NCBI GenBank assembly: GCA_013416795.1
Contig: RQSC01000602.1
Coordinates: 1 to 64,000, forward strand
Direction: 5' to 3'
DNA length: 64,000 nucleotides
Source of the DNA: Prasinococcaceae sp. CCMP 1430
Taxonomy: Eukaryota > Plantae > Prasinodermophyta
Positions 1 to 64,000 of the stretch are shown here, one piece after another (positions within the stretch are counted from its first letter, which is position 1; every line of letters begins with the position of its first letter). The notes below the pieces were generated by a model. The model searched no databases. It was not told the origin of the DNA and saw only the letters and a program-made list of their open reading frames with translations. A program made the position numbers and the translations under genes.

Positions 1-430
1 GCAGCGGCGGCTGCGGCCTTGGCGGCCTTCGCGGCCTCGGCGGCCTCGGCGGCTTCGCGCTCGGCCTCGGCAGCCTCTAAGTCGGCGACATCTTCGAACC
101 AGTCGAGGTATGCGGCGTCGGCATCGACAAGCGCCTGCCGCTGCGCCGCGTCGGCCGCCGCGGCCTCCTGTCGCTCGATGCGGCGCCGCGCGCGCTCCTG
201 TGCAGCGACCGCGTGGCGCCAAGGCAACGCCTCGAACGCCGCGGCGGCGGCGCTCTCGAGGACCGCGATGGCGTCTGCGATGCGCGGCAGGCCCGCCGCC
301 CGCTCAGGCACGCCCTCCGCGTCGCGGCGCTTCAGCTCTGCGAGCTGCGCGTCCGCCGCCCCGCGCGCCTTCGCGCTTTGTAAAAACCGCGCGTAGCCGG
401 CGACGACGCGCGCGACGTCGCGGCGCCGCC
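1..430 (-). CDS. Partial exon of an unknown Ala/Glu-rich coiled-coil protein (continues beyond window start)
   Basis: Manual minus-strand translation: DVARVVAGYARFLQSAKARGAADAQLAELKRRDAEGVPERAAGLPRIADAIAVLESAAAAAFEALPWRHAVAAQERARRRIERQEAAAADAAQRQALVDADAAYLDWFEDVADLEAAEAERE. Codons are host-like; possible acceptor TTTCAG near 434. The plus-strand ORF 19..396 is its antisense shadow. Confidence 0.45.
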
Positions 431-1296
431 GAAACTGAAAAGTGTATTGCGGTTTGCGGTTGGCGCGCGCGGGTGTGACGTGAATTTTCACGCTTTGGAT
501 GCCGCTCGCGCGCAGCAACCGCAAAACAACGCTGGGGCAGGTCATTCTGATTGCACACGTCACAGACCGCACCCTTCCGCCGGCGGTGCGCTCCGCGAGA
601 TCCACCAGCTGGTTTGCGCCGTCCGCGTCCCTCACCCCGGCCTCCCATGCGAGGCGCTCCCCCTCCGGCAGGCGCCGCGGCGCGGCGCGCGACGCACCGT
701 CGACGATCCCAGCCGCCGATCCCGATCCGGAGGCGCGGCGCGCGCGGCCCGCNNNNNNNNNNNNNNNNNNNNNNNNNNNNNNNNNNNNNNNNNNNNNNNN
801 NNNNNNNNNNNNNNNNNNNNNNNNNNNNNNNNNNNNNNNNNNNNNNNNNNNNNNNNNNNNNNNNNNNNNNNNNNNNNNNNNNNNNNNNNNNNNNNNNNNN
901 NNNNNNNNNNNNNNNNNNNNNNNNNNNNNNNNNNNNGCGGGTGGCGGGGGGCGGGCGGCGCACGCTGCAGCCGAGGGCAGCGGGCACGAGCGGGGGCGAG
1001 GGGGGCGGGAAGGGTGGGGGCGGAGGGGGTCCGCCCCACTCACCTCGCGAGGCGAGAGGAGGAGCGGCGGCGAGCGAGCGCGCATTGGCGGCCGCGCGCG
1101 CGCAGCCAACCTGTTTGAAAACTGGCGCGCAGCGGTGGCGAGCAAATTCCGCGGTTTTATTGCGAAATCAGATTATTGCGACGTTTACATATCATAAAAC
1201 GTGCTTCAGAATTGCCAGCGCGATGAAATCTTTCCAAAGCGATTTGACCTGAGAAGGCGCGCACTTCCGCCCCGCGATCGGCGGAGCGCGCGCTTA

Positions 1297-1340
1297 TATC
1301 CAGAGGAACGAAACAGGCCAAAATAAATATTTTCGGGGCA
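1297..1340 (+). repeat. 44-bp dispersed intergenic element, copy 1
   Basis: tatccagaggaacgaaacaggccaaaataaatattttcggggca matches the reverse complement of 16596-16639 at 42/44 positions. Confidence 0.85.
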
Positions 1341-1999
1341 GAAACCGTCCGACGCCGACGCCCGTCGCTGTCATCAAACTCCACCTCGAAAAAGCACACT
1401 CTCATTTTGATATGATCCCATACGCAATGCATCGTGACGAGGTCATGCCGCATAGAATTGTCTTTGACATAAAACTAAGCGCAATGCGATGTGACGTGCG
1501 ATGCGCGCCGCTTTGCGTCTTCGCATTCGAAGTGGTGGCAATTTGGCCCGCAGAGGGGGGAAGGAAAGTCCAAACGCCATTTTGCGCCGTTTTCGAAACG
1601 ATTTTCGCGCGCGCGGGGCTTTCCGCTGCGTTTCCGCATATCCGCGGTTTTTATTCATTCGAAAGCGTGCATAAGTGAGCACGCGCGAGCCGAAATGCGC
1701 GGGCGGAAAGCCGCGCGCGCGCGCAGGCTGGCGGCTCTTCCCCCCCCTCCCACCCCCCCCCCACACACACCACGCTCCCGCTCCCCTCCCAGGCGCGCCA
1801 CACGCACGCCCGAGCGCACCTCCGCTCGGGGCGGCGGGCGCGCGGGTCGCCTGCCTGTCGCTCGCCCTCCTGCGGGGGGGGATTGGGCGCGGGACGCGTC
1901 GGTGTCGGTGTGCGCGGCGGAGGGGGCCGACGCCCGGGAGGTAGGGAGGGCCGGCGCCTGGACGCGCAGGCGCGTGCGTGTGGGGGGTGCGGCCGCGCG

Positions 2000-4900
2000 A
2001 TGGCGGCGCCGGCGGGGCCTGTGGCCCTCGCCTCGGCCGTCGACCTGGTGCGGGAGGCCGAGAACATGGAGGAGGTGGCGGCTCTCGCGGCGCAGCCGTC
2101 GGCAGCGCTCGCGGCGCTCAAGGGCGCGCAGGAGCGCAGGCGGCGCACGCCCGCACACGTCGCGACGACGACCGCGCCGGGCGGAGCGGGNNNNNNNNNN
2201 NNNNNNNNNNNNNNNNNNNNNNNNNNNNNNNNNNNNNNNNNNNNNNNNNNNNNNNNNNNNNNNNNNNNNNNNNNNNNNNNNNNNNNNNNNNNNNNNNNNN
2301 NNNNNNNNNNNNNNNNNNNNNNNNNNNNNNNNNNNNNNNNNNNNNNNNNNNNNNNNNNNNNNNNNNNNNNNNNNNNNNNNNNNNNNNNNNNNNNNNNNNN
2401 NNNNNNNNNNNNNNNNNNNNNNNNNNNNNNNNNNNNNNNNNNNNNNNNNNNNNNNNNNNNNNNNNNNNNNNNNNNNNNNNNNNNNNNNNNNNNNNNNNNN
2501 NNNGCGCGCGCGCGCGCGTGTTCGCGCGCACGCGGTGCGCGGCGCGCTTCCTGCGAGGCTGGCGTGCGACTGCCGCACGCGCGAGGCGCAACGCCGCCCT
2601 CTCGGCGATGGCGCCGGCGCGCTTGCGCGCGGCGGCGCTGCCACACGCGTGGGCCAGGTGGGAGGCTGCACTGGCGCTCAAGCAGAGGCGCGACACCCTG
2701 CTCGTGCGCTCGTGGGCACGGCGGGCGTATCGGATGGCGCGGGGCGCGCTCAGCGCGTTCGAAGATGCTGCAGAGCGTGGGCGAGCCAAGGCGCTCGCTC
2801 TCGCTCGCGCCGACGCGCTTCGTGCCGTGCAGCTCATGTCGCGTGGTCTCGGCGCCTGGTGGCGTGCCATCGTCGCTGCGCGGCGCAACGCCGTCGCCGA
2901 GCAGGCAGCCGCGATGCACTGGTCCGCGCAGACGACACGCGCCGTTGTCAGGCACTGGCGAGCGCGCGCCGCTCGAGAGGTCGCGTTGAGGCAGTGTGAG
3001 CGCGTCATGCGCGAGCGCGCAGAGCACAATGTGCGAGAGCGCGTCTTGGCGTCATGGCGCAAGCACGTGGCGGTCGAAGTCGAGCTGCGCCGGCGGGACC
3101 GCGCGAGGGAGCAAGCGTCCTCGGCACGGGTCCTTCGGACGTGGGCTCTGGCGACGTCGGCAGGCGCGCATGCGCGCGTCAGCGCGTGCGATGCGCTCCT
3201 GAGAGCTGTTGCCGCGGGCGACCGGGCGCTGGCAGTTGAGTCGCTTCGGGGCTGGGCTGAGCTCGCTGCGATGCTCGCAGGTGAGAGGTTCGACTGTCAG
3301 CGCTCGACACTTCGCGCGTGGCGGGGCGCGGCTGTGCGGCAGGCACTGGAGCGCGAGGCGCAGCAGGAGGAGACGGCGTCGGCGTTTCACGTGCAGCGAG
3401 TGCGCTCGTGCGTCCTGAGCGCTCTGCGCCTGCACGCGATCACGTCGCGGCGTGAGAGGGAACGCATGAGGCTTGCGTCGCGTGTCGCATCGCACAAACT
3501 GCTCGGGGGCGCAACGCGTGGCTGGCGCGCGGTCGCAGGCTTCGCGGTGGAAGCGCGCGCAGAGGCCGTCGAGGTGCTGGGGCGTGTTGCGCGCGCCCGC
3601 TTGTCGTCACTCGCCTTCGACGTGATGGCCGTATGGAGCGCTCGCGTGGTCGTCACCAGGCGCGAGCGGAAGGCTCGGATCGCTGCCGCCGAGCAGGCCG
3701 CGGCTTCGCTGTACTCACGCGCGTTTGACGCGTGGGCCGGAGCCTTGGCCGCGTCGCGCGCGGCGCGAACGCGCGCTGAGGCGTTCTCGAAGCGGGTAGA
3801 CGCGTCGCGTCTGGAGAGCGGCATCCGTGCTTTTGGCGAGCGCGTGGTGCGTGCGCGCCGGTCGGAGCAGTTGCGCCGTCGCGGCGCACGCTTCAGCTAC
3901 ACCAGGCGCCTCAGACGCGCGATGCGCGGTTGGTGGGCGACGATGCTACGCCTGCGAGTCGCTCGACAGGACGCGCTAGAGGCTGAGCGTGAGCGCACTC
4001 TGCAGCTTCTGGGCGACGCCTTCGAGGCTTGGGCAGTGGAGGGGGTGGCGGCGTGCGTGCACGAGCGCAGGCAAGAACTTGCCGCGGGCCGTCACGCGAG
4101 ATCTTCGACCATGCGCCGTGCGCTGCAGAGCTGGCGTGTGTACGCCGCACGCCGTGCCGTCAAGCGCGAGGCCGAGGCGCGCGTCGTGCGCGCCGTCCTC
4201 TTGCAGCGGTTGAAGCGTACCACGCGCGCATGGCAGGCTGCCGCGCGCGCCAAGGCCTCTCTGCGTGCCGAAGAGATCGCGCGCGCGCTCGACGTCGCGC
4301 GCCAGCTCGCACCCAGTCGTGCCCGTTCGGTTCTTCTCGCATGGGTGGACATCGCCGCCATGCTCGCCGTCGGTCGCCTCCAGGATCAGATCGCGCGCTC
4401 GCACCAGACGACGCGCTCGATTCGTGCGGTGCTGCGCGTGTGGCGACCTCTCGCTGCTCGTGGCGCCATCGCTCGACGGGGCGCGGACCGCATGGCGCAT
4501 GGGCGGGTGGCCGTCATTTGTTCGCGCGCCCTTGATGCGTTCGCCGAGGCTCTGAAGGCGCGCCGCGCGAAGGAAGCGCGCGTCGCACGAGCTCGCATTC
4601 ACCGTGCTGCCGTTCTGGGCGGATGCGCTCTGCGCTGGTGGGCGGAGCATACGAGGCGCAGGGCTGCGAAGGCCGCCGAGATCGACGCCGCTCTTCGCAT
4701 GCACGCGGACCGCGTGCGCGCGCGCGCGCTGGAACACATACATTCGGTTGGCCTTCGGAAGCTCTCCGTCCGACGAGCAGCCGCGTGCGAGCGCCTCGCC
4801 GAAGGCACGCGGCGCCAAGTCGAACTTGCTGTGAAGTACGGCGACAGGTGGCGCAAGAAGGCTGTCGCCGCTATCGCAGCGCGCGGTGGACCGCGGCTCC

Positions 4901-5826
4901 CGAGCGCGACGCTCGTGTCGTCGGCCGTGGGCTCGCGGGCGTCTGTCGCAGTCGACCCGTGCCCTTCGGCGCCGTGGGAGCCCGTTGGGCACGCCACGCG
5001 CGTCACTCCGCGCGGCTTGAACCGCCTCGCTCGCCGTGACGGCGACGACGCCCGTGACGGCACCGTCGCTGCGGAGCGCGAGCGTGGCGCCGTGCTCGCG
5101 TACAGCGCAACGAGCGCGCTCGATGCCATCTTCGCGGACATTGGGGTGACGGGCGTTCGTGAGTGCGCAGCTCGGGCAGCCAAGCGCACACAGGAGCGCA
5201 GGCGACCCGGTGCGGCCGCCCTGAGTGACTCCGAGGCCACCCTCGTAACGGCTGTGCCGACGCTGACGAGTGACCAGGATGTACACACGTCGGACGCGGA
5301 GGGCCATGGAAGTGGCCACATTGATGAAGACGTCGTTGGCGCCGTGGTCGGTGCCAGCGCCGACGCTGCTGAGAGCGCGGGCGTCGCCGAGGTCGGCGCA
5401 AGCAGCGGCCCGCTCGATGCCCTTGCGGTGTCCTTTGAGGATCCGCCTGTTCCGATCGTTTCCGACCGCGCTTTCAGGGCGGACAAGCAAGAGGCGCGCG
5501 ACGTTGACCTCGCGAGGGCTGACCCACCCGAACCCGTCTCCGAGCATGTTCGCCCCACGCAAAAGCCGGATGCGACCCCTGCGCAGGAGACATCGCTCGC
5601 CGTCTCGTTGCTGGCGGCGCCTGCAGATGTCGAGCGCGTGGCGCTCGAGGTGCGCAGCCTGGAGGCCACCCTGCGTGAGTTCAAGGCGGCCAAGGTCGCC
5701 TTGCGCGCGGCGCGCGCTGGCGGCGACGCGGCGTCCGTCGCCGCCGCCGAGCGCGCCAAGGAGCTCCTCCTTCCGAGCGCGCGCGGAGCGATCGCGCGCA
5801 TCCACGAGCTGCGCGCGGCGTGCTAG
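2000..5826 (+). CDS. SFI1-like centrin-binding repeat protein (gap 2191-2503 inside)
   Basis: ATG at 2000 (MAAPAGPVALASAVDL). After the gap a long helical Arg/Ala-rich ORF has regularly spaced hydrophobic-x-x-W-R motifs (FLRGWR, LGAWWR, VVRHWR, LASWRK, LRAWRG, AFDAWA, ALQSWR, LRVWRP), typical of SFI1 repeats. Confidence 0.65.
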
Positions 5827-6083
5827 CTCCTCCGGGGAGCGGGCCGGCGCCGCGAGCGTCGCCGCGCGCATCGCCCGCTGGCGCGGCGCACAGGTCGCAG
5901 CGAACCCCACTCGTAAACGTAAACCGCAAATCGCATCCGACGCCTTCGCACGCAATTCGAGCGATCCGCGCCGACAATGCACCGATGGCTTTGAGTTCAA
6001 AAAGAACGCTTCCGGCAGAACCCACGGAAGGCATTCGACGGGTTTTTATTATGCGCTTTTTTTTTCGTCGGCCGGCGTGCGCG

Positions 6084-7330
6084 CTACGCGGAGAAGGGCT
6101 CCGAGCCGGTGGCGCGCGCCTGCTGCGCCTCCCTCACCATGTTGGCGGCCCTCTGGCCCGTGCGCGCGGCGGCGACCCAGCGGTGCACGGCGTCGCAGCG
6201 CACCCACGACTCGAGCTCGCCGTCGTGCGGCTCGATCCTGCCCTTGGCCTGGGCGTGCCGCCTGCCCGCGCAGTGCAGCTGCTGCTGCCCGTAGCAGCTG
6301 TACTCGTCGACGTTGAGTATGGTGACCTCCTCGGCACCCGCCCACACCGACATGGGCAGCGACGCCATCGTGATGCCGCCGCACACCGCCACGCGGCACG
6401 GCGCGCCCATGCGATCGATCTGCAGGCGCAGGTCCCTCAGCTGCTCCTCGCACGACGCCGAGTACGTCCACGTGGGCGAGTAGCCGCACTGCACCACCAG
6501 GCGGTCCGGCAGGCTGCCGAGCGCGGCCAGCTCGTCCAGGAGCTGCGCGACGTTTGAGCCGAGCAGCACCGCGAGCCCCACCTCGCGGATGCCCTCGCGC
6601 CTGGCGCCGTCGATCGCCGCCGCGAGCGCGCCGGCGAGCATGTTGCAGGGCGCCTGGACCTGCCCGTTGCTCAGGTAGAACGCCCACGCCTCCACCTGCA
6701 GCGTCAGGCTGTCAACACCCGCCGCGGCGATGCGCGGCACTACCTCGGCCGCCGCATCTGGCAGGGCGTACAGGTACACCTCCAGCGGCTGCGCGGCGAT
6801 CGAGAGGAAGGGGATACAGGGGGGGTTGAAGGGGTGCAGCGTCAGCGTGGCGGTTCGCGTCGCTCGTGGCCGCGCCTGCGGGTGCGCTTATCCGCGTGCA
6901 CGTGCTTGCGAGCGTGCGCTGTTGTCGCGCTCGGCAACGCACCAGCTCCTGCGCCACGGCCTCCATGGCCGAGTACGAGAGGTTCTCCAGGTGGCTCTCG
7001 TCGCCGAGCCGGGTGTCGAGGTGTCCGTCGTGCAGGACCATCACCGCCGAGTCGAAGCGCGCGTCGCGCACGCGCCCGGCCGCGGCGACGAGCTCGCCGC
7101 CGCACGGCAGCGGCTGCGCCGGATCGGCNNNNNNNNNNNNNNNNNNNNNNNNNNNNNNNNNNNNNNNNNNNNNNNNNNNNNNNNNNNNNNNNNNNNNNNN
7201 NNNNNNGCACGGCGTAGTAGCGCTTGGAGGTGGCCGTGGCGCGCACCCACACCAGCCGCCCCGCGCTGTCCACCAGGTACTTGCGCCACTCGTACGTCTT
7301 GCCGTAGGGGCCCGCCGTGATGGCGCTCGC
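6084..7330 (-). CDS. Ribulose-phosphate 3-epimerase (RPE)-fold protein with all four metal ligands substituted (pseudoenzyme); 5' end uncertain
   Basis: Intron 6789-6942 (GTGCGT..GCAG, phase 0). RVRDARFDSAVMVLHDGH ~ RPE AGADWLHVDVMDGH; PLEVYLYALPDAAAEVVPRIAAAGVDSLTLQVEA ~ [71 protein letters not shown] ~ [39 protein letters not shown]. Confidence 0.62.
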
Positions 7331-7608
7331 GCTGAAGAGCACCTCGAAGGCGCGCGCGCCGCCCGGCGCGCGCGCTCCGGAAAAAAAAAAACGCCCGGAA
7401 AAGGATGGAAGCGGCAGGGAAAGAGGAAAAAGCCCCCCCAAAACAGATCACAAACGAACGAACGATGGAAAAAGCAAAAGCAAAAGCCGGGAAAATTAAA
7501 GAAAAAGACGCGCTGCGAATCGAGGTTGGGAGCGGAGGGAAACCGCGGGACGCGGGCGTTTCGCGCCGCGCGTTGCGCGTTTCGCGGCGGTCGCCCGCGG
7601 TCGAGCGC

Positions 7609-7633
7609 GGGGTTGGGGTTGGGGTTAGGGTTA
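7609..7633. repeat. Short telomere-like tract (GGGGTT)3-AGGGTTA
   Basis: ggggttggggttggggttagggtta, intergenic. Confidence 0.6.
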
Positions 7634-7943
7634 CGAGCGATCCCGTCGCCCTCCGCGGTTTTTGTGGTTCCGCGTGATGGGATTCGTAGACCCTGATGAA
7701 TTGGTGGCGTGTGCGGGGCGCGCGCGCGCGGCCTGACACGATTACTTTTGCCTTAAGTTCTGGCTGGGGGAGGTGCGCGAGGAGACGCGGCCGGGGGAGC
7801 CCGAGGGCCTTCGGGAGCTGCAATGCGCAGTTACCGGGCCCAAGGGCGGGCCACCAAGGCGAGCTGGGTGCGCAAGCGCGCATGCAGCTCCCGCGAGTCC
7901 TCCGCGCACGCAGCCGAACACGTGAGTTTAGAGGGTGGGGCGC

Positions 7944-8812
7944 TTAGAAGGCGCCGGCCATCTCCTCCTCGAGCTGCTTGCCCCAGGCCGCGGCGCGCTC
8001 CTCGGTCTGGTCGCCCTCGTTGTCCTCATCGAAGGGGCAGCCGAGGAACTTGCCGTCGACCTCCGACTTGGAGCCGGCGTGGTTGTAGCCGTCCGCCGAC
8101 ACGTAGCCCACCATGTTGCAGCCGGCCGACTTGAAGGTGTTGTGCACCTCCTCGATGGCGTCGCAGAAGTAGTCGGCGTAGCCCGCCGAGTCACCGAGGC
8201 CGAAGATGGCGCAGGGCTTGCCGTTGAGGTCGAGCGCCGCGATGTTGGCGAGCTCGTCGTCCCAGCTGGTGCCCGAGCGGTTGTCGTCGGCGTCGGTGTG
8301 CCAGGTGGGGGCACCCACGATGAAGCCGTCGTAGTCGGTCAGGCCGTCCGCGCCGATGTCGGCGATCTCCACGGGCTCACCGACCTTGTCGCCGAGCGCC
8401 TTCTGGATCTCGCTGGCAACGTTCTCGGTGTTGCCGGTCATCTGCGCATGCGTAGGCGAGAAGGATGAGCATGTGGTCAGCCTCGATCGCGCGCGTGCTG
8501 CGCTCCAAGCTTCTCACTCGCCTCGCGCAGGCGCGTGTGCAGGCGATGCTGGCGGGCGGACACGCGGCGGCCACCACGCACGCACGCAAGGTGCGATCGT
8601 GCGGCGCCCTCGAGCGGGAGGGATGTGGCATTGGCTCGTCCCCTTGTGCGATCGGCGGGCGCACCCGTCCGATCGGCGCGCGCACGCACCGTGCTGTAGA
8701 AGATGCCGACCTTGGCCTGCGCGGCGACGCGGCGGGGCGCGGTCGAGCGCGCGCGCACGGAGCGCGCGGCGACGGGGCGCGCGATGGTCTTGGACGGCAT
8801 GCAGAACGACAT
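7944..8812 (-). CDS. fldA: Plastid-targeted long-chain flavodoxin (2 exons: 8812-8690, 8441-7944)
   Basis: Transit peptide MSFCMPSKTIARPVAARSVRARSTAPRRVAAQA; FMN loop IFYST|MTGNTENVA; GAPTWHT; AIFGLGDSAGYADYFCDAI; GCPFDEDNE. GT-AG intron 8442-8689. Confidence 0.95.
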
Positions 8813-9745
8813 GGTGCTAGAGGTGGGGTGTGTGCGCGCTGTGTGCGGTGTGGCGCGGGCAAGGGGCGCGGGCGCAACCCCGCGCGCCCCGCGCACCCCC
8901 GCGCGCGCTCGCCCTCCCGCCTGCAGCCACCCACGTCGCCTCCTGCCACCCTCCCACAACCCCGCCCTNNNNNNNNNNNNNNNNNNNNNNNNNNNNNNNN
9001 NNNNNNNNNNNNNNNNNNNNNNNNNNNNNNNNNNNNNNNNNNNNNNNNNNNNNNNNNNNNNNNNNNNNNNNNNNNNNNNNNNNNNNNNNNNNNNNNNNNN
9101 NNNNNNNNNNNNNNNNNNNNNNNNNNNNNNNNNNNNNNNNNNNNNNNNNNNNNNNNNNNNNNNNNNNNNNNNNNNNNNNNNNNNNNNNNNNNNNNNNNNN
9201 NNNNNNNNNNNNNNNNNNNNNNNNNNNNNNNNNNNNNNNNNNNNNNNNNNNNNNNNNNNNNNNNNNNNNNNNNNNNNNNNNNNNNNNNNNNNNNNNNNNN
9301 NNNNNNNNNNNNNNNNNNNNNNNNNNNNNNNNNNNNNNNNNNNNNNNNNNNNNNNNNNNNNNNNNNNNNNNNNNNNNNNNNNNNNNNNNNNNNNNNNNNN
9401 NNNNNNNNNNNNNNNNNNNNNNNNNNNNNNNNNNNNNNNNNNNNNNNNNNNNNNNNNNNNNNNNNNNNNNNNNNNNNNNNNNNNNNNNNNNNNNNNNNNN
9501 NNNNNNNNNNNNNNNNNNNNNNNNNNNNNNNNNNNNNNNNNNNNNNNNNNNNNNNNNNNNNNNNNNNNNNNNNNNNNNNNNNNNNNNNNNNNNNNNNNNN
9601 NNNNNNNNNNNNNNNNNNNNNNNNNNNNNNNNNNNNNNNNNNNNNNNNNNNNNNNNNNNNNNNNNNNNNNNNNNNNNNNNNNNNNNNNNNNNNNNNNNNN
9701 NNNNNNNNNNNNNNNNNNNNNNNNNNNNNNNNNNNNNNNNNNNNN

Positions 9746-10607
9746 CGCGGCCGCGCGCTCCGCCGCGCACGCCAAGGCGCCGGACGCGGTCGCGGGCGAG
9801 CTCGAGCTCGAGGGGCTGCTCGAGCACGCCGCGGCGCACCTCTCCGACGCGGGGAAGGAGGCCGGCGGCGAGGAAACGCCGTGCAAGTGCGGCGGGCGAT
9901 GCGGCGCGCATGCGGCAGGCGGCGCAGCGGCCCTGTCGAGCGTGGAGGAGGCCATCGCCGCCGTGGCCGCCGGATCGTTCGCGGTGGTGGCGGACGACGA
10001 GGGGCGTGAGAACGAGGGCGACCTCATCGGCGCCGCGGAGCGCATGACGCCCGAGGCGATGGCGTTCATGGTGCGCTACACTTCGGGCGTCATCTGCGTG
10101 GGCCTGCCCGGCGAGCGCTGCGACGCGCTGGAGCTGCCGCTCATGGTGCCGCCCGACGCAAACAGCGACGCGATGGCCACGGCCTTCACGGTGACGTGCG
10201 ACCTCGCGGAGGGCACGACGACGGGCATCAGCGCGTCCGACCGCGCCGCCACGCTCCGCGCGCTCGCCGACCCTGAGGCGTCGCCCGCCGCCTTCAACCG
10301 GCCCGGCCACATCTTCCCGCTGCGCGCGCGCGCGGAGGGCGTGCTCGCGCGGCGGGGACACACCGAGGCCGCCGTCGACCTGGCGCGCCTCGCCGGCTGC
10401 GCGCCCGCGGGCGTGCTGTGCGAGCTCGTCAACGACGACGGCAGCATGCAGCGCATGCCGCAGCTGCGGGCATTCGCTGCGCAGCACGGCCTGCCCATCA
10501 TCACCGTCGAGCAGCTCGTCGCGCACCGCGAGAACTGCGAGTGCTGCGGCAAGAGAAACAAGCATGCGGGCGCGGAGCTGAAAACCGCCGAGGCCGTCGC
10601 GGCGTGA
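9746..10607 (+). CDS. ribB: Stand-alone 3,4-dihydroxy-2-butanone-4-phosphate synthase (RibB/RIB3); 5' part in gap
   Basis: VVADDEGRENEGDL, MVRYTSGVICV, AFTVTCD, TTTGISASDRAAT, RPGHIFPL, RRGHTEAAVDLARLAG, GVLCELVNDDGSM. Stops without a GTP cyclohydrolase II domain. Confidence 0.95.
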
Positions 10608-12230
10608 CCCGTCACCCATTTTTTCCCTCCCTTCTCATGTAGAACCTCTGGAGACAATCCGATGCCACGCGTCCAGGCCTGCCCCGCGTGGGCTGCTCAG
10701 TGGGCCGCGGGCCCCTCACGACCTGCGCGCAGCAGCCGGTGCACCGCGCCCCGTCCTGTCCCGCACGCGCTGCTTGTGAGGCCGAGAGCACCGCGGCGCC
10801 GCCGCCGCGCCTCGAGCCCCCGCCAGAGCTGCGCGCGGACGGCCCGGCCCGAGTGCGGTCGCCGCAGCGCGCGCGCGCGCGCGCGCGGCGCCGCCGGCGC
10901 CACACGTTCCGGATAAGAATCGGGGTGTTTCGGAACGCGCGCGCGCGCGCGCGCGCGCGCGGGTTCCGACTGAATCCCACCCGATATTCTAATTCCGTGA
11001 AATGCATGCTCATACTTCCGTGAAATGCATGGTGTCATGTCAAGATGCATTCACAAAGTTGTAGGTCCGAGCAAAACATCCCGTGCGAACCGGGAATATC
11101 GTACAGCGAAAAGCCGTGTGTTGGGTGAGCGTGAGCGGTGAGAGCGCGCGCGTGTGTGTGCGAGGACGGGCGTGGGTTGGTGCGCCCGCGAAGGGGCGCG
11201 GGCGCGCGCGCGCGCGCGGGTGCGCGCGCGTGAGGCAGGGAGGGCGCGTGTGGGCGGGTGCGTGCGTGTGAGGCGGCGCGCGCGCCCGCGAGCGCGCGCG
11301 GGCTTGCCNNNNNNNNNNNNNNNNNNNNNNNNNNNNNNNNNNNNNNNNNNNNNNNNNNNNNNNNNNNNNNNNNNNNNNNNNNNNNNNNNNNNNNNNNNNN
11401 NNNNNNNNNNNNNNNNNNNNNNNNNNNNNNNNNNNNNNNNNNNNNNNNNNNNNNNNNNNNNNNNNNNNNNNNNNNNNNNNNNNNNNNNNNNNNNNNNNNN
11501 NNNNNNNNNNNNNNNNNNNNNNNNNNNNNNNNNNNNNNNNNNNNNNNNNNNNNNNNNNNNNNNNNNNNNNNNNNNNNNNNNNNNNNNNNNNNNNNNNNNN
11601 NNNNNNNNNNNNNNNNNNNNNNNNNNNNNNNNNNNNNNNNNNNNNNNNNNNNNNNNNNNNNNNNNNNNNNNNNNNNNNNNNNNNNNNNNNNNNNNNNNNN
11701 NNNNNNNNNNNNNNNNNNNNNNNNNNNNNNNNNNNNNNNNNNNNNNNNNNNNNNNNNNNNNNNNNNNNNNNNNNNNNNNNNNNNNNNNNNNNNNNNNNNN
11801 NNNNNNNNNNNNNNNNNNNNNNNNNNNNNNNNNNNNNNNNNNNNNNNNNNNNNNNNNNNNNNNNNNNNNNNNNNNNNNNNNNNNNNNNNNNNNNNNNNNN
11901 NNNNNNNNNNNNNNNNNNNNNNNNNNNNNNNNNNNNNNNNNNNNNNNNNNNNNNNNNNNNNNNNNNNNNNNNNNNNNNNNNNNNNNNNNNNNNNNNNNNN
12001 NNNNNNNNNNNNNNNNNNNNNNNNNNNNNNNNNNNNNNNNNNNNNNNNNNNNNNNNNNNNNNNNNNNNNNNNNNNNNNNNNNNNNNNNNNNNNNNNNNNN
12101 NNNNNNNNNNNNNNNNNNNNNNNNNNNNNNNNNNNNNNNNNNNNNNNNNNNNNNNNNNNNNNNNNNNNNNNNNNNNNNNNNNNNNNNNNNNNNNNNNNNN
12201 NNNNNNNNNNNNNNNNNNNCCCGAGTGCGG

Positions 12231-12261
<31 letters not shown>

Positions 12262-12479
12262 GCCCGGGGCAACCGGCGGGCTTCGGACCCTACTCTTTAC
12301 CCCTAATGTGCGTGCAGTCAAAACAAAACCTAAACCTCTTGCGGAAGGTAGCCGAACCCTCCCTCGCCGCAATTTACCCCGATTCCAAACCCAAACCAAA
12401 TCAAAAAAATCCTAGACCCTGCGAGACTCTCGCCCCAATCCTGTCCAAAGTTCCAAACCTCAACGACCGTCCGCCCGCT

Positions 12480-12846
12480 CATCAAATAGCGTGCGATGAA
12501 AGTTTTGGACGGCATCGCATGCCATTTGATCATGCGCTTCGGCGCGCATGATCAAATCGCATGCGATGAAAGTTTTGGACGGGGCCCGAAACGCACAGAA
12601 ACGCGCGCATGCGCTTTGATGGTACGTTTCGAAACGTACGCCCCGAAAACGAAACGTACCATCAAATAGCATGTATGAAAGTTTTGGACGGCATCGCATG
12701 CTATTTGATCATGCGCTTCGGCGCGCCTCATCAAAAAGCATGCGATGAAAGTTTTGGACGGGGCCCGAAACGTACAGAAACGCGCAGATGGGCTTTGATG
12801 GTACGTTTCGAAACGTACACCCAGAAAACGAAACGTACCATCAAAC
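12480..12846. repeat. ~180-bp tandem repeat x2 with nested palindromes
   Basis: Units start catcaaa at 12480, 12660, 12839. 17-bp inverted arms 12615-12631/12650-12666; perfect 18-bp palindrome gtacgtttcgaaacgtac at 12622-12639; subrepeat gatgaaagttttggacgg. Confidence 0.9.
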
Positions 12847-12970
12847 CCATTCAAAAGTGCCAGGTCAAAAATGCACCGTCCAAAGCGTCCAAAATCCGTC
12901 CAAAAAAAGGCCCAATGCAAACTCACCTCGCCCATCCTCCAAGTTTTGGATCTGCGTACGTATTGGATCT

Positions 12971-13142
12971 GCGTGCGTTTTGACGTGTCCTCGGCGGAGC
13001 GCGTGCGTTTTGATGGTGCTCTGCTTGGCGCGCGTGCGATTTGACGTGTCCTCGGCGGAGCGCGTGCGTTTTGACGGTGCTCTGCTTGGCGCGCGTGCGA
13101 TTTGACGCGTCCTCGGCGGAGCGCGTGCGTTTTGATGGCGCT
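12971..13142. repeat. 61-bp tandem repeat x~2.8 (~30-bp subunits)
   Basis: gcgtgcg(t/a)tttgacgtgtcctcggcggagcgcgtgcgttttgatggtgctctgcttggcgc, starting at 12971, 13032 and 13093. Confidence 0.9.
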
Positions 13143-13812
13143 CGCCCGCCACAGCTGGCGGCGCGCCCGCGGAAGCGCAGGCGCGCGCGCGGTGGGTTCC
13201 ATGGAATCCATACTTTTTGCGATATAATAAGCGAATCCATGTGTTGAATAGGATGTATATTGACGAAAGGATTCCGTTTGGGCGCCGTTGGAATCGGACG
13301 GAGGGGGGCGACCCGGTCGCGCGGAGCGGGAGCGGGGCGCGCGCGCGCGGCGCGTCGCGCGGCCGTTTTCGCGGGAGGGGAAAGCGCCTCGCGAGGGGTT
13401 CAAGCGTACCAAGAACCGCGGGACGAAAGCGCGGCGCNGCGCGCTGCGGGCGCTCCGCTCCGCGCGAGGACGCGGGGCGAGATCTGCGCCTGCACCCGCG
13501 CCCCGGAGCGCGGGCGGTGCCGGCCCCTCTCAGAGACTACGCAGGGGCGCGCGCTGTGCGAGCTCGCGGCGAGAGAAAAAGAGGGTCGCCCACCTGCCGT
13601 CGTGTGCCGAGCTGCGCGCGCAGCAACCTCCAGCCTCGCGCGCCCTGCGCGCGCGGCGCGGCCAACTACCTGCTTTGGGGTGGGGGGGGTGGGAGGGGAG
13701 GGGGGGGGGAAGGAGGGGCGTCGAGCGCCGTTCGCTGGCTCGCTCACTGACACCTGCGACCGCGCACGCAACGAGCGCAGGGCACGCGCGCACGCACCCA
13801 CCGGCAGGGACG

Positions 13813-14885
13813 ATGTTGAAGCGCCTCTTTGGCTCGTCCAAGGATGGCGGCAGCGGCATCGCCGCAAGCGGCAGGTGAGCGACGCGCGCCGTGGGCGCGG
13901 GACGGGGAGGACGCCGCTGCTCGTCGCGGGCGCGCTGCGCGCGTCGTCCGCCAACTGACTCGCGCGCGCTCCAACCGCCGACTCGCATCGTGCCGCATCG
14001 CGCCGTCGCAGCAGCAGAGGCGCTCCGACTGCGAAGGACACCGTGAAGACCGTCGAGCAGATGCAGTCGACGCTCGAGATGCTGGAGAAGAAGGAGCGGC
14101 TGCTGCAGAAGCGCGCGGAGCAAGAGGTCGCCAAGGCGAAGGAGTACTCGCGCGCCAAAAACAAGAGCGCGGCGCTCGCGTGTCTCAAGAAGAAGAAGCT
14201 CTATGAGCAGCAGGCAGGTGCGTGTCCTCCCGCCGGAGCGTGGCTGCGCGTGCACACCCGCGCGCAGTGCGCAGCTCGGATCGCTGGAGGATGCTGCTTT
14301 TCGCGCGCGCCCCGGCGAGCCGCGTTGGGCGCGATGGCGCCCAGTGTTCACGTCGAGTCGCTGACGATCCTCCGCCGCGCGCCTCGCCCGGGTGGCTTCG
14401 CGGTGCCCGCTTTCGTCGGCGTGCTCGCAGTGAACCTCGCAAACAACCAGATGCGCATCCACGAGAACATCTTGATGCTCGAGACAGCCAAGGCGACGAC
14501 GGAGACGGTGTCGGCTCTGCGCGCGGGCGCGTCGCAGATGAAGGCGGAGCAGAAGGCGAGTGACATCAATGACGTGGACAAGGTCATGGAGGAGATCAAC
14601 GATGTCACCGACATGCAGCGCGAAATCCAGGACGCGCTTGGCACGCCCGTGGGCATGGCCGCGGACCTGGACGACGACGAGCTGCTGGGCGAGCTTGACG
14701 AGCTCGAGGCTGAGGACCTGGACGACCAGATGATGGCCGGCGTGGCGCCCGCGCCGATCACCGCCGCACCCGCAGCAGCCGCGCCCGCGATGCCGTCGGT
14801 GCCCAAGGCAGCGCCCGTCGCGCCCGCCGCGGAAGCCGACGAGGACGCCGAGCTCGCGGCCCTCGAGGCGGAGATGGCGCTGTGA
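13813..14885 (+). CDS. SNF7: ESCRT-III subunit SNF7/VPS32 (3 exons, ~13813-13874, ~14011-14216, ~14431-14885)
   Basis: MLKRLFG N-terminus; TLEMLEKKERLLQKRAEQE..KNKSAALACLKKKKLYEQQ; NNQMRIHENILMLE; DVDKVMEEI; DDDELLGELDELE; acidic C-terminal ELAALEAEMAL. Confidence 0.93.
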
Positions 14886-15186
14886 GCGAGCGCGCCCACC
14901 GCACGCACCGCGCGTCGACGGGCGCTCGCGGCGCTCTGCACGTCACCCTGTAACAACCCCCTGTCAGAATTGCTTCGACTGGGAGCGGATCCGTGCGTGG
15001 CCGCGCGCGCGCGCCGGCCTCGCGACTCGCGTGTGCCGTGAGGTTGTGTGCCCAAACTGCCGTCGATTATGTATGGTAAGGCGCAGCAGTTGCGGCGAGG
15101 GCGCCACCGAGGAGGAAAGCAGATATTAGACAAGGTGTGTTGCTCGGGGGGACCCGGCGGTCCGCCCCTTGTCTGTGTTTGCTGCT

Positions 15187-15554
15187 TTACGCCTTGACGG
15201 CGAACTTGCGCTGCGGGAAGGCCGACTTGGCCTTCTTGGCCTTGGCGGTCACGGCGCCCGCCTGCGTCTTGGTGAGCTTCCTGCGGAGCGCGCGCGTCTT
15301 CTTCTCGCGGAGGTCGAGGGGCACGTACTTCTTGCCCTCGAACGCCTTGCGCAGCTCCGACTTGACCATCTGCGAGATCACGGTGTTCACCTGCGCGATG
15401 GCGAGGCGCACCACCTTGATCTTGGACAGCTTGTTGGGCGCGCCGCCGGTCACCTTGGCGACGCGCAGCGCGGCGAGCTCCGTCTTGAGCTCCTTAAGCT
15501 GCGTCTCCAGGTCCGCCTTGGACTTGGTGCGGAGCTCGTGGACCTTGACCTTGA
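15187..15554 (-). CDS. RPL35: 60S ribosomal protein L35 (uL29); first exon unresolved or in gap
   Basis: [55 protein letters not shown]...[18 protein letters not shown]...[10 protein letters not shown]; acceptor CACAG at 15555. Confidence 0.96.
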
Positions 15555-16595
15555 CTGTGGGATTGCGAGCGAGCGAGCGAGCGGGCGCGGCGACGGATGG
15601 GCGGGGCAAACGTCAGCAAAAGTCCGATCGGCACAGCATGTCGGAGAGGGCCACCGCACGCAAGCGCAGGTGGTCGCGAGTCGCGGCGGTGTGCGCGCAA
15701 AGGCGTGCGCCCGCCGGCACGCGGATTTGCGGGGCGGGGCGGCGCGCCGCGCATCCGCCGCACTGCCGCTCACAGGCAAGCCTTAGAACGCAAGCGATGG
15801 CGGCGGGNNNNNNNNNNNNNNNNNNNNNNNNNNNNNNNNNNNNNNNNNNNNNNNNNNNNNNNNNNNNNNNNNNNNNNNNNNNNNNNNNNNNNNNNNNNNN
15901 NNNNNNNNNNNNNNNNNNNNNNNNNNNNNNNNNNNNNNNNNNNNNNNNNNNNNNNNNNNNNNNNNNNNNNNNNNNNNNNNNNNNNNNNNNNNNNNNNNNN
16001 NNNNNNNNNNNNNNNNNNNNNNNNNNNNNNNNNNNNNNNNNNNNNNNNNNNNNNNNNNNNNNNNNNNNNNNNNNNNNNNNNNNNNNNNNNCCTCCGAGCT
16101 CCCCCCCCTCCCCAGCACGCACACACACACCGCCCGCCCAGGCGCGCCTTCCCGCTGCGCGACGCGCGCGACGCACCCATCGTGAGCGGCGGGGGGTGAG
16201 CACTGCGCGCAGTGTGGCGCGCGCGCGCCGGCCCGCATGCGCGCCCCCCCCTCACGCGCGCGCGCGCGCCCGCCGGCGTCGCGGCAGCCAACGCGCGGAA
16301 AACAGAGCGTTTTGCCGTTCGGATCCGTTTGATGGAAAATTCGCATGCGAATGAAAAACCGCACGCGTTTTCAGGTCACCCCTCCCTCCGATTTTGATTT
16401 TGATTTTTTGTTTTGTTTTTAATTTCGCGTTCGAGCGGACCTCTCCGCGGAGTTGGGAAATTCCGCGGAAAAAAAGTTTGGGCGCGTTTGACTCCGTCGA
16501 ATCGGGCGCCGCGCGCGGCCCGATGCTCTTTTGGCACCGCGCGCCGCCGCGAGCAAATCGCGGATGGATGACATTCGAATCCGTCGAATGTTTTT

Positions 16596-16639
16596 TGCCC
16601 CGAAAATATTTATTTCGGTCTGTTTCGTTCCTCTGGATA
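16596..16639 (-). repeat. 44-bp dispersed intergenic element, copy 2 (inverted relative to copy 1)
   Basis: Reverse complement tatccagaggaacgaaacagaccgaaataaatattttcggggca; 2 mismatches to 1297-1340. Confidence 0.85.
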
Positions 16640-17541
16640 AGAAGCTGCGCTGGCGGCGCGTCGTTCGGTCAACCTCCATGCGATTTGGGCGTGCAATGTC
16701 AAATCTCACGCAATAAGAGCCGTATCACGCCCCACGCGCGAGGCATTCGCACGTCACAATTAGTTGAAAGCTGGCGCAGGTCGTTTCGCGTGCGCTTTCG
16801 GACGCGCGCGCGCGCGCCTCGTCGATGCCGGCGATGCGATGCGATGCGGTGCGATGCGGTGCGGTGCGTTGCCCGCCACACCGCGCGCGTGCCGAGCCAA
16901 TCCCCTGGTGGAGCCGACCCTCCGGCCGCCTCCCGCGGAGGAGGAGGAGCGCGCCGCCGTCGCGAAGGGCCGGGGGCAGCCGGCGCGTAGCGCCCGCCGG
17001 GTGCCCCCGCGGGCTGGGAGCGGGGGNNNNNNNNNNNNNNNNNNNNNNNNNNNNNNNNNNNNNNNNNNNNNNNNNNNNNNNNNNNNNNNNNNNNNNNNNN
17101 NNNNNNNNNNNNNNNNNNNNNNNNNNNNNNNNNNNNNNNNNNNNNNNNNNNNNNNNNNNNNNNNNNNNNNNNNNNNNNNNNNNNNNNNNNNNNNNNNNNN
17201 NNNNNNNNNNNNNNNNNNNNNNNNNNNNNNNNNNNNNNNNNNNNNNNNNNNNNNNNNNNNNNNNNNNNNNNNNNNNNNNNNNNNNNNNNNNNNNNNNNNN
17301 NNNNNNNNNNNNNNNNNNNNNNNNNNNNNNNNNNNNNNNNNNNNNNNNNNNNNNNNNNNNNNNNNNNNNGCGGCGGCAGGGGGGGTCCGCGGGCGGGCCG
17401 GCGCGCGCGCCCGCGCGCGCGCATGTGTTGGGATCGCGGCCGCGCGCGCGCAAGCGCTCGAGGCAGCGATGCTGACCGGCGCCGTCGTGCACCCACACCC
17501 ACGCACACACACATCCCACCCCACCGCCACGCGCGCACACA

Positions 17542-18684
17542 GGATGACGACAACTTCGGGCTGGTAGACCCCGAGGCCGAGCGCAAGAAGGCCGAGGAGG
17601 AGGCGGCAGCCAAGGCGGCCGCCGAGGCAGCCGCCAAGGCCGAGGAGGAGGGCGAGGATGAGACGCCCGAGGTGAACGCGGAGCTCGCCGCGATCGAAGA
17701 TATGCTCGAGGACGAGCCCGAGGACGCCGAGGCGGCGGCAGCTGCGGAGGCCGCCGCCGAGGCGGAGGCCAAGGAGGAGGCGGAGCGACTCAGGCGGGAG
17801 GCTGAGGAAAAGGCCGCGAAGGCTGCGGCGGAGAAGGTGCGAGAGGGGCGCGGATGGGCGTGCTGCTCCACGGATGTGTCTCGTGTGTGCGCGCGGGCGC
17901 GCGCGGGCGTGTCTGTTGGTCGCTGCGCTCCGCAATGTCCTCGGAGACGAAGAAAATTGAGAGACCTGAGATGAGTGGGCGATACACCCACGATGCTTCC
18001 AACATCAATGCGGTTATGAGCCCGAGAGGACAGCGGCGCGTGTGATTCGTGCGTGCGGGTCGGTGGGTGGATGGAGAGGTGGTCGGCGGCGGTGTGTGCA
18101 CATGTTTCAAGGGGGCGCGCGTGTGCGATCGCCTCCCGTGCGCACGGGCGCCGCTGCTTGCGGGCGGGCGGCTGACGCGGGCGCCGCCCTCCCGCTCCGT
18201 GCGTGTCTGTGTGCGTGTGTGCCAGGCGGCCGCCGCGGAGGCCGCTCGCACGCTGAGCAAGAAGGAGCTCAAGGCGAAGGAGATGGCCGAGCTCGACTCG
18301 GTGTTCGCCGAAATGGGCATCAACGTGGCGGACAAGAAAGAGGGTCAGGGCGAGAGTAAGAACGCCAAGAAGAAGAAGAAGAAGAAGGCCGCTGCCGCAA
18401 GCAAGGCCAGCGAGGGCGTGGACGGCGGCGAGCAGCAGCAGGCGGAGGCGCCCGAGGCAGCCGAGGAGCCCGCGCCGGAGGAGCCCGCGGCGGCGCCCAT
18501 CGATCCGGCGGAGGCCAAGCGGCGGCTGATGGAGGCGCGGGCGAAGGCCGCCAAGGGGAAGAAGGGCGGCGGTGGGGCGGCCAGCGCGGCGGCCAAGGAG
18601 GCGGCGGCGCGCAACGCGAAGGCGGCCGCGGCCAAGAAGAAGGACAAGAAGACCCACAACCAGGCCCCGCGGCCGCGTGAATAA
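17542..18684 (+). CDS. Conserved green-lineage Lys/Glu/Ala-rich protein of unknown function; 5' part in gap, intron ~17838-18223
   Basis: DDDNFGL... then TLSKKELKAKEMAELDSVFAEMGI and C-terminal KKKDKKTHNQAP. These resemble, from recall, an uncharacterised plant family with LSKKELKKKELAEL..LAELG and KKEKNHYNQQP. Confidence 0.6.
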
Positions 18685-19048
18685 GGCGCGACTGAGGCGG
18701 GAGAGTGCGGCGATTGGATTCGCACTCGCGCGCACGCATGCGCGCAAGCACGCACGGACGCATGCTCGCGGGCACACACACACATACACACCACAGCAAC
18801 GCACGCTGCGACGAAACCAGGTGTGTGGGCGGGGGGGAAAGAGGACCGGGCGTCGAGTGTGCCCGCGTTGTAATGGATTGTCGGCGCGCCGCGCGCACAC
18901 GCGTGGCGTCGCGCGGCCATTTTTCCTCCGTGCGGACTTACTTGCCTCCATGCGCGAGCCTGCATGCATGCGCGGCGCGCATGCACTGCGTATGGACCGT
19001 ACCAGCTTCGTCCCATATTGCATCGACACGCGGCCGTCCGCTCGCCTT

Positions 19049-22000
19049 TCAAGGCAGCAGCTGTTGCGCGCCGCTCACGCCCAAGCCCTCGCACATGAAG
19101 CCGAAGCGCCTCGCAGAGCCGCCATCGTGCGCGTGCTGGTGAGGATGCGCGTGCGCGTGGGCACGCGCGTGTCTGACCACCGATGCCGCGACGGGCTCGA
19201 CCGCCAGCCACGAGGGCGGCGGCGTGCCCGCGACCGGCGCACTTCTTGCACGCGTCGCAATCTGTGGGTCCTGCGGCACGAGTAGCGCACTGCGCCCGAA
19301 GTCGCCGCCACCAAGCGGCCATTGTGCCCCGGACGCCGCTGCGAGCCTCTCTGAGGCCGTCGCATGCAGCGCACTTCGACGTGAATTCATGACGCCGTGG
19401 CTGAGCGCCTCCGTGTATCCTATAGGGTCGAGCGCTGCCAGCGTCGTCCTGGCGCCACCGCCGACGCTACCCGCACCGACGCTCTTCACGCGCCCGCCCG
19501 CTTGTACCAACGCGCGCCGGCTGCGCGGCGCCACGGCGCTCCTGAGCGCGCTGCCCACGCCATGCACAGAGCTTCCCCCGTGCGAGCGCCGGGCGGGCGA
19601 GAACGATGACATCATGGACGAGCGTATGTGCGGGCCTCCTGCGCGCGCGTCGGCACCCGCACCCACGCCCGCATGCGCCATCGCACGCGCCTCGCCGAGG
19701 TGGCGATTGAGGCGTGTGTCTAGCGCGCGCGGTGCCGCCAAGGCGCCCGCGCTCGCGTTCGCGCGACCGGCCGCGTCGACGCGAGCGCCCGCTGTCGAGC
19801 TCACGTACGTAGCCGTTGCCGCCACCACCTCGGCCATGCCACGCCGCACAGCCACCATAGCGGCTGCCAGCCGTCGCGAGTTGCCGTTGCCGCCGCCGCC
19901 CACGCTTGACGCCGACGACGAGCGCGAAATGGTAGTAGTGGCGCATGGTTGGCGCCCAACGCCGACGCGCGGGAGCGCCGATGCCGACGCCAGCCGCGGG
20001 GCGCCCGATGCTTGCGGGGATGCGCTCGGCGCGCCCTTCGCCTCGGCGGCCGAGGGAGCTTCCTCGCCCGTGTAACTACCACTGTCGCTGCCCCTGCTTC
20101 CGTTCCTACTATCCTTGCCGCGCCCTTGCACGGCGTCGGCGCGCTCACGCTTGGCGGTGGCCACTGTGCGCGAGCGTGGCCCCGTGGGAGCGTCCTCGCC
20201 CGTGTAACTACCACTGTCGCTGCCCCTGCTTCCGCTCCTATTACCCGTGCCGCGCCCGTGCACGGCATCGGCGCGCTCACGCTTGGCGGGGTCCACTGCG
20301 CGCGAGCGTGGGACCGTGGGCGGCGGTGGCCCGCCGCGCTCCGCCACCCGCCGCATGGACGCCGATTTGCGGTCAAGCGCGGCCTGTGTGCGCCCGATGC
20401 ATGAGTGTCGATCGAAGACACCCTTGGAGACCTCTAGTAGCCGCGCGTAGCGCTCGGCGAGCGAGGTTGCCAGCTGGTCGTCGCTGTTCTCGTTTGCGCC
20501 CAGCACTGGGTAGATGCGCTGGAAGCCACCGCAGTTCGCATCCTCGTAGGCCACGCGCGCCTCGAGGTCGCGCGTGTCGCGCGCGCGACCTCGCCTGTCG
20601 CCAGAGCCCGCGGGGGCGGCCGCCGCCGCGTTATCGCCAATGCCCTTCGCCGCGCCCTTGGCGGCGCCCTTCGTCGCTCTGCTCGCCGCGCTGCTCGCCG
20701 CACTACCGGTGCGCGATTGCGCGGCCGCCTCGCCTTTGCCTTCCGCCTTTCTACCTCCCTTCCCGCCGCCGCTCCTGCCATCTTTCCCTCCACCGTCCGT
20801 TGCGCGCCGCTTGGGGGTGTACAACCGCCGGCGCATGTCGCTGCGCTCCGCGGCGCGCGCCTTGTTCACCGCGGCGCGGTCGACCTTGGCGAGTGCCAGC
20901 GTGTCCTCAATGAGCGCCGTCTTGATCTGCAGGTCGAGCGCGGTGTCCGTTTGGAAGGACGGCGAGTGGTTGACCTCGATGAGCCACGGGCGCAGCTTCC
21001 AGTCGAGCATGACGTCGAGCCCAAGCAGCTCAAAGCACTTGAAGCCGTCGTCGTCCTCGTGTTGGGCCGTGCACTGGCGGTAGTTGTGCGCGAGGAGCGG
21101 CTGCGCGCTGATGAGCGTCTTGATGACCAGGTCCTTGATCTTCGCCCACAGCGCGTCCACATCTTGCCCCTCACTCGCCAGGTAGTCGACGAAGGTCGAG
21201 AGTGCCCACTTGGAGTCCGCATCGTCCTTTCCCTCCACGCCGCCCTCGTTGAATTTGAAGTTTTCGTTGTGCTTGTTGACTGCATAATTGGTGAGGTGCA
21301 TGCACACCTGGTCGAGGTTGGAGCTCTTGGGCGCCGCGTAGGCCTCCGTGCAGAAGCGCACCAGCCCCTCATCGTACAGGAAAATGCGCAGCGGGTCCAC
21401 CGACAGCACGAGCACGTACAGCCGCAGGTCAAACTTGTGGCCGTTCACGAGGAACGGCTTGTGCAGGTAGCGCTGCGCCACCAGGTTGCTGCACGAGTGC
21501 GCAGCATACGAACGCATGGCGGCCTCGACCGCGGCCGCGCTCTGGACCAGCGTGATGCCCTTGCCCTGGCAGCCTGCGTCGGGCTTCAGGATGAACGTCT
21601 TCCGCTTGCCGCGCTCGAACTGCGCCAGCAGCTCGTCCATCTCTGCGGGCAGCTGGAACGACCGCGGCGAGAAGCCGTACTCGTCGGGCGCGAGCTTCTG
21701 CATGCGCCCCAGGTTCTTCGCCAGCGACTTCTTTCGGCAGATTTCCAGCATTCCCGCGAAGTGGTTGATCCTCTGCACGCGCCGCAGGCGCATCACGCGC
21801 TCCATAGACACCGACGTGTCCGTCCAGTACACGTGCCACTCGTCGTCGTCGCCGCCGACCTCCCTCCACCCCAGCCGACGCTGCACGGAGCGCAGCAGGG
21901 CATACTTGCAGTTGCCCAGGTGGATGGCGATCACCGTGCGGCGCTTCTTCTTCTTGCGCCTGACGACGCGCTTGCCGTCGGCTCCCGCAACGGAGGCCCC

Positions 22001-22111
22001 CGCAGCAGGGTCGCCCGAGGGTGGCCCCGACTGCGCGCCGGCGCCACCCGCCGAAGGCGGCGGCGAGCCCGGCGCCGCCATCTTCGCCGTCGTCGCCGTC
22101 AGCAGCTCCGC
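19049..22111 (-). CDS. TTLL6: Tubulin polyglutamylase, TTLL6/13-like, with long disordered C-terminus
   Basis: WHVYWTDTSVSMERVMRL, QRINHFAGMLEICRK, FILKPDAGCQGKGI, VAQRYLHKPFLVNGHKFDLRLYVLV, EGLVRFCTEAY, CMHLTNYAVNK, CFELLGLDVMLDWKLRPWLIEVNHSPSF. Confidence 0.9.
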   Translation of the reverse strand, partial: AELLTATTAKMAAPGSPPPSAGGAGAQSGPPSGDPAAGASVAGADGKRVVRRKKKKRRTVIAIHLGNCKYALLRSVQRRLGWREVGGDDDEWHVYWTDTSVSMERVMRLRRVQRINHFAGMLEICRKKSLAKNLGRMQKLAPDEYGFSPRSFQLPAEMDELLAQFERGKRKTFILKPDAGCQGKGITLVQSAAAVEAAMRSYAAHSCSNLVAQRYLHKPFLVNGHKFDLRLYVLVLSVDPLRIFLYDEGLVRFCTEAYAAPKSSNLDQVCMHLTNYAVNKHNENFKFNEGGVEGKDDADSKWALSTFVDYLASEGQDVDALWAKIKDLVIKTLISAQPLLAHNYRQCTAQHEDDDGFKCFELLGLDVMLDWKLRPWLIEVNHSPSFQTDTALDLQIKTALIEDTLALAKVDRAAVNKARAAERSDMRRRLYTPKRRATDGGGKDGRSGGGKGGRKAEGKGEAAAQSRTGSAASSAASRATKGAAKGAAKGIGDNAAAAAPAGSGDRRGRARDTRDLEARVAYEDANCGGFQRIYPVLGANENSDDQLATSLAERYARLLEVSKGVFDRHSCIGRTQAALDRKSASMRRVAERGGPPPPTVPRSRAVDPAKRERADAVHGRGTGNRSGSRGSDSGSYTGEDAPTGPRSRTVATAKRERADAVQGRGKDSRNGSRGSDSGSYTGEEAPSAAEAKGAPSASPQASGAPRLASASALPRVGVGRQPCATTTISRSSSASSVGGGGNGNSRRLAAAMVAVRRGMAEVVAATATYVSSTAGARVDAAGRANASAGALAAPRALDTRLNRHLGEARAMAHAGVGAGADARAGGPHIRSSMMSSFSPARRSHGGSSVHGVGSALRSAVAPRSRRALVQAGGRVKSVGAGSVGGGARTTLAALDPIGYTEALSHGVMNSRRSALHATASERLAAASGAQWPLGGGDFGRSALLVPQDPQIATRARSAPVAGTPPPSWLAVEPVAASVVRHARAHAHAHPHQHAHDGGSARRFGFMCEGLGVSGAQQLLP

Positions 22112-22193
22112 CTGCGGGATGGATGGGGGCGGGGGCTACCATGTCCTCGCCGACAGCGGCGGTGGGCATGGTTGGCATCGCGCAGGCGGGCAC

Positions 22194-22817
22194 GCGCAGG
22201 TGAATGCTGAACGTAGAGCCCTCGCCCACTTTCGACTCCAGCTCGAGCTTGCCGCCGTGCAAATCCACGATGATGCGGCAGAGGTAGAGCCCGAGGCCGC
22301 TCGAGTGTTTTGCATTGCGGCGCAGACCCGCGCGCGTCTGCGAGTACGGCTGGAAGAGCCGCGAGGAGTCGTCGTTTGATATGCCGCAGCCGGTGTCGGC
22401 CACGCTCAGGTCGACCTCGACCATGCACGTCGGCTGCATCGCGTCGTCGGCGCCCCGCTCGCCTGTCCCCCCGCCGCCCGCGGCGGGGGCGTCCCCTTCG
22501 ACGATCCTGGCCGCGTACGTGACCGTGACGGAGCCGCCTTCGGGCGTGAACTTGGCTGCGTTGGACAGCAGGTTGTTGATGACCTGCCCTATTCTGAAGG
22601 GGTCGAGCACCAGGGCGTGGGTGTTCAGGAACGCCCGCGTGTTCTCCGAGGCGACCAAGCTGAGCTTCACGCCCGCCGCCGAGAACACGCCTTTCTGCGT
22701 GGACACCTCGCGCTCGATCAGGGCGCCGCAGTGCGCCGCCTCGCTGCAGAGGACAAGCATCTGCTCCTCGTGCTTCATGACGTCGAGCACGTCGTCCAAG
22801 ACGCGCTGCACGACGGT
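22194..22817 (-). CDS. Histidine kinase C-terminal part (end of HisKA + HATPase_c); 5' part lost at single-N join 22818
   Basis: RVLDDVLDVMK (HisKA end); N box DPFRIGQVINNLLSNAAKFTPEGGSV; G1 SVADTGCGI; F box LFQPYSQ; G2 SSGLGLYLCRIIVDLHGGKLELESKVGEGSTFSIHL. Confidence 0.9.
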
Positions 22818-22985
22818 NGTGCGAGGGCGCGCGCGTGGGCGCGTGGGCGCGGTGCTGACGCGATCGCCCGCCGATGCGCGCAACGCGACCTCTCCGCGCC
22901 TGTGTGTGCGCGCGCGTGCGTGCGTGCGTGCGGCGCGCGCGCGTGCGCGCGCGTGGGTGTTGCTGCGCGTCCCGCAGCAGCGACC

Positions 22986-23425
22986 ATGGGCCTCAAGGAG
23001 GACTTCGACAAGGCGGCCGAGGAGGCCAAGGCGCTGCCCGCGTCGACCTCGCAGGAGGATCAGCTCATCCTCTACGGCCTCTTCAAGCAGGTGGGCGCGC
23101 GCGCGGCCGTGCGATTGATCGCGCGCGGCAACGTGTGCGTGTCCGCGCGCGTGCGTGCTATCGTGCGTGGGCGCGGCGTGGGCGCCGGGCTCACGCGAGC
23201 TCTCTCCACCCCCCCCCCCCTCCCCCACTCCACCCCTCCCTTTCTCCCTCCGTCGCGCGCGCGCGCCCTCAGGCCAACATCGGCGACAACACCGCGCCCA
23301 AGCCCGGCATGCTCGACTTCAAGGGCAAGGCCAAGTGGGAGGCCTACAGCAAGAACAAGGGCATGTCCAAGGACGAGGCCATGGAGAACTACATCGCCAA
23401 GGTCGCCGAGCTGCAGGAGGCGTAG
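22986..23425 (+). CDS. ACBP: Acyl-CoA-binding protein (exons 22986-23090, 23273-23425; 85 aa)
   Basis: [18 protein letters not shown]...[10 protein letters not shown]|[25 protein letters not shown]; GT-AG intron. Confidence 0.96.
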
Positions 23426-23575
23426 GGAGCTGCCCCGCCGCGTAACGAAGCGCTCCTTGCGCTCATGGGGCACAGCGCGCAGTGGCACGCCGCTGGCGAC
23501 GGCGGTGGGCGGTGCTACACAGCTACAGTGTGTTTTCTTGAAGAGGCGGCAACAGCCCACGCGCAGTCCGCTTGC

Positions 23576-26500
23576 CTACCTCTTGCCGAAGAACGAGGCG
23601 ATGCCCAGCTGCTTGGTGGACTTGGCCCTCTTCGCCGGGGGGGCGGCGCGGTCGCCCGGGGCCGGGCGAGACCTCGGCTGCGCGTGCTGCGCGTTGGGCG
23701 TGGGCGCCACCACGGGCGCCGGGCGCGCCTGCTGCTCGGCGGTGGCGGGCTCCTCCAAGGCGGGCCCGGCGGCGGGCGCCGAGGGCGTGGTGGCCCCCTG
23801 GTCTGATGCGGCAGCCGCGCTCGCGCCGTGCGCCTGCCGCAGCTTGCTGATCGCGGCCTCCCACGGGCGCTTGCTCTTGCCCTTGCCCTTGCCCTTGCTC
23901 GCACCGCTGCTCGTGGTGCGCTTGCGTTTGGGTTTGGGCGAGGCATTGAACGCGCCTATGTCCATCAGCGGCACGGGCGAATCTGTCCCGGCCGGGGCGA
24001 GGCCGTCGGCTGCGCGGTCGGGGGTGGGGACGGCCCTGGGCGCCGAAGTGCCGTCGGATGGGGCGCTGCGGTCACGATTTCGCGCGCGTGTGTGTGCACA
24101 GGTGTCAGCGCACGCGCGTGATGTGCACAGCTGCCGCACAGCGCGTGCGCTCGTCTGCGCGTACGTTTTTGGCTTGGTGCCTGGAGCAGGCCCGCCGGTC
24201 GGCTTGCGCGCGCGCACGCGCGGCTTCTTCTCCGCGGGAGGCTTCGGCGGCGGCTTGGGCTTGGGTGCGTGGGGGTCCGCGCCGAGGACGTAGGCGTCCA
24301 TGAGCCTGCGCAGGCGTGCTGAGATTTTGTGGTTCGCCGGCCATGCCTTCAGCTCCACCTTTGGCTCGGCCGCGCCCTCCTCGGCCTTGGGCTCGGCCGC
24401 GCCGCCCTCGGGCTGGCTCGTGCCAGCCGCGGCGGCCTCGGCCTCGGCTTTCTCCTTCAGCGCTAGTTCCCTGTTGGTAATGCAGAACTTCTTTGCCGCC
24501 GGCATGCGACAGTTCTTGCAGTGGCCGCATCGCGGGCGAAGCTTCGTGCCGGGGGCCGCCACTTGGCGCAGCGGTTGCGCGGCCGCCCCGCACAGCGACA
24601 CGAATGGAAGGTCGCGGTCGTTGCGGGTGGCCTGAAGGTCGCGCTCCTGGCAGCCGTGCCTATGTGCACCTTGCAGGAGCGCCACGTCATGCACCGCCTC
24701 CCACCACTCGGCCGGGGGTTCGCCCTTCTTGCCTCCCGGGGCGAGCGGCGGCGCCACCTCGCCTGCGCCAATGGCTGCATGCAAGCGCGCTGCCTTCTGC
24801 AAACCTGTGGCGAGCTGCTTGGCGCGCGAGGCGGCGCCCGGAAGGAACAGGTATGCACAACACTCACGTAGCACGCCACGTGTGGGCTCAGCTGCCAAAT
24901 CTGCCCAATCGCTCCCTTGAGCAGCGGTACGAGCGTCAGCTGGAGCGCCTCCCAAGTCCTGTGGACTGCCTGCCGCATCCGCCCTGGGACTGGCGGCCTC
25001 AGCTGAAGCGCCCCCGTCCTCAGCAGAGGTGGAGCCTCCCGCCCCAGCAGCACCACCGCCTGCAACAGGAGTGTCGCCGACATCACTGGGAACGTCGTCG
25101 CCTGTGCCGGGGGCCGCACTGCTAGCGTTCCTGTCATCGCCGTTGCCACTGGGGGCATCGGCTGCGTCGCTGCCTCGTGCGCCGGCTGCAGTGGGCTTCG
25201 CAGGCGCACCCTGTTCCCTGCTTGCCGTGGGCGCTCCAGCTGGCTTTGGGCACGCAAATATGTCCATGGCACTCGCGTGTGCAATGGCACCCTCGAGCGC
25301 ATTCACGACACTTTTCGCCTCATCTTCGTCCACCCATGGGGGCAGGCCAGCTCCCTTCACACACTCGGCGGCGCGGCCGGGTCCGAGACTGATCAGCCGC
25401 GCCTCCAAGGCTTTGACATTTGCTTTGGTCCACGCACGCGGCTTTGCGAGGCCCACAAGGTTCACGAAGTCATCCTCCGAGTCACCCAGCACATCCTCCA
25501 TGGCGTCCCGGTCTGGGCTGCTGTTGTCCCCTCCCGCAGACTTGCGTCCGCTGCGCCCGCGTCCGCGGACCGGTGAGAGCTGGATGCGCTGCACCCTCTT
25601 GCGCTCACGCTTGCCGTACACCAAGAGATGGTCGCCACGTTCGAGCGCGGCGCGCTCCTCATCTGCCTGCGCCACCGCCTGCGGCAGCAGCTGGTCCCAG
25701 AACGCACGACCAGAAGCGTCGGCGGCGTCCTCGGGCATAGCGAATGTCGCCACGCTGAACGAATTACCGCCGCCGGATTTCTCTCCTGCGTCGAGCGCCC
25801 TCTTTTGAGTGCGCTTCTCAAGCATCTGTTCGATGTCCTCCTCAGCAAACGCCGCAGCCTCCTGCTCGGCTTCCTCGCCGGCGTTGAGCACAGCATACGC
25901 GCCCTCTCGAAGCATGCGGTCCAGCGCCTCGGCGCTCTCCGGCCCCCCCTCGCCGGAGCCCACGGCGCCGCCGCCCAAGATGGCGTCGTCGAGCCCCTGC
26001 TTGCGGCTTGACACCTCGAAGAGGCGTTGCTCGTACGTACCCTTGGTGATTAATCGATAGATGGTGACGTCCTTGGTCTGGCCGATGCGATGGCAACGAG
26101 CCATCGCCTGCAGGTCGTTTTGCGGATTCCAGTCGGAGTCGTAGATGATGGCCGTGTCAGCAGCCGTTAGCGTAATGCCGAGCCCGCCCGCGCGCGTGGA
26201 CAGCAGGAAGACGAACGGCTGGCCGGCCGCCTGTGCGCCACCCTCGGCCTGAAAGCGTGCCATTGCAGCGTCGCGGTCAGAGCGTCCCGTGTTGCCGTCG
26301 AGGCGCTCGAAAGGCATGCCACAGCGGTCCAGGTACTCGGCAATCAGGTCGAGCTGCATGGTAAACTGGCTGAAAATGAGCACCTTCGAGCCCTCGCGGC
26401 GCAGCTTGGGCAGCAGCTTGTTAAGGAAGAGCATCTTGCCGCTCGCGCTCACGAGTGGGTCGGACGCGCTCAGCTGGCCAGGTGCGGGGGCGTCCTCGGC

Positions 26501-28219
26501 GCCCGCGGCGGCGAGCGTCTGCGCGTGCGCCCTCTCGAGCTCCTCGCGCGCGCCTTCGATGGAAAATGGGTGGTTGCAGACCTTGCGAAGCTGCATGCAC
26601 GTGTTGCGGAGCGCCGGCACGTTGCGGCCACGGATGAGCGCGCCCACTGAGCCCTCGAGGAGCGCGCGGTACCACACGCGTTGCGCGGGCGTGAGCTCCA
26701 CGTTCATAATGACCTCCTCCTTGGCGGGCAGCTCGCCGTTGCCCATCACATCCTCCTTGGTGCGGCGCAGCAGGAGCGGCTGCAGCATGCGGCGGATGGA
26801 CTGCACCTGCAGGGCCGACGTCACCTGGCCAAAGTTCCCCTGCCACTCCTCCTCATCGCCGAACGTGTCCTCATCCAGCAGGTTGAGCAGCGAAAACAGC
26901 TCCAGGGAGTTGTTCTGTACGGGCGTGCCCGTCAGCAGCAGCAGGTGGTCGCGCGCGAGCTCCTGCACACTCGCGCGCGTGGCGCTCTCGATGCCCTTGA
27001 GGCGGTGCGCCTCGTCGACGACCACGCAGCGCCAATGCACATCCGCCAGCGGCGGTGGGTCGTCCGCCCGGAGCGCCTCGAAGCTCGTCAGCACCACCTG
27101 CAGCCGGGGCGCCTCGCCCTTGGCGCGGCGCCCCCCGGGGTGCCACTCGTGCTCCACCACCGCCTCTCGGTTGGGGCGAGAGCCGCCATACGTCACCACG
27201 TCGAGGTGGCTCCACGCTCCCACCTCGCGCTCCCAGTGTCCCAACGTGGACACCGGCGCAACCACCAGGAATGGCCCTGTGATGCGCCAGCTCTCGGCGA
27301 GGCTGCTCAGGAAGGTGACCGTCTGCGCCGTCTTGCCGAGGCCCATCTCGTCGCCGAGGATGCACGACGTCCGCGCCATGTAGCGGTCGAGCATCCACCG
27401 CACGCCCTCGAGCTGATAGTCGCGCAGGGCGCGCCCGCCAGTGGTCGTCGCCGGCGGCTCCCACCCTTCTACGAACGCGCGCGCGGCCTTGCGCGTCGCA
27501 GGCAGCCTCGCCGGGGATGGGCGCGCCGGGCGACGCGCCTCGAACGCCGCGAGCGCCGCTGCGAAGGCGCCTGCCGGCGTCGCCTCCGCCGCCTCCGCCG
27601 CCTCCGCCGCCTCCGCCGCGCGTGCGGCGTCGTCCGCGAGCAGGTCGTCCTCAGGCTCGATCGTCGCCTGCGTGTAGTCGAGGCCGTGCCACTTGACGAG
27701 CGCGGTGCCGCTTTCCACGTCGCGAGCGAGCACGCGCTCGGGCACGGCGTACTCGGCGTGCACGCCGGCCTCCGGGTCGAAGAGCGTTGGGGCACCCTTG
27801 GCCTCGTACGCCCTGAGCTTGGGGAGCGCTGCGCGCGCTAGCTCGCGCCGCGGCACCCAGACCGCCTCACGGTATGACACGTCGTTGAGCTTCACCAGGA
27901 ACTCGTCGCCGCCCTCGTCCTCGCCCTCGGTGCCGGCGCCGGCGTGCGCGGCCGCGTCTGCGTCTGCGTCCGCGCCGCCTGCCGGCTGGGCGCGCGCTCG
28001 CCGCGTGCGACGCGCGCACACGCGTTCCACCTCGCCTTCAGAGAGCTCGCCCTCGGCGTGCGGCTCGCGCGCGGCGAGCTCGGCCGCCTCGGCGGCGGCG
28101 GCCTCGCCGTCCGACATGAGGAAGTCGGCGTCGGAGTCCGAGTCGGACGCCTCCGCGTAGCACGCGACGGCGGCCGCGCGCCGTCGCCGCCGCGGGGAGG
28201 AGGGCGCGTCCACTGCCGC
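23576..28219 (-). CDS. CHD-family (CHD6-9/Kismet-like) chromatin remodeler; 5' end in gap
   Basis: Two chromodomains (FLVKLNDVSYREAVW; ALVKWHGLDYTQATIE); SNF2 LRDYQLEG, ILGDEMGLGKT, VVDEAH, LTGTPVQNN; MQLRKVCNHPF; helicase-C FLLSTRAGGLGITLTAADTAIIYDSDWNPQNDLQAMARCHRIGQ; WWEAVHDVALLQGAHRHG. Confidence 0.93.
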   Translation of the reverse strand, partial: AAVDAPSSPRRRRRAAAVACYAEASDSDSDADFLMSDGEAAAAEAAELAAREPHAEGELSEGEVERVCARRTRRARAQPAGGADADADAAAHAGAGTEGEDEGGDEFLVKLNDVSYREAVWVPRRELARAALPKLRAYEAKGAPTLFDPEAGVHAEYAVPERVLARDVESGTALVKWHGLDYTQATIEPEDDLLADDAARAAEAAEAAEAAEATPAGAFAAALAAFEARRPARPSPARLPATRKAARAFVEGWEPPATTTGGRALRDYQLEGVRWMLDRYMARTSCILGDEMGLGKTAQTVTFLSSLAESWRITGPFLVVAPVSTLGHWEREVGAWSHLDVVTYGGSRPNREAVVEHEWHPGGRRAKGEAPRLQVVLTSFEALRADDPPPLADVHWRCVVVDEAHRLKGIESATRASVQELARDHLLLLTGTPVQNNSLELFSLLNLLDEDTFGDEEEWQGNFGQVTSALQVQSIRRMLQPLLLRRTKEDVMGNGELPAKEEVIMNVELTPAQRVWYRALLEGSVGALIRGRNVPALRNTCMQLRKVCNHPFSIEGAREELERAHAQTLAAAGAEDAPAPGQLSASDPLVSASGKMLFLNKLLPKLRREGSKVLIFSQFTMQLDLIAEYLDRCGMPFERLDGNTGRSDRDAAMARFQAEGGAQAAGQPFVFLLSTRAGGLGITLTAADTAIIYDSDWNPQNDLQAMARCHRIGQTKDVTIYRLITKGTYEQRLFEVSSRKQGLDDAILGGGAVGSGEGGPESAEALDRMLREGAYAVLNAGEEAEQEAAAFAEEDIEQMLEKRTQKRALDAGEKSGGGNSFSVATFAMPEDAADASGRAFWDQLLPQAVAQADEERAALERGDHLLVYGKRERKRVQRIQLSPVRGRGRSGRKSAGGDNSSPDRDAMEDVLGDSEDDFVNLVGLAKPRAWTKANVKALEARLISLGPGRAAECVKGAGLPPWVDEDEAKSVVNALEGAIAHASAMDIFACPKPAGAPTASREQGAPAKPTAAGARGSDAADAPSGNGDDRNASSAAPGTGDDVPSDVGDTPVAGGGAAGAGGSTSAEDGGASAEAASPRADAAGSPQDLGGAPADARTAAQGSDWADLAAEPTRGVLRECCAYLFLPGAASRAKQLATGLQKAARLHAAIGAGEVAPPLAPGGKKGEPPAEWWEAVHDVALLQGAHRHGCQERDLQATRNDRDLPFVSLCGAAAQPLRQVAAPGTKLRPRCGHCKNCRMPAAKKFCITNRELALKEKAEAEAAAAGTSQPEGGAAEPKAEEGAAEPKVELKAWPANHKISARLRRLMDAYVLGADPHAPKPKPPPKPPAEKKPRVRARKPTGGPAPGTKPKTYAQTSARAVRQLCTSRACADTCAHTRARNRDRSAPSDGTSAPRAVPTPDRAADGLAPAGTDSPVPLMDIGAFNASPKPKRKRTTSSGASKGKGKGKSKRPWEAAISKLRQAHGASAAAASDQGATTPSAPAAGPALEEPATAEQQARPAPVVAPTPNAQHAQPRSRPAPGDRAAPPAKRAKSTKQLGIASFFGKR

Positions 28220-28551
28220 NNNNNNNNNNNNNNNNNNNNNNNNNNNNNNNNNNNNNNNNNNNNNNNNNNNNNNNNNNNNNNNNNNNNNNNNNNNNNNNNN
28301 NNNNNNNNNNNNNNNNNNNNNNNNNNNNNNNNNNNNNNNNNNNNNNNNNNNNNNNNNNNNNNNNNNNNNNNNNNNNNNNNNNNNNNNNNNNNNNNNNNNC
28401 GCGCTCCCGCCCGGCCCCGCGCGCGCGCGCGGAGTGGCGCTCCCCTGCGCGCGCGCGCGCGCTTTCGAGCGCGGCACCGAATTGAGAATTCGGATCGAAT
28501 TTTCGAACGCGGGCCGATGGGACATTGGGATGCGTTTTCGGCCGAGACCGG

Positions 28552-28590
28552 ACCCTAAAACCCATATGAAAGGGACCCAAACCCTAAACC
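28552..28590. promoter_or_regulatory. Telo-box-like motifs (ACCCTAAAA, AAACCCTAAACCC) in the CHD/MATH-BTB divergent region
   Basis: Direct sequence match to the plant telo-box core AAACCCTA at 28578-28585; function inferred only. Confidence 0.35.
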
Positions 28591-29155
28591 CGGGCACAGT
28601 CCGGGTTGGGGGCATTTTTTGTTTTCTTTCCCCCGGTTCCACCGCTTTCTTTCCCAGGTCGTCCATTTTTTTTGAGCTCGACACCGGCGTACATCCCAGA
28701 AATGCTCGGGCCGGCGCCGGGGGGGGCTGGTGCGTCCGGGTCGGCAGCGCGATGCTGGGACAAAACGCGCACGCGTGGCGATGTACGGGGGTGCGGGTCT
28801 CATCCCCGGTTGGGACCTCCCGGATGTTTTGGGGCTACTGGGGACGCGGCGGTCCGAACCCGAATGGACGGGGGAGGCCGGGAACTTCGCCAGCAACTCG
28901 CGCTGATGGCCAGCGAAAGTGCTTTGGGGGGGATCTGAACCCTGAACCCCAAACAAGACATGATGGTCCGAACCCGGATCGTGGAATCGTGGAATCGCCA
29001 GATCGATGGCAGCCCGCACGTTCCCCGCGCCGCGCCCGCGCCGACGCGACAGGCCATCGGCACGCGCGCGCAGCGCGCAGCGTGGCCGCCGCGCCAAGAA
29101 TTACGGGCCCGAGTGAGGGGCAGAGCGGAAGGCGCGCCACACGGCGCGCGCGAAG

Positions 29156-29158
<3 letters not shown>

Positions 29159-29212
<54 letters not shown>
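29159..29212. repeat. (AG)27 microsatellite
   Basis: Uninterrupted agag run upstream of the MATH-BTB gene. Confidence 0.97.
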
Positions 29213-29214
<2 letters not shown>

Positions 29215-29397
29215 TGGCTCCCACGCCACGTTGCGGGGTGCGTGCAACAAGCGCCGGCCGCACAGCAACGTAGCTGCGCGCGAGGTGGACTGGCACGCAG
29301 CCCGGGCGCGTCGCTCGAGCGACGCAGCAGGCTGAGTGAGCGGCAAGGGTGGGCGCGGGCACTGCCCAAAGCTATTGAGGAGGCGCCGCCTAAGAGC

Positions 29398-30579
29398 ATG
29401 GATGGCGCGCCGGCGATCACCCGCTGCCGCACGGCCGTGCGCGGGCCGGACAGCTGTGGCAAGCTTTTCTGGGAGATCCAGGGGATGGACAAGCAGACGC
29501 TGGTGGCGTGTGGCGGTACAGTGCTAAAAAGCTCAAGCTTCAGCGCTGGCGGTGTCGAATGGCGTGTTAATGTGTACCCAGATGGCAATACTAATGGGTA
29601 CAGGTCCTACGAGAGGGACCAGAGGGGCGTCGGTGCCTGTTTGGAGATCGTAACGCCTGGCAAGGCTGTGAAGTGCACCTACTCGCTCAGTGTCTGCGGC
29701 AAATGCTCGGGCAAAAGTTCGACGAAGTTTGGCAAGCCTGGCACTGGCAGTTCTTCGAACGGTGACAACAACAGCCTGCTGGAAGATTGCGTGGCCAGCA
29801 GTAGCCCTTCATATAGGACAGAGTGGAATCACGACGATCTCGCGAGGTCTGGCCCGCTCCTCGACGGGAAGCTCGTCATCGAGGCCGAGGTGTGCGTCGT
29901 GCCTTTCGATTTGGCGAATCCTCCGATGGCAACGCAGTTCGAGGTGTCTTCCGACGAATCAAGGCTACGCGCGCTTGCCTCAGACATGGACGCGCTACAG
30001 AACGACACTGACAGCGCAGACATGACTGTCGTCGTCGGCGATGAAGAGTTCCGTGTGCACGCTGCGGTGCTGTCAGCCCGTTGCCCCGTGTTCAAGGCCC
30101 TTCTGCGCCGCGAGGGGGACAGCAAAAGTATCTCGCTGTCCGAGATCGAGCCGGATGTGTTCAAGCTGCTGCTGCGCTATCTGTACACCGGCGAGCTGCC
30201 ACAGGGCGACGCTGCAACGGTTGAGATGCACCAGCACTTGCTAGTGGCGGCGGACCGCTTTGATGTGGCCTCTCTTTTTCAGGCCTGTGAGTGCGTGCTG
30301 ATCGGCAACCTGTCGGTCGAAAGTGTGGGCTACACGCTAGAGCTGGCCGAGCAGCACGGCGCAAAGAAGCTCAAATCTGCCGCACTTCAGTACGTGGCCA
30401 CCCATGCGCGGGAGGTGACGATGACGAAGGGCTGGTGGCATCTCGTCCATGCGGCTCCTGTGCTGCAGTCCGAGGCATTGCGTGCAGCCTTGGGCTGTCG
30501 GGATACGCGCGTCGTGCCACCGCCAGCTGCTGGAGCAGATGAAGAGACCGCCGCCGCGCCGGCGACGCCGACGCCGTGA
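29398..30579 (+). CDS. MATH-BTB (SPOP/BPM-like) cullin-3 adaptor
   Basis: MATH: SSSFSAGGVEWRVNVYPDG. BTB: SADMTVVVGDEEFRVHAAVLSARCPVFKALL, IEPDVFKLLLRYLYTGELP, HLLVAADRFDV; BACK-like LELAEQHGAKKLKSAALQYV. Start codon uncertain. Confidence 0.88.
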   Translation: MDGAPAITRCRTAVRGPDSCGKLFWEIQGMDKQTLVACGGTVLKSSSFSAGGVEWRVNVYPDGNTNGYRSYERDQRGVGACLEIVTPGKAVKCTYSLSVCGKCSGKSSTKFGKPGTGSSSNGDNNSLLEDCVASSSPSYRTEWNHDDLARSGPLLDGKLVIEAEVCVVPFDLANPPMATQFEVSSDESRLRALASDMDALQNDTDSADMTVVVGDEEFRVHAAVLSARCPVFKALLRREGDSKSISLSEIEPDVFKLLLRYLYTGELPQGDAATVEMHQHLLVAADRFDVASLFQACECVLIGNLSVESVGYTLELAEQHGAKKLKSAALQYVATHAREVTMTKGWWHLVHAAPVLQSEALRAALGCRDTRVVPPPAAGADEETAAAPATPTP

Positions 30580-30869
30580 CCGAGTAGAGGTACGTCCAAA
30601 CATCAAGTTCGAACCTCATCGTTGGCGCCGGCCTAAGCTGCGACCGCGACCTCTCAATCGCGTTGTGCGGGGGGCGGCGGCGACGACGACACTGATAGCT
30701 GCGCGTACGCCGGCCATTCGACGTCGCGATAGGGCGGTGCCTGCGAGTCTTAGTCTCTTAGATGGGGGTAAAGGAGGCGCACGCGCGACAGGAGCACGCC
30801 AGGAGGAGGGAAAGCTCCGCAGGACGCAGCGCGCCACCTCTCTCTGGTACGCTCTCTAGAGCTAGCGCG

Positions 30870-31856
30870 CTAGTAAAAGAAGCCGGCCATCGCGCGCTGC
30901 TCGAAGTCAACGATGCCCAGGTATGGCAGGAGCGCCTTGGCGAGCGCGCGCGTGGTGTGCGTGTGCGCGTAGACGCGCCCCGGCCCCACCATCCGCGTTG
31001 CGAGCCCCTGGCCGGTGACCACGGTGGTAAGGCAGTCCGCTGGGCACGCGATGTCCCACGACATGTCCGCCGACCAGGCGGCCAGATGGCTCGCGTCGAC
31101 GATGCGCGCCTCGCCCTCGGCGAGCTCGTACTCTACGACGCCCCCGAAGCTCGACAGCACCAGAGTCTCGCTGGCGCCGCCGCTGGCGGTCGCCGTCTGC
31201 ACGCAGCAGCCCTCGCCCCCGAAGCAGCCGCGAAGGCAGCCGAGAAAGGTGCAGCCGAGCTCCACGCCCTCCGTGCTCGCGAGGAAGGCACCGCGGCCGA
31301 GGTGCCAGCCCGTGGGCGCCTCTTCGCCGCCCACGTCGAGCAAGAGGACGTCCCCCGGCACCGCCGCCGCCACCAGCACGTCGCGCCCCTCGGGGTGCGC
31401 CCCTGACGGCCCCCGCGCCACCTCCTCGCCGTACCTGAACACGGCCAGGCAACAACTCTCCTTCAGGAAGCACCCTCTCGCGCACCCCGCAAAGCACCCG
31501 CCGTCCAACGAGCAGTCGACGTCTGCGAGTTGCGCAACGGGGGGCGAAGGATAGGGGCGGCACGCGTCAGCCCAGCGAGCACGCCGCACAAAAGCCTCGA
31601 TGAGGGCGCGCGCACGCGCGCGCTCACCGACCGACCGCGGCGCGGAGAGCATGGCGCGCGCCTCGGCCTTGAACGCAGCGCCGGGGGGCACGCGCGCCTG
31701 CACGGCTCCGTACGAGCCGCGCTTGCGCAGCGTGAACGCCACCGTGCCGCCCTTGTGCAGGCCCATGGTGCTGCTGCTGCCGGTCGCGGTGGTGGCGCCC
31801 GCCACCATTGCCTCCTGCGCCGGGGCGATCATATCCGAGACCCCGGCCGAGGCCAT
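30870..31856 (-). CDS. AIM24: AIM24/DUF124 family protein, paralog 1 (one intron ~31522-31627)
   Basis: FKAEARAMLS; VPGDVLLLDV..WHLGRGAFLAS; LVLSSFGGVVEYELAEGEARIVDASHLAAWS; GQGLATRMVGPGRVYAHT. Confidence 0.8.
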   Translation of the reverse strand: MASAGVSDMIAPAQEAMVAGATTATGSSSTMGLHKGGTVAFTLRKRGSYGAVQARVPPGAAFKAEARAMLSAPRSVGERARARALIEAFVRRARWADACRPYPSPPVAQLADVDCSLDGGCFAGCARGCFLKESCCLAVFRYGEEVARGPSGAHPEGRDVLVAAAVPGDVLLLDVGGEEAPTGWHLGRGAFLASTEGVELGCTFLGCLRGCFGGEGCCVQTATASGGASETLVLSSFGGVVEYELAEGEARIVDASHLAAWSADMSWDIACPADCLTTVVTGQGLATRMVGPGRVYAHTHTTRALAKALLPYLGIVDFEQRAMAGFFY

Positions 31857-32419
31857 CGCCCGGACCGCCCCCGCCGTGCCCGCCTGCCCTGCACCGCCAA
31901 CAAGTGGACGGAAGCCGCCCGCCGCCGCTGCACCGCCGGCCCGGCGACGGACGGACGCGGGGTGCGCCGCGGCTGCTGCGGCGTCGCCTGTGGCGCCCGG
32001 CCCTCAACGCCGCGCCTTGGCGCGCCCAGCCCCTTGGGTGCCAGCGGGCGTGCCAGCGATTGAGATGGTTGCAGGCTCGCAGCCATCATGGTGTCGACAG
32101 CATGGCAGGATGTCGACTGTGTGTATTTTTCGTGCCAAGGCGGTGATCACGAGGGTGTTCACGTTCACATTTCACTGAAAGAAATTGGTTAGGCTGCGCG
32201 GGACGTGCTGTCAACAGCCTGACATGCATGACATCTCGCGCGCGCGCGTCGCTGCAGAGTGTGCGAGCCTCGGGAGGAGTGGGCAGGTCGTGCGCGGCTC
32301 CTCGCGCCTTGCGGGCCGCCCTCCTCCGCCGTCGCTCGCGCGCCACTCGGCTGCGCTGGCGCGTGCCTTCGCCGCGGACGGCTTTGAGCGTGGGGCGTCG
32401 CGCTGGGGGGCACGCCGCG

Positions 32420-33352
32420 ATGGGGGGGCAGCTCGAGGGCCTGACGGTGGCACCGGCGCAGCAGGTGATGGGGGCGACCATTGAGACCGAGTCTTTCATC
32501 GGCAAGGAGGATCGCCTCGACGCCGCGGCGGCGGCCGCCGCGCGTGGCGGCGTGCTGCCCGACGAGATCCTGTTCGACGACCCGTCCGGGAAGTACGAGC
32601 TCCGCTTTCGCGGCGCGTTCCCGGCGGTGCAGGCGCGCGTATCTTACGAGGACCGCGTGGTGGCGGAGGGCGGCTCGATGCTCACTGCGAGCGAGGACGT
32701 GGACGTTTTCCCCTCGCTCGGTGGGGGAGGGGTCACGCAGGCGTGCTGCAGGTCTTGCTGCCTGGACGAGACGTTTTTCTTCAGCACCTACAAGGGAAAG
32801 ACGCCCGGGGGCCCTGCGTCCAACGTGCTGCTCGCCCCGTCGCTGCCCGGCGAGATCGCGTTGCTCACAGTGGACGAGACGCGCAAGTGGCGCATCGGGC
32901 GCGGCGGCTTCTTCGCCGCCGACGACACCGTCGACCTCAAGGTGGTGCGGCAGACCATCGCACAGGGCTGCTGCTCCGGCGAAGGGCTCTTCGTGATGAA
33001 AGCGCGCGGCCACGGGCGCCTCCTCGTCAACAGCTACGGCGGGCTGGTCTTGTACCGTCTCCAGGACGGCGACGAGCGCGTCGTCGAGAACGGTCAGCTG
33101 GTGGCGTGGAGCGCCAACACGCCGTACAAGATCGTGTGGACGTCGCGGCGCGGCGTGGTTGCCAGCTGCTTGAGCGGCCAGCGCCTCGCCTGCAAATTCG
33201 AGGCGCCGACGGACGGCAGCCCCGGGTACGTGCTCGCGAGCACGCACTCGGTGGAGCGGCTGGCGGCGGAAATGGTCCCGTTCCTCCCCAAGGGCGCGCC
33301 CGACTCCAACACGACAGGCGGCGGCGGCGACAACGGCGGCGGCGGCTTCTAA
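32420..33352 (+). CDS. AIM24: AIM24/DUF124 family protein, paralog 2
   Basis: VAEGGSML; LLAPSLPGEIALL..WRIGRGGFFAA; GEGLFVMKARGHGRLLVNSYGGLVLYRLQDGDERVVENGQLVAWS. Confidence 0.85.
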   Translation: MGGQLEGLTVAPAQQVMGATIETESFIGKEDRLDAAAAAAARGGVLPDEILFDDPSGKYELRFRGAFPAVQARVSYEDRVVAEGGSMLTASEDVDVFPSLGGGGVTQACCRSCCLDETFFFSTYKGKTPGGPASNVLLAPSLPGEIALLTVDETRKWRIGRGGFFAADDTVDLKVVRQTIAQGCCSGEGLFVMKARGHGRLLVNSYGGLVLYRLQDGDERVVENGQLVAWSANTPYKIVWTSRRGVVASCLSGQRLACKFEAPTDGSPGYVLASTHSVERLAAEMVPFLPKGAPDSNTTGGGGDNGGGGF

Positions 33353-33722
33353 CCCGCCGTTGGCGCTCCTCGCTGCCATCTCCCGGTCGCCCCCACCGTG
33401 CGTAATAACATGAACATCATGATACCGTTGACACGCTCGCGGCGGCGCTCCTCCGACCGAGTCGGCGGCACGCACAGCCCGCTACGCCTGTGGCCGCCGC
33501 CCGCTGCGCGTGCGATGAGGTCCGCGTCGCCGCGCTCGGTCGGCCGTCCGCGCTCGTGAGCTGACCGACAGCGTCGCACGAGGGCTGTTTGGAGTTGATG
33601 ATCAGTCAGTAAAAATGCGCCAAAAATATCTGTGCACGGTCCTTTAATGTGCAGCCGCCAGTGGCGCGCGGGCGCCACTGAGCGCGCGGCGAGCAGGCCA
33701 CTGTGCTGCCCGCCGCGCGAAC

Positions 33723-34740
33723 ATGGAGCCCCCCTCGGCGAGCCAGACGATGCACTCGGCGCCGGTGGCCGCCGCCGCCGCGCCGCGCGCACCGTGGGAG
33801 CTCATTTCGACGGGCGGGGGCGCCGGGGGTGGCACGGACGGGGAGGCCGAGCTGCGCGACCCGTCGGGGGTGTTCGTCGTGCGGCGCAATGGCCCTTTCG
33901 CGTCGGCGGAGCTCGCCATCCTGCCTGAGCACGGGCCGCTCAAGAGCGAGGGGAACGCTATGGTGAGCATGTCGCCCGCGGTGCTGCTCGAGACGCAGCT
34001 CGAAGGGGGTGCGCTGAACGCGTGCTGCCTGTGCTGCTGCGCCAGCGAGTGGCCCTTCTTCAACAAATACAGCCTCAAGGAGGGCGGCGGGCAGCGCGGT
34101 GACGTCCTCGTGGCACCCCCGGCGCCTGGGGACGTGGTGCTTCTAGCTATTGCGCCCGGGCATCCGGGCTGGCACGTCAAGCGCGGCGCCTACCTCGCGA
34201 GCGACGCGACGGTCGACGTGCGTTGGCAGCTCAACACGGCAGGCGGCTTCTGCGGCGCGCTCCTGTCGGGGCGGAACATCTTCATGCTGCGGGCGACGGG
34301 TACGGGCAGGCTGCTGATCAACTCGTACGGTGCACTCGTGCGGTATGACCTCGGCCCCGGCGAGCGCCGCGTCGTCGACTTTGGCGCAGTGGTGGCGTGG
34401 GAGTCCGGAATGCGCTGGCGCGTGGCGCTGGCCTCGACGCACGGCGGCCTCGCCCGCTCGGCGGTGAAGAGCTTCCTGACCGAAGGGCTCACGCAGTCCT
34501 TCACCGGGGTGCGTGCGCGTGCCTGCGTGTGCGCCCGCGACGGCGCTGGTGAGTGTGTGCTCGTCTCGCTGACGTCATCACACACGGACCCATTCACGCG
34601 TGCAGCCTGGCGTCGTGTACTGCCAGAGCCGCTCGTGGACCGGCCTCGCGCGCAACGTGTACCGCCATCTTCCGCAGGACACGCGCGAGGGCATCCGCGA
34701 CAGGTCGGGCGGCTTCGTGGGCGGCATGTGGCAGGCGTGA
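33723..34740 (+). CDS. AIM24: AIM24/DUF124 family protein, paralog 3 (intron 34509-34605)
   Basis: LKSEGNAMVSMSPAV; APPAPGDVVLL..VKRGAYLAS; IFMLRATGTGRLLINSYGALVRYDLGPGERRVVDFGAVVAWE; splicing restores FTG|PGVVYCQSRS. Confidence 0.85.
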
Positions 34741-36422
34741 TCGGCGAGTATGGAGTAAGGACTGGGCACGTGCTGAGGAGCGCACCACTCCATCGCGCGT
34801 GGCGCCGGTGCCGTCGGTGGATTGTCGCACGCAAGGGCCTATCTGGGCAGCTCGAAGGGAAGCGCTGCTCTGCCGACGCTGGACGCATGCATGTCCCGCC
34901 TGCACGCGCGCCACTTTACTACTACTGTAGTCTATAAGAATCGCGACCGCGCACCCTTAGTTACGTGCGTCATCTGCCGCCGCGCCTGCCTCGTCCCTCT
35001 CGACCGCGGCCTGCAGCAAGGCGTCGAGCCGGTCGGAGTGTGCGTTGTCCTTGCTGCCGCGGCAGCGACTCGAGGGAACGGCGGAGGTAACTGAGACTCG
35101 CTGAACAATGCACTAAGATCACACGGGCTGTTGCATGCCTCGATCGACACGTCTCAGGCTTGCTAGACCGGGGAACTCCTTCAACGGCCGCAAAGCGGCC
35201 TGGCCCTGCGGCACCGCGGGCGGCAGCATACGCAGACGCGTGCTCCGCCCCCGGCTATGACCACTGACCAACCCACAGCCAGACAGGCAGGGTAAGGCAG
35301 CGAGCGAAGCACATGCGGGGACCCCTGCCTGTCTGTCCACCCGTCGCAACCCCCGACCCCCCGCACGCCGCCCCGCGGGGGCAGCGCGTGCCCCCGAAGA
35401 GTCACCCCCCCAACGCAGGCCCCCCTCACCATCATATCATATGCAGGGGAAGAGCGCCGGACTGGGTGAGGCTTCCGTGGGGTGACTGCCAATGATTGGT
35501 CACTCGTCCGCGCGATGAGACCGGGGCTCATCCGTCCGAGCCTTCGCCTGCCCGGGTGTGTGGGGTCGGGCCGGGCTGGGGTCCGTCGTGCGGCCCTGCC
35601 GGCACGCTCTCCGGAATCCCTATCGTTCTCCCGCCGAAGTTCTCGCCAGCGCCGGTGGCGTCGGCCCGGTCCGGCCCCGCCGGCGATCCAGCCGGGGGGG
35701 AGGGGCGCGCATGTGGCCATCATCACCATTGCGAACGAGTCGAGTTGAGTTCAGTTTCATGTCGGTCTTTTGGGGCGCATTTGGGGTGAATTACCACAAA
35801 GAGGGTTCCCAAAAGTCTCGCAGGCCTCTTTCCTTTGGCTTTTTTTTGCGCTGGCTTTTTTCTTCGGTGTTTTTTTTTTTAAATACGTTTTCGGGGGTGG
35901 CTTTTTTGCTTTGGCGTTTCTCCTTTGTTTTTTTTGCGTTGTTTTTGTTTAAAAAACTTTTTTCTTTCGCGGGCTCTGGCTTTGGCTGTGGGCTCTCTGG
36001 TTTTCGCCGGCCCTTTGTTTCCCGCCCTTTCGCGCGGCGGCGTTTTCGTCCGCGCTTTCGTTCCCGCGCGCTCCGCCGCGCCCGCCGCGGCGCCCTGCGT
36101 TTCGACCTCGGCCGTCGCCGTCTTTCCCACCGAGGCGCCGCTTTCGTCGCGGGTCCCGTTCGCGCGTCTCCCGCCCGCGCGCCCCCTGAAAGCGTTTTTT
36201 TTTCGCGCGCGTTTTTTGCGGGCCGCCGACGGCCGCATGCGCGCGATCGTTTGGATCGGGCGGCCGCGCCCGCCGGCGGTTTCGCGGAGGGGCGCCGCGC
36301 GGGTTCGCGCGCGGGCTGCGGGCGGCCATCGGAAACCGCGGAAGGGGAGGATTTCGCGGGCGGGGGTTACGACGCGCGCGCGCGCGCGCGGTGAGGGTGC
36401 GTGGGAGTGAGCGAGTGGCCAG

Positions 36423-39400
36423 ATGACGGGGCCGCGCCGCGTCGCCGCCAAGGCGCTCACGCCCGAGCTCTTCGACCTCGCCGCGCGCGCGGGAGACTCT
36501 GGCGACGCCCTCGCCGCCCTCGTCGTCGGCGCTGGGGCCGGCTTCGTCGGCGTCAAGGCGCTCAGCGGCGATTCGGGCGAGAGCACGGTGCGTGCAGCAG
36601 GGAAGCGCGCGATGGCGCGGTCGCTCGCGGCGCCGCCCCCGCCGCGCGATGAGATACGCGCCATCGCGCGCTCGGGCGCCCGGCGAAACCCTTCGAGTCG
36701 CGTGGTGCCCTGCGCCGCGCGCGTCGAAGGGCGCGCGGGCCACGCGGTGGGACATGCGCGCGAGCACAACGGCGCGAAGCCGACGCGGACGCGGTCATTC
36801 CACACCTCGTGTGCGCCCTGGCGCCCGCGCTGACACGCACTCCCGACGCGCGGCGCGCCCGGCCTCGCGCGACCCAGACCAAGAGCGCGCCCAAGACCAA
36901 GACCGCGACCAAGGCCGGGGATGTGACCGAGAAGGAGGTCCTCGAGTGCCAGAAGAACTGGGCGAAGGCCATCACGACTATCAGCAAGACCTACCTCGAT
37001 GGGGGTGACTTCGTTGGTGCGGCCGGCAAGGCCGCCGGTGAGCTCTACGGCTACGGCAAGTGCGACGTGCTCTTCAAGCCCACCAAGGCGGCGGATGTGC
37101 CCTTCCGCCCCGAGGGCGCGGACGCCATGTCGTACTTCGTCGGCGCCAAGAACGTCGAGGAGGGCGCCATCGCCGAGGACGGCGGCTTCGCCATCAACGG
37201 CGGCAAGGGCTGGAGCAAGGTTGTCTTCACCAACCACCAGGTCGAGCTCAACGGCCCGACTGCCGTTGCCATGGGCTCGTACGTGTTCACCTGTGCCACG
37301 ACTGGCGCCGAGTCGAAGGTGGAGTACACCTTCGGCTACAAGCGCAACGACGACGGCAAGGTGCGCATCTTCCTGCACCACTCGTCCGTGCCCTACGTGG
37401 AGCCGGCGGTGCCTGTGACTGAGGAGGAGGTCCTCGAGTGCCAGAAGAACTGGGCCAACGCCATCAAGACCATCAGCAAGATCTACAAGGAGGAGGGCGA
37501 CTTCGTCGCCGCCGCTGGTGAGGCTGCCGGTGAGCTGTACGGCTACGGCAAGTGCGACGTGCTCTTCAAGCCCACCAAGGCTGCCGAGGTTGCGTTCCGC
37601 CCGACCGGCGCCGATGCCATGTCGTACTTCGTGGGCGCCAAGAACGTCGAGGAGGGAGCGATCGCCGAGGATGGCGGCTTCGCCATCAACGGCGGCAAGG
37701 GCTGGAGCGACGTGGTGTTCACCAACCACCAGATCAGCCTGAACGGCCCCTCGGCGCAGGCCATGGGCTCGTACGTGTTCACGTGCGCGACTACCGGCGC
37801 CGAGTCCAAGGTGGAGTACACCTTCGGCTACAAGCGCAACGACGACGGCAAGGTGCGCATCTACCTGCACCACTCGTCGGTGCCCTACGTCGAGGCACCG
37901 GCGCCCATCACCGAGGCTGAGGTGCTCGAGTGCCAGAAGAACTGGGCCGCCGCCATCAAGGGCTGCAGCCAGATTTACAAGGATGGCGGCGACTTCGTCG
38001 GCGCCGCCGCCGAGGCGGCTGGCCAGCTGTACGGCTACGGCAAGACCGACGTGCTCTTCAAGCCCACCAAGGCTGCTGAGGTGCCTTTCCGCCCCTCGGC
38101 TGAGGACGCGATGTCGTACTTTGTGGGCGCGAAGAACGTCGAGAGCGGCGCGATTGCCGAGGACGGCGGCTTCGCCATCAACGGCGGCAAGGGCTGGAGC
38201 GACGTGGTGTTCACCAACCACAAGATCGACCTCAACGGTCCCTCCGCGCAGGCGATGGGCTCGTACGTTTTCACGTGCGCGACCACCGGCGCCGAGTCGA
38301 AGGTTGAGTACACCTTCGGCTACAAGCGCAACGACGACGGCAAGGTGCGCATCTACCTCCACCACTCGTCGGTGCCGTATGCTGAGGTGCCGGCTCCCAT
38401 TACCAAGGAAGAGGTCTTCGAATGCCAGGCCAACTGGGCCGCGGCGATCCAGTCGATCAGCAAGACGTACCTCGACGGTGGCGACTTCGTTGCCCAGGCT
38501 GGCGAGGCCGCGGGCCTGCTGTACGGCTACGGCAAGTGCGACGTGCTCTTCAAGCCCACCAAGGCGGCGGATGTGCCCTTCCGCCCCGAGGGCGCGGACG
38601 CCATGTCGTACTTCGTCGGCGCCAAGAACGTCACTGAGGGCGCCATCGCCGAGGATGGCGGCTTCGCCATCAACGGCGGCAAGGGCTGGAGCAAGGTTGT
38701 GTTCAGCAACCACAAGGTTGACCTGAACGGCTCCACCGCGCAGGCGATGGGCTCGTACGTGTTCACGTGCGCGACTACCGGCGCCGAGTCCAAGGTGGAG
38801 TACACCTTCGGCTACAAGCGCAACGACGACGGCAAGGTGCGCATCTACCTCCACCACTCGTCCGTGCCCTACGTCGAGGCACCGGCGCCCATCACCGAGG
38901 CTGAGGTGCTCGAGTGCCAGGCCAACTGGGCCAACGCCATTGAGTCCATCAGCAAGACGTACCTCGACGGCGGTGACTTCGTCGGTGCTGCGGGCGAGGC
39001 CGCGGGCCTGCTGTACGGCTACGGCAAGACCGACGTGCTCTTCAAGCCCACCAAGGCGGCTGAGGTGGCCTTCCGCCCGACCGGTGCTGATGCCATGTCG
39101 TACTTCGTGGGCGCCAAGAACGTCAAGGAGGGCGCCATCGCCGAGGATGGCGGCTTCGCCATCAACGGCGGCAAGGGCTGGAGCAAGGTGGTCTTCGACA
39201 ACCACAACATCAGCCTGAACGGCCCCTCGGCGCAGGCCATGGGCTCGTACGTGTTCACCTGTGCCACGACCGGCGCCGAGTCGAAGGTGGAGTACACCTT
39301 CGGCTACAAGCGCAACGACGACGGCAAGGTGCGCATCTACCTCCACCACTCGTCGGTGCCCTACGTCGAGGCTACTGCGCCTATTACCGAGGCCGAGGTG

Positions 39401-40909
39401 CTCGAGTGCCAGGCCAACTGGGCGGCCGCCATCAAGTCCATCAGCAAGACGTACCTTGACGGCGGCGACTTCGTTGGCGCCGCGGGCGAGGCTGCTGGCA
39501 AGCTGTACGGCTACGGCAAGTCTGAGGTGCTCTTCAAGCCCACCAAGGCGGCGGAGGTCGCCTTCCGCCCCGAGGCCGCGGATGCCATGTCGTACTTTGT
39601 TGGTGCGAAGAACGTCACTGAGGGCGCGATCGCCGAGGACGGTGGCTTCGCCATCAACGGTGGCGCGGGCTGGAGCGACGTGGTGTTCACCAACCACCAG
39701 ATCAGCCTGAACGGCCCCTCGGCGCAGGCCATGGGCTCGTACGTGTTCACCAACGCCACCACCGGCGCCGAGTCGAAGGTGGAGTACACCTTCGGCTACA
39801 AGCGCAACGACGACGGCAAGGTGCGCATCTACCTGCACCACTCGTCGGTGCCTTACGTCGAGATGCCCGCGCCCATCACCGAGGCCGAGGTGCTCGAGTG
39901 CCAGGCCAACTGGGCCAACGCCATCAAGACCATTAGCAAGACGTACCTTGATGGTGGCGACTTCGTCGGTGCTGCGGGCGAGGCCGCCGGCCTGCTCTAC
40001 GGCTACGGCAAGTCCGAGGTGCTCTTCAAGCCCACCAAGGCCGCCGAGGTCCCCTTCCGCCCCACGGCGGAGGAGGCCATGTCGTACTTCGTCGGCGCGA
40101 AGAACGTCGGTGGCGAGCAGGGATTCCTGGCCAAGGCCTTCGGCAAGGACGGCGCGGGTGGCATCCCTGAGGACGGCGGCTTCGCCATCAACGGTGGCGC
40201 GGGCTGGAGCGACGTGGTGTTCACCAACCACCAGATCAGCCTGAACGGCCCCTCGGCGCAGGCCATGGGCTCGTACGTGTTCACCAACGCCACCACCGGC
40301 GCCGAGTCGAAGGTGGAGTACACCTTCGGCTACAAGCGCAACGACGACGGCAAGGTGCGCATCTACCTGCACCATTCGTCCGTGCCTTACGTCGAGATGC
40401 CCGCGCCGGTCACTGAGGAGGAGGTCCTCGAGTGCCAGAAGAACTGGGCCAACGCCATCAAGACCATCAGCAAGATCTACAAGGAGGAGGGCGACTTCGT
40501 CGCCGCCGCTGGTGAGGCTGCCGGTGAGCTGTACGGCTACGGCCACTGCGACGTGCTCTTCAAGCCCACCAAGGCGGCCGAGGTGGCCTTCCGCCCGACC
40601 GGCGCGGACGCCATGTCGTACTTCGTGGGCGCGAAGAACGTCAAGGAGGGCGCCATCGCCGAGGACGGCGGCTTCGCCATCAACGGCGGCGAGGGCTGGA
40701 GCAACGTGGTCTTCACCAACCACAAGATCGACTGCAACGCTGGCACTGCGATCGCCATGGGCTCGTATATCTTCACCAATGCCACGACCGGTGATGAGTC
40801 CAAGGTTGAGTACACCTTCGGCTACAAGCGCTGTGACGACGGCAAGGTGCGCATCTTCCTGCACCACTCGTCGGTGCCGTACTCGGTGCCGGCGCCGGTC
40901 GTCGCGTAG
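36423..40909 (+). CDS. Iota-class carbonic anhydrase (COG4337/COG4875-type), 8 tandem domains; intron 36588-36877
   Basis: Eight ~164-aa repeats (492-nt period), each with EVLECQxNW, LYGYG, VLFKPTKA, AMSYF, EDGGFAING, AMGSYVF, VEYTFGYKR, HHSSVPY. N-terminal RRVAAKA-LTPELFDLAA plus a hydrophobic helix. Confidence 0.88.
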
Positions 40910-41819
40910 ACCGCTGCTGCCGCTCTCACGCGCGCGTCTACATAAGTATGAAAAACCCGTGAGTACCAATGCGAACGTCGGACGCCGCCGCACGGCTGCG
41001 CGTGGCGCGTTGCCTCGAGAGCGACTACATGATTATTATCGTGCGATTTTTGTCGCGCGTGTGCGCGCGCGAGCGAGGCCTGGCGCGGGTGTGCGACGCC
41101 ATCGGCTTGTGCGCGCGAGAGCGCGCGGACGCGTCATCCGGCCGGTCCCGCGTGGCCCCCGCACACCCAGCGCACATCGGACGCGATGGTGACCTCCTCA
41201 GTCTCGCCCGCACGCAGCGTGCGCCACGAGCACTGGCAGCAGTACGCCGCTGCGCCGCGCGACACCACGGCGCCTGGAGCGAGGCGATGCTCGTCGGGCG
41301 CCGCGTTGCGGAAAAAGAGCTCGTCAACCACACCATCGCGCCACGCGCGGTCGTCGAGCGCGACCACCTGCGCACGTGCGCGTGCGCGTGCGTGCGTGCG
41401 GGCGGGCGGGCGTGTGCCCGCGGGTGTGGAGGTATCCGTGCGACGACAATGAGCATGGATCAGAAGGATTCTGCGTGCGCTCGCACAAGCGCACGCGCAC
41501 GCTCGAACCCGCGCTTGCAAGCACGCTTGGGCACACACACGGCTTGTGGCGTACAGCGAGCGAGCGCCCGCGCGGCGTGCGTGCGCATGCACGCGCGCGC
41601 ACGCGTTCCACCGCGCGCACGAGCAGCCCGCCTCTCCGAACGACGCCCGCGTGTGCGCGCGTGCGCCCCACGCACCTCGAAATCGCAGCGCGTGCATATT
41701 AGACGGTCGCACCGCCTCTGCCGGGTGGCCTCGCACAGCCCCGCGGGTGCCGTCGCACCGCCGAGCAGCACGCGCGCGCACCGGAGGCCGCCGCCGCCGC
41801 TGCGGGCGCGCTTGGCCGC

Positions 41820-44800
41820 GTGAATGCTGCCAATGCCGCCCGCGCGGACGCCGCCGACCCCGCCGCCGACGCCCGCGCCGGGCCCGGCGCCGAGACCAAC
41901 GCTGCCGCCGAATCCGCCACCAGGGAGGAGGCCACCGTCGAGTCCACTTCAACCGACGCCGCCGCTTGGGCGAAGTCAGTGTTCGGCGCTCGCGCGATGC
42001 GCATGCACGCGCACACCATGCGCACGCGCGCGCGCTCTATCCCTCGCTCTATCCCTCGCTCGCTCGCCCGCTCGCTCTCGCTCGCGCGCGTTGCCGCACG
42101 AACAGGCACGCGCGTGGACGCGCGCGCGTGGGCGCGCGCACGCGCACGTGCACGCGCGTGCTCTCTTGCACACGCGTTTTCCCTCGTGCGCGCACCTTGT
42201 GCTCTTGGTTCTGGTGGCGTCGGCGCCGCCCCCACCTTGGCCTCCGCCACCTCCTCTGCCACCGCCTCCGTTGACGCCGCTGCTGTCGAGCTCGGCGAGC
42301 AGCTCGTCGATGGAGCCCGGCGCGTGCGGCACGGGCGGCGCGCGCGCCGCCGCAGGTAGAGCGCCGGCGCTTTGCCACGCGCCGCCGGCCGCAGCCCGAG
42401 CTCTTCGACCTCGCCGCGAGCGCCGATGCCACGGACGCGCTCACCGCGTTCCTGGGCGGCGTCGTCCTCGGCGGCGGCGCCGCGCTCGCCGCCGGCGGCA
42501 AGAGCGAGTCGACGGAGGCCGCGCCCGCGACCAAGGAGGTCGCCGAGACGGCCACCGAGGAGGTCGTCGACCCGGTCACCGAGGCCGAGGTGCTCGAGTG
42601 CCAGAAGAACTGGGCCGAGGCCATCAAGTCCATCAGCAAGACGTACCTCGACGGCGGCGACTTCGTCGGCGCCGCGGGCGACGCCGCCGGCGTCCTGTAC
42701 GGCTACGGCAAGACCAACGTGCTCTTCAAGCCGACCAAGGCGGCGGAGGTCCCCTTCCGCCCCGAGGGCGCGGACGCGATGTCGTACTTCGTGGGCGCCA
42801 AGAACGTCACTGAGGGCGCGATCGCCGAGGATGGCGGCTTCGCCATCAACGGCGGCAAGGGCTGGAGCGACGTGGTCTTCACCAACCACAAGATCGACCT
42901 CAACGGCCCGACTGCCATTGCCATGGGCTCGTACGTGTTCACCTGCGCGACCACCGGCGCCGAGTCCAAGGTTGAGTACACCTTCGGCTACAAGCGCAAC
43001 GACGACGGCAAGGTGCGCATCTTCCTGCACCACTCGTCCGTGCCCTACGTGGACATGCCCGCGCCTGTGACTGAGGCCGAGGTGCTCGAGTGCCAGAAGA
43101 ACTGGGCCGAGGCCATTCAGTCGATCAGCAAGACGTACCTCGACGGCGGTGACTTCGTCGGCGCCGCGGGCGAGGCCGCCGGCGTCCTGTACGGCTACGG
43201 CAAGACCGACGTGCTCTTCAAGCCCACCAAGGCTGCCGAGGTTGCGTTCCGCCCGACTGGTGCCGATGCCATGTCGTACTTCGTGGGCGCCAAGAACGTC
43301 ACGGAGGGCGCCATCGCCGAGGACGGTGGCTTCGCCATCAACGGCGGCAAGGGCTGGAGCAAGGTCGTGTTCACCAACCACAACATCAGCCTGAACGGCC
43401 CCTCGGCGCAGGCCATGGGCTCGTACGTGTTCACCTGTGCCACGACCGGCGCTGAGTCCAAGGTGGAGTACACCTTCGGCTACAAGCGCAACGACGACGG
43501 CAAGGTGCGCATCTACCTGCACCACTCGTCGGTGCCCTACGTCGAGGCGCCCGTGCCCGTGACCGAGGAGGAGGTGCTCGAGTGCCAGGCCAACTGGGCG
43601 GCCGCCATCGAGTCCATCAGCAAGACGTACCTTGAGGGTGGCGACTTCGTGGGTGCCGCCGGCGAGGCTGCCGGCCAGCTCTACGGCTATGGCAAGTGCG
43701 ACGTCCTCTTCAAGCCCACCAAGGCGGCGGAGGTCCCCTTCCGCCCCGAGGGTGCGGACGCCATGTCGTACTTCGTGGGCGCCAAGAACGTCGAGGAGGG
43801 CGCCATCGCCGAGGACGGCGGCTTCGCCATCAACGGCGGCAAGGGCTGGAGCAAGGTTGTGTTCAGCAACCACAAGGTTGACCTGAACGGCTCCACCGCG
43901 CAGGCGATGGGCTCGTACGTGTTCACGTGCGCGACTACCGGCGCCGAGTCCAAGGTGGAGTACACCTTCGGCTACAAGCGCAACGACGACGGCAAGGTGC
44001 GCATCTACCTGCACCACTCGTCGGTGCCCTACGTCGACAACACTCCGGTCACCGAGGCTGAGGTGCTCGAGTGCCAGAAGAACTGGGCCAACGCCATCAA
44101 GACCATCAGCAAGATCTACAAGGAGGATGGTGACTTCGTTGGTGCCGCCGGCGAGGCCGCGGGCCAGCTCTACGGCTATGGCAAGTGCGACGTGCTCTTC
44201 AAGCCCACCAAGGCCGCCGAGGTCCCCTTCCGCCCCGAGGGCGCGGACGCCATGTCGTACTTCGTCGGCGCCAAGAACGTCGAGGAGGGCGCCATCGCCG
44301 AGGACGGCGGCTTCGCCATCAACGGCGGCAAGGGCTGGAGCGACGTGGTCTTCACCAACCACAAGATCGACTGCAACGGGTCCACCGCGCAGGCGATGGG
44401 CTCGTACGTTTTTACGTGCGCGACCACCGGCGCCGAGTCCAAGGTGGAGTACACCTTCGGCTACAAGCGCAACGACGACGGCAAGGTGCGCATCTACCTG
44501 CACCACTCGTCCGTGCCCTACGTCGACAACACTCCGGTCACCGAGGCCGAGGTGCTCGAGTGCCAGGCCAACTGGGCGGCTGCCATCAAGGAGATCAGCG
44601 CGAAGTACATCACCAAGGGTGACTTCGTCGCGACCGCCGCCGAGGCGGCTGGCAAGCTGTACGGCTACGGCAAGACCGACGTGCTCTTCAAGCCGACCAA
44701 GGCGGCGGACGTGCCCTTCCGCCCCACCCCGGAGGAGGCCATGTCGTACTTCGTTGGCGCCAAGAACGTCGAGAACGGCATCTCGGAGGATGGCGGCTTC

Positions 44801-45538
44801 GCCATCAACGGTGGCGATGGCTGGAGCGACGTGGTGTTCACCAACCACCAGATCAGCCTGAACGGCCCCTCGGCGCAGGCCATGGGCTCGTACGTGTTCA
44901 CCAACGCCACCACCGGCGCCGAGTCGAAGGTGGAGTACACCTTCGGCTACAAGCGCAACGACGACGGCAAGGTGCGCATCTACCTGCACCACTCGTCGGT
45001 GCCCTACGTCGACATGCCCGCGCCCATCACCGAGGCCGAGGTGCTCGAGGCTCAGGCCAACTGGGCCAGCGCCATCAAGACCATCAGCAAGACGTACGCC
45101 GACGGTGGTGACTTCGTTGCCGCCGCAGGCGAGGCCGCGGGCCTGCTGTACGGCTACGGCAAGACCGACGTGCTCTTCAAGCCCACCAAGGCGGCGGAAG
45201 TGGCCTTCCGCCCGACCGGCGCGGACGCCATGTCGTACTTCGTGGGTGCGAAGAATGTCAAGGAGGGCGCCATCGCTGAGGATGGCGGCTTCGCCATCAA
45301 CGGCGGCAAGGGCTGGAGCGACGTTGTCTTCACGAACCACAACATTGCGCTCAACCCCGACAACGCCATCGCCATGGGCTCGTACGTGTTCACGTGCGCG
45401 ACTACCGGCGAGGAGTCGAAGGTGGAGTACACCTTCGGCTACAAGCGCAACGACGACGGCAAGGTGCGCATCTTCCTGCACCACTCGTCCGTGCCCTACT
45501 CGGTGCCCGTGCCCGCCGTGGAGAACGTGGCCGCCTAA
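41820..45538 (+). CDS. Iota-class carbonic anhydrase, 6 tandem domains; 5' exons uncertain
   Basis: Six repeats with the same FKPTKA/YTFGYKR/HHSS motifs. The exon starting at 42395 encodes PELFDLAASADATDALTAFLGGVVLGGGAALAAGG before domain 1. Confidence 0.88.
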
Positions 45539-45730
45539 TTGGCTCGCCGTCCGATGCGCGCGTTCTAATGTAAGCGACCTACAGAATGCGCACACTCGGC
45601 AGCGACAGTCCCTCACTCAGGCCCTGCGCGCTTGCGGGCTCTTGCTGCGCTTGCATGCATGCGCAAAGAGAGGCGTTACAGACCCACGCTGCGCACACTC
45701 CAGCGCGCGCCCGGTCGCGCGCGTCCCCCT

Positions 45731-46879
45731 TCACGGCTCGAGCACGATGAGCTTCCCGAGCACGCCGCTGGCGATGTACACGTACCCCCCGTCGTACGCG
45801 ATCGCCTCCGCGCCCTCGAGCGCGGGTCCCGTGAGGCTGTCAACCACGCGCGGCATGGTGGGCGCGTCGAAGGCTGCGTTGGGCTCCGCCACGTCCACGG
45901 CCACTACGCCGCCGTGGGTCATCTCGCCCTCGCGGTCGACGTACTTGTACGAGGCGACGAACAGGTGCGTCGAGTTGGCTGGCGCGAGCTGCGCGGCGCC
46001 ACGCAGCACCACGCGCCCGCGGTTGAGGCCCGCGCCTGGGCGCTGTCTGTCTTCCTCGCTGGTCATCCACCGGAGGAACTTGGGGAAGGACGGGTCCTCG
46101 ACGTTGAGCATCGCCAGGCCCTTTGACTCCTTGCCCATTGCCACGTAGGCGACGCTGTCATCCGTGTTGACGTGGACGTACGCGGCGCCCTTGAGGCGCT
46201 TGTCCTTCAGCGTGCCCAGCTGCGCGGGCCTCGCCGGCGTCGCGAGGTCCAGGATGGTGACGCGCGAGTTGTCACCGCCGGCAACATACAGGTGTGAGCC
46301 GAACACCTTCACGCACGTCGCCGCCGCCACACGCAGCACGTTGACCACCGACAGGTCGGCGGGGTTCGACACGTCTACCACGGTAAGGTTGCGCGCGCCG
46401 CGCGCCGCAACGTAGGCGTAACCGCCGTACAGGCTCACAGAGGACGCGCCATTGAGCGCCACGGGGTCCTGCAGGTACCCAAGGAGCCGCATGCCGTAGG
46501 GGTCTGCCACGTCGACGACGGCGAGTGCGTCCGCCACGCGACTGGCGACGTACGCACGCGCGAAACTGCCGCTCGCGCGCGTCAGGGCGACGCAGTGCGC
46601 GCCGTCGAGCGCCTCGTGCACGAGTGCGGACGCGAGCGCGGGCGCGGCGGGATCCGACACGTCCACGGCGACGAGCGCGCTCGCGTCGTGCGCGGCGACG
46701 AGCGCGATTGCCGCAGCGCCGTCGATGGTGACGTCGACCGCGCCGGCGAGCGACACGTCGGAGAGCGCACCCGAGACGGACAACCCGCCGGCCAGTGGCG
46801 CGACGCCCGCGAGGCACGCGAGTGCGAACACGAGCGCGCGCGAGGGGGCGCACGCTGCGGCCGCGCGCCGGTGCGCCAT
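45731..46879 (-). CDS. Secreted or surface LVIVD-repeat (beta-propeller) protein
   Basis: ATG at 46879; hydrophobic signal ALVFALACLAGVAPLAGG; repeats LVAVDVSDPAAP, LAVVDVADPYGM, LTVVDVSNPADL, VTILDLATPARP, LAMLNVEDPSFP. Confidence 0.8.
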   Translation of the reverse strand: MAHRRAAAACAPSRALVFALACLAGVAPLAGGLSVSGALSDVSLAGAVDVTIDGAAAIALVAAHDASALVAVDVSDPAAPALASALVHEALDGAHCVALTRASGSFARAYVASRVADALAVVDVADPYGMRLLGYLQDPVALNGASSVSLYGGYAYVAARGARNLTVVDVSNPADLSVVNVLRVAAATCVKVFGSHLYVAGGDNSRVTILDLATPARPAQLGTLKDKRLKGAAYVHVNTDDSVAYVAMGKESKGLAMLNVEDPSFPKFLRWMTSEEDRQRPGAGLNRGRVVLRGAAQLAPANSTHLFVASYKYVDREGEMTHGGVVAVDVAEPNAAFDAPTMPRVVDSLTGPALEGAEAIAYDGGYVYIASGVLGKLIVLEP

Positions 46880-47070
46880 CGCGCTCGCGGCNNNNNNNNN
46901 NNNNNNNNNNNNNNNNNNNNNNNNNNNNNNNNNNNNNNNNNNNNNNNNNNNNNNNNNNNNNNNNNNNNNNNNNNNNNNNNNNNNNNNNNNNNNNNNNNNN
47001 NNNNNNNNNNNNNNNNNNNNNNNNNNNNNNNNNNNNNNNNNNNNNNNNNNNNNNNNNNNNNNNNNNNNNN

Positions 47071-49328
47071 GTTGGCGGTGGCGCGGGCACTGGCCATCGG
47101 GCCGCGCGGCATGCGGCGCGGGGCGCGCCGCCGCGCGGAAAACGGCGAGGCGCCGGGGGCTTCCAAGGGTGCAGCAGAGGCTCCTCCGCCCGCCCCGATC
47201 CTGGAGTGGCACGACGTGTGCGTGCGCGTGGGACGCGGCCGCCGCCGCCGCTGGGTGCTGCGCGGCGTATCGGGCGCGGCGCGCGCGGGCAGGCTCGCGT
47301 GCGTGCTCGGCCCGAGCGGCTGCGGCAAGACGACGCTGCTGGACGCGCTCGCGGGCACGTACCCGGCTGCGGGCGGCGCGGCCGTCGGCGGGGCAGTTCG
47401 CGCGTGCGCAGGCGCGACGCTCGCGTACGTGCGCCAGGAGAGCGCCTTCTTCTCCAACCTCACCACTCGCGAGACGCTGGCGCTGGTCGGAGCGCTGCGC
47501 GGCCTCGTCGGGGACGAGCTCGACGAGGCCGTCGATGGCACGCTACGACGCATGGCGCTCGCGCCGTGCGCGGACACGCTGGTGGGCGGCGACACCGGCG
47601 GTCCCGACCGCCGCGGCATCTCCGGCGGCGAGCGCAAGCGGCTCAGCATTGCGTGCGAGCTCGTCAGCCGCGGGGCCGCGGCCGCGGCGGCAGGCCGCCG
47701 GCGCCGCGGGCGCCGCAGGCGCGGGCGGCATCGTGCTCGTCGACGAGCCCACCACGGGCCTTGACGCCTTTCAGGCGGATCGCGTGGTCGGCAAGCTCGC
47801 CGAGCTCGCGCGGCGCGAGGGCGCGGCCGTCGTGGCCACGCTGCACCAGCCGCGCTCGGCGACCTTCGCCAAGTGCGACGACGTGGTGCTGCTCACCGGC
47901 CAGGGGCGCGTGGCGTTCGCGGGGGAGGTAAAGGCCGCCGTGGACTACTTCGCCGCGGCGGGCTACCCCTGTCCCGAGCACCACAACGCCGCGGAGCACC
48001 TCATCGACCTGGTGTCGGTCGACGAGACAGACGCAGCGAAGGCGGAGGAGGACCTGGAGCGCATCCGCGCGCTCGAGCGGCTGTGGGTGGCGTCGGCGGA
48101 GCGGCGGGCGTTCGACGACGGCCGAGAGGAGCGCCAGGCGGCGCGCGAGCGGCGCGCGAGCGGGCGCGAGGGCGGTGGGAGCGGGGGCCGCAGCGGCCCG
48201 CGGGGGCGCGTGGGCGTCCACCGCCAGCTGGGGCTGCTCCTGCGCCGCGCGCTCCGCCAGTCGCGGCGCGACGCCTTCGTGAACGTGACGCGCGCCGCGG
48301 CCGCCGCGGGTCTCGGCCTCATCTTCGGCGCGCTCTTCGGCAGGCTGCCGCTGCGCGGCGAGAAGGCGGTGAGCAAGCGCACGGCGCTCGTCATGCAGCT
48401 GGCGATCAACGCCTCGTTCATCTCGATGACCAAGTCGCTGAATGCCTTCCCGCGCGAGCGGAAGGTGGTGCAGGCGGAGACCAAGGCGGGGCTGTACACG
48501 CCCGTGCCCTACTTCCTGGGGAAGCTGGCGGTGGAGGCGCCGCTCGACGCGGCGCTGTCGGCGCTCTTCGGCGTGGTGGCGGCGCCGCTCAACGGCCTGC
48601 GAGCGGGCGGTCGACCCGCGCTGTACGGTGCGCTGGGGCTCATGTCGGCCTCCGCGTCGGGCCTCGGCCTGCTCATCGGCGCGGCGGCGCCCTCGGTGGA
48701 AGTTGCGCTCGCGCTGGGGCCCTGCGCGATGGTGCTCTCCATCCTGCTCGGCGACGTGGTGGGCGCCTTCTCCGACGTGCCCGAGGCCATGCGTCCCCTC
48801 GCGAATCTCAGCTGCGTGCGCTGGGGCCTGATGGCCATGCTCGCCGCCGAGTTCACCGGCCTGGAGCTTGACATGACGCCCGAGGGCAGCGCCGCCGGCG
48901 CGAGCGGCGGCGGGGGCTCCATCGCAGAGAAGTACGGCGCGCCGAAAGGCTGGACGGGCCCGCCGCCGCCCGGCTTGCGGATCGCGACGGGCGGCGCGGC
49001 CGGCAGCGAGGACCGCGGGCCGCTCGTGTGGCTGCGCGCGGCGATGGAGGGGCGGCCCGCGGGGGGCGCGCGGGGGACGGGAGGTGGGGGCGCACCGGGA
49101 GCGAGCGGCGCCTCGAGCCCGAAGGAGCGCGTGACCGTGCGCGGCGAGGACGTCCTCGCCGGTTTTGGCGTGCACGGACCGCACACGTACTCGCGTGCGA
49201 CCGCCGCGCAGGCACGGCTGTGCGGCGCCCTTTTGCTGACCACGCTGGCGCTGCTCGGCCTGCAAGGCGGCGGGGGGGGCGGGCACTGCGACATGGACCC
49301 GCTGTTGCGATGCGAGGAAGCGCTGTGA
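47071..49328 (+). CDS. ABCG (White-family) half transporter; 5' end in gap; frame discontinuity ~47663-47693
   Basis: Walker A GPSGCGKTTLLDALAG; signature ISGGERKRLSIACEL; Walker B VLVDEPTTGLDA; TLHQP; HNAAEHLIDL; ABC2 membrane region FPRERKVVQAE..YFLGKL. Confidence 0.9.
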
Positions 49329-49594
49329 GGACCCAGCTCCGCACACGATGAGACGTCGGAGCCGCGCGTGTGATGTACGCTTGCACCCGACGGCCCGCGC
49401 GCATCGAGCCTCCGTCCCCGGCAGCGACAGCGCGAGCGTGAGCGCGCCCGCGCGCGTGTGCTGCGCGCGCCCGCGCGTGCGTTGCGCGCGCGCGCTTTCG
49501 CTCGCGTGCACACCCCGCGGCACGTCATTAACACCGTCATTAAAAAACGAGTACAGGTCGTCGCCGCGCGCCGCGAGTCGCGCGCGAGAGGCGC

Positions 49595-50947
49595 TCACGA
49601 CGCCGCAGCGGCCGCGGGCCGCCGCGCGAGCGGGGCCGCTGTTGGCGCCTCGCCTCCCCCCTTGGCGATGGCTCCATTGGCGATGGCCCCCTTCGCGACG
49701 CCGCTGTAGTTGACGAACTGGCGCACGTCCTCCGGCGCCCTGTACGTGCCCAGCAGCCTGTCCCAGTACATGAAGATGTGGCCGTAGTTGTACACGAAGA
49801 GGCGGTGGTGCACGTGGTGGTCCGCGGGGGTGCCCACGCCCAGGAGGCGGCACAGAGGATCCCACGGGTGGTCGTACTCGGCGTGGATCAGGCACAGCCT
49901 GCGCGCGTCGTTTGTGTTTGTGTGTGTGTGTGGTGGATGGGTGGGTGGGTTTTTGGTCAGCAAATGAGCGAATTTGCGAGCCAGCCAGCCAGCCAGCCAG
50001 CCAGCCGGCCGGCCAGCGACAGTGGCGCGAGCGCGCGTGAAGGGGGGGTGAGAGGGGGCACGGGCACGGGCGCGGGCGCGGGCGCGGGCGCGCGCCCGCA
50101 CCAGTTGGCGTAGGCCGCTCCGAAGGCCATGTAGCTCCACACGTTGCAGTGCACCGCGTTGGCGGTGATGTACAGCGGCACAAGGATCATGCACACCGTG
50201 TCGCCCACGCTGCCGTTGAAGGCGTCGAAGAGGCACGGGTTGAGGAAGCGGTGGTGCGGCTTGTGGGACGCCCTGTACAGCTTGGGGTGCAGCTTGTGCT
50301 CCAGCAGGTGCATGGCCGCCTGCACGGCGTCCTGCACGAGCATCTGCGCGGCCACGTGCGCGAGGTTGACACCGCCCTCGAAGGAGTAGTACGACGAGGG
50401 CATGAGGTCGAACATCCACGTTCCAGAGAGGTACGCGCCCAGCAGCACGAAGCCCTCCACCGAGCCGAGGTGCTCGCGCAGCATCGGCATGAACGCGTAC
50501 GGGGCGCGCCCCACCTTTTGGATGCGGTTGCGCGCAGCCTGCGAGCGCGCGCGCAAAAGGGGGGGGGGGGGGGTCGGGGGAGGGATGGCGCGCGGGTCAG
50601 TTCTCGACCAAGCGCCGCGCGCGCACACGCGCGTCCGCGCGAGCATGCGCGCGCACGTGCGCTCGCTCGCGCGCGCACGCCGCTGCACGCACATACGACT
50701 CGCTGTACTCGCCGCCCTTGAGCGCGCTCACGCGCCACGCGTGGTACGCGACCACGAACACCTGCACGAAGGCCACCGCGAGGATGCCCAGCGTGAGCCC
50801 CACGGGGCTCGGCCACTCGCCCCATCGCGCGTACGAGTACGCCCCCGACGAGAAGTCGCCGCCGCCGGCGACGGCCGCGCTGCCGTGCGCCGCCGAGCGC
50901 GCGAACATCGCCGCCGAGCGCTCGAGCAGCGTCGCGTTCGCCGCCAT
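49595..50947 (-). CDS. Fatty-acid hydroxylase/sterol desaturase family di-iron membrane enzyme (3 exons)
   Basis: His boxes MHLLEH, SHKPHH, LIHAE, DHHVHH and NYGHIFMYWDRLLGTY; introns ~50540-50697 and ~49900-50101. Confidence 0.88.
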
Positions 50948-51776
50948 CGTNNNNNNNNNNNNNNNNNNNNNNNNNNNNNNNNNNNNNNNNNNNNNNNNNN
51001 NNNNNNNNNNNNNNNNNNNNNNNNNNNNNNNNNNNNNNNNNNNNNNNNNNNNNNNNNNNNNNNNNNNNNNNNNNNNNNNNNNNNNNNNNNNNNNNNNNNN
51101 NNNNNNNNNNNNNNNNNNNNNNNNNNNNNNNNNNNNNNNNNNNNNNNNNNNNNNNNNNNNNNNNNNNNNNNNNNNNNNNNNNNNNNNNNNNNNNNNNNNN
51201 NNNNNNNNNNNNNNNNNNNNNNNNNNNNNNNNNNNNNNNNNNNNNNNNNNNNNNNNNNNNNNNNNNNNNGCGCGGGCGCGCGCGCGCGTGGCGCGCCCCC
51301 CAGCCCGGTCGGCGCCCTGGGTCTATCCGCTCGCGCCGCCCCCGAAACCGAAAGGCGGGAATTTGGTCGCGAGTGCGCGCCGACGCGCGCGCCGAAACGC
51401 GCTCCGTCGAACGCGGAGAACGCATGCGGATCTCCATACGCGCCCGGCGACACTCTCGCGGAAGTCCGCGGGCAAAAGCGTTTTTTTTTTGGTCCCCGCG
51501 CGCGCTCGCCCGTTTTCGCGCGCCGGCGGCTGGCCGGGCGCGCCCGCGCGGGGATGAGGTTTATCCACAACGAAGGGTCCACAAAATAACATACACGGAA
51601 TTAAAAAATCTTGGTCTTATTGGTATTAGTACATCTCCTTTATTTCGTAACGCAGTACCTAAATGTGCTCATCACGCGTTTTTGCGCGCGCTCGCCCCCG
51701 CGCGCGCGTTTGGGTCGCGGCGCGCGCGCGCGCGGGTGCGGAGAGGCGAGCGCGCGCGCGGCGAGGCGGTGCGCAG

Positions 51777-52279
51777 GACGCCGCGCCGCTCGGCGAGCTC
51801 GACCTCGCGCCGCCGCACTGGACGGCGCCCGCCAGCAGCAAGCTGCGCAAGCCCTCCGACCTGGCCGCCGCGCGCGACGAGTTCTGGGACACGGCACCCG
51901 CCTACGGGGGCGGCGAGGAGATATGGTGCGAGCGAGCGAGCGAGCGAGCGCCTCGGGTTCTAGCGTTTGTTTTCTTTGTGGCGTGCGCATGCGCAGGTGT
52001 GCCAAGCGTGTCGCATTGCTGCCGCAGAGCCCGCCAGCCACGACAACGCGAGCGCCGCTAATCGCATAGCTTCGCGCGCGGCGCTCCAACCGCAGGTTGG
52101 CGCTCAGGTCTGCGTCGGAGTTGGCGAGGGGCAACGACCTCGACATGGCGGAGGCCATCGTGGGCTCGGCTGGCATCATCGCCGGCAAGCGCGGGCTCGC
52201 TGAATGCTACGACGAGCTCGGACGAAAGTACGAGCTGCCGGAGTACGTGCTCAGTGACCCGGACAACTTGCTCGGATGA
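51777..52279 (+). CDS. DC-UbP/UBTD-type ubiquitin-binding-domain protein (intron ~51926-52095; start uncertain)
   Basis: ARDEFWDTAPAYGGGEEIW|LALRSA...ECYDELGRKYELPEYVLSDPDNL matches the UBD signature EFWDTAP..GRKEIW / YDELG..Y.LP.Y. Confidence 0.85.
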
Positions 52280-52872
52280 GCAAGAGCGCAAGCACAACGC
52301 CCTCACACCGGCGTGCTCTTGGGCGCGTGCGCCTTTGTGTCACACGGCGTGCGTGCGCGCGGCAGACAATTCACGTACGCAGCGTGCACCCATGCCCACG
52401 AGCAAGGGCGTGCACGGGCACTCGGAGGACAGCTGCTGCAGATAGCTACTAGCTGGAGAGAGGATAGCTAATACAGAGTTGCGGATGCAGCAAATAATAG
52501 GAAGAGGGCGCACGAATTCACCACAGTAGCACTGGCAGAGTAGACTCGGAGACGGCATCCTGCGACCACCCAACCCCGCCACGCGCGCGCGCGGACGCGT
52601 GTGCGCAGATACGCGCCCGTCCGTGCGCTTCAACCCCTCCCAGGCCTCGGCAGCGTGCCCCCCCCCCCCCTAGCTAGGTGCACTGGCAGGTCGTTTGATG
52701 AGCGCTTCATACAGACTGTACAGTACAGTATTGAGGTGAACCGTAACATTGGTAGGGTTTAAAGTCGTGACACGCACTCGATGCGCACGCGACGAGCGAG
52801 AGTGCGCTCGCGCGGGGCGGTGCCACAGGGGGGCACGGCGGCAGCGGTGGCGGGCGGGGCAGGCAGGGGGGG

Positions 52873-55678
52873 ATGCATGCGGGCGTCGCAGTAGCGCGAG
52901 CGCTCGCCGAGCACGCGCGCGCCTGCGCGCGTGCGCTCGCGCGCGATGCGCCGCAAGCCGCGGCCGCGGCCGCGTGCGCCCGCGGCCTCGCGGACGCCCG
53001 TGGGTGTGCTCCCCTTCCCGCGCCCCCCGCATCGGCGCTCCCGCTTGCCGGCACGCGCTGGTCCGTGCACGCGCGCGCATTCGCCGCTTCCGCAGCCACA
53101 GCTGCTCCGGGCGGCGTCGCCGCCGAGGAGGATCCGTGGGCGATCCACTATGCGGCGGCCGCGCGAGCGCGAGCGGGCGAGGACGTGCTCCTGTTGGGCA
53201 TGGGCGTGCCCGACACGCCGACCTCGCCCGCTGTGCGCGCGGCGGCGGCTGCAGCGCTCGATGCGCCAGGCGGCGAGGGCTACGCGCCTGCCATGGGCGA
53301 CGAGCGCCTGCGCGCGGCCGTCGTGGCGTCGATGGGCGCTGACGCGGCCTCGACGTCGGTGTGCGTGACGCCCGGCGCGCAGACAGCGCTCTACATGGCG
53401 CTGCACGTGGCCGTCGCGCGCGCTGGCGACTCCGCGCCGCTGGTGATGACACCCGCTCCCGCGTACGCCACATACGAGCACACCATCGCCATGGCCGGCG
53501 GCGAAATGGCCCGCGTGGAGACGGACGAGGATGCGGGCTTCGCCCTGCACGTGAGCGACCTGACCGCGGGGCTGGACGCCGCACGCGCGGCCGGGCGCTC
53601 CGTGGCGGCCGTCCTCCTGACCAATCCGCACAATCCCACCGGCAACGTACTGTCGCGAGAGTTGCTCGCGGTTGGCGCGCTGTGCGAGGCGGCTGGCGCG
53701 ATGCTCATCGTCGACGAGGTGTACGCGCCACTCGTGTTTGGGGCTTCCGGCCGTGATGGGGGAGGCTTTGCCCCCGTGGCGTCGGTCCCCGAGCTCGCGC
53801 GCCACGCGTTTGCGGTAGGGAGCCTTAGCAAGGCTGGGCTGCGGCCGGGATGGCGCGTGGGCTGGCTCGCGGCGCCTGTCGTCGCCGAGGCGGAGGTGGA
53901 GGCGCTTTCCAAAGCAGTGCTCTTCGGCACATCGCCAGCCGCGCAGGCGGCGGCGCTGACTGCGATGCCCCTCGTCGCGCCTGGCAACGCGGAGGCGCGA
54001 CGGTACGCCGCACGCGCACGCGCGCTCGCCGAGGCGCTCGCTGGCGCCGAGGCGGCGTATGACCTCGGCGAGGGCAGCGACAATGTGGGGCTGGTCCACC
54101 TTCACGCGCCACGCGGGGGGCTCTTTGCGATGGTCCGCGTGCGTGCCTGCGGCGCGGCCAGTGGCGAGGAGTTCGCCTCGCGGCTGCTGGAGGACCACGG
54201 CGTGTCTGTGCTACCGGGCGGCGCGTTCGGCGCGCCCGACTGGGTGCGCGTGGGCCTGCTCGCGGACGAGGCGGGGATGGCGCGTGCGGGCGCAGCCATT
54301 GCGGCCACAGCCAAGTCCTTCGCGTGCGAGGGGGTGGCATCAAGGAGGAGCAGCGCGGAGAGGGACGAGTCGAATGCTCGAGCCCAAGGGCGCGCAGGCG
54401 AAGCGATGGCCCAGGAGCCTGCGCGCGGCGCCGTGGTTGTTGGCGGAGCTGCTCACGCCGCGTGGGCGCGCGAGATGCATGCGCACCTCCAGCGACAGTT
54501 GCCTCGCGCGCAGATCGCGCTGTGGACTGAGGACCAGCAGGGAGAAACAAGCATGCATGGTACGTGCGTCAGGGGCAGCGCAGTGATGCCGCGCTCGATC
54601 GAGTGGAGCCGTGCTGCTCTTGCTGTACCTTTTCTGACACACGTCCCGACGCTCGTGTTCATACGAATGCGCACATCGAAAGGCGCGCTGGATGCGGTGC
54701 GTGGCGCGCAGGCGGTTTTCGCCTGGGACCCCCCACGCGGACTGTGGGATACTCCAGAGGTCGCGCAAGCGTCACAGCTGGCACTGGTGCAGGCGTTGGG
54801 AGTGGGCGTGGATTGCCTCGCACGCGGCGGGGCTCCACCTCCTCGCGCTACGATAGCGCGAGTTGTAGACGAGCATGCGGGGGCGCGATATGCGCGCTAC
54901 GTTCTCGCGGCCGCGCTCGCGCACTGCGCGGGCATGGGCCCCGACGCACGCCGCGGCAAACGCGCACCGACGATGGACCCAGCTGAGTGCGCGGTGGGTG
55001 TAATGGGCAGCGGCGCTTTCGGCACCGCTGCTGCGGAGGCGCTCGCCGACGCGGGCTTCGATGTCGCGGTGTGGTCAAGAAAGACGGCGCCGAGGTGCGC
55101 GGCCGACGTTGAGGTGATGCTCGGCCCCAGGCGCATGGGCGCATTCCTGGCGCGCACACGCGTGCTTGTGCTCGCGCTGCCCGCAGTCCCCGCCACCATT
55201 GGCCTGGTGGCCGAGCCGGAGCTACGCGCGCTACAGGCGGGCGGCTGTGTTATCAACGTCGGTAGGGGCGAGGGTGCGCATGCACGCGCGGAGTGCGCGC
55301 GCGTGCGAATGTCGTGTGCGCTTGGTTACAGCGTGTGTCTGCGAGCGGGCGAGCGGGCGCGCGCGCGCGTGGTGCCCATGCTCATGTGTTGTCCACCGCT
55401 GACATCTTCGACCCACCTCGAACGCACGATTGAAAGTGCTCTGCACCGACGGCCTTCTGGCCGCGCTCAGCTCGGGCCACCTGTCGTCAGCAACGCTCGA
55501 CGTCACATCTCCTGAGCCGCTGCCGCCGGGCCACGCGCTTCTTGCTCATCCTCGCGTGTGCGTGACGCCGCACGTCGCTGGCGTCAGCACCGCTGCCGAC
55601 ACCGCAGCAATCGTTGCTTCTGACTGGAAGCGCGTCATGGCCGGTGGCATGCCAGCGCATCCCGTCGCGCCTTGGTAG
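52873..55678 (+). CDS. Fusion of a PLP class I/II aminotransferase (AruH-like) and a GhrA-type D-2-hydroxyacid dehydrogenase; introns 54560-54682 and 55274-55436
   Basis: Aminotransferase: WAIHYAAAARARAGEDVLLLGMGVPD, LTNPHNPTGNV, IVDEVY, SLSKAGLRPGWRVGW. Dehydrogenase: GVGVD, VGVMGSGAFG, VWSR, LVLALP, INVGRGE|VL, ATLDVTSPEPLP, VTPHVAG. No stop between the domains; both introns are phase-consistent GT-AG. Confidence 0.85.
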
Positions 55679-55954
55679 GGCGCGACTTGCGCGTAAATCC
55701 CATCGAAAGCGAGGCCACATGCGCGCCCAGCCACGCACGCTCTGCGCGTGTGCACATATGCGTGCGCATGCCTCGCGCTGCGAGCTGCCTGCCCGCGACC
55801 CACCCTGCCTGCACGACGGACGCCGCAATGGAGCTCTGGCGCTGGCGTGTAACAATGGCACTTATTCACGCGTAGAAGCGCACCTCCAGGGCCCTCCCCA
55901 TGCAGCGCACATCTCAGTAGCGCGCTACGCAACCTCGCGCTTGCGTCTTCTCGT

Positions 55955-57768
55955 ACTGTAATCGCACCCTTAGCTGCTGCTCTCAGTAGAAGGTGTCGAC
56001 ACCGAGGTGCGCGTCATCGCCATGTTGGGTCAGCAAGTTGTACTGCTCGATGTTTGCAGGGCTCTCGAAGTCCTCCTCATCCCACTGGGCGTTGGCTGCC
56101 TCGTCGTGTTCGTACTGCTTCGTGTCAGCATCCTGTGTCTGATCGTTCGCAACATCCGTCCCCCTAGGCCTCTGGGTCAGCAACTCTTCTTCGGCCTCTC
56201 TGCAGGTCTGGTTGAGCGTCTCATTTTTTCGGTCGTGTTCCTCCTTGAGTCTGTCGGCGTGGTCAGGATTGATGCACTTGTCGAACATGCTGTCCACTCC
56301 CTTCCTTGGCTGACCGATACCCATGTTTGATCGAACATCACGCAACACATCGATGTACCGGTAGAATAGCGACGACTGCGCGCCAAAGAGCCCGTCGCGC
56401 GAACTTCGATTCGCACTGCTGAGGTTCACGCATGGAGGCCCGGCGAGGATCAGATGTGGCAGCCCGTATTCCTTGATCAGCTCCTCCACCCCTTCTTCCT
56501 GCCACGCTCGCCCGGTGATGCTCCCTTTCGGAACGAGCTGCGTCTTCTTCCCCGAGGCGAGATGGCGCCAGCTGACGACAGCTTCAGCATTCTTGTCGAT
56601 CTCGCTGGTTACCAAGGTCTTGACTCTGATGCCAAGTTGGTCCAGCGCGACCGACGCTGCCCCGATCCCGTCGAAAAGGCTCCACACGACCAAGCCGCCC
56701 TTGGTCGACCCCTTGGGATACTTCCTCTTGACCCAGTCTTCATCAGTCATCCTTGCCAGCGGGCGAAGCACGAAGACGGCTGTTCCGACGTGCCAAGATC
56801 GCCCGAGCAGGCCTCGAGCGATCGGCTCAGACAAGCCCATCGTGGCGCCGCGGGGGAACCCCATGAGCTGCTCGAGCTTGCGTGCGTAGATGTTCCTGTA
56901 GAAGGTGGCGTTGCCGATGAAGTTGGCATCAGCACTCTCAGGTATCAAGAGATACTGGCGCACAGTGCTCGAAGCCTGGCGCTTGACAACGCCCTCCTTC
57001 GTTTTCACGTCGAAATGGAGAGACTTCAACGTCTCCCCTGCCGCGAGATGAAGATTGATCCTTGTTAGTTTCTTGTTCTCGAGCCCTCTGCTGCAGGGAC
57101 AGCACAGCGCTGGCGTGCGTTGTGGTTTGGATGCGCGTGCGGTAAGAGTCCAGTCAGCGCGCAGAGCAGTCAGCGTTCGCTCGAGGTGCACCGCCAGCGC
57201 TCTGCCACAACGTACGCAGTTTGAAGTCTTCTGGCAACGAGGAAACGTTGGACAGAATGTCGATGATTTCCTTGTGCTTCTGAGCACCAAAGTCTCGATT
57301 GCGCCCCCACGCTTCTCCTGTGACCTTCTTGATCGAAGTGTGGCCGCGAAGGTTCGTTGCGAACCAACGCTTCCTCATCAACAGCCCGCCATGGTGGACT
57401 GCGTCGAGTATCTCCCCCTTTTCGCCCACTGCGCGCCGCATCAGGTCCAGATCGTCCTGCTGCTCCTTCTTGGTGCCCGGGTACACGTTTTCCACGACAG
57501 TGACTGGTCCCTCCGGGTTCGCCGTTGGCGACTCACCGAACGCCCGCTGGGCGTCCATCAAGCGCTTGAAGGCGTTTGGCTTGCCATCTGGGAGCACCTC
57601 CTCAGTGGCCATGCGCTTGCCCCGGGTGTCTGCCAAGGACGTCGTGCCAAAGAGTGCCTGCACTGCGCGGTCCTCGTCATCGTTGTGCTGTACGTACGCA
57701 TGGCCATCGAGGCAATCTGTCAGCGCGGGCCCAGCGGATGGCAGTAGTAACAAGGGTGCGATTACAGT
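55955..57768. repeat. Perfect 17-bp inverted repeat pair (55955-55971 / 57752-57768) bracketing the DRM-like gene
   Basis: actgtaatcgcaccctt ... aagggtgcgattacagt; no target-site duplication evident. Confidence 0.8.
55983..57750 (-). CDS. DRM-type (domains rearranged) C5-cytosine DNA methyltransferase, no UBA domains visible; probable intron 57110-57215
   Basis: Motif order VI (GPVTVVENV), VIII (MRKRWFATNL), IX-X (LEQLMGFPRGAT..LLGRSWHV), then I (VWSLFDGIGAASVALDQLGI), II (SEID), IV (LILAGPPCVNLSSANRSSRDGLFGAQSSLFYRY). This parallels plant DRM2 (GGSPCNNLAGGNRVSRVGLEGDQSSLFFEY). Confidence 0.85.
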
Positions 57769-57852
57769 GAATGCAGACGCAAGCGCAAGATGCAGCGGAT
57801 GGCGAAGGGGCTGCCAGGGCGGACATGTGGGTGAAAGGCACAAACATGTCGC

Positions 57853-57892
57853 AAACCCTAAACCCTAACCCTAACCCTAACCTAGTTAGGGT
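57853..57892. repeat. Interstitial telomeric repeats with a head-to-head inversion
   Basis: aaaccctaaaccctaaccctaaccctaacctagttagggt: CCCTAAA plus (CCCTAA)n, then TTAGGG. Confidence 0.85.
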
Positions 57893-58165
57893 ACACAGGC
57901 AGGGTTCAGGCGATCTTATCCGCCGCGCGGTTCCCCGAGCGGAATCTTGCGCGTACGCGCGCGTGCGCTGCGCGCACGCGCCGCAACGGTAAGATCGGGG
58001 CCCCTCTCGCTAGGAGCCACACTTGAGACGTTCCACAGCACTCCTTGTGTCACCCCCTCCCCTCTAGCGCGCTCTAGAGGCACCTTACTCCCCTCATTGG
58101 AGGACAGAAGCCGGGGCGTGCGCAGCGCGCGCTGCACACGCATCCCCCTGCGCCGCACCGCCGCT

Positions 58166-59220
58166 ATGGCTGCCGACGACGCAACCACCCCCCAGGCGCC
58201 CACCACGCGGCAGGCTACGGCTGCTGCGCAGCGCCTGGACACTCTGGAGACGACCCAGGCCGCCCAGCAGGCGGCCCAGGCCGCTCACGCCACCCAGCTG
58301 AGCGAGCTGAGCGAGCTGCTCGCCTACCAGCAGCTGGAGACTCAACGGCTGCAAGAGGCGCTCACCCGCCTGCGTGCACCGCCCGACGCAGCCCCGTCTG
58401 CGGCGACGCCGTCCGCTGCGCCCTTGCCGGCACTGACGGCGCTCACCTCCCTGCCTGCCTCCCCCCAGGGGACGGTCAGGGGGCACGAGCAGCGCACCGC
58501 GGTCCATGACCGCGCTGCCGCACTCGCTGATGCGTTCCTCGCACACGCGGGCGACGCTCTGCAGAGCGCTGAGCAGCACACGGTGCGCACGGCGCTCTCT
58601 GCAGCTCTGGCGCGCCTACACCTGAACGAGGCGCCCACCGCTGCCCCTGTGGCCTTCTGCAAGGGCCACGACGCCCACCTGCCCCAGGCGTTCGAGCCTA
58701 CCGGCAGCCCCGACCAGCCCCGGCAGGTGGCCGACTTCATCTGCAAGGCCCGCAGGTACACTCGCCACCTGCGCCAACACTGGGCTGGCCACCGGGCAGG
58801 CGGCGTCCCTGATTCCGTCCTGATCCACGAGCTCAGTACGCGCCTCAAGGGTAGCGCTGCCACCTGGTACTCCCTACGCGACGAGCGGCCGGGCGCCTTC
58901 TGCTCAGCAGACGGCCAGCCCTCTGTGCTGGCCTTCCTGGACGAGCTCAAGCTCCGCTATGTGGCCTCTGCATCGGCCCACGAGGACCTGCGCCGCTCCA
59001 TGGAGGCATGCTCCCTCTTCCACGACTGTGGCAACAGTCTGGCTACGTACGTCGAGCGTCTGGAACAGGACGCAGAGTACTACACCATCCTGGCCCCTCC
59101 AGGGCTCGCCCAGTCCCAGATCGACAGGGACGTGGTCAGGGCAGCGCTCAACAACCTCTCGACGCTCGTCCTGGACAAGCTCCACGCCAGGATGCCCAAC
59201 ACTCCCACCCTGGACATGGC
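58166..59220 (+). mobile_element. Retrotransposon Gag/capsid-like ORF (Ty3/Gypsy-like), 3'-truncated; no pol
   Basis: N-terminal coiled coil, then PQAFEPTG...VADFICKARRY, ELSTRLKGSAATWY, FLDELKLRY, SLATYVERLEQ, resembling retrotransposon gag capsid motifs. Lower CpG style; sequence switches abruptly to host-like intergenic DNA near 59225. Confidence 0.6.
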
Positions 59221-59543
59221 AGCCGCGCGCGCCGTGTGCCGCGGGCGCGGCGGCCGCGTTCGAGTTCGCATTCGAGTTTCGTTTTACGCGCGTGCGCGCG
59301 TTGATGGTCGGCGCACGGGGTCGCCACGCGTGCCGAGGTGGATGGGAAACACATGCTTGCTTGCTTACGGGCGGTGCCGTTCCCGCGGCCGCGCCCCGCG
59401 GCCATGGGGGTCAGGCGCACACGCGCGTTCGCGCCGGCCGCCAGCGGCCATGGCTCGTCGTGGTAGCTCGTGAAAAGGAAGGGGAGTGCGCGCTCGGCGC
59501 GCTCGGCGCGCTCGGCGCGCTCGGCGCCGCTCTCTCAGCTCGC

Positions 59544-60878
59544 TCAGGCTGACTTCGCCTTGACGATCGGGACTGCGAGGGTGCCGCCCACCAGTCGCCG
59601 CCGAGCGCGGTCGGGAGGGGAGGGGGAGGGGAAAGGGCGGAGCGCGAGCGCGCGCAGGCGGCGCGAGCGTCAGCGCGCGCTCGGACGCGAACGCGGACGC
59701 AGCCGCGCGCGGCAGCGTCGCTGCGCGCCGGCGCGCTGCGCCGGCGCTGGCGCGCCTCCGGACTCACCCGAGGCCGAGTTGGCGATGCCGCACATGCCCT
59801 CCGCGCCCCTGTCCTGGGGGAGGCGAATGTAGCCCTCCTCGCCCCACGTGGGCCCCCAGCTGTTCTTGATGGTGTAGGTCTGGTCGTCCATGTCCATGGC
59901 GACGAGCAGGACGCCGTGGTCCAGCGAGGTGCCGCAGTAGCCGAAGACGCCGTGGAAGATGCCGCCGCCGTAGAACTGCCACAGCAGGGCGTCGACGCCC
60001 ACGCTGACGGGCTGCTGCGAGAGCGCCTGGCGCAGGCCGTCCTCCGAGTTCACGGGCACGTCGGAGAAGTCGTCGATGGTGACGGCCGCCCTCTTGGACT
60101 TCTTGGCGTTGCACTGCGCGGCGACGCCCCCGCCCGCCACGTAGGGGTAGTCGCCCTCGGTGTCGAGGCCGCCGTTCTTGATCACCCAGCCGAAGGCGTT
60201 GTCCATGAGGCCGCCGTTGCACCCCTGGTCGCCGTTGTCGTCGCAGCTCACGAGCTCCTGCTCGGAGAGCGACACGAGCTCGCCGCTGGCGAGGAAGTTG
60301 GCGCCTTCGATGGAGCCGACGGTGGAGAACGCCCAGCACGAGCCGCACTGGCCCTGGTTCTTGATGGGCGTCACCGCGCCCTTCTCGCGCCAGTCGATGC
60401 TGGCGGAGGCCTCCTCGGCGCTCACGCCGGCGTGCACGAACTCGCGCGGCAGGCTGTCGTCCGACTTGGCGCGCAGCGTGAGGGTCGCCGCGAACTCCTC
60501 GTGGGTGTGGTCCATGAAGGGGCCCTCGGTGGAGAGCACCCACCCGCCCTGGTCGTTCCTGTTGGCGCCTGTGGCCGCCAGGTACTCGACGTGCGCGAGG
60601 TTGGCCTTGTACGTGGCGAAGCGGCGCTCGTACTCGCCGTCGGCGCCGAGCATGTGCTCGGCGCGGCCGGTGGCGTAGGCGCGCCCGTGCCTGGCCGCCC
60701 ACGCGTCGAAGTCGGCGCGCTGCTTGGCCTCGAGCTGCGCCTCGCGCAGGCCCTCCACGCCGCTCATCGGCTCGACGACGCCCGGGCGGCGCGCGGCGTC
60801 CGCGCCCATCGCGAGGGCGCCCGCGACCACGGCGAGCACGCTTTGCGCCCCGAGCGGGGCGCGCGTGCGGGCGCGCAT
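59544..60878 (-). CDS. Papain-family (C1A) cysteine protease with I29 prodomain (exons 60878-59768, 59572-59544)
   Basis: ERFNIN-like EYERRFATYKANL; DWREKGAVTPIKNQGQCGSCWAFS; CNGGLMDNAF; LDHGVLLV; IKNSWGPTWGEEGYIRL; last exon VPIVKAKSA after a GTGAGT donor. Confidence 0.95.
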
Positions 60879-60973
60879 CTTGCCTCTCTCTACCTTGCCG
60901 CCCTGTATGTACAGTGGGTGTGCCCCGCCAGCGTCTTCGCTCGACCCCAGGAGGCAGCGCGGCTTCACAGCCC

Positions 60974-61177
60974 CTACCGGGGCGTAGAGGCGACACCGGA
61001 CAGCACGGGCGTGGCAGCCTCCGGCTCGCCGGCTGCGATGGCCTCGTCGGCCGTGCTGACCGCCATCTCAACGACCTTCTGCAGCGTGTCCTGCAGGTAC
61101 GCCTTGTGGCTCATGAGCGCGTCCAGCGCATTGAGCAACTGCGAGTTTAGCTTCTCCCGCTCTTCCTCGCACGTCGT
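60974..61177 (-). CDS. 3' end of a coiled-coil protein, possibly the NDC80 C-terminus; remainder lost at single-N join 61178
   Basis: EEEREKLNSQLLNALDALMSHKAYLQDTLQK resembles, from recall, the NDC80 tail [29 protein letters not shown]; weak. Confidence 0.4.
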   Translation of the reverse strand, partial: TTCEEEREKLNSQLLNALDALMSHKAYLQDTLQKVVEMAVSTADEAIAAGEPEAATPVLSGVASTPR

Positions 61178-61694
61178 NGGGAACGCGCCCGCGAAACGCG
61201 CCCGCGCCGCGGCCGGGCCGCGCGCGCGCCGGAGCGGATTGTCCTCCCCCAGTCTTTTCCCCCCCGAAAATGATTCGAGCGCGCGCGCGAGCGCGCATTC
61301 GGGGAACCGCCGCCACAAAACGCGCGGAACGGCGCGCGTGCAAAACTTGGGTAAAAATTACATCATATTTGTGGTCACTCTTACCCGCGGGAGAGTTTGG
61401 CCCTCGTAACGCCCACATCAAATTGCCTTGACAGAGAGGCGATGCCAAGGATCAATGCATTCAGATATACCTCACCGTCCGGCTTCGGCGGAAGGTCACT
61501 TTGAAAGCACCACCGGCGGAGATGCATCTCGATACATGCGACAGAGTGTGATGCGGTACCCTCGGCCTCGGAGCGCCGCTGAGTGCGCCGGCGCGCGCTG
61601 CGCAGCGCCACTCAGTGCGCGCACCGCGGGGCGCACGCGGCAGGAGGACGAGGGGAGGCAATGCGCACGCCGGCACTCACGCGCCAACTCAGTG

Positions 61695-62009
61695 ATGGGT
61701 GATTGGCGCGGCCGCGCGGCGCGCGCGCGCGCCCGTGCGCGCCCTGGCACGGCGGCCGTCGCCGCAGACGCCGCGCCGGCGCCCGCTCCCGCCCCTGGGC
61801 CGAAGCCTGCGCCGCTGGCGCCACCGGAGTCGGTGTGCGGGCCGCCCGACATCACCGGCGTTGACTTCAGCTACGCGGGCGACTGCGTGGACTCCGGCGC
61901 GGGGTGCATCGCGCCGGACGCGGACAACACGTACTGCTGTTGTGTCGCCACCTTGACGAACACCTTCGGCAGCATCGTCAACACTGGCACCATTACTTTT
62001 GGCGGATGA
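61695..62009 (+). CDS. Putative small Pro-rich/Cys-rich protein (structure uncertain)
   Basis: APAPAPAPGPKPAP followed by a 6-Cys segment (VCGPP..GDCVDSGAGCIAPDADNTYCCCVAT); host-like codons. Confidence 0.35.
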   Translation: MGDWRGRAARARARARPGTAAVAADAAPAPAPAPGPKPAPLAPPESVCGPPDITGVDFSYAGDCVDSGAGCIAPDADNTYCCCVATLTNTFGSIVNTGTITFGG

Positions 62010-62038
62010 GCGAGCCGAGCGAGCCGCGCGCGCCCACA

Positions 62039-64000
62039 TTAGCTACTGTAAGAGGCGGCCCCGGTGTGCTCACGTCCCGTCCGCGAGGCCCTGCCCGGCC
62101 GGCCGGTCTTGAGCACGAGCGCCACCATTGCGAGCGCCCTGGCGATGAGCCCGCAGAGCACGAGGGCGCGCAGCTCGCTCGCGAGACCGCCCTGCATGGA
62201 CAGGCCACCGAACGCTCCCAAACTGACGCAGCGCCTCACGAGCATCGAGCCTTCGTACGCCTTGAGCTCGGCGAAAAGGAGGGCGCGGAGCATGTGCGAT
62301 ACGAAGTTGACTTGCTCGAGGACGTGGGTGTTCGAGTTTGCCATGAGCCCTGAAATGAGGGCAGTCACCGCGCAGACGAGCTGCGCTGTCACGGGCTGCA
62401 ATGCAATGGACGCCATGTATGCCACTCCGCTCGCCGCGTAGCTGCCCGCGATCCCGGCAAGCAGATAATCCCAGAGCGAACCGCGCGGCAGGTTGAAAGC
62501 CGTCCAACTGAGCATGAACACTAACGGGCGCAGGATCACCGAGACGAGCTCGACCGCATCCTTCGCGAGCATGTAAGCCAGGCGTGATTGCCCGCTGACC
62601 ACCTCTCGCATCAGCACGGCACTGCCGTGCACCTCGTCGCCGAATGCTCTCTGCGAGCCTACACCCACGAGGAGGATGAGCGCTGTGCCAGCGTTTGCAA
62701 AAGGGCCCTCGCCGAGCGGCAAAACTGGCATGGGCGGCGACAAGCCGCCGACAGCGGCACCAGCGAAAGCGAGCACGCTGTACTCGGCGATGACAAGTGG
62801 GAGCTGGCGCGTGTATCCTGCGACGCGATGCACGGATAGTAGGGCGTAGTGTTGGCGCGCAAATAAGACGTGGGCAGCGACGTGTCAGCGCCCGTAGTGA
62901 CAACGAGTACTACTAGCTAGTCGTGCGCTGGCGCGTAGTGCTGTTTGGCAGCTCTTTCATTTGCGTTCGGCCACCGCATCAAGCTGACTTGCGGGCCGTG
63001 CGCACGCACTGCCCCGATGCCTCCGCACGCGCGCACCGGCGGCGCGCGTGCATCCGCCCGCATTGACGAAGCGCCGCTAACAAGCAACAAACACAACACA
63101 CACACACTCACACACCTGTGAGTGCCGCCCGGTGACAAATGAGCTGAATCTGTCGCAGAACACCCACTCGCTGGCGCCCTGACTTCTCATCGGAAGAGGG
63201 CCGGAAAACGTCCAAAGCGGCGTGCCCCGCCGCGCCGAGGACGCCGCGCATCCATGCAAAGACCTTGCACGCGTTTTCGCCGGCGCTCCTGAACAGCCCC
63301 GGTCTGTGCCTCCCGGTGACGTCTGCATCGTCTGCATCAACTTGCATCATGCCTCCATCGTCGCCGTCCGCCCCTGCCGCGCTCAACGCCTGTTGCATGC
63401 CGGCCCCAAACGAAGGAAAGTCATCGGCGCGGCGCAGCGTCTGCACCCAGCGGGCGTGCGCCGCCCGCTCCTCGTCGCTGGATTGCTCCGCGGGGAACGC
63501 TGCGCTGCTCGAGAGCGTCAGGCACTCCAACCACCAGTCCGCGGGATTTATCAACGCCGGCGCACGCAGGCCCATCCCCTCGAGATGTTCGGATAGGTCC
63601 GACACCTTGCCGATGTAGGCTAGGTGCCCGCGTGCAAGCAGTACGAGAAGCCCGAACTTCCTCACGACCTCGTAGGGCGGCTGGTGGAGTACCGCAACGA
63701 CTGTCCTTCCCGAAGGCAGCGCAGCACGTCGCACCCCGTCCAGGACATGCCGAGCAGTCGCAGCATCGAGTCCCGAAGTGGGTTCCTACATGCATCAGAG
63801 AGTGCCACGCGTTAGCCGAGCACACGATGCATCTACGGGCGCAGAACAGTGCACTTGCGCGCCATCCAAACAAAAATCGCACACACGCAGGTGCAAACAG
63901 CACACGCACGACAGCGACATAAAAATACGTACATCCAGGAACAGTATGGCCGGGTCGCAGACGAGCTCCATCGCAATGTTCGTGCGCCGCTTTTGCCCAC
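62039..64000 (-). CDS. ABCG (White-family) transporter, multi-exon, continues beyond window end
   Basis: GKKRRTNIAMELVCDPAILFLD|EPTSGLDAA; VAVLHQP; INPADWWLE; RQIQLICHRA; membrane region MREVVSGQSRLAYMLAKD. Confidence 0.88.

What the first reader, a model, noticed from the sequence alone, without database searches (positions are those of the whole stretch)
52873..55678. Aminotransferase + NADPH-type D-2-hydroxyacid dehydrogenase fusion: candidate for the first two steps of algal DMSP synthesis
Seen: one reading frame joins a complete PLP class I/II aminotransferase to a GhrA-like D-2-hydroxyacid dehydrogenase via a ~40-aa linker, with no stop and phase-consistent introns. The Rossmann beta-B strand ends in WSR, as in NADPH-preferring GhrA enzymes. 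The N-terminus (RWSVHARAFAAS) looks like an organellar presequence. Known: the green-algal transamination route to DMSP runs L-Met to MTOB (aminotransferase) to D-MTHB (NADPH-linked, D-specific reductase), and the eukaryotic genes for these steps are poorly identified. The N-terminal WAIHY..EDVLLLG motif resembles Pseudomonas AruH, a broad-specificity transaminase. Inference: this is a channelled amino acid to 2-oxo acid to D-2-hydroxy acid enzyme, possibly Met to D-MTHB; aromatic or Arg substrates are the alternatives.
Basis: partly seen in the sequence, partly recalled or inferred. Interest (0 to 1): 0.82.

Follow-up and report, generated by a model that had tools for sequence, protein, structure and literature searches.

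The report
Aminotransferase fused to GhrA-type reductase
A marine green alga, Prasinoderma coloniale, has a real but rare gene that joins an amino-acid transaminase to an NADPH-type D-2-hydroxyacid reductase in one protein; the enzyme has not been studied, and the proposed role in making the sulfur compound DMSP has no support so far.

Summary
Window 52873-55678 (+) is Prasinoderma coloniale gene PRCOL_00007024. It encodes a complete class I/II PLP aminotransferase, a roughly 40-residue connector and a complete GhrA-clade D-2-hydroxyacid dehydrogenase. There are two GT-AG introns (54560-54682 and 55274-55436).

All catalytic residues of both domains are present. The GHRA-specific tryptophan and a WSR NADPH-type loop are also present.

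The same fusion occurs as an uninterrupted ORF in three other uncultured eukaryotic lineages. It is rare: four 50%-identity clusters among 1.84 billion representative proteins. Both domain trees are compatible with a single origin from bacterial-type genes.

The most likely function is transamination of an L-amino acid followed by NADPH reduction of the 2-oxo acid to the D-2-hydroxy acid. The substrate cannot be read from the sequence.

The DMSP reading is speculative. Published screens list P. coloniale among transcriptomes without DSYB, DSYE or TpMMT, and its DMSP production is untested. No fusion protein I found comes from a named organism, DMSP producer or not. Rival substrates are at least as plausible: glyoxylate/hydroxypyruvate, or arginine via 2-ketoarginine, which E. 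coli GhrA reduces.

Another first-stage reading of this scan (s1-409037) covers the same stretch.

The parts
52781..52862 (+). First coding exon in the public annotation (MRTRRARVRSRG..., Arg-rich and free of acidic residues).
   Evidence: This is the only exon split that reproduces P0002 and has an AG acceptor. The protein is P0002 from EukProt.
52863..53095 (+). Ambiguous 5' stretch. The public model treats it as a GC-AG intron (233 nt).
   Evidence: the codon-position GC pattern does not decide between the two. Related environmental variants open the ORF at different points.
53096..54310 (+). Class I/II (fold type I) PLP aminotransferase domain. It runs from just before the DPWAIHY motif to the end of the C-terminal small domain.
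   Evidence: Pfam PF00155, 163 bits. PDB AspAT/ArAT hits at E 6e-24. AF2 pLDDT 91.8, with Foldseek TM 0.80-0.85 to subgroup I-beta aminotransferases.
53830..53832 (+). AAG codon for the Schiff-base lysine of the SLSK motif (K273 of P0002).
   Evidence: Read from the sequence. It aligns with the catalytic Lys of 1j32/6f77 and is invariant in 44 homologues.
54311..54425 (+). Inter-domain connector (KSFACEGVASRRSSAERDESNARAQGRAGEAMAQEPAR), about 38 codons with no stop. It varies in sequence and length among the four fusion lineages.
   Evidence: AF2 extends the last aminotransferase helix through most of it. The first ~18 residues of the dehydrogenase model have low confidence.
54426..54559 (+). 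Start of the GhrA-like dehydrogenase (substrate-binding domain, beta1-alpha1-beta2), up to the exon end.
   Evidence: BLASTP against E. coli GhrA starts at GhrA residue 19. In P0005 the dehydrogenase aligns from GhrA residue 8 to its last residue.
54560..54682 (+). Intron 1: 123 nt, GTACGT...AAAG, phase 1, a multiple of three with no stop, so the ORF reads through it.
   Evidence: absent from P0002. GC is 0.59 against 0.71-0.74 in the exons. Orthologues have no counterpart of the 41 residues.
54683..55273 (+). Exon 2: the rest of the substrate-binding domain and most of the NAD(P)-binding domain. It includes the GHRA Trp (54724-54726), LGVGVD, GSGAFG, WSR (55072-55080) and the catalytic Arg (55264-55266).
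55274..55436 (+). Intron 2: 163 nt, GTGCGC...AAAG, phase 1. It shifts the reading frame.
55437..55678 (+). Exon 3: the end of the dehydrogenase, with the catalytic Glu (EPLP) and His (CAC at 55571-55573), and stop TAG at 55676-55678.
   Evidence: aligned with GhrA ...[23 protein letters not shown].

Best explanation
This is a nuclear gene of Prasinoderma coloniale for a bifunctional enzyme. An N-terminal fold-type-I PLP aminotransferase is joined through a mostly helical connector to a full-length GhrA-clade D-isomer-specific 2-hydroxyacid dehydrogenase.

**Shown**
- Both domains are complete and keep their catalytic residues.
- The arrangement is conserved in frame in four eukaryotic lineages.

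**Inferred mechanism**
- The aminotransferase moves the amino group of an L-amino acid to a 2-oxo-acid acceptor. The acceptor is probably not bound in the dicarboxylate mode, because the Lys109-equivalent residue is Gln.
- The dehydrogenase then reduces the new 2-oxo acid with NADPH to the D-2-hydroxy acid.
- Reduction is strongly favoured, so it would pull the freely reversible transamination forward and keep a reactive 2-oxo acid at low concentration.
- Both parent families are obligate homodimers, so the fusion should form at least a dimer.
- An Arg-rich N-terminal extension suggests an organellar location.

**Substrate**
The substrate is not determined. My ranking is:
1. A small 2-oxo acid of the glyoxylate/hydroxypyruvate type (from Gly/Ser/Ala metabolism).
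2. Arginine via 2-ketoarginine.
3. Hydrophobic or aromatic amino acids.
4. Methionine.
For: **Gene model and identity**
- Gene model and its match to the public annotation.

**Aminotransferase domain**
- PF00155 at 163 bits.
- SLSK lysine, NPxNPTG Asn, DEVY and the GWRVGW and VRVG arginines align with solved AspATs and are invariant or nearly so in 44 homologues.
- The model is confident (pLDDT 91.8) and matches I-beta aminotransferases.

**Dehydrogenase domain**
- The best NCBIfam model is GhrA (124 bits; 188 bits for the P0005 domain).
- It is 30% identical over 293 residues to E. coli GhrA, E 5e-38.
- It groups with all GhrA-named proteins at SH-aLRT 99.
- The GHRA-unique Trp, the GxGxD motif and the Arg/Glu/His triad are conserved in all four fusions.
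- The top 20 Foldseek hits are all GHRA-clade structures, TM up to 0.88.

**Cofactor**
- The loop has WSR and no Asp.
- The GHRA NADPH fingerprint is described in PMC6303947.
- E. coli GhrA strongly prefers NADPH.

**Fusion conserved elsewhere**
- Tara Oceans eukaryote scaffolds: a 634-640-codon ORF runs through the junction, with introns elsewhere in the gene.
- P0004 (740 aa) and P0005 (733 aa) carry the same architecture.
Against: - There is no transcript or protein evidence in hand. All environmental copies are genomic ORFs, and the public model comes from a mixed RNA-seq, ab initio and homology pipeline.
- Fusion of two enzymes does not prove that they act consecutively.
- The dehydrogenase could work in the oxidative direction.
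- The NADPH fingerprint [ST]R[ST]x[RK] is only partly matched in P. coloniale (S-R-K-T-A).
- The near-invariant Trp of the 'PLW.HP' motif is Leu in the P. coloniale and Tara pair. The consequence is unknown.
- Closely related aminotransferases also exist unfused in eukaryote-like contigs.
Confidence: 0.7

Rival explanations
1. DMSP reading. The fusion performs the first two steps of the algal transamination route: L-Met -> MTOB, then NADPH-dependent reduction to D-MTHB.
For: - The pathway needs an aminotransferase and an NADPH-linked reductase whose genes are unknown in algae (PMC5395565; PMC11306096).
- The dehydrogenase family is D-specific and the loop is NADPH-type.
- GHRA pockets are described as large and hydrophobic.
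- Some high-DMSP prasinophytes (Pycnococcus) also lack all known MTHB methyltransferases. Absence of those genes in P. coloniale is therefore not decisive.
Against: - P. coloniale, P. singularis and Prasinococcus are listed as lacking DSYE, DSYB and TpMMT, and DMSP production in the genus is untested.
- Only four fusion clusters exist among 1.84 billion representatives, and none carries an organism name.
- The aminotransferase shows no special affinity to Met transaminases: YbdL 28% identity, and the NCBIfam Met-aminotransferase model scores below several others.
- E. coli GhrA did not reduce 2-ketobutyrate, 3-mercaptopyruvate or phenylpyruvate.
- The committed, DMSP-specific step is the third one, not these two.
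Confidence: 0.07
2. Arginine route. The aminotransferase is an AruH-like arginine transaminase making 2-ketoarginine. The GhrA domain reduces this to D-2-hydroxy-5-guanidinovalerate (argininic acid). The route would release amino nitrogen or make a guanidino hydroxy acid.
For: - The nearest named bacterial relatives of the aminotransferase are labelled arginine:pyruvate transaminase by IMG.
- The best NCBIfam models for the aminotransferase include the arginine-derivative enzymes GntC and VioD.
- E. coli GhrA reduces 2-ketoarginine with kcat/KM only 24-fold below glyoxylate. The GHRA Trp (W45) contributes to that activity.
- That Trp is conserved in all four fusions.
- The residue after the Trp is Asp/Gln/Asp in three of the four fusions.
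Against: - The IMG names are automatic assignments on proteins only about 36% identical to this domain.
- Solved Arg-derivative enzymes (GntC 8fft, 4m2j) are much more distant than AspATs (E about 4e-10 against 6e-24).
- The GntC model score is far below its cut-off (154 against 415).
- 2-Ketoarginine is a promiscuous substrate of E. coli GhrA, not a known physiological one.
- Similarity to P. aeruginosa AruH itself could not be tested.
Confidence: 0.2
3. Glyoxylate/hydroxypyruvate route. The dehydrogenase does what characterised GhrA enzymes do best, reducing glyoxylate to glycolate or hydroxypyruvate to D-glycerate. The aminotransferase supplies that 2-oxo acid from Gly or Ser, or uses glyoxylate as the amino acceptor. 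This would be an organellar photorespiration-like or serine-catabolic module.
For: - Glyoxylate is the best substrate and hydroxypyruvate a secondary one in all three characterised GHRA enzymes (PMC6303947).
- The dehydrogenase is sister to the GhrA-named clade and structurally closest to it.
- The candidate N-terminal extensions here and in the Tara orthologue are Arg-rich, which would fit organellar targeting.
Against: - Canonical Ser:glyoxylate and Ala:glyoxylate aminotransferases are class V, not this class.
- The aminotransferase is no closer to class I glyoxylate-using enzymes (2zc0 at 38 bits, AlaAT 3tcm at 71 bits) than to AspATs (88 bits).
- The dehydrogenase is far below the GhrA equivalog cut-off (124 against 403), so identity of substrate is not implied.
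Confidence: 0.25
4. The fusion is an annotation or reading artefact. Two adjacent genes happen to lie in the same frame in very GC-rich DNA, where stop codons are rare.
For: - At about 70% GC, long spurious ORFs are common on both strands of this region.
- No transcript was seen directly.
- A Met codon lies in the connector.
Against: - The same in-frame junction, with different connector sequences, occurs in three other lineages. One has only 52% GC (733-codon ORF), and one has introns elsewhere in the gene but none at the junction.
- The aminotransferase has no stop and the dehydrogenase has no independent upstream region.
- The RNA-seq-aided public annotation calls one gene.
Confidence: 0.04

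Closest known systems
GhrA (YcdW), the glyoxylate/hydroxypyruvate reductase A subfamily (GHRA) of D-2-hydroxyacid dehydrogenases
   Same: - Full-length homology: 30% identity to E. coli GhrA, and 36% for the P0005 orthologue.
- Arg/Glu/His triad, GxGxD motif, the subfamily-specific Trp and a WSR NADPH-type loop.
- The closest solved folds are GHRA structures.
   Different: - It is fused behind an aminotransferase and is eukaryotic, whereas GHRA is described as almost entirely bacterial.
- It scores far below the NCBIfam equivalog cut-off (124 against 403).
- The NADPH fingerprint is only partly matched.
- The Trp of 'PLW' is Leu in the P. coloniale and Tara pair.
- Its substrate is unknown.
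AruH-type arginine:pyruvate transaminase and related subgroup I-beta aminotransferases
   Same: - Same fold and catalytic residues.
- The nearest named relatives carry the AruH label.
- Gln replaces the Lys that binds dicarboxylate substrates in I-beta AspATs. The alignment is; the role of that Lys is from my own knowledge of Thermus AspAT.
   Different: - Only about 36% identical to the labelled proteins.
- It forms a separate, eukaryote-context clade with the other fusions.
- It was not compared with P. aeruginosa PA4976 itself.
Tyrosine aminotransferase plus hydroxyphenylpyruvate reductase (rosmarinic-acid route), and SerA plus SerC (phosphoserine route)
   Same: A class I or V aminotransferase and a 2HADH-family enzyme act on the two sides of the same 2-oxo acid in consecutive steps. 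This is established pathway knowledge. The HPPR structure 3baz appears among the fold matches.
   Different: - In the pathways as I know them, those enzymes are separate proteins.
- HPPR belongs to GHRB and SerA to the SERA subfamily, not GHRA.
DsyGD, the bifunctional DMSP enzyme of Gynuella (Wang et al. 2024)
   Same: It is a fusion of two consecutive pathway enzymes in the DMSP transamination route, which shows that fusions occur in that pathway.
   Different: DsyGD is a methyltransferase plus decarboxylase (steps 3 and 4). It shares no homology with this protein, and P. coloniale is listed as lacking the related DSYE.

Membership tests
Class I/II PLP aminotransferase (Pfam PF00155, fold type I) | Profile match above the curated threshold over the whole domain | tested here: met
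   163.1 bits against a cut-off of 19.7, profile positions 2-357 of 361.
Class I/II PLP aminotransferase (Pfam PF00155, fold type I) | Schiff-base Lys; the PLP-binding Asn, Asp and Tyr; the phosphate-binding Arg; and the alpha-carboxylate Arg | tested here: met
   SLSK (K at 53830-53832), NPHNPTG, DEVY, GWRVGW and VRVG align with 1j32/6f77. They are invariant or at least 90% conserved in A4 and invariant in A1.
Class I/II PLP aminotransferase (Pfam PF00155, fold type I) | Aminotransferase fold | tested here: met
   AF2 pLDDT 91.8. Foldseek TM 0.80-0.85 (target-normalised) to AspAT, ArAT and prephenate aminotransferase.
GHRA subfamily of D-2-hydroxyacid dehydrogenases | 2HADH catalytic Arg-Glu-His triad and the GxGxD substrate-carboxylate loop | tested here: met
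   R (55264-55266), E of EPLP and H (55571-55573) align with E. coli GhrA R227 and H275. LGVGVD aligns with LGAGVD.
GHRA subfamily of D-2-hydroxyacid dehydrogenases | Subfamily-unique Trp in the beta3-alpha3 loop (Trp53 of S. meliloti/R. etli GhrA, W45 of E. coli GhrA) | tested here: met
   FAWDPP (W at 54724-54726) aligns with LVWHPP. It is conserved in all four fusions. The feature is defined in PMC6303947.
GHRA subfamily of D-2-hydroxyacid dehydrogenases | NADPH fingerprint [ST]R[ST]x[RK] in the betaB-alphaD loop, with no Asp | tested here: inconclusive
   P. coloniale has S-R-K-T-A (two of four specified positions), Tara S-R-S-R-P, P0004 S-R-S-G-G and P0005 S-R-S-R-R (full match). None has an Asp.
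GHRA subfamily of D-2-hydroxyacid dehydrogenases | Placement with characterised or named GhrA in a tree, and closest fold | tested here: met
   The four fusion domains plus 22 proteins that include all the GhrA-named ones form a clade with SH-aLRT 99. The top 20 Foldseek hits are GHRA structures.
GHRA subfamily of D-2-hydroxyacid dehydrogenases | NCBIfam GhrA equivalog score (same function as E. coli GhrA) | tested here: not met
   123.9 bits against a cut-off of 403. It is related to GhrA but is not an equivalog.
AruH arginine:pyruvate transaminase | Close similarity to P. aeruginosa AruH, and Arg/pyruvate activity | not tested
   The link is only indirect: homologues about 36% identical carry the IMG name.
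Enzymes of the DMSP transamination pathway (Met aminotransferase / MTOB reductase) | Co-occurrence with an MTHB S-methyltransferase (DSYB, DSYE, TpMMT or DsyG) in the same organism | tested here: not met
   This is a literature check, not a search of my own. P. coloniale CCMP1413 is in Suppl. Table 3c, 'no DSYE, DSYB and TpMMT', of PMC11306096.
Enzymes of the DMSP transamination pathway (Met aminotransferase / MTOB reductase) | The organism makes DMSP, and the enzyme acts on Met/MTOB to give D-MTHB | not testable with these tools
   DMSP status of the genus is 'undetermined'. No sequence-defined Met aminotransferase or MTOB reductase family exists for comparison: the one bacterial candidate reductase was inactive.

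The most novel reading that the evidence does not exclude
The fusion is a lineage-specific solution for the two still-unassigned first steps of the algal DMSP transamination pathway: Met -> MTOB -> D-MTHB, NADPH-linked and D-specific. In this reading Prasinoderma, like Pycnococcus, would use an undiscovered MTHB methyltransferase.
Probability: 0.07. Interest if true: 0.85.

Novelty: new variant of a known kind. Interest (0 to 1): 0.4.

Why it matters
Natural fusions often mark enzymes that act in sequence. This one therefore names a concrete, testable two-step reaction: L-amino acid to D-2-hydroxy acid. The physiological role of the GhrA subfamily is still described as unknown, and the subfamily was thought to be almost purely bacterial.

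Identifying the substrate would assign a function to GHRA-type reductases in marine picoalgae. It could also reveal an unrecognised metabolite, such as a guanidino, sulfur or small hydroxy acid, in an early-branching green lineage.

If the substrate were methionine, the fusion would supply the missing early DMSP genes. Present evidence makes that unlikely.

Tried and rejected
**Bacterial gene neighbourhoods**
- I looked at the closest stand-alone aminotransferase (P0174) and dehydrogenase (P0221) for a conserved aminotransferase-dehydrogenase operon or a pathway hint. No linkage was found.
- The aminotransferase lies beside a methyltransferase and xanthine-dehydrogenase-type genes. The dehydrogenase lies beside acyl-CoA carboxylase and dehydrogenase genes.

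**Synteny**
- I compared the Tara orthologue scaffold with the window. Only the fusion gene matches.

**Source organisms of P0004, P0005 and the Tara contigs**
- Cluster look-ups of neighbouring genes gave no names.
- L003 (76% GC, WD40 gene 43 nt upstream) and L004 (52% GC, adapter remnant at its 5' end) look eukaryotic but remain unassigned.

**Transcript evidence**
- I checked environmental P. coloniale-like proteins for spliced, transcript-derived copies. All eight are unspliced genomic ORFs.

**Alignment and literature**
- A merged alignment of fusions with single-domain homologues misaligned the dehydrogenases. I discarded it and modelled the domains separately.
- Codon-position GC did not settle which N-terminus is real.
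- Summers et al. 1998 could not be fetched. The pathway description is taken from PMC5395565 and PMC11306096.
- Literature searches found no paper on a natural aminotransferase-2HADH fusion or on DMSP in Prasinoderma.

**Readings rejected**
- I rejected the idea that the aminotransferase is a GntC/VioD-type cyclase. Those models top the NCBIfam list only at 154 and 101 bits against cut-offs of 415 and 391, and the solved GntC is a distant hit.
Full report
**What is in the sequence**

The window is GC-rich eukaryotic DNA. A 96-100% match to EukProt protein PRCOL_00007024-RA identifies it as Prasinoderma coloniale. On the + strand, one ORF runs 52873-55515 and a second, in another frame, runs 55430-55678.

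Pfam finds a complete Aminotran_1_2 domain (E 1.4e-47). It also finds a 2-Hacid_dh_C domain whose profile positions 28-130 lie in the first ORF and 134-178 in the second. That is the signature of an intron.

Removing 54560-54682 (123 nt, GT..AG, in frame and stop-free) and 55274-55436 (163 nt, GT..AG) gives a 2520-nt CDS. Its last 766 residues are identical to the public protein. Both introns have lower GC (0.59 and 0.66) than the exons (0.68-0.74).

**The N-terminus is unresolved**

The public model starts at ATG 52781 and splices 52863-53095 out as a GC-AG intron. This is the only split that reproduces the protein and has an AG acceptor.

Near-identical environmental copies open the upstream ORF at different points, and codon-position GC does not discriminate. 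Either way, an Arg/Ala-rich extension precedes the conserved DPWAIHY.

The Tara orthologue has a comparable 33-residue Arg-rich leader. P0005 has a short one and P0004 has none. Organellar targeting is plausible but not shown.

**The aminotransferase half**

- The catalytic inventory is intact: SLSK lysine (53830-53832), NPHNPTG, DEVY, and the GWRVGW and VRVG arginines. It aligns with solved AspATs and is invariant or nearly so among 44 homologues.
- The AF2 model is confident (pLDDT 91.8). It matches subgroup I-beta enzymes: Pyrococcus aromatic aminotransferase, Thermus and Phormidium AspAT, and prephenate aminotransferase, with TM about 0.8.
- No NCBIfam equivalog is reached. The best model is GntC at 154 bits against a cut-off of 415.
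- Identity to the E. coli Met transaminase YbdL is 28%.
- The closest named bacterial relatives, about 36% identical, are labelled arginine:pyruvate transaminase by IMG.
- The residue aligned with the dicarboxylate-binding Lys of I-beta AspATs is Gln throughout this clade. The role of that Lys is from my own knowledge. This hints that Glu/2-oxoglutarate is not bound in the AspAT manner.

**The dehydrogenase half**

This is a full-length GhrA relative.
- It is 30% identical over 293 residues to E. coli GhrA, E 5e-38. The P0005 domain aligns from GhrA residue 8 to the last residue at 36%.
- GhrA is the best NCBIfam model, but the score is far below the equivalog cut-off (124 against 403).
- In a tree, the four fusion domains form one group (SH-aLRT 81). 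That group is sister to the clade holding every GhrA-named protein, and the two together have support 99.
- The features that Matelska et al. 2018 give for GHRA were checked. The subfamily-unique Trp is present (FAWDPP, 54724-54726). The Arg/Glu/His triad and GxGxD are present. The NADPH fingerprint [ST]R[ST]x[RK] is only partly matched in P. coloniale (SRKTA), is fully matched in P0005 (SRSRR), and never includes an Asp.
- The AF2 model has pLDDT 91.6. Its 20 best structural matches are all GHRA-clade structures.

**The fusion is real, conserved and rare**

An exhaustive HMMER scan of 1.84 billion representatives returned three other two-domain proteins among the best 150 hits.
- P0003/P0153 come from Tara Oceans eukaryotic scaffolds at 68% GC, with adaptin, DAP3 and Amt genes nearby.
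- P0004 is 740 aa, from a 76% GC contig.
- P0005 is 733 aa, from a 52% GC contig.

Pfam confirms both domains in P0004 and P0005. Precomputed Pfam hits show both in P0003.

In the Tara species the gene has introns inside the aminotransferase part, but a single 634-codon exon spans the rest of the aminotransferase, the connector and the dehydrogenase. The connectors differ in sequence and length, while both flanking domains keep every catalytic residue.

The aminotransferase domains of the four fusions fall in one small clade with two unfused relatives (SH-aLRT 85). One of these, P0169, lies beside eukaryote-type genes. A single origin of the fusion, from bacterial-type genes, is compatible with both trees but is not proven.

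**How it most likely works**

The shown facts are two intact catalytic domains on one conserved polypeptide. The rest is inference.
- The aminotransferase produces a 2-oxo acid, and the GhrA-type domain reduces it with NADPH to the D-2-hydroxy acid. This pulls a reversible transamination forward.
- Characterised GHRA enzymes act as NADPH-dependent reductases. Their best substrate is glyoxylate, with hydroxypyruvate and others as secondary substrates.
- E. coli GhrA also reduces oxaloacetate and, unexpectedly, 2-ketoarginine. For 2-ketoarginine kcat/KM is only 24-fold below glyoxylate, and W45 contributes to that activity.
- E. coli GhrA does not reduce phenylpyruvate, 3-mercaptopyruvate or 2-ketobutyrate.
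- With the AruH-type labelling of the aminotransferase's relatives, this makes Arg -> 2-ketoarginine -> argininic acid a concrete rival to a glyoxylate/hydroxypyruvate role.

**The DMSP hypothesis**

[quoted passage not shown] The first two genes are unassigned.

Nothing links this gene to that route.
- Wang et al. 2024 list P. coloniale CCMP1413, P. singularis and Prasinococcus among transcriptomes with no DSYE, DSYB or TpMMT. DMSP production in the genus is untested.
- No fusion protein I found comes from a named organism, so none can be tied to a known DMSP producer.
- Neither domain shows Met or MTOB-specific similarity.

The hypothesis is not excluded. Pycnococcus, a high producer, also lacks the known methyltransferases. 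I put the DMSP reading at about 7%.

**Novelty**

I found no paper describing a natural aminotransferase-2HADH fusion or this gene. GHRA is described as almost exclusively bacterial and of unknown physiological role.

The gene is already annotated in the public genome, as a model without any functional study that I could find. I class it as a new variant (domain architecture) of known enzyme kinds, of moderate interest.

Noticed in passing
window 51663-52279 (+): The upstream neighbour is a two-exon gene for a UBTD-type ubiquitin-binding domain protein (Pfam UBD, E 2.1e-15 for the second ORF). It is unrelated to the fusion.
   Followed up: partly
window 55983-57290 (-): The convergent downstream ORF carries a C-5 cytosine DNA methylase domain (PF00145, E 3.4e-08). 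Other readers of this scan have already noted it.
   Followed up: partly
L013 4390-6747 (E. coli K-12 632389-634746): In E. coli the Met transaminase gene ybdL lies divergently next to hcxA, which is annotated 'hydroxycarboxylate dehydrogenase A'. This is a bacterial aminotransferase/hydroxy-acid dehydrogenase neighbour pair from a different dehydrogenase family. It may be worth comparing with the fusion.
   Followed up: no
window 55530-55538; alignment A3: The near-invariant Trp of the 'PLW.HP' motif, just before the catalytic His, is Leu in the P. coloniale and Tara fusion proteins (ALLAHPR and PLLAHPK). It is kept as Trp in P0004, P0005 and nearly all stand-alone homologues. The consequence for the pocket or the dimer interface is unknown.
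   Followed up: no
L008 1243-6686: One bacterial AruH-labelled relative of the aminotransferase sits directly after a SAM methyltransferase and a three-subunit molybdenum hydroxylase (CoxS/M/L-like) set. This may be a catabolic cluster.
   Followed up: no
L003 1033-1080: On the 76% GC contig that carries P0004, a WD40 ORF ends 43 nt before the fusion's ATG. The spacer is AT-rich and resembles an intron (GTGAGG...TATAG) but is out of phase. The origin of the contig (compact eukaryote or other) is unresolved.
   Followed up: partly
L005 6119-7696: In the Tara orthologue, an Amt-family ammonium transporter gene lies 1.4 kb downstream of the fusion on the same strand. The P. coloniale window has no such neighbour.
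   Followed up: partly
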